In this document: one piece after another, positions 1-5,694 of the stretch
How the letters are laid out: every line of letters starts with the position of its first letter
How positions within the stretch are numbered: the stretch's first letter is position 1
Source of the DNA: a virus
Lineage: Duplodnaviria > Heunggongvirae > Uroviricota > Caudoviricetes
Reading direction: 5' to 3' (one strand)
DNA length: 5,694 nt
IMG/VR virus record: IMGVR_UViG_3300018485_000013
Coordinates: 1-5,694 of that record
The notes under the pieces: model-generated
Seen by the model: only the letters and a program-made list of their open reading frames with translations
Told to the model about the DNA's origin: nothing
Database searches by the model: none
Made by a program: the position numbers and the translations under genes

Positions 1-21
1 TACACGACGCTCTTCCGATCT
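1..21. other. Illumina TruSeq universal adapter 3' end (sequencing artefact, not biological sequence)
   Basis: Bases 1-21 (TACACGACGCTCTTCCGATCT) are identical to the last 21 nt of the TruSeq universal adapter as I recall it (...CTACACGACGCTCTTCCGATCT). They sit at the extreme 5' edge of the window. Confidence 0.85.
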
Positions 22-657
22 GGGATGCTGATCTGGCCCGACTTTACTGGCTGGGACACGGTGCTGAATGCCGAAGCAACGGCATATGCCACCGCCCGTG
101 CGCTTGGTCTGCGCGCCAAAATTGATGAGCAGACCGGATGGCACAAAAGCCTGTCCAACGTGGGCGTGAACGGTGTCACCGGAATTTCTGCTGATGTATT
201 CTGGGATCTGCAGGACCCGGCAACTGATGCGGGACTGCTTAACCAGAACGATGTTACCACACTTATCCGCAAAGACGGCTTTCGCTTCTGGGGTTCCCGC
301 TGTCTGAGTGATGACCCACTCTTTGCCTTTGAAAACTACACCCGCACGGCGCAGGTGCTGATGGACACGATGGCAGAAGCGCCAATGTGGGCGGTCGACA
401 AACCGCTGAATCCGTCGCTGGCCCGCGACATTATCGAAGGTATCCGCGCCAAAATGCGCAGCCTGATCAGTCAGGGCTATCTCATTGGTGGCGATTGCTG
501 GCTGGATGAGTCGGTGAACGACAAAGACACTCTGAAAGCTGGAAAACTCACCATCGACTACGACTACACACCAGTGCCGCCACTTGAAAACCTGATGCTG
601 CGTCAGCGCATCACCGATCAGTACCTGGTGAATTTCGCCAGCCAGGTCAGCGCGTAA
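1..657 (+). CDS. FI: Contractile tail sheath protein, P2 gpFI-like, C-terminal portion (5' partial, runs off the window start)
   Basis: Frame 1 is open from position 1 to the TAA at 655-657, so the first in-window ATG (25) is not the real start. The first 21 nt are adapter, so genuine coding sequence begins at about 22. The translated sequence (…[36 protein letters not shown]…) matches my recall of the P2 sheath C-terminal domain. The tail tube gene follows immediately, as in P2. Confidence 0.88.
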
Positions 658-666
658 GGGGACAAC

Positions 667-1182
667 ATGGCTTTACCACGCAAATTAAAACACCTGAACC
701 TGTTTAACGACGGGAACAACTGGCAGGGGATCGTTGAGTCGCTGACGCTGCCGAAATTCACCCGCAAATATGAGAAGTATCGCGGCGGCGGAATGCCGGG
801 AGCAGTGGATGTGGATCTGGGGCTTGATGACAGTGCGCTGGACACAGAATTTTCCATTGGTGGTACTGAACTGCTGCTGTTTAAGCAGATGGGCAAAGCC
901 ACGGTGGATGGCATCCAGTTGCGCTTTACCGGCTCTATCCAGCGTGATGATACCGGGGAAGTGCAGGCCGTGGAGCTTGTGGTGCGTGGACGTCACAAAG
1001 AAGTGGATTCCGGCGAGTGGAAGACGGGCGAAAGCAACACCACCAAAGTGACCAGTACCAACAGCTACGCGAAGCTGACTATCAATGGTGAGGTGCTCTA
1101 TGAAGTGGACCTTATCAACATGGTGGAAATTGTGGACGGTGTGGACCTGATGGAAGCGCACCGCAACGCCCTCGGCCTCTGA
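667..1182 (+). CDS. FII: Major tail tube protein, P2 gpFII-like
   Basis: 171-aa ORF beginning MALPRKLKHLNLFNDGNNWQGIVE…, which I recognise as the P2 FII tail tube family. A GGGGA Shine-Dalgarno at 658-662 lies 4 nt upstream of the ATG. It starts 9 nt after the sheath stop. Confidence 0.92.
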   Translation: MALPRKLKHLNLFNDGNNWQGIVESLTLPKFTRKYEKYRGGGMPGAVDVDLGLDDSALDTEFSIGGTELLLFKQMGKATVDGIQLRFTGSIQRDDTGEVQAVELVVRGRHKEVDSGEWKTGESNTTKVTSTNSYAKLTINGEVLYEVDLINMVEIVDGVDLMEAHRNALGL

Positions 1183-1193
1183 TGTATCTGAAC

Positions 1194-1211
1194 GGCGCGG
1201 AATGCCGCGCC
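1194..1211 (+). promoter_or_regulatory. GC-rich stem-loop in the FII-E intergenic region (possible mRNA stability element or partial attenuator)
   Basis: Seen in sequence: GGCGCGG (1194-1200) pairs with CCGCGCC (1205-1211) around a 4-nt loop AATG. There is no U-run after it (AGAACCUAAUUUACAGG), so it is not a canonical intrinsic terminator. Confidence 0.35.
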
Positions 1212-1236
1212 AGAACCTAATTTACAGGACAGCAAA

Positions 1237-1539
1237 ATGAGCGATAAGCAGACTGAAAAGACTATTCAACTGGATACCCCCATCATGCGTGGTAAAACTG
1301 AAATCACCGAAATTGTGCTGCGTAAACCGCAGTCTGGTGCGCTGCGCGGTACACGCCTGCAGGCCATTATGGATATGGATGTGAACGCGATGATGACCGT
1401 GATCCCCCGCATCTCCAGCCCGGCGCTGACTGCACAGGAAATTGCAGAGATGGACCCGGCAGATCTCACTGCCATGTCGGTTGAGGTTGTCACTTTTTTG
1501 TTGAAGAAGTCGGTGCTTGCCGGTTTACCGACAGCCTGA
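1237..1539 (+). CDS. E: Tail assembly chaperone, P2 gpE-like (zero-frame product)
   Basis: 100-aa ORF (MSDKQTEKTIQLDTPIMRGK…) in the position upstream of the tape measure gene where the lambda G/GT and P2 E/E' chaperone sits. AGGA at 1226-1229 lies 7 nt upstream of the ATG. A slippery heptamer occurs near its 3' end. Confidence 0.85.
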   Translation: MSDKQTEKTIQLDTPIMRGKTEITEIVLRKPQSGALRGTRLQAIMDMDVNAMMTVIPRISSPALTAQEIAEMDPADLTAMSVEVVTFLLKKSVLAGLPTA

Positions 1540-1673
1540 CGGTTGATGATCTGGTGGCAGATATCGCCACCATTTTTCACTGGCCGCCATCCGTTACTGA
1601 CGTTATGCCGCTGACCGAAGTGCTGGAATGGCGGTATAAAGCGATTCAGAGAAGCGGGGCCAACGATGAGTGA
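1237..1673 (+). CDS. E+E': Tail assembly chaperone frameshift fusion, P2 gpE+E'-like (-1 shift at 1494-1500)
   Basis: Hand translation of the -1 frame from 1500 gives VEEVGACRFTDSLTVDDLVADIATIFHWPPSVTDVMPLTEVLEWRYKAIQRSGANDE, then stop TGA at 1671-1673, which overlaps the tape measure ATG at 1666. The predicted fusion is about 145 aa. This architecture is conserved in the tail chaperones of long-tailed phages. Confidence 0.68.
1494..1500 (+). promoter_or_regulatory. Putative -1 programmed ribosomal frameshift slippery heptamer T_TTT_TTG
   Basis: In the E frame the codons are ac-T TTT TTG. A -1 slip keeps two U-rich codons paired and then reads GTT GAA GAA…, which stays open for 57 codons to a TGA at 1671-1673. 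A T-rich heptamer at this position is the known E/E' frameshift arrangement in P2-like phages. Confidence 0.7.
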
Positions 1674-4600
1674 TAATAACCTGCGCCTGCAGGTCATTCT
1701 TAATGCGGTTGACAAACTCACCCGCCCATTCCGTGCTGCACAGGCCAGTTCGAAAGAGCTGGCTGGCGCAATCAGAAACTCCCGTGACGCATTAAAGCAA
1801 CTCAATCAGGCGGGTAACAGCCTGGAAAAATTTCGCAAGCTGCAGGCCGATAACAAAAAGTTAGGCGACAGGCTGAACTATGCCAGACAGAAGGCAAATT
1901 TGCTTAGTTCTGAGCTGGAAGCGATGGAACAACCATCACAAAGGCATCTTGTGGCTTTAGGTCGGCAAACGCTGGCAGTCCAACGCCTGGAAGAACAACA
2001 AAAATATTTGCAGAAGCAAACGGCGCTTGTGCGTGCAGAACTGTACCGGGCGGGAATTTCTGCGAAAGATGATGCGGGAGCAACTGCCCGTTTAGCCCGT
2101 GAAACATCACGTTATAACCAGGAACTTTCGAAACAAGAGGCGCGGCTGAAGCGACTGGGGGAAGCTCAGCGCAGGATGAATGCGGCGCGTGCCAGTTATG
2201 CCCGTTCGCTGGAGGTGCGTGATCGTATTGCAGGTGCCGGAGCCACCACCACGGCTGCAGGGCTGGCAATGGGCGCACCAGTGATGGCGGCAGTAAAAAG
2301 CTATACCAGCATGGAAGATGCCATGAAAGGTGTAGCAAAGCAGGTCAATGGTCTGCGTGACGATAATGGCAACCGCACTGCACGTTTTTATGAAATGCAG
2401 GATGCCATCAAGGCTGCCAGCGAACAGTTGCCGATGGAAAACGGTGCGGTGGACTTTGCCGCACTGGTTGAAGGTGGTGCGCGCATGAACGTCGCAAACC
2501 CTGACGACAGCTGGGAAGACCAGAAACGTGACCTGCTGGCCTTCGCCAGTACGGCAGCAAAGGCGGCAACAGCCTTTGAGCTGCCAGCGGATGAACTGTC
2601 AGAAAGTCTGGGGAAAATCGCCCAGCTCTACAAAATTCCCACCCGCAATATTGAACAGCTCGGTGATGCGCTGAACTATCTGGATGATAACGCCATGTCG
2701 AAAGGGGCAGACATCATTGATGTGATGCAACGTCTGGGCGGTGTGGCTGACCGTCTGGATTATCGTAAAGCGGCGGCGCTGGGTTCCACCTTCCTGACAC
2801 TGGGCGCTGCGCCGGAGGTTGCAGCCAGTGCAGCAAACGCGATGGTGCGTGAATTGTCCATTGCCACCATGCAGAGCAAGAGTTTCTTTGAAGGAATGAA
2901 TCTGCTGAAACTCAATCCTGAAGTGATTGAAAAGCAGATGACGAAGGATGCGATGGGAACTATCCAGCGTGTGCTGGAGAAGGTGAACGCACTGCCGCAG
3001 GACAAGCGTCTGTCTGCCATGACCATGATGTTTGGTAAAGAGTTTGGCGATGACGCGGCGAAACTGGCAAACAACCTGCCGGAACTACAGCGCCAGCTAA
3101 AACTGACTGCGGGCAATGATGCGCTCGGTTCCATGCAGAAAGAATCCGACATCAACAAAGACTCACTTTCTGCTCAGTGGTTGCTGGTCAAAACCGGAGC
3201 GCAGAACACCTTCAGCAGCCTGGGCGAAACGCTGCGCCAGCCGCTGATGGATATTCTGTACACGGTGAAAAGCATCAAGGGGGCGTTGCGCCGCTGGGTG
3301 GAAGCTAACCCGGAACTGACAGGCACACTGATGAAAGTAGCGGCTGTTATGGCTGCGGTTACCGTAGGCCTCGGCACCTTAGCGGTGGCGCTGGCTGCAG
3401 TGCTGGGGCCGCTGGCAGTCATCCGTCTGGGATTCTCTGTGCTGGGTATCAAAACGTTACCTTCCGTTACGGCAGCAGTAACACGAACCAGCAGCGCGTT
3501 GTCCTGGTTAGCTGGCGCTCCACTGGCACTGCTGCGACGCGGGCTTGCTTCATCGGGCAACGCAGCGGGTTTACTTACTGCGCCGTTGTCGTCTTTGCGC
3601 CGCACGGCATCACTGACGGGAAATGTCCTGAAAACTGTAGCAGGTGCGCCGGTTGCACTTTTGCAGTCTGGATTATCCGGTTTACGTGCTGTTGCTGTGA
3701 TGTTTATGAATCCTCTGGCGGTACTGCGCGGTGGACTGGCCGCCGCAGGCACGGTGCTGCGAGTACTGGCATCTGGTCCACTGGCGATGCTGCGCGTTGC
3801 CCTGTATGCCGTATCTGGTCTGTTAGGTACTCTGCTCAGTCCGATAGGTCTTGTGGTTACTGCACTGGCGGGCGTGGCGCTGGTTGTGTGGAAATACTGG
3901 CAACCCATCACCGCATTTCTTGGTGGCGTGGTGGAAGGATTCAAAGCGGCGGCAGGTCCCGTCAGTGCAGCATTCGAACCGCTTAAGCCCGTGTTCCAGT
4001 GGATTGGCGATAAAGTACAGGCGCTGTGGGGCTGGTTTACTGATCTGCTGACGCCCATTAAGTCGACCTCTGCCGAACTGCAGAGTGCAGCGGCAATGGG
4101 GCGGAGATTCGGGGAGGCACTGGCGGAAGGGCTGAATATGGTCATGCATCCGCTGGACTCCCTGAAATCCGGCGTTTCCTGGTTGCTGGAGAAGCTCGGC
4201 ATTGTCAGTAAAGAGGCCGCAAAGGCAAAACTGCCGGAAAGCGTGACGCGTCAGCAACCTGCGACGGTGAATGCAGACGGTAAAGTGATGATTCCATCGG
4301 GTGGTTTTCCGTCATGGGGATATGGCTTTGCGGGGATGTATGACAGCGGCGGGTATATCCCGCGCGGGCAGTTTGGCATCGTCGGTGAAAACGGGCCGGA
4401 AATTGTTAACGGCCCGGCAAATGTGGCCAGCCGGAGAAATACAGCTGCACTGGCTGCCGTTGTTGCCGGAATGATGGGCGTTGCTGCCGCGCCAGCAGAG
4501 CTTCCACCGTTGCACCCTTTGGCACTTCCCGCGAAAGGTGGAGAAGCAATTGTGAGTCGCGCAGCCACTGTGCCGCTCGTTCAACGGCTTGAGGCACCGA

Positions 4601-4743
4601 CGCAGATCATCATTCAGACGCAGCCAGGACAAAGTGCGCAGGATATTGCGCGGGAGGTGGCCCGCCAGCTTGATGAACGTGAACGCAGGCTGAAGGCAAA
4701 GGCCAGGAGTAACTACAGCGATCAGGGGGGATACGACGCATGA
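1666..4743 (+). CDS. T: Tail tape measure protein, P2 gpT-like, 1025 aa
   Basis: Very large ORF directly after E/E'. It has a charged, heptad-like N-terminal region (residues about 25-180, rich in Q/R/E/L/A, consistent with coiled coil), a hydrophobic Ala/Gly/Leu/Val-rich central region with degenerate tandem repeats, and a Gly-rich C-terminal region. The first ATG after the in-frame stop at 1612 is at 1666. GGGG at 1655-1658 is a plausible Shine-Dalgarno. Confidence 0.93.
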   Translation: MSDNNLRLQVILNAVDKLTRPFRAAQASSKELAGAIRNSRDALKQLNQAGNSLEKFRKLQADNKKLGDRLNYARQKANLLSSELEAMEQPSQRHLVALGRQTLAVQRLEEQQKYLQKQTALVRAELYRAGISAKDDAGATARLARETSRYNQELSKQEARLKRLGEAQRRMNAARASYARSLEVRDRIAGAGATTTAAGLAMGAPVMAAVKSYTSMEDAMKGVAKQVNGLRDDNGNRTARFYEMQDAIKAASEQLPMENGAVDFAALVEGGARMNVANPDDSWEDQKRDLLAFASTAAKAATAFELPADELSESLGKIAQLYKIPTRNIEQLGDALNYLDDNAMSKGADIIDVMQRLGGVADRLDYRKAAALGSTFLTLGAAPEVAASAANAMVRELSIATMQSKSFFEGMNLLKLNPEVIEKQMTKDAMGTIQRVLEKVNALPQDKRLSAMTMMFGKEFGDDAAKLANNLPELQRQLKLTAGNDALGSMQKESDINKDSLSAQWLLVKTGAQNTFSSLGETLRQPLMDILYTVKSIKGALRRWVEANPELTGTLMKVAAVMAAVTVGLGTLAVALAAVLGPLAVIRLGFSVLGIKTLPSVTAAVTRTSSALSWLAGAPLALLRRGLASSGNAAGLLTAPLSSLRRTASLTGNVLKTVAGAPVALLQSGLSGLRAVAVMFMNPLAVLRGGLAAAGTVLRVLASGPLAMLRVALYAVSGLLGTLLSPIGLVVTALAGVALVVWKYWQPITAFLGGVVEGFKAAAGPVSAAFEPLKPVFQWIGDKVQALWGWFTDLLTPIKSTSAELQSAAAMGRRFGEALAEGLNMVMHPLDSLKSGVSWLLEKLGIVSKEAAKAKLPESVTRQQPATVNADGKVMIPSGGFPSWGYGFAGMYDSGGYIPRGQFGIVGENGPEIVNGPANVASRRNTAALAAVVAGMMGVAAAPAELPPLHPLALPAKGGEAIVSRAATVPLVQRLEAPTQIIIQTQPGQSAQDIAREVARQLDERERRLKAKARSNYSDQGGYDA
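3505..3890 (+). repeat. Degenerate tandem repeats of about 21-22 aa (about 63-66 nt) within the tape measure gene
   Basis: The protein shows about six consecutive units with the pattern xxPLAxLRxGLxxxGxxL: LAGAPLALLRRGLASSGNAAGLL / TAPLSSLRRTASLTGNVLKTV / AGAPVALLQSGLSGLRAVAVMFM / NPLAVLRGGLAAAGTVLRVLA / SGPLAMLRVALYAVSGLLGTLL / SPIGLVVTALAGVALVVW. The nucleotide copies are diverged (for example CCACTGGCACTGCTGCGACGCGGGCTT versus CCTCTGGCGGTACTGCGCGGTGGACTG), so the boundaries are approximate. Confidence 0.5.
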
Positions 4744-5225
4744 TGATGGTGCTGGGATTGTACGTGTTTATGCTTCGCACTGTGCCGTATCAGGAACTGC
4801 AGTATCAACGCAGCTGGCGACATGCGGCAAACAGCCGGGTAAACCGTCGTCCGTCCACGCAGTTTCTGGGACCGGAAAACGACATGCTGACGCTTTCCGG
4901 TGTTCTTATGCCGGAGATAACAGGCGGCAGGCTGTCGTTGCTGGCACTGGAGCAGATGGCAGAACAGGGGAAAGCATGGCCCCTGATTGAAGGCAGCGGC
5001 ACGATTTACGGCATGTATGTGATTGAGGGACTGAATCAGACTAAAACGGAGTTTTTCCGCGACGGTATGCCGCGCAGGATTGAGTTCACCCTTTCGCTAA
5101 AACGGGTGGATGAATCCCTGTCCGATATGTTCGGTGATCTCAGTACTCAACTGAATAATCTGCAGGACACGGCAACGTCTGTCTTAAGCGATATCAGTAA
5201 AACGGTGGGAGGGCTGCTGTCGTGA
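4740..5225 (+). CDS. U: Tail protein U, P2 gpU-like
   Basis: 161-aa ORF (MMMVLGLYVFMLRTVPYQELQYQRSWRHAANSRVNRRP…) that I recognise as the phage P2 GpU family. Its ATG overlaps the tape measure stop in ATGA (4740-4743). AGGGGGGA at 4722-4729 is a Shine-Dalgarno. Position after T matches P2 order. Confidence 0.9.
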   Translation: MMMVLGLYVFMLRTVPYQELQYQRSWRHAANSRVNRRPSTQFLGPENDMLTLSGVLMPEITGGRLSLLALEQMAEQGKAWPLIEGSGTIYGMYVIEGLNQTKTEFFRDGMPRRIEFTLSLKRVDESLSDMFGDLSTQLNNLQDTATSVLSDISKTVGGLLS

Positions 5226-5694
5226 ATTTCAGCTCTGAACTGCTTAACAAAGGCAACAAAACTCCCGCATTCAGCATCAGTATTGAGGGCAGGGATATCA
5301 CCACTGTGCTGGATAACCGCCTGATGAGTTTGACGCTGACGGATAACCGGGGCTTTGAAGCGGACCAGCTTGATCTGGAGCTGGATGACGCTGACGGAAA
5401 AATCGTGCTGCCGCGCCGTGGTGCGGTTATTACGCTGGCGCTGGGCTGGAAGGGGCAGCCGCTTTTCCCGAAAGGGGCATTCACAGTGGACGAGATTGAA
5501 CACACTGGCGCACCGGACCGCCTGACTATCCGGGCGCGAAGTGCTGATTTTCGGGAAACGCTGAATACCCGCCGTGAAAAATCGTGGCATAAGACCACCG
5601 TCGGGGAAGTGGTGAAGGAAATAGCCGCGCGGCACAAGCTGAAGATGGCACTGGGTAAAGACCTGTCGGATAAGCCCGTGGAGCATATAGACCA
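5222..5694 (+). CDS. D: Tail protein D, P2 gpD-like (late control D family), N-terminal portion (3' partial, runs off the window end)
   Basis: Frame 2 is open from the TAA at 5198-5200 to the window end. It is absent from the supplied ORF track, probably because it has no ATG start and no stop within the window. The only plausible start is GTG at 5222, overlapping the U stop in GTGA, with GGGAGGG at 5207-5213 eight nt upstream. Translation (V/M)NFSSELLNKGNKTPAFSISIEGRDITTVLDNRLMSLTLTDNRGFEADQLDLELDDADGKIVLPRRGAVITLALGWKGQPLF… matches my recall of the gpD family. Confidence 0.82.
   Translation, partial: MNFSSELLNKGNKTPAFSISIEGRDITTVLDNRLMSLTLTDNRGFEADQLDLELDDADGKIVLPRRGAVITLALGWKGQPLFPKGAFTVDEIEHTGAPDRLTIRARSADFRETLNTRREKSWHKTTVGEVVKEIAARHKLKMALGKDLSDKPVEHID

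Follow-up and report, generated by a model that had tools for sequence, protein, structure and literature searches.

Leftover Illumina TruSeq-type adapter as the probable left end of a contig with a P2-like prophage tail operon

The window studied here, a stretch of viral DNA of 5,694 nucleotides, begins with 21 bases of leftover Illumina TruSeq-type adapter, most probably at the left end of a contig. We estimate the probability of this reading, according to which bases 1–21 are a laboratory or assembly artefact lying outside any genome, at about 96%. The DNA from base 22 onward belongs to a tail operon of the P2-like (Peduoviridae-type) prophages of E. coli and has nothing unusual about it. 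The first gene in this part codes for the tail sheath protein and is present as its 3′ part, and the comparisons of sequences reported below indicate that this truncation is due to the contig ending there and not to the biology of the organism. The features of the window are collected in Table 1.

Table 1. Positions of the adapter remnant and of the tail genes in the window, with the evidence for each.
Feature	Position	Strand	Evidence
Synthetic sequence: last 21 nt of the TruSeq-type universal (P5 / Read-1 primer-site) adapter	1–21	+	Exact match; shuffles; no E. coli or phage homology
P2-like prophage tail sheath gene (gpFI type), native 3′ part, codons 180–390 and stop	22–657	+	100% identity to six assemblies (L002–L006, L009); Pfam
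Internal ATG, native Met181, false start of the open reading frame 25–657	25–27	+	Open-reading-frame list; internal Met in the reference protein
Tail tube protein (FII type), intact	667–1182	+	PF04985, E = 8.8e-60; major tail tube protein in the reference locus (L001)
Tail assembly chaperone genes E and E+E′	1237–1673 (E 1237–1539; −1 extension to 1673)	+	PF10109, PF06528
Tape measure protein, 1025 aa, intact	1666–4743	+	PF10145; exact protein on 18 public contigs
gpU-type tail protein, intact	4740–5225	+	PF06995, E = 2.9e-44
gpD-type late control / baseplate hub gene, 5′ part, cut by the right end of the window	5222–5694	+	Late control D family protein in L001; weak PF05954 match on the fragment

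Bases 1–21 read TACACGACGCTCTTCCGATCT. In an exact string comparison, they turned out to be identical at 21/21 positions to positions 38–58 of the 58-nt TruSeq universal adapter, which confirms the claim of the first-pass annotation of this DNA that they match the 3′ end of that adapter exactly. The match ends on the 3′-terminal base of the adapter, that is, on the ligation junction. The universal arm matches over 21 nt, the indexed (P7-side) adapter and the Read-2 primer over the common 12–13 nt only. Since the first 9 nt, TACACGACG, fall outside this common part, the remnant can be assigned to the universal, or Read-1-primer-site, arm. The same Read-1 primer site is carried by most ligation-type Illumina-compatible adapters, and the TruSeq kit is not the only one that would leave this 21-mer. 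It is present once in the window, on the plus strand. We calculate that chance alone would produce an exact match to a 21-mer about 3e-9 times in 2 × 5.7 kb, and 200 dinucleotide-preserving shuffles gave 0 matches with ≤3 mismatches allowed. With ≤3 mismatches, the 21-mer was not found in the homologous reference locus (L001) either. No other adapter-like stretch of ≥14 nt occurs in the window, its right end included. A 13-nt match to a Nextera adapter at 742–754 was rejected as a chance one, and it sits within sequence that is 100% identical to native genomes.

The homology of the window to native DNA has a sharp left boundary. Megablast of window bases 1–700 against 5,426 complete E. coli genomes matched 989 records. 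Each alignment listed begins at query base 22, with 11 of them at 100% identity, and the matched regions are annotated as ‘phage tail sheath protein’ and ‘phage major tail tube protein’. The whole window matched 1146 E. coli records, all alignments listed covering 22–5694, and 58 records of a phage collection, for which the alignments listed begin at base 22 as well. The identity is 97–100% to E. coli prophages and ~97% to the phage-collection records. When window bases 1–48 served as the query against E. coli (word size 11, E-value limit 10), 0 of 961 records reached 80% coverage, and the rows listed all begin at 22. The first-pass annotation had left it to alignment to find where true homology begins; in every E. 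coli and phage match listed, this is base 22.

Six independent assemblies (L002–L006 and L009) are 100.000% identical to window 22–5694 over 5673 nt, with 0 mismatches and 0 gaps, and two further contigs of the eight fetched reveal a one-base difference from it. Upstream of the junction, the six identical assemblies have native …CAGCGTGAA. All nine fetched homologous loci read …AGCCAGCGTGAA before the junction and GGGATGCTG after it, the 21-mer being replaced by …AGCCAGCGTGAA. In a longer view, …ACTTCAGCCAGCGTGAA followed by GGGATGCTGATC in the nine homologous loci stands against TACACGACGCTCTTCCGATCT followed by GGGATGCTGATC in the window. The last native base, A, differs from the last adapter base, T, and the breakpoint between bases 21 and 22 is therefore unambiguous. 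It had been considered in the first-pass annotation that homologous sheath genes might carry the same 21 nt in frame; none of the nine fetched loci does, all of them having their native sequence at this place. A junction-spanning 35-mer is absent from the viral, genome and metagenome contig collections.

The sheath coding sequence of L001 occupies 6464–7636 (390 codons), and the match of the window starts at L001 position 7001. Sheath codon 180 begins at window base 22, and the window is without the 537 nt of the gene before it, which encode the 179 N-terminal residues. What is present in place of a complete coding sequence with its native start codon is residues 180–390 of 390. Read in the sheath frame, bases 1–21 give seven sense codons, YTTLFRS, with no stop, and then pass into native G180-M181-L-I-W. 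This translation, together with base 22 being the start of codon 180, bears out the earlier statement that the sheath reading frame runs through bases 1–21. The remaining part of the protein is well recognizable, its Pfam domains passing the curated cut-offs: PF17482 (Phage_sheath_1C) is complete (78.3 bits, cut-off 26.9) and PF04984 (Phage_sheath_1) is partial, with profile positions 87–167 of 168 (56.2 bits, cut-off 31.4). The regions lost are PF22671 (Gp18_domIII_N) and the first half of PF04984. Synteny with the tube, E/E′, tape measure, U and D genes is preserved.

BLASTP of the edge translation against the full-length sheath protein starts at query residue 6, not 8, the reason being that CGA in the adapter codes for Arg, as does native codon 178. 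Judged from proteins, the boundary would thus come out two residues off; the DNA alignment places it correctly. The edge protein (YTTLFRS…) was looked up in full and is not on record. According to the first-pass annotation, any protein called from position 1 or 25 would carry spurious N-terminal residues. This is correct for a call from position 1, which has 7 false residues, and incorrect for one from position 25. The ATG at 25 is native Met181: the open reading frame 25–657 has a false start and is devoid of 180 residues of the protein, with 0 spurious residues.

The open frame through bases 1–21 and the two residues by which BLASTP extends into them (CGA = Arg178) are what could be put forward in favour of native origin, in which the 21 bases would either resemble adapter by chance or belong to a sheath gene whose 5′ region is truly variant in this strain. 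Against this stand the 21/21 identity to a synthetic oligonucleotide, ending on its last base, and the chance figures given above (~3e-9 expected, 0/200 shuffles). The 21-mer is also absent from all homologous loci, six of them 100% identical downstream, and among the matches listed in the survey described below the same 21-mer is joined to 121 unrelated inserts from unrelated phyla. The probability that the bases are native can be regarded as negligible.

The sheath gene is full-length in the six assemblies that are identical to the window over 22–5694, and the truncation is thus technical. This agrees with the first-pass annotation, which considered the truncated gene to be an assembly artefact and not a biological deletion. 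Of the 18 public contigs with the exact tape measure protein, the eight listed are all longer than the window and intact upstream, and 8/8 carry the 390-aa sheath gene. It might be argued that the source organism has a true 5′-deleted sheath gene, as in a decayed prophage, and that the contig happens to end, with adapter, where the deletion lies. E. coli commonly contains defective remnants of P2-like prophages, and the window alone cannot show the upstream sequence of the source genome. A deletion, however, would join native to native DNA, while the junction found is native to adapter. Since the eight contigs with the identical tape measure protein keep the 390-aa sheath gene and the six assemblies with full identity over 5673 nt have an undamaged upstream part, a true deletion is highly improbable.

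GTDB, with one representative genome per species and 32 million contigs, was scanned for the 21-mer. It is contained in at least 120 species-representative contigs (L011–L130) from unrelated phyla, mostly metagenome-assembled genomes. Among the matches listed, 115 of 121 occurrences lie <100 nt from an end with the 3′ end of the adapter pointing inward, 109 of 121 lie within 37 nt of the end (37 nt being the rest of the adapter length), and in 64 of 121 the stretch matching the adapter extends up to the terminal base; with long contigs having been split for storage, a few of these ‘ends’ may be piece boundaries. The retained adapter among the matches listed has a length of 21 to 58 nt with modes at 33, 35 and 58, where 21 nt is the shortest retained adapter that a 21-mer query could detect. 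Ten contigs among the matches listed have the full 58-nt adapter, and four begin with exactly this 21-mer, as the window does. The 12-mers directly after the adapter are different in 121/121 cases among the matches listed.

That the 21-mer behaves in this way in other assemblies, and that the window opens within the adapter, makes it likely that the contig ends at the window start. Alternatively, the adapter could lie in the interior of a larger contig, a chimera of two unrelated fragments connected by adapter sequence, so that the window start would not be a contig end. Internal adapter does occur, as 6 of the 121 survey occurrences among the matches listed lie >100 nt inward from the end of the piece as stored. 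The window, though, would then have to begin inside the 58-nt adapter by coincidence, and 115 of the 121 comparable cases among the matches listed are terminal, including the four that begin with exactly this 21-mer. A chimeric contig seems very unlikely on these grounds, and it leaves bases 1–21 synthetic all the same.

Moeller et al. (2024, BMC Genomics 25:1033, PMC11536531) found that adapters in MGnify genomes are concentrated at contig ends, with reverse complements at contig beginnings. In their data, reverse complements of AGATCGGAAGAG at contig beginnings adjoin the reverse-read-specific CGTCGTGTAGGGAAAGAGTGT, and the authors argued that adapter contamination breaks contigs during assembly (PMC11536531). 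The window resembles this contamination: at its start stands the reverse complement of AGATCGGAAGAG followed by CGTCGTGTA…, the 3′ end of the adapter abutting the insert. Nothing essential differs, the window keeping 21 adapter bases that are in frame with the adjoining gene and stop-free. What the first 21 bases show is a technical artefact of the everyday kind, and biologically there is nothing new in it.

As for the way in which the adapter got into the contig, Read-2 read-through is the most likely route. At the window start, the adapter is oriented with its 3′ end pointing inward, and 21 of its 58 bases are present. The reverse complement of bases 1–21 is AGATCGGAAGAGCGTCGTGTA, and this is the sequence with which the output of Read 2 past a short insert starts in the established library design. 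The reverse complement begins with AGATCGGAAGAG plus CGTCGTGTA, and according to Moeller et al. (2024, PMC11536531), the universal 12-mer is continued by CGTCGTGTAGGGAAAGAGTGT specifically in reverse reads. On this view, window base 22 would be one of the physical ends of a library fragment whose insert was too short to fill a read. Read 2, taken from the minus strand of the window, would then have continued past the insert into the adapter, giving AGATCGGAAGAGCGTCGTGTA…, and minus-strand read-through reads covering bases 1–21 would be expected to end in AGATCGGAAGAGCGTCGTGTA(GGGAAAGAGTGT). Read trimming would have missed the adapter, and the assembler would have kept the read as a terminal extension of the contig. 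The native upstream sequence, namely the 537 nt at the 5′ end of the sheath gene, …CAGCGTGAA included, would thereby have been lost. It is by chance that the seven codons of the adapter are stop-free and in frame.

The adapter could have been delivered differently, by a ligation or PCR chimera, by a partial Read-1 oligonucleotide protocol, or by failed trimming of a merged read, with the same artefact as the outcome. The 21-mer is common to many Illumina-compatible adapter and oligonucleotide designs, and the window offers no clue to the type of read. Nevertheless, read-through is the dominant source of adapter in this orientation, the last base of the adapter directly abuts the insert, and the reverse complement stands at the contig beginning as in PMC11536531; such other routes are unlikely, and Read-2 read-through is preferred. 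That 21 of the 58 bases were retained might be due to read length, partial trimming or the k-mer size of the assembler. A k-mer of 21 was considered because one that consists of adapter throughout forms a branching hub, and we make no claim for it, other contigs retaining 21 to 58. A microhomology, GATCTGG at 17–23 and again at 30–36, was considered as a mis-priming or chimera route. It was rejected because priming at 30–34 would place the junction beyond base 34 instead of at base 22, and because 7-mers repeat by chance.

One more assembly has an end close to the junction. Contig L010 (Logan SRR20082906_2274, 1–5841) begins at the ATG equivalent to window base 25, which is 3 nt from the junction. 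It comes from a different strain, with 120 mismatches over 5670 nt relative to the window, and has no adapter; the 120 differences and the missing adapter rule it out as the source of the window. One could imagine that the DNA of the sheath gene tends to fragment or break at base 22, so that physical ends recur there and the junction is more than the random end of a library fragment; this seems extremely doubtful. The proximity of 3 nt is probably a matter of ascertainment, because L010 was found by a look-up of the exact protein (the 210-aa open reading frame) starting at Met181, and no contig other than one that starts at this place could yield that protein. A break in the sheath gene is seen in 0/8 of the contigs shown for the tape measure look-up.

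The value of the finding is in data hygiene, and no biological conclusion should be drawn from the truncation. Bases 1–21 are to be trimmed, and the sheath gene is to be annotated as 5′-partial from base 22 in frame. If they are left untrimmed, a gene caller gives either a 5′-partial sheath protein starting with YTTLFRS… or a 210-aa ‘short sheath’ from the internal Met181. The prophage would then look truncated or defective, although identical strains have it intact. Spurious matches could also arise at the contaminated end, linking it to thousands of contigs of unrelated organisms that carry adapter contamination as well. Adapter remnants of this kind are the target of the UniVec/VecScreen and NCBI FCS-adaptor screens. 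An example of a trimming sequence for both mates is AGATCGGAAGAGC.

The native part of the window has the gene order of the phage P2 tail cluster, FI-FII-E-E′-T-U-D: sheath, tube, the E and E+E′ chaperones with the heptamer TTTTTTG, tape measure, gpU and gpD. It differs from that cluster in the sheath gene being without its first 179 codons. The slippery heptamer lies at 1494–1500, near the end of the gpE-type gene, and the −1 frame is open to 1673. We take it to match the known programmed −1 frameshift that gives E+E′ in phage P2. The −1 frame encodes the PF06528 (Phage_P2_GpE) segment, for which RefSeq annotates a separate 39-aa CDS. A search of Rfam returned nothing in the window at gathering thresholds. 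Among the phage records, those named ‘Klebsiella phage Kp48xx-2’ (H29–H39, OK490395 etc.; 35,561 bp, unannotated) match window 22–5694 at 96.9%, an identity similar to that of the E. coli prophages. Either the P2-like tail module is common to several genera, or these records are of Escherichia-type prophage origin.

Two minor observations concern the surroundings of the tail module. A number of the assemblies that carry it end inside gpD, as the window does: beyond the equivalent of window position 5694, L004–L009 continue for 549–613 nt and L010 for 171 nt. The recurrent contig breaks in gpD suggest a repeat common to a co-resident P2-like prophage. Furthermore, the window-identical tail module adjoins ybjL/ybjM/grxA in one assembly and smpB/bamE/recN-type genes in another (L002 11427–19303 vs. 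L003 11028–19135), and the different neighbour genes point to closely related prophages at two chromosomal sites.

What the first reader, a model, noticed from the sequence alone, without database searches (positions are those of the whole stretch)
1490..1673. Programmed -1 frameshift site producing an E+E' chaperone fusion that ends inside the tape measure start
The slippery heptamer T_TTT_TTG (1494-1500) lies 13 codons before the E stop. The -1 frame is open for exactly 57 codons and ends at TGA 1671-1673, overlapping the tape measure ATG (1666) by 8 nt. This is the conserved two-product chaperone arrangement of long-tailed phages (lambda G/GT, P2 E/E'). An automated pipeline would call only the 100-aa E ORF and miss the fusion.
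Basis: partly seen in the sequence, partly recalled or inferred. Interest (0 to 1): 0.45.

Follow-up and report, generated by a model that had tools for sequence, protein, structure and literature searches.

The report
P2-type tail chaperone frameshift site
This is the well-known programmed -1 frameshift site of a P2/Fels-2-like prophage, which makes two tail-assembly chaperones (E and the longer E+E') from one start codon. It is correctly spotted but ordinary, and common in E. coli genomes.

Summary
E is 1237-1539 (100 aa). The in-frame heptamer T_TTT_TTG lies at 1494-1500, 13 codons before the E stop. The -1 frame then runs 57 codons to TGA 1671-1673 and overlaps the tape-measure ATG (1666) by 8 nt.

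- The -1 extension matches Pfam PF06528 (Phage_P2_GpE) over the full model at 68 bits.
- It is 56% identical, without gaps and of equal length, to P2 E'.
- The hand-made fusion aligns without gaps across the junction to the annotated P2 E+E' (48%, E=5e-50).
- P2 has the same heptamer and the same 8-nt overlap with T.
- Gene order is FI-FII-E/E'-T-U-D.
- In 81 of 81 loci (the window, P2 and 79 relatives at 36-98% identity, from gamma-, beta- and alphaproteobacteria) an in-frame TTTTTTN is followed by a 53-76 codon -1 ORF.
- All 38 diverse extensions tested hit PF06528.
- No downstream RNA structure is supported, as reported for P2.

One correction: pipelines such as PGAP do not miss E' entirely. 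They call it as a separate, probably artefactual 39-aa ORF from GTG 1554, and never annotate the fusion. The feature is already known and of low interest.

The parts
1237..1539 (+). Gene E, the zero-frame product: a 100-aa tail assembly chaperone
   Evidence: ORF. Pfam PF10109 Phage_TAC_7 at 66.4 bits, PHROG 103 'tail' at 149 bits. Annotated 'phage tail assembly protein' at the same coordinates in the 99%-identical E. coli STEC005 locus. 42% identical to P2 gpE.
1494..1500 (+). Slippery heptamer T_TTT_TTG, phased as (AC)T TTT TTG in the E frame
   Evidence: The same heptamer sits at the homologous position in P2, where the record annotates a -1 frameshift site. An in-frame TTTTTTN is present in 81 of 81 loci: 72 with G, 8 with A, 1 with C. 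The preceding codon always ends in T although its amino acid varies (G/T/S/V/I/Y).
1500..1673 (+). E' extension in the -1 frame: 57 codons plus TGA, with no start of its own needed
   Evidence: PF06528 Phage_P2_GpE at 67.9 bits, full model 1-37 of 37. PHROG 1756 and 6416. 56% identical to P2 E', gapless. All 38 homologous extensions hit PF06528.
1237..1673 (+). Predicted E+E' fusion, join(1237..1500,1500..1673), 145 aa, junction ...VVTFL|VEEVG...
   Evidence: BLASTP against P2 E+E': 67 of 139 identical, no gaps, E=5e-50, aligned straight across the junction. P2 E+E' is 142 aa.
1666..1673 (+). 8-nt overlap ATGAGTGA between the E' stop and the tape-measure start
   Evidence: The same 8-nt overlap occurs in P2 and in 43 of the 74 loci where the T start could be placed.
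1666..4743 (+). Gene T, tail tape measure protein (1025 aa)
   Evidence: TIGR01760 at 306.7 bits, PF10145, PGAP annotation.
667..1182 (+). Gene FII, tail tube protein, upstream neighbour
   Evidence: PF04985 Phage_tube at 201.7 bits; annotation.
22..657 (+). 3' part of gene FI, tail sheath, truncated at the window start
   Evidence: PF17482 and PF04984. The annotated sheath CDS continues upstream in L001.
4740..5225 (+). Gene U, P2 GpU-like tail protein; ATGA overlap with T
   Evidence: PF06995 at 150 bits; annotation.
5222..5694 (+). 5' part of gene D (late control D family), which runs off the window
   Evidence: Annotation of the 99%-identical locus L001; GTG 5222 overlaps the U stop.

Best explanation
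The window carries the FI-FII-E/E'-T-U-D tail operon of a P2-like (Fels-2/Felsduovirus-type) prophage. Most ribosomes translating E (1237-1539) terminate normally and make the 100-aa chaperone E.

A minority slip at (AC)U UUU UUG. The proposed steps are these. With tRNA-Phe on UUU (1495-1497) in the P site and tRNA-Leu on UUG (1498-1500) in the A site, both tRNAs slip back one base onto UUU UUU (1494-1499). Reading then resumes at GUU (1500). A further 57 codons are translated, ending at UGA 1671-1673, 8 nt inside gene T. The product is a 145-aa E+E' with junction ...VVTFL-VEEVG....

By analogy with P2 E/E+E' and lambda G/GT, both proteins would share the N-terminal domain that coats the tape measure protein. 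The rarer E' domain would recruit the tail tube. The fixed frameshift rate would set the ratio of the two products, and neither protein would end up in the virion.

Shown here: the anatomy, the homology of both frames, the synteny, and nucleotide-level conservation of the slip site. Inferred: that slippage happens, its rate, the tRNA mechanism, and the binding partners.
For: (1) Anatomy is exact.

(2) Both reading frames encode the expected domains. PF10109 (E) scores 66 bits. PF06528 (E') scores 68 bits in the -1 frame, over the full model. The matching PHROG tail families are hit as well.

(3) The fusion aligns gaplessly across the junction with the curated P2 E+E' (48%, E=5e-50). E' alone is 56% identical and of equal length. 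The P2 record annotates the join, the frameshift site and the same 8-nt overlap with T.

(4) Gene order is sheath, tube, E/E', tape measure, U, D.

(5) Comparative data. The loci were found with peptide patterns that lie far from the slip site. All 79 genome loci, plus the window and P2, have an in-frame TTTTTTN and a -1 ORF of 53-76 codons. The constraint acts on nucleotides. The codon before Phe encodes G/T/S/V/I/Y but always ends in T, against a background third-position T of 15%. Phe is always TTT (background 57%). The third codon is TTG or TTA (Leu) in all loci but one, which has TTC (Phe); TTR makes up 11% of Leu codons in the background. The product of the three backgrounds is 0.009.

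(6) 38 of 38 diverse extensions hit PF06528. Conserved residues (V15 and the D16/D17 positions) lie upstream of the annotated GTG/ATG 'start' of E'.

(7) There is no SD-like motif before GTG 1554. Only 3 of 72 loci have one before any candidate internal start.

(8) Literature. In P2, -1 frameshifting at TTTTTTG gives the 91-aa E and the 142-aa E+E', with no downstream hairpin (PMC3091744). P2 E' lacks a ribosome-binding site and overlaps T (PMC3931495). [quoted passage not shown] The Fels-2 RefSeq record notes the slippage for the 86%-identical locus.
Against: - There is no experimental evidence for this particular sequence.
- The heptamer alone occurs at chance frequency in the window.
- No stimulatory RNA structure is supported. 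The window z-scores are -1.8 and -1.0. Across 72 loci the mean z is -0.14 and none falls below -2. There is no Rfam match. The efficiency therefore rests on the heptamer alone.
- A start-capable codon (ATG or GTG) sits at the same E' position in most homologues (34 of 38 by my reading of the alignment). Independent initiation is therefore not formally excluded.
- The 81 loci are phylogenetically related, so the counts are not independent events.
- The primary P2 paper (Christie et al. 2002) could not be read here. It is cited only through secondary sources.
Confidence: 0.93

Rival explanations
1. E' is a separate small gene, as PGAP and several phage records annotate it. On this view a 39-aa 'GpE family phage tail protein' is initiated at GTG 1554, and no fusion is made.
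For: RefSeq annotates exactly this ORF, and SEN8 does likewise. The 39-aa sequence is counted on 994 contigs. A start-capable codon (ATG or GTG) occupies this position in most homologues (34 of 38 by my reading of the alignment). The Pfam PF06528 model begins at this residue.
Against: - No SD-like motif lies upstream of GTG 1554, and only 3 of 72 loci have one before any candidate internal start.
- 4 of 38 homologues have Y, A, F or Q at that position (my reading of the alignment).
- Conserved residues (V15, D16, D17) lie upstream of the supposed start.
- The -1 frame is open from the heptamer onward in 81 of 81 loci, and the heptamer is conserved at the nucleotide level. A separate gene would not explain either fact.
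- P2 E' is reported to lack a ribosome-binding site and to be expressed as E+E'.
- The Pfam boundary probably reflects the annotated short ORFs used to build the model (my inference).
Confidence: 0.03
2. The same E+E' fusion is made by RNA polymerase slippage on the T6 run, not by ribosomal slippage. One extra U would be inserted into a fraction of transcripts.
For: The site is a homopolymer run. Xanthomonas and Stenotrophomonas P2-like phages carry longer T7G or T7C runs. No mRNA stimulator of ribosomal slippage was found. The sequence data here cannot separate the two mechanisms.
Against: - The literature describes the P2 event as a translational frameshift.
- From general knowledge, a run of six is shorter than the runs of about 8-9 or more that are typically needed for efficient transcriptional slippage in bacteria.
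- The run is always phased as X_XXY_YYZ relative to the E frame in 81 of 81 loci. Ribosomal tandem slippage needs that phasing; polymerase slippage does not.
Confidence: 0.04
3. It is a chance co-occurrence of a T-rich heptamer and an open -1 frame, with no biological role.
For: TTTTTTG occurs once against 1.15 expected. From 13.9% of codon positions the -1 frame stays open for at least 57 codons.
Against: The -1 frame encodes a Pfam domain at 68 bits. It is conserved in 38 of 38 diverse relatives. The heptamer is present in 81 of 81 loci. P2 has an identical architecture.
Confidence: 0.003

Closest known systems
Bacteriophage P2 genes E and E+E' (NC_001895, P2p26/P2p25; Christie et al. 2002, as cited in PMC3091744 and PMC3931495)
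   Same: - Same heptamer T_TTT_TTG in the same phase and at the homologous residue (G/T-F-L).
- Same 57-aa -1 extension, 56% identical.
- Same 8-nt overlap with the T start (ATGAGTGA here, ATGAGTAA in P2).
- Same position between FII and T.
- Same Pfam families in both frames.
- No downstream hairpin in either.
   Different: - E is 100 aa here and 91 aa in P2. The zero-frame tail after the slip is 12 aa (LKKSVLAGLPTA) here and 6 aa (SPNSVQ) in P2, so the slip lies 13 codons before the stop rather than 7.
- Overall identity is only 48%.
- T is 1025 aa here and 815 aa in P2.
- T and U overlap here (ATGA), whereas in P2 they are separated by 14 nt.
Fels-2 / Felsduovirus (Salmonella) STM2699-STM2697.1; also SEN8, RE2010, Escherichia phage Cartapus and Klebsiella phage 4LV2017
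   Same: These are the nearest clade, at 86-98% nucleotide identity across 1180-1720. E is 90-91% identical at the protein level to Fels-2 and SEN8. E is 100 aa with the same 13-codon spacing. The Fels-2 RefSeq note states that gpE+E' forms by translational slippage.
   Different: There are only point differences. The records split E' off as a separate CDS instead of a join.
Phage lambda G/GT tail assembly chaperones (Levin et al. 1993; Xu et al. 2004, 2013, 2014, as summarised in PMC5009743)
   Same: The logic is the same. Two products share one start. A -1 slip occurs near the end of the gene that lies between the major tail gene and the tape measure gene. The ratio of products is fixed. The short form binds the tape measure protein and the extension recruits the tube subunit.
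   Different: - The heptamer differs (lambda uses G_GGA_AAG; my knowledge).
- Detectable sequence similarity to lambda G/T was not tested here and is not expected.
- Lambda has a non-contractile tail.
- P2-type efficiency is reported as 2-3 fold higher.
E. coli dnaX -1 frameshift (A_AAA_AAG with an upstream SD-like element and a downstream hairpin)
   Same: Both are tandem -1 slippage on an X_XXY_YYZ heptamer that yields two products from one gene (my knowledge; PMC5009743).
   Different: The dnaX stimulators are not evident here. No downstream structure was found. The only SD-like element is GAGG at 1483-1486, 7 nt upstream. It is present in 33 of 72 relatives, plus one with a motif further upstream at -16, and is absent from P2.

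Membership tests
P2-type gpE / gpE+E' frameshifted tail assembly chaperone | The N-terminal (zero-frame) product is homologous to P2 gpE (Pfam PF10109 Phage_TAC_7) | tested here: met
   66.4 bits against a cut-off of 25, model positions 1-78 of 79; 42% identical to P2 gpE.
P2-type gpE / gpE+E' frameshifted tail assembly chaperone | The -1 frame extension is homologous to P2 E' (Pfam PF06528 Phage_P2_GpE) | tested here: met
   67.9 bits against a cut-off of 23, model positions 1-37 of 37; 56% identity, gapless, E=8e-24 against P2 E'.
P2-type gpE / gpE+E' frameshifted tail assembly chaperone | An in-frame T_TTT_TTG slippery heptamer lies near the 3' end of E, at the position homologous to the P2 site | tested here: met
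   The heptamer is at 1494-1500, phased (AC)T TTT TTG. It aligns with the P2 heptamer in a gapless alignment. An in-frame TTTTTTN occurs in 81 of 81 loci.
P2-type gpE / gpE+E' frameshifted tail assembly chaperone | Located between the tail tube gene (FII) and the tape measure gene (T) in an FI-FII-E-T-U-D operon | tested here: met
   Pfam and NCBIfam assignments of all neighbours and the RefSeq annotation of the 99%-identical locus.
P2-type gpE / gpE+E' frameshifted tail assembly chaperone | E' has no ribosome-binding site of its own and ends overlapping the start of T | tested here: met
   No SD-like motif lies before GTG 1554. The overlap is 8 nt, as in P2.
P2-type gpE / gpE+E' frameshifted tail assembly chaperone | No downstream stimulatory RNA structure, as reported for P2 | tested here: met
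   Window z-scores are -1.84 and -1.05. Across 72 loci the mean z is -0.14, with none below -2. No Rfam match. Absence of evidence only.
P2-type gpE / gpE+E' frameshifted tail assembly chaperone | The E+E' fusion protein is actually produced by -1 frameshifting at a defined rate | not testable with these tools
   Needs a reporter assay, western blot or mass spectrometry. Inferred from homology to P2.
P2-type gpE / gpE+E' frameshifted tail assembly chaperone | Both products are essential for tail assembly and absent from virions | not testable with these tools
   Needs genetics and virion proteomics. The P2 record labels both 'essential tail protein'.
Lambda G/GT-type conserved tail chaperone frameshift (Xu, Hendrix and Duda 2004 arrangement) | Two overlapping ORFs between the major tail gene and the tape measure gene, joined by a slippery sequence near the end of the first ORF | tested here: met
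Lambda G/GT-type conserved tail chaperone frameshift (Xu, Hendrix and Duda 2004 arrangement) | Sequence homology to lambda gpG/gpT | not tested
   Not compared. The arrangement, not the sequence, defines this class.

The most novel reading that the evidence does not exclude
In the Fels-2-like clade, which includes this window, the SD-like GAGG at 1483-1486 lies 7 nt upstream of the heptamer. It is present in 33 of 72 relatives, plus one with a motif further upstream at -16, and is absent from P2. It might pair with the anti-SD of the translating ribosome and tune the E:E+E' ratio differently from P2. That would be a clade-specific, dnaX-like upstream modulator of a tail-chaperone frameshift that otherwise has no known stimulator. 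The motif may equally be a by-product of the conserved E-V dipeptide.
Probability: 0.07. Interest if true: 0.25.

Novelty: already known. Interest (0 to 1): 0.08.

Why it matters
This adds little biology. The P2 E/E+E' frameshift was described in 2002, and it is explicitly noted in the RefSeq record of Fels-2, which is 86% identical here.

The practical value lies in annotation. Relatives of the window occur in 1140 of 5426 complete E. coli genomes. In the best-matching RefSeq genome the locus is annotated as E plus a 39-aa 'GpE family phage tail protein' with a probably artefactual GTG start. The real 145-aa product is missing from a collection of about 15 billion proteins. A rule could fix this systematically: find an in-frame TTTTTTN near the end of a PF10109 ORF, followed by PF06528 in the -1 frame. 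The 81-of-81 conservation without any RNA stimulator is also a clean data set for studying frameshifting that depends on the heptamer alone.

Tried and rejected
- Downstream stimulatory hairpin or pseudoknot. Folding 1501-1600 and 1470-1560 gave z-scores of -1.84 and -1.05. Across 72 relatives the mean z was -0.14 and none fell below -2. Rejected.
- Rfam scan of 1100-1800 at E<=1 found nothing.
- Terminator-like hairpin plus T5 at 1552-1577 as a stimulator. It lies 52 nt from the slip and is present in only 35 of 72 loci. It is probably a by-product of the conserved ADIAxIFHW codons. Rejected as part of the mechanism.
- Comparing conservation of the two frames in the short overlap just after the slip. 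It was uninformative, with identities of 0.33-0.38 in both frames. The conserved E' domain lies downstream of the E stop.
- Viral-contig scan with E. The 80 loci returned were 98-100% identical and useless for conservation. They were replaced by the genome-contig scan seeded with an alignment.
- NCBIfam has no model that hits E or E'.
- No solved structure of any relative in the PDB by sequence, at E<=1.
- The primary P2 paper (Christie et al. 2002) is not held. Secondary citations were used instead.
- One script hung on an unbounded loop and was rerun.

Full report
**Observation**

The window was read directly and re-derived by script.
- E runs from ATG 1237 to TGA 1537-1539 and is 100 aa.
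- The zero-frame codons at the site are ACT (1492), TTT (1495) and TTG (1498). TTTTTTG at 1494-1500 is therefore a correctly phased X_XXY_YYZ heptamer.
- Its TTG codon lies 13 codons before the E stop.
- From base 1500 the -1 frame reads VEEVGACRFTDSLTVDDLVADIATIFHWPPSVTDVMPLTEVLEWRYKAIQRSGANDE, 57 codons, and stops at TGA 1671-1673.
- The 1025-aa ORF that follows starts at ATG 1666, giving the 8-nt overlap ATGAGTGA.
- The -1 frame is closed 5 codons upstream of the slip (TGA 1482-1484).

Every number in the finding is right. The motif alone is not beyond chance. TTTTTTG occurs once against 1.15 expected in shuffles. The window's genes hold 7 in-frame slippery heptamers in 1672 codons. The -1 frame stays open for at least 57 codons from 13.9% of codon positions. 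The case therefore rests on homology and conservation.

**What it is**

Pfam assigns the neighbours as follows: tail sheath (25-657, truncated), tail tube FII (667-1182, 201.7 bits), tape measure (1666-4743) and GpU (4740-5225, 150 bits). NCBIfam TIGR01760 also hits the tape measure at 306.7 bits. E hits PF10109 Phage_TAC_7 at 66.4 bits. The -1 frame extension hits PF06528 Phage_P2_GpE at 67.9 bits over the whole model. PHROG tail families 103, 1756 and 6416 agree.

The locus is 99.0% identical to a prophage in E. coli STEC005. Relatives occur in 1140 of 5426 complete E. coli genomes. Among phages it is 96.7-98.3% identical to Klebsiella and Escherichia peduoviruses and 86% identical to Fels-2.

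**Direct test against P2**

The P2 record annotates E (91 aa), E+E' as a two-piece join, a 'site of -1 translational frameshift', and T starting 8 nt before the end of E+E'. P2 carries the same TTTTTTG in the same phase.

The window's hand-built fusion aligns with P2 E+E' at 67 of 139 identical residues with no gaps, E=5e-50, and the alignment runs straight through the junction. The extensions alone are both 57 aa and 56% identical, E=8e-24. The opposite was found.

**Comparative evidence**

An alignment of four E proteins was used to scan one genome per species. The peptide patterns lay far from the slip site. The scan returned 79 loci at 36-98% identity from Enterobacterales, Pseudomonas/Stutzerimonas, Halomonadaceae, Burkholderia, Ralstonia, Methylotenera, Sphingopyxis and others.

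Including the window and P2, 81 of 81 loci have an in-frame TTTTTTN near the end of E (72 G, 8 A, 1 C). Each is followed by a -1 ORF of 53-76 codons. The most common overlap with the next long ORF is 8 nt, in 43 of the 74 loci where it could be determined.

The constraint is on nucleotides, not only on protein.
- The residue before Phe is G, T, S, V, I or Y, but its codon always ends in T. The background for third-position T is 15%.
- Phe is always TTT (background 57%).
- The third codon is TTG or TTA (Leu) in all loci but one, which has TTC (Phe). TTR makes up 11% of Leu codons in the background.
- The joint background is 0.009.

The loci are related, so these are not independent trials. Six different preceding codons all ending in T is nonetheless telling. 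Thirty-eight diverse extensions were aligned and all 38 hit PF06528. Nearly invariant residues include V15, which lies upstream of the GTG/ATG that gene callers use as the E' start.

**Mechanism**

No stimulatory RNA structure is supported. The window folds give z-scores of -1.84 and -1.05. The 60 nt downstream in 72 loci give a mean z of -0.14, with none below -2. Rfam finds nothing. This matches published statements that P2 and Burkholderia P2-like phages lack a hairpin there (PMC3091744).

The most likely mechanism is therefore heptamer-only tandem -1 slippage of tRNA-Phe (P site) and tRNA-Leu (A site). This is an inference from the standard simultaneous-slippage model. The function is taken by analogy. 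In lambda, G and GT bind the tape measure protein, the T domain recruits the tube subunit, and the ratio of about 30:1 is crucial. P2-type efficiency is reported as 2-3 fold higher (PMC5009743). P2 E' lacks a ribosome-binding site and overlaps T (PMC3931495).

**Rivals**

(a) Independent initiation of a 39-aa E' at GTG 1554, as PGAP annotates it.
- For: a start-capable codon (ATG or GTG) sits at this position in most homologues, 34 of 38 by my reading of the alignment.
- Against: there is no SD-like motif, and only 3 of 72 loci have one before any candidate start. Four of 38 homologues lack a start codon there. Conservation extends upstream of it. The model explains neither the heptamer nor the open frame back to it.

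(b) Transcriptional slippage on the T6 run would give the same frames. The strict X_XXY_YYZ phasing in 81 of 81 loci and the literature favour the ribosome. Only the junction residue (Leu or Phe) or cDNA sequencing would settle it.

(c) Chance is excluded.

**Annotation point**

SEN8 and Fels-2 likewise split E' off, although Fels-2 notes the slippage. The exact E and 39-aa sequences are counted on 1000 (the counting limit) and 994 contigs. The exact 145-aa fusion is absent from the collection of about 15 billion proteins. The fusion is indeed systematically unannotated.

**Verdict**

This is a correct and careful observation of an already-known feature, the P2-family E/E+E' programmed -1 frameshift in a Fels-2-like prophage. 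Every membership feature that could be tested computationally is met. Only the wet-lab features remain untested: production of the fusion, its rate, and its essentiality. It is not novel, and interest is low (0.08). The residual novelty is a speculative clade-specific SD-like GAGG 7 nt upstream of the heptamer.

Noticed in passing
window 1-21: The first 21 bases, TACACGACGCTCTTCCGATCT, are the 3' end of the Illumina TruSeq read-1 adapter (my knowledge). Every listed E. coli match starts at query base 22. The contig end is untrimmed adapter, and the ATG at 25 is not the real start of the sheath gene, which continues upstream in L001.
   Followed up: partly
window 1194-1211 (FII-E intergenic region): There is a GC-rich hairpin, GGCGCGG-aatg-CCGCGCC, with no T-run after it (z -2.14). 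Hairpins of quite different sequence sit at the same place in diverse P2-like loci, including P2 itself (mean z -1.66; 27 of 72 below -2). It looks like a conserved structure. It could be an attenuator or an mRNA-stability element between the abundant sheath and tube genes and the low-level E/T/U/D genes.
   Followed up: partly
window 4725-4731: An in-frame G_GGG_GGA lies 4 codons before the T stop. The -1 frame there is the U frame and stays open for 164 codons, so a slip would give a T-U fusion. The Gly-Gly GGG GGR run is kept in Yersinia, Salmonella and Klebsiella relatives at 75-82% identity. In two of them the X position is A, and P2 lacks the run altogether. It is probably a coincidence.
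   Followed up: partly
window 1552-1577: A terminator-like hairpin plus T5, TGGTGGCAGATATCGCCACCA TTTTT, lies inside the E' coding sequence, 52 nt after the slip. A comparable hairpin with a T-run occurs in 35 of 72 relatives. It covers the most conserved E' motif (ADIAxIFHW) and may be a by-product of those codons.
   Followed up: partly
window 1554-1673: The Pfam PF06528 model (37 positions) begins exactly at the residue encoded by GTG 1554, which is the annotated 'start' of the 39-aa GpE ORF. Conserved E' residues (V15, D16, D17) lie upstream of it. The family model probably inherits an artefactual N-terminus from split annotations.
   Followed up: partly
window 1483-1486: An SD-like GAGG lies 7 nt upstream of the heptamer. 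It is present at about the same offset in 33 of 72 relatives, plus one with a motif further upstream at -16, and is absent from P2. It could be a modulator of frameshifting, or just the E-V codons.
   Followed up: no
window 1666-4743, 4740-4743 and 5222-5225: The tape measure protein is 1025 aa, against 815 aa in P2, which would imply a longer tail if length scales with T. T/U and U/D overlap by 4 nt (ATGA and GTGA), whereas P2 T and U are separated by 14 nt.
   Followed up: no
L142, L149 (Vagococcus sp. WN89Y) and L158 (Chryseobacterium sp. 18061): P2-type E/E' loci with the enterobacterial-type extension appear in assemblies labelled as a Firmicute and a Bacteroidete. This is likely contamination of those assemblies rather than host range.
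   Followed up: no

Follow-up and report, generated by a model that had tools for sequence, protein, structure and literature searches.

The tail's tape measure protein (TMP) encoded in the window, the 5,694-nucleotide stretch of viral DNA analyzed here, contains six ancient, degenerate 21- to 22-residue helical repeats inside its hydrophobic module. With moderate confidence, we interpret them as an old tandem duplication array in the membrane module of a P2-family TMP, which would serve both in the tail-length ruler and at the membrane. Besides setting tail length, TMPs form or seed the inner-membrane DNA conduit in several phages; the build and evolution of their hydrophobic module are poorly described for contractile-tailed phages. 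Because relatives hold from one to six units, the array is the expandable part of a protein of known kind, and the gain is incremental, a refinement of a known protein class that reveals no new system.

Tape measure protein and repeat units

The TMP gene, a P2 gpT homologue, occupies nt 1666 to 4743 on the plus strand (an ORF of 1,025 aa). Its identification as a TMP in the initial annotation was confirmed by family matches and by P2 gene order. Thus, PF10145 matched aa 246 to 457 with 66.5 bits in a Pfam profile search (curated cutoff, 33.2 bits), TIGR01760 matched aa 200 to 567 with 306.7 bits in an NCBIfam profile search (curated cutoff, 28.8 bits), and phrog_28 matched aa 1 to 1024 (E value, 5e-194) in a PHROGs search. 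The window follows the order sheath, tube, E/E', T, U, D, with domains of the sheath (PF04984/PF17482), tube (PF04985), gpE (PF10109), TMP, and gpU (PF06995), and then the start of gpD; both the curated-profile match and the expected gene position place the TMP in the TP901 family core. Similarity to P2 gpT extended from end to end, including the N terminus and the WKYW/post-array region, as in an ortholog, and the alignment with P2 and PSP3 contained invariant columns from M1 to R1014. Identity was 29% to gpT of P2 and PSP3 and 75% to the TMP of RE-2010 (full length). Judged by these sequence matches, the protein is the tail tape measure protein of a P2-type prophage.

The tail assembly chaperone gpE and its -1 frameshift product E+E' lie at nt 1237 to 1671 on the plus strand (PF10109, 66.4 bits). 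gpE alone covers 1237 to 1539, its slippery heptamer, T_TTT_TTG, was read from the sequence at 1494 to 1500, and the stop codon of the E' frame (TGA, 1669 to 1671) overlaps the TMP start codon. The frameshift would operate as in P2 E/E' and as annotated for PSP3, and it is probably gpE/E+E' with which the hydrophobic module pairs while the tail is assembled. An antisense ORF at 3174 to 4202 was rejected as a gene: it is open in all relatives, but its ends vary, and its sole Pfam match scored 17.1 bits, under the 25-bit cutoff.

The array proper comprises aa 618 to 745 of the TMP (nt 3517 to 3900), where six tandem units each open with a small residue followed by proline. It had initially been placed at nt 3505 to 3890 (aa 614 to 742), which is the right region with each end about 10 nt off. 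Successive prolines, at positions 619, 640, 662, 683, 705, and 726, lie at intervals of 21-22-21-22-21. The unit consensus is xPLALLRxGLxGxGxVLxxLx, and the positions common to the units are Pro2, Leu3, Leu6, Arg7, Gly9, Leu10, and Gly14. An HMM of the unit, derived from distant homologues, gave seven in-register matches within aa 581 to 724 (∼64 bits summed) and, elsewhere in the TMP, two weak matches with negative scores; the maximum over 300 same-composition shuffles was 10 bits.

All units lie on the plus strand. Unit 1 (APLALLRRGLASSGNAAGLLT; nt 3517 to 3579; aa 618 to 638, 21 aa) is amphipathic with a net charge of +2, scored 10.4 bits with the unit HMM, and is missing in RE-2010, L032, and L035-type homologues. 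Unit 2 (APLSSLRRTASLTGNVLKTVAG; nt 3580 to 3645; aa 639 to 660, 22 aa; 13.5 bits) is also amphipathic, with a net charge of +3. Unit 3 (APVALLQSGLSGLRAVAVMFM; nt 3646 to 3708; aa 661 to 681, 21 aa) is shorter by 7 aa in the L033 homologue, and unit 4 (NPLAVLRGGLAAAGTVLRVLAS; nt 3709 to 3774; aa 682 to 703, 22 aa; 17.9 bits) is where nucleotide diversity among close relatives peaks. Unit 5 (GPLAMLRVALYAVSGLLGTLL; nt 3775 to 3837; aa 704 to 724, 21 aa; 13.0 bits) reaches transmembrane-grade hydrophobicity, and unit 6 (SPIGLVVTALAGVALVVWKYW; nt 3838 to 3900; aa 725 to 745, 21 aa) is a transmembrane-grade anchor unit, the only one of the series carried by P2 and PSP3 gpT.

Two degenerate units, at aa 581 to 597 and aa 598 to 617, precede the array. 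The former (GPLAVIRLGFSVLGIKT), matched weakly by the unit HMM at aa 581 to 594, belongs to the first transmembrane-grade hydrophobic block (nt 3325 to 3456, plus strand; aa 554 to 597), which was found in all homologues. The latter (LPSVTAAVTRTSSALSWLAG; nt 3457 to 3516, plus strand) has 20 residues and starts with xP; homologues of the RE-2010 type and those with six units conserve it, and the unit HMM matches its C-terminal part weakly. Downstream of the array, a conserved helical region (nt 3901 to 4245, plus strand; aa 746 to 860) aligns with P2 gpT and is the best-conserved part of the TMP, being 86 to 93% identical in relatives whose array identity is 69 to 77%.

Searches of Pfam, NCBIfam, and PHROGs yielded whole-TMP families or unannotated PHROGs only, and thus no named family to which the array belongs. 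Neither the whole protein nor the array alone matched PF05017, a TMP repeat described previously, or another Pfam repeat, and a phmmer search of the PDB gave nothing at an E value of ≤1 except one chance match (E value, 0.25).

Duplication age and copy number among relatives

The initial claim of six repeats of ∼21 to 22 residues sharing proline, leucine, and arginine positions proved to be real. BLOSUM62 autocorrelation over aa 614 to 741 gave z scores of 7.5 at lag 43, 4.0 at lag 21, and 2.5 at lag 22, and its maximum was reached by none of 2,000 composition-preserving shuffles. Local alignment of units 1 and 2 with units 3 and 4 scored 64, versus 25.6 ± 5.1 for shuffles (0/1,000; z of ∼7.5). 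The units are mutually similar and whole units are gained or lost among homologues, as in a true tandem duplication. The odd and even unit classes expected from a clean 43-aa double-unit duplication were also looked for, and the similarity matrix showed none that was crisp.

It is very improbable that the periodicity is instead convergent, with independent membrane-length helices split by Pro/Gly turns and no ancestral unit duplicated. Transmembrane helices are typically 21 to 22 residues long, no DNA-level repeat survives, and similarity between units amounts to 12 to 36 BLOSUM units, versus 66 to 83 for the same unit across species, all of which would fit such an origin. However, the units share their fixed-position motif beyond mere hydrophobicity, the two unit pairs align far above the shuffles, and homologues gain or lose whole units or 43-aa pairs.

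Duplication, the preferred reading, must be old, because no repeat remains in the DNA: Tandem Repeats Finder detected none at the array (score of ≥30), and only 35-nt stretches with 63 to 74% identity mark three of the unit starts. Related viral contigs were near constant. Six units with identical Pro spacing were present in 72 of the 80, while in 5 the length was unchanged but a Pro or an anchor residue was missing, and the remaining 3 were of a type bearing an acidic insert. The negative Tandem Repeats Finder result and the near-constant copy number in close relatives exclude a fast-varying (contingency-type) DNA repeat, and together they indicate that unit gain and loss was an old event between lineages. 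The proposal of repeat gain or loss held for whole-unit differences between homologues, and the array is not a fast-changing repeat. Among distinct six-unit arrays, all 24 keep the 21-22-21-22-21 spacing, with Pro conserved in 100% and Arg7 in 81%.

Copy numbers were taken from genome and viral loci plus a representative search; a first homologue search, which returned mostly fragments or fusion proteins of <460 aa, was left out of these data. Homologues differed in whole units, as the initial annotation had anticipated, and formed a nested series anchored on WKYW, with 1 (P2/PSP3), 2 (RE-2010), 3, 4, or 6 units. The difference between the window TMP and that of RE-2010 is exactly 86 aa, that is, 2 × 43, and the remaining indels measure 7 or 14 aa. 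In some relatives, an acidic insert of 77 to 80 aa takes the place of the middle units. Module length changes without compensation elsewhere in the TMP, and other TMP regions vary in length independently.

As a separate observation, a recurrent deletion breakpoint was found in E. coli prophage remnants inside the position of unit 5 (window nt about 3811 to 3822 by homology), at the sequence CCATA|TCTGG. Of the 1,017 complete E. coli genomes carrying the region, 994 were intact across it, which also speaks against a rapidly variable repeat. Three candidate causes of this hot spot were rejected: no Chi site was present there, no second copy of the site was found in the replication gene, and there was no DNA hairpin (z of 0.75).

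Hydrophobicity, predicted helices, and proposed roles

The hydrophobic region of the TMP is rich in A (18.5%), L (19.4%), V (12.5%), and G (11.6%). The module lacks Asp and Glu, and its content of K plus R climbs with unit number (2, 7, 11, 14, and 17). Transmembrane-grade stretches (19-residue Kyte-Doolittle mean of >1.6), as looked for in a TMP membrane region, were present only at the two ends of the module, aa 554 to 596 and 706 to 745, and this two-block pattern is conserved in homologues. The first block matches the strongly hydrophobic stretch reported ahead of the repeats (aa 555 to 595, nt 3329 to 3450), windows starting at aa 554 to 578 exceeding the threshold. Units 1 to 4 are cationic and amphipathic, with means of 0.26 to 1.41, below 1.6; the description of the repeats as hydrophobic thus suits units 5 and 6, and units 1 to 4 are only moderately so. 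They are too weakly hydrophobic for classical transmembrane helices, which counts against our preferred explanation, as does the acidic insert of some relatives, since the central part of the module may then not be membrane embedded at all. Taken as a whole, the initial interpretation was partly supported.

Secondary structure, the only feature used from an AlphaFold2 monomer model built on a 42-sequence alignment (mean pLDDT of 56, with ∼40 across the array and 61 to 80 over aa 710 to 799), showed helices at aa 638 to 659, 661 to 681, 683 to 702, 705 to 723, and 726 to 743 (units 2 to 6), interrupted at every xP. Each unit is predicted to form one six-turn α-helix. A hydrophobicity period of 3.58 was coherent over aa 548 to 763 with a power of 115, which none of 300 shuffles reached (shuffle maximum, 38.7 ± 8.4); the N-terminal 200 aa had a period of 3.48. 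Compared with a heptad repeat (3.5), the module lies at 3.58, its 7- and 14-aa indels are heptad compatible, and Pro every 21 to 22 residues interrupts the helices. Twelve turns of 3.58 residues make up the 43-residue double period (43/12), and the 21/22 alternation keeps a single hydrophobic stripe in phase along the ∼200 residues of the module.

The best reading is that the membrane module known from other TMPs is present here in expanded form. In the window lineage it would have grown from a P2-like state (82 wholly hydrophobic residues, one unit) to ∼194 residues, by insertion of cationic amphipathic helices between the transmembrane-grade blocks at aa 554 to 596 and 704 to 745. During assembly, the gpE/E+E' chaperones would keep the module soluble, and it would then lie in the tube lumen as an extended multichain helical bundle. 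Probably, the module adds ruler length while extended in the lumen and becomes membrane active after ejection. Each unit would count for ∼3.2 nm on the ruler, a figure that depends on extended versus hairpin packing; since a helical unit of ∼32 Å mismatches the rise of a tube ring, the array could grow without whole-ring steps in the tail. We infer an effect on tail length because no compensating length change occurs elsewhere in the protein and because TP901-1 tails, 118 nm long, measured only 107.6 nm once hydrophobic helices 2 and 3 had been deleted (PMC5099701). Upon sheath contraction, the TMP would be expelled and its two strongly hydrophobic blocks would enter the inner membrane, with the arginine-bearing amphipathic units at the membrane interface or lining the DNA conduit. 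By analogy with other phages, the ejected TMP may insert into the membrane or form a pore or conduit.

An unlikely alternative is that the array is a pure spacer, extra coiled-coil-like ruler length that makes the tail longer and takes no part in inserting into the membrane or in passing the DNA. The low hydrophobicity of units 1 to 4 would agree with it, as would the in-phase heptad-like stripe and the indels of 7, 14, and 43 aa, which a helical bundle predicts. In some relatives the acidic insert, which is soluble, occupies the same place, and TMP length sets tail length in TP901-1 (PMC5099701). Yet the array is flanked by two transmembrane-grade blocks, and it has no acidic residue and keeps Arg7 and Pro2 in homologues down to 41% identity (best tblastn segment); such strict composition speaks against a mere spacer, which would not need it. 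The independent length changes in other TMP regions also tell against this alternative.

Quite unlikely, too, is a chaperone-docking array, in which xPLxxLRxGL would be a reiterated binding site for gpE/E+E' and the module would be coated during tail assembly. A repeated conserved motif suits repeated binding, a chaperone gene with a frameshift site lies directly upstream, and hydrophobic TMP regions of TP901-1 have likewise been proposed as chaperone-binding sites (PMC5099701). However, P2 and PSP3 share the chaperone family and have one unit and no PLxxLR motif. Docking is, moreover, compatible with a duplicated membrane-and-ruler module and does not exclude it.

Two bolder readings, that the array is a tunable pore-and-ruler module or that the position homologous to unit 5 is a site-specific breakage point, are jointly improbable. 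In the first, the strict 21/22 alternation may encode an untwisted multichain helical rod fitting the tube lumen, which may refold after ejection into a cationic conduit of many helices; the number of units, from 1 to 6, may set both tail length and the count of conduit-forming helices and could reflect an arms race in which superinfection-exclusion proteins take TMPs as their targets. In the second, recurrent breakage may yield E. coli remnants in which a C-terminal, membrane-anchored piece of the TMP survives along with gpU, gpD, and Ogr, and a host function could be the reason for their retention. The lineage offers a natural ladder of helical arrays, with 1, 2, 3, 4, and 6 units whose lengths are exact, suited to asking whether the module belongs to the ruler and whether helix number matters for DNA entry.

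Comparison with known systems

The gpT proteins of P2 and PSP3 are encoded by the orthologous gene in the same tail module and share with the window TMP the N-terminal coiled-coil region, the WKYW-anchored terminal helix (unit 6), and the homologous post-array region. In contrast, the distance from anchor to anchor is 87 aa in P2/PSP3 and 199 aa in the window, and the proteins measure 815 aa (P2), 814 aa (PSP3), and 1,025 aa (window). The P2/PSP3 module is all hydrophobic, with one unit and W-P boundaries, whereas that of the window has small-P boundaries, six units, and 14 K/R residues. The P2 tail measures 135 by 18 nm, the only tail figure found in the literature, where we found neither electron microscopy of a phage with this TMP nor tail-length data for RE-2010, Fels-2, or Klebsiella phages. 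The TMP of Salmonella phage RE-2010 (Felsduovirus) shares the first block, both degenerate units (17 and 20 residues), and units 5 and 6, and lacks exactly the 86 aa of units 1 to 4, or two 43-aa pairs.

Exchangeable apolipoproteins such as apoA-I are lipid-interacting proteins with Pro-punctuated 22-mer amphipathic repeats, which have an 11/3 periodicity (3.67) and patterns of acidic and basic residues. The likeness to the array, tandem amphipathic helices of ∼22 residues each starting from a proline, is one of analogy only, and no apolipoprotein family was found in the Pfam scan of the array, which gives no sign of homology. Unlike the apolipoprotein repeats, the array follows 43/12 (3.58), has no acidic residues, and bears a narrow Leu stripe.

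The TP901-1 TMP shares the core family (TIGR01760/PF10145) and also combines tandem repeats with predicted transmembrane helices in one TMP. It has 11- and 18-residue aromatic repeats and two hydrophobic regions, and deletions of its repeats shorten the tail (PMC5099701). Trp/Phe residues mark those repeats, which recur every 11 or 18 residues and are found outside the hydrophobic regions, whereas Pro/Arg residues mark the window repeats, which recur every 21/22 (43) residues within the hydrophobic module. According to a recent survey, most myovirus TMPs have no detectable tandem repeats (PMC13585406).

The membrane role initially attributed to the hydrophobic segments agrees with what has been published for T4 gp29, lambda gpH*, diffocin, and TP901-1. 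Imm binds the transmembrane segment of T4 gp29, a segment that participates in the inner-membrane conduit (bioRxiv 10.64898/2026.03.06.709160), and lambda gpH* makes a trans-envelope channel (PMC12617516). Inside the tube, the diffocin TMP forms an extended trimeric coiled coil over its full length, predicted transmembrane helices included, and has been proposed to refold into a membrane pore, and the Pam3 TMP has a transmembrane region of 217 residues (PMC10996793). Like the window module, the TMPs of diffocin (CD1366) and cyanophage Pam3 (gp16) contain long hydrophobic regions, with five to seven predicted transmembrane helices. They have no sequence relation to the window TMP detectable by the PDB phmmer search, and no strict 21/22 repeat with variable copy number has been described in them; unlike their transmembrane regions, the middle units of the window module are amphipathic and fall below transmembrane grade.

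A P2-like tail module and its tape measure gene

The window represents a prophage tail module of P2-like (Peduoviridae) type. It contains the C-terminal part of the sheath gene (nt 25-657; PF04984/PF17482), the genes for the tube protein FII (nt 667-1182; PF04985) and the chaperone gpE (nt 1237-1539; PF10109), an open reading frame (ORF) of 1025 aa (nt 1666-4743, plus strand), gpU (nt 4740-5225; PF06995) and, as the last gene, the start only of gpD. The top matches listed, from E. coli (one record) and Klebsiella phages, showed 96.8 to 97.2% identity to nt 22-5694. The long ORF is a tape measure protein (TMP). It scored 66.5 bits against PF10145 (cut-off, 33.2) and 306.7 bits against TIGR01760 (cut-off, 28.8), matched phrog_28 with an E value of 5e-194, and aligned end to end with the TMP of Salmonella phage RE-2010 (75% identity) and with gpT of P2 and PSP3 (29% identity).

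Close to the gpE end, a slippery heptamer (T_TTT_TTG, nt 1494-1500) is followed by a -1 frame open from nt 1500 to a TGA (nt 1669-1671) overlapping the TMP start codon (ATG at nt 1666), which, by analogy with P2 and the PSP3 annotation, would constitute the P2-type E/E+E' chaperone frameshift. The first 21 nt, TACACGACGCTCTTCCGATCT, were matched by no relative, all matches beginning at nt 22, and the E. coli prophage L168 (CP019275.1) also differs from the window upstream of nt 22. TACACGACGCTCTTCCGATCT corresponds to the 3'-terminal part of the Illumina TruSeq adapter/read-1 primer, and the contig therefore begins with untrimmed adapter within the sheath gene. A 342-codon antisense ORF (nt 3174-4202, minus strand) lies opposite the hydrophobic module of the TMP, where the frame is free of stops in all relatives. 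It was rejected as a gene, given its variable ends and a single Pfam match below the cut-off (17.1 versus 25 bits), and is most likely a shadow ORF arising from the Ala/Leu/Gly/Val codon composition.

Anatomy of the six-unit array

The initial annotation had proposed tandem repeats of about 21 to 22 residues at nt 3505-3890 (aa 614-742), directly after a hydrophobic stretch, and both features were confirmed. Six units start at aa 618, 639, 661, 682, 704 and 725, each opening with a small residue and then proline, and measure 21, 22, 21, 22, 21 and 21 residues, respectively. BLOSUM62 autocorrelation of aa 614-741 peaked at lag 43 (z = 7.5), with z values of 4.0 at lag 21 and 2.5 at lag 22, a maximum reached by none of 2,000 same-residue shuffles. 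Local alignment of units 1-2 with units 3-4 scored 64, compared with 25.6 ± 5.1 for shuffles (0/1,000). Finally, a 21-column HMM trained on units of distant homologues gave seven in-register matches at aa 581-724 (about 64 bits summed) and two weak matches with negative scores elsewhere in the TMP, the maximum in 300 shuffles of the same composition being 10 bits. No tandem repeat was found in the array at the DNA level, where similarity was limited to 35-nt stretches with 63 to 74% identity at three unit starts; the duplication is thus ancient.

The consensus from 24 distinct six-unit arrays was xPLALLRxGLxGxGxVLxxLx, with Pro2 conserved in 100%, Arg7 in 81%, Leu6 in 76%, Leu3 in 74%, Leu10 in 64% and Gly14 in 49%, and with a proline spacing of 21-22-21-22-21 in all 24. 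An AlphaFold2 run on a 42-sequence alignment gave a pLDDT of about 40 across the array, and hence the secondary structure alone was used. At this low confidence the region was predicted to be all helical, the helices (aa 638-659, 661-681, 683-702, 705-723 and 726-743) stopping at each xP for units 2 to 6 and beyond; as an exception, a predicted helix at aa 599-628 crosses Pro 619. The hydrophobicity spectrum of aa 548-763 had a single dominant period of 3.58 residues (power 115; shuffle maximum 38.7 ± 8.4, 0/300), the period of the N-terminal 200 residues being 3.48. Since 43/12 equals 3.58, one unit would correspond to six helical turns, and the 21/22 alternation would hold a single Leu-rich stripe in phase over all units.

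Kyte-Doolittle 19-residue means exceeded 1.6 for segments starting at aa 554-578, before the array. Hydrophobicity of transmembrane (TM) grade was confined to the module ends, namely aa 554-596 and units 5-6 (aa 704-745), while units 1 to 4 had Kyte-Doolittle means of 0.26 to 1.41 and net charges of +1 to +3. The 194-residue module contains 14 Lys plus Arg and no Asp or Glu.

Unit number, variants and a recurrent breakpoint

Homologues were compared in 80 species-representative genome loci, 80 viral contigs and 150 representatives of 5,458 homologues. The distance from W544 (WVxxN) to K743 (KYW) was 87 aa in P2, PSP3 and many others, 94 in L047, 103 in L043, 107 in Xanthomonas loci, 113 in the RE-2010 type, 119 in L037, 127 in L022, 163 in the L035 type, 192 in L033, 199 in the window and 228 to 231 in the L013 type. 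Homologues formed a nested series of units in register with the WKYW anchor: unit 6 only in P2, units 5-6 in RE-2010, 4-6 in L037, 3-6 in L032 and the Pectobacterium/Brenneria type, and 1-6 in the window type. RE-2010 and window TMPs differ by exactly 86 aa (2 x 43). Smaller steps also occurred, with unit 3 of L033 shorter by 7 aa, a 14-aa remnant kept in L022 and a 7-aa difference between L047 and L046. Among 116 full-length anchored homologues, 71 had one unit, 19 two, 2 three, 7 four and 17 six. Lys plus Arg in the module climbed with unit number (2, 7, 11, 14 and 17), acidic residues remained at zero at every unit number except in acidic-insert variants, and length changes in the module had no offset elsewhere in the TMP. 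Convergent periodicity without duplication is disfavored, since the units share a motif and indels come in whole units. The earlier interpretation was supported in part, for the tape measure identity, the repeat and the whole-unit copy differences among homologues.

Within the close family the array was stable. Six units with identical proline spacing were present in 72 of the 80 viral contigs; five kept the array length with one proline or anchor residue lost, and three were of the acidic-insert type. The array evolves about as fast as the remainder of the protein (69 to 77% identity, compared with 71 to 75% in the N-terminal part), and the best-conserved TMP region was aa 746-860, after the array (86 to 93%).

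In some relatives (L013-L016, L020, L023 and L161-L163) an acidic insert of 77 to 80 residues with a DDDD-type run supplants the middle units (TMP aa about 615-695). It is flanked by the same two hydrophobic blocks, so that a soluble domain stands where the cationic helices would be. Length differences in the TMP are not confined to the array: 1147-aa TMPs (L011, L018, L026 and L150-L159) keep six units and carry about 122 extra residues after WKYW. The Pantoea locus L030 is mosaic (26% identity over the N-terminal 547 aa, 58% in the array and 80% after it).

Many E. coli proteins of 385 to 452 aa, some named 'tolA' or 'CII family', appeared among the first homologue matches. They are in-frame fusions in which the N terminus comes from some other prophage gene and the C-terminal portion from the TMP; the partners include sheath, CII, head completion L, gpV, gpW, baseplate J and invertase. 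About 15 junction types were distinguished at the protein level, clustering at TMP aa 713-727; in the representative set, which is free of position bias, aa 713-719 held 4 of the 13 junctions. Breakpoint loci were L164, L166, L167 and L169-L172. In the remnants, all of which adjoin ybjL, at least six different upstream prophage genes are joined in frame to the TMP. Six remnants mapped against intact L168, all at the same chromosomal site, had right deletion endpoints within 10 nt (nt 29420, with four different left partners, 29422 and 29430) and left endpoints from nt 2862 to 25447, with 0 to 7 nt of microhomology. An imperfect palindrome, CCATA|TCTGG, is centered on the breakpoint, and the site corresponds by homology to part of unit 5 (window nt about 3811-3822). 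No Chi site, hairpin or second, ori-like copy in the replication gene was found for it. Remnants are rare, 994 of the 1,017 complete E. coli genomes carrying the region being intact across the breakpoint. The recurrence could stem from breakage in which one end is fixed, or from selection favoring remnants that retain unit 6 together with the C-terminal TMP, gpU, gpD and Ogr.

Among 47 distinct 1025-codon TMP genes, nucleotide diversity peaked at about 0.10 at nt 3706-3780 (unit 4), flanking intervals showing 0.02 to 0.04. In complete E. coli genomes compared with L168, the 150 nt left of the unit-5 hot spot were mostly 90 to 95% identical and the 150 nt to its right mostly ≥99%. Together, these two contrasts suggest alternative alleles or a mosaic patch. 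L168 itself, labelled plasmid p13P477T-2 and present in the phage collection, carries a P2-like prophage followed by chromosomal ssrA, smpB, bamE and recN, with many frameshifted coding sequences, and probably represents a piece of chromosome that was wrongly assigned. In the degraded E. coli prophages L164-L166, a 586- to 626-aa reverse-transcriptase gene (RVT_1 only; nt about 1400-3780) is flanked by the DinI-like gene and the portal gene, where P2 morons are typically found.

Likely role and comparison with known tape measure proteins

The array is a stable, ancient, modular helical repeat in the membrane module of a P2-type TMP. Most likely, it is an expansion of this hydrophobic module by genuine duplication of a six-turn helix, with gain or loss of whole units or pairs and with selection on exact unit length, the proline start, the Leu stripe and the flanking Arg. 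TMPs with tandem repeats are already known, as are multi-helix TM regions, and a recent survey found most myovirus TMPs to be without detectable tandem repeats (PMC13585406). Our literature search found no proline-punctuated repeat of this type in a TMP, no Pfam family covers the array, and no solved structure related to it by sequence was found.

Two roles for modules of this kind have published support. In diffocin, the TMP forms a trimeric coiled coil that is extended within the tube over its full length, the five predicted TM helices included, and refolding into a 15-helix pore has been proposed; the TM region of the Pam3 TMP spans 217 residues (PMC10996793). The TM segment of T4 gp29 remains at the tube end as part of the inner-membrane conduit and is targeted by the exclusion protein Imm (bioRxiv 10.64898/2026.03.06.709160), and lambda gpH* forms a trans-envelope channel (PMC12617516). 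In TP901-1, whose TMP belongs to the same core family as that of the window, the tail shrank from 118 to 107.6 nm when hydrophobic helices 2-3 were deleted, and chaperone sites were also proposed to lie in hydrophobic regions (PMC5099701). A chaperone-docking role is partly compatible with the module expansion that we favor. By analogy with these published roles, the module would lie extended in the tube lumen and contribute to the length of the ruler. Assuming about 1.5 Å per helical residue, each unit would be worth roughly 3.2 nm, and the 86 residues beyond RE-2010 would add about 13 nm; a pure spacer role is likewise partly compatible with the favored expansion. After ejection, the two TM-grade blocks may insert into the membrane, with the cationic units at the interface or lining the conduit.
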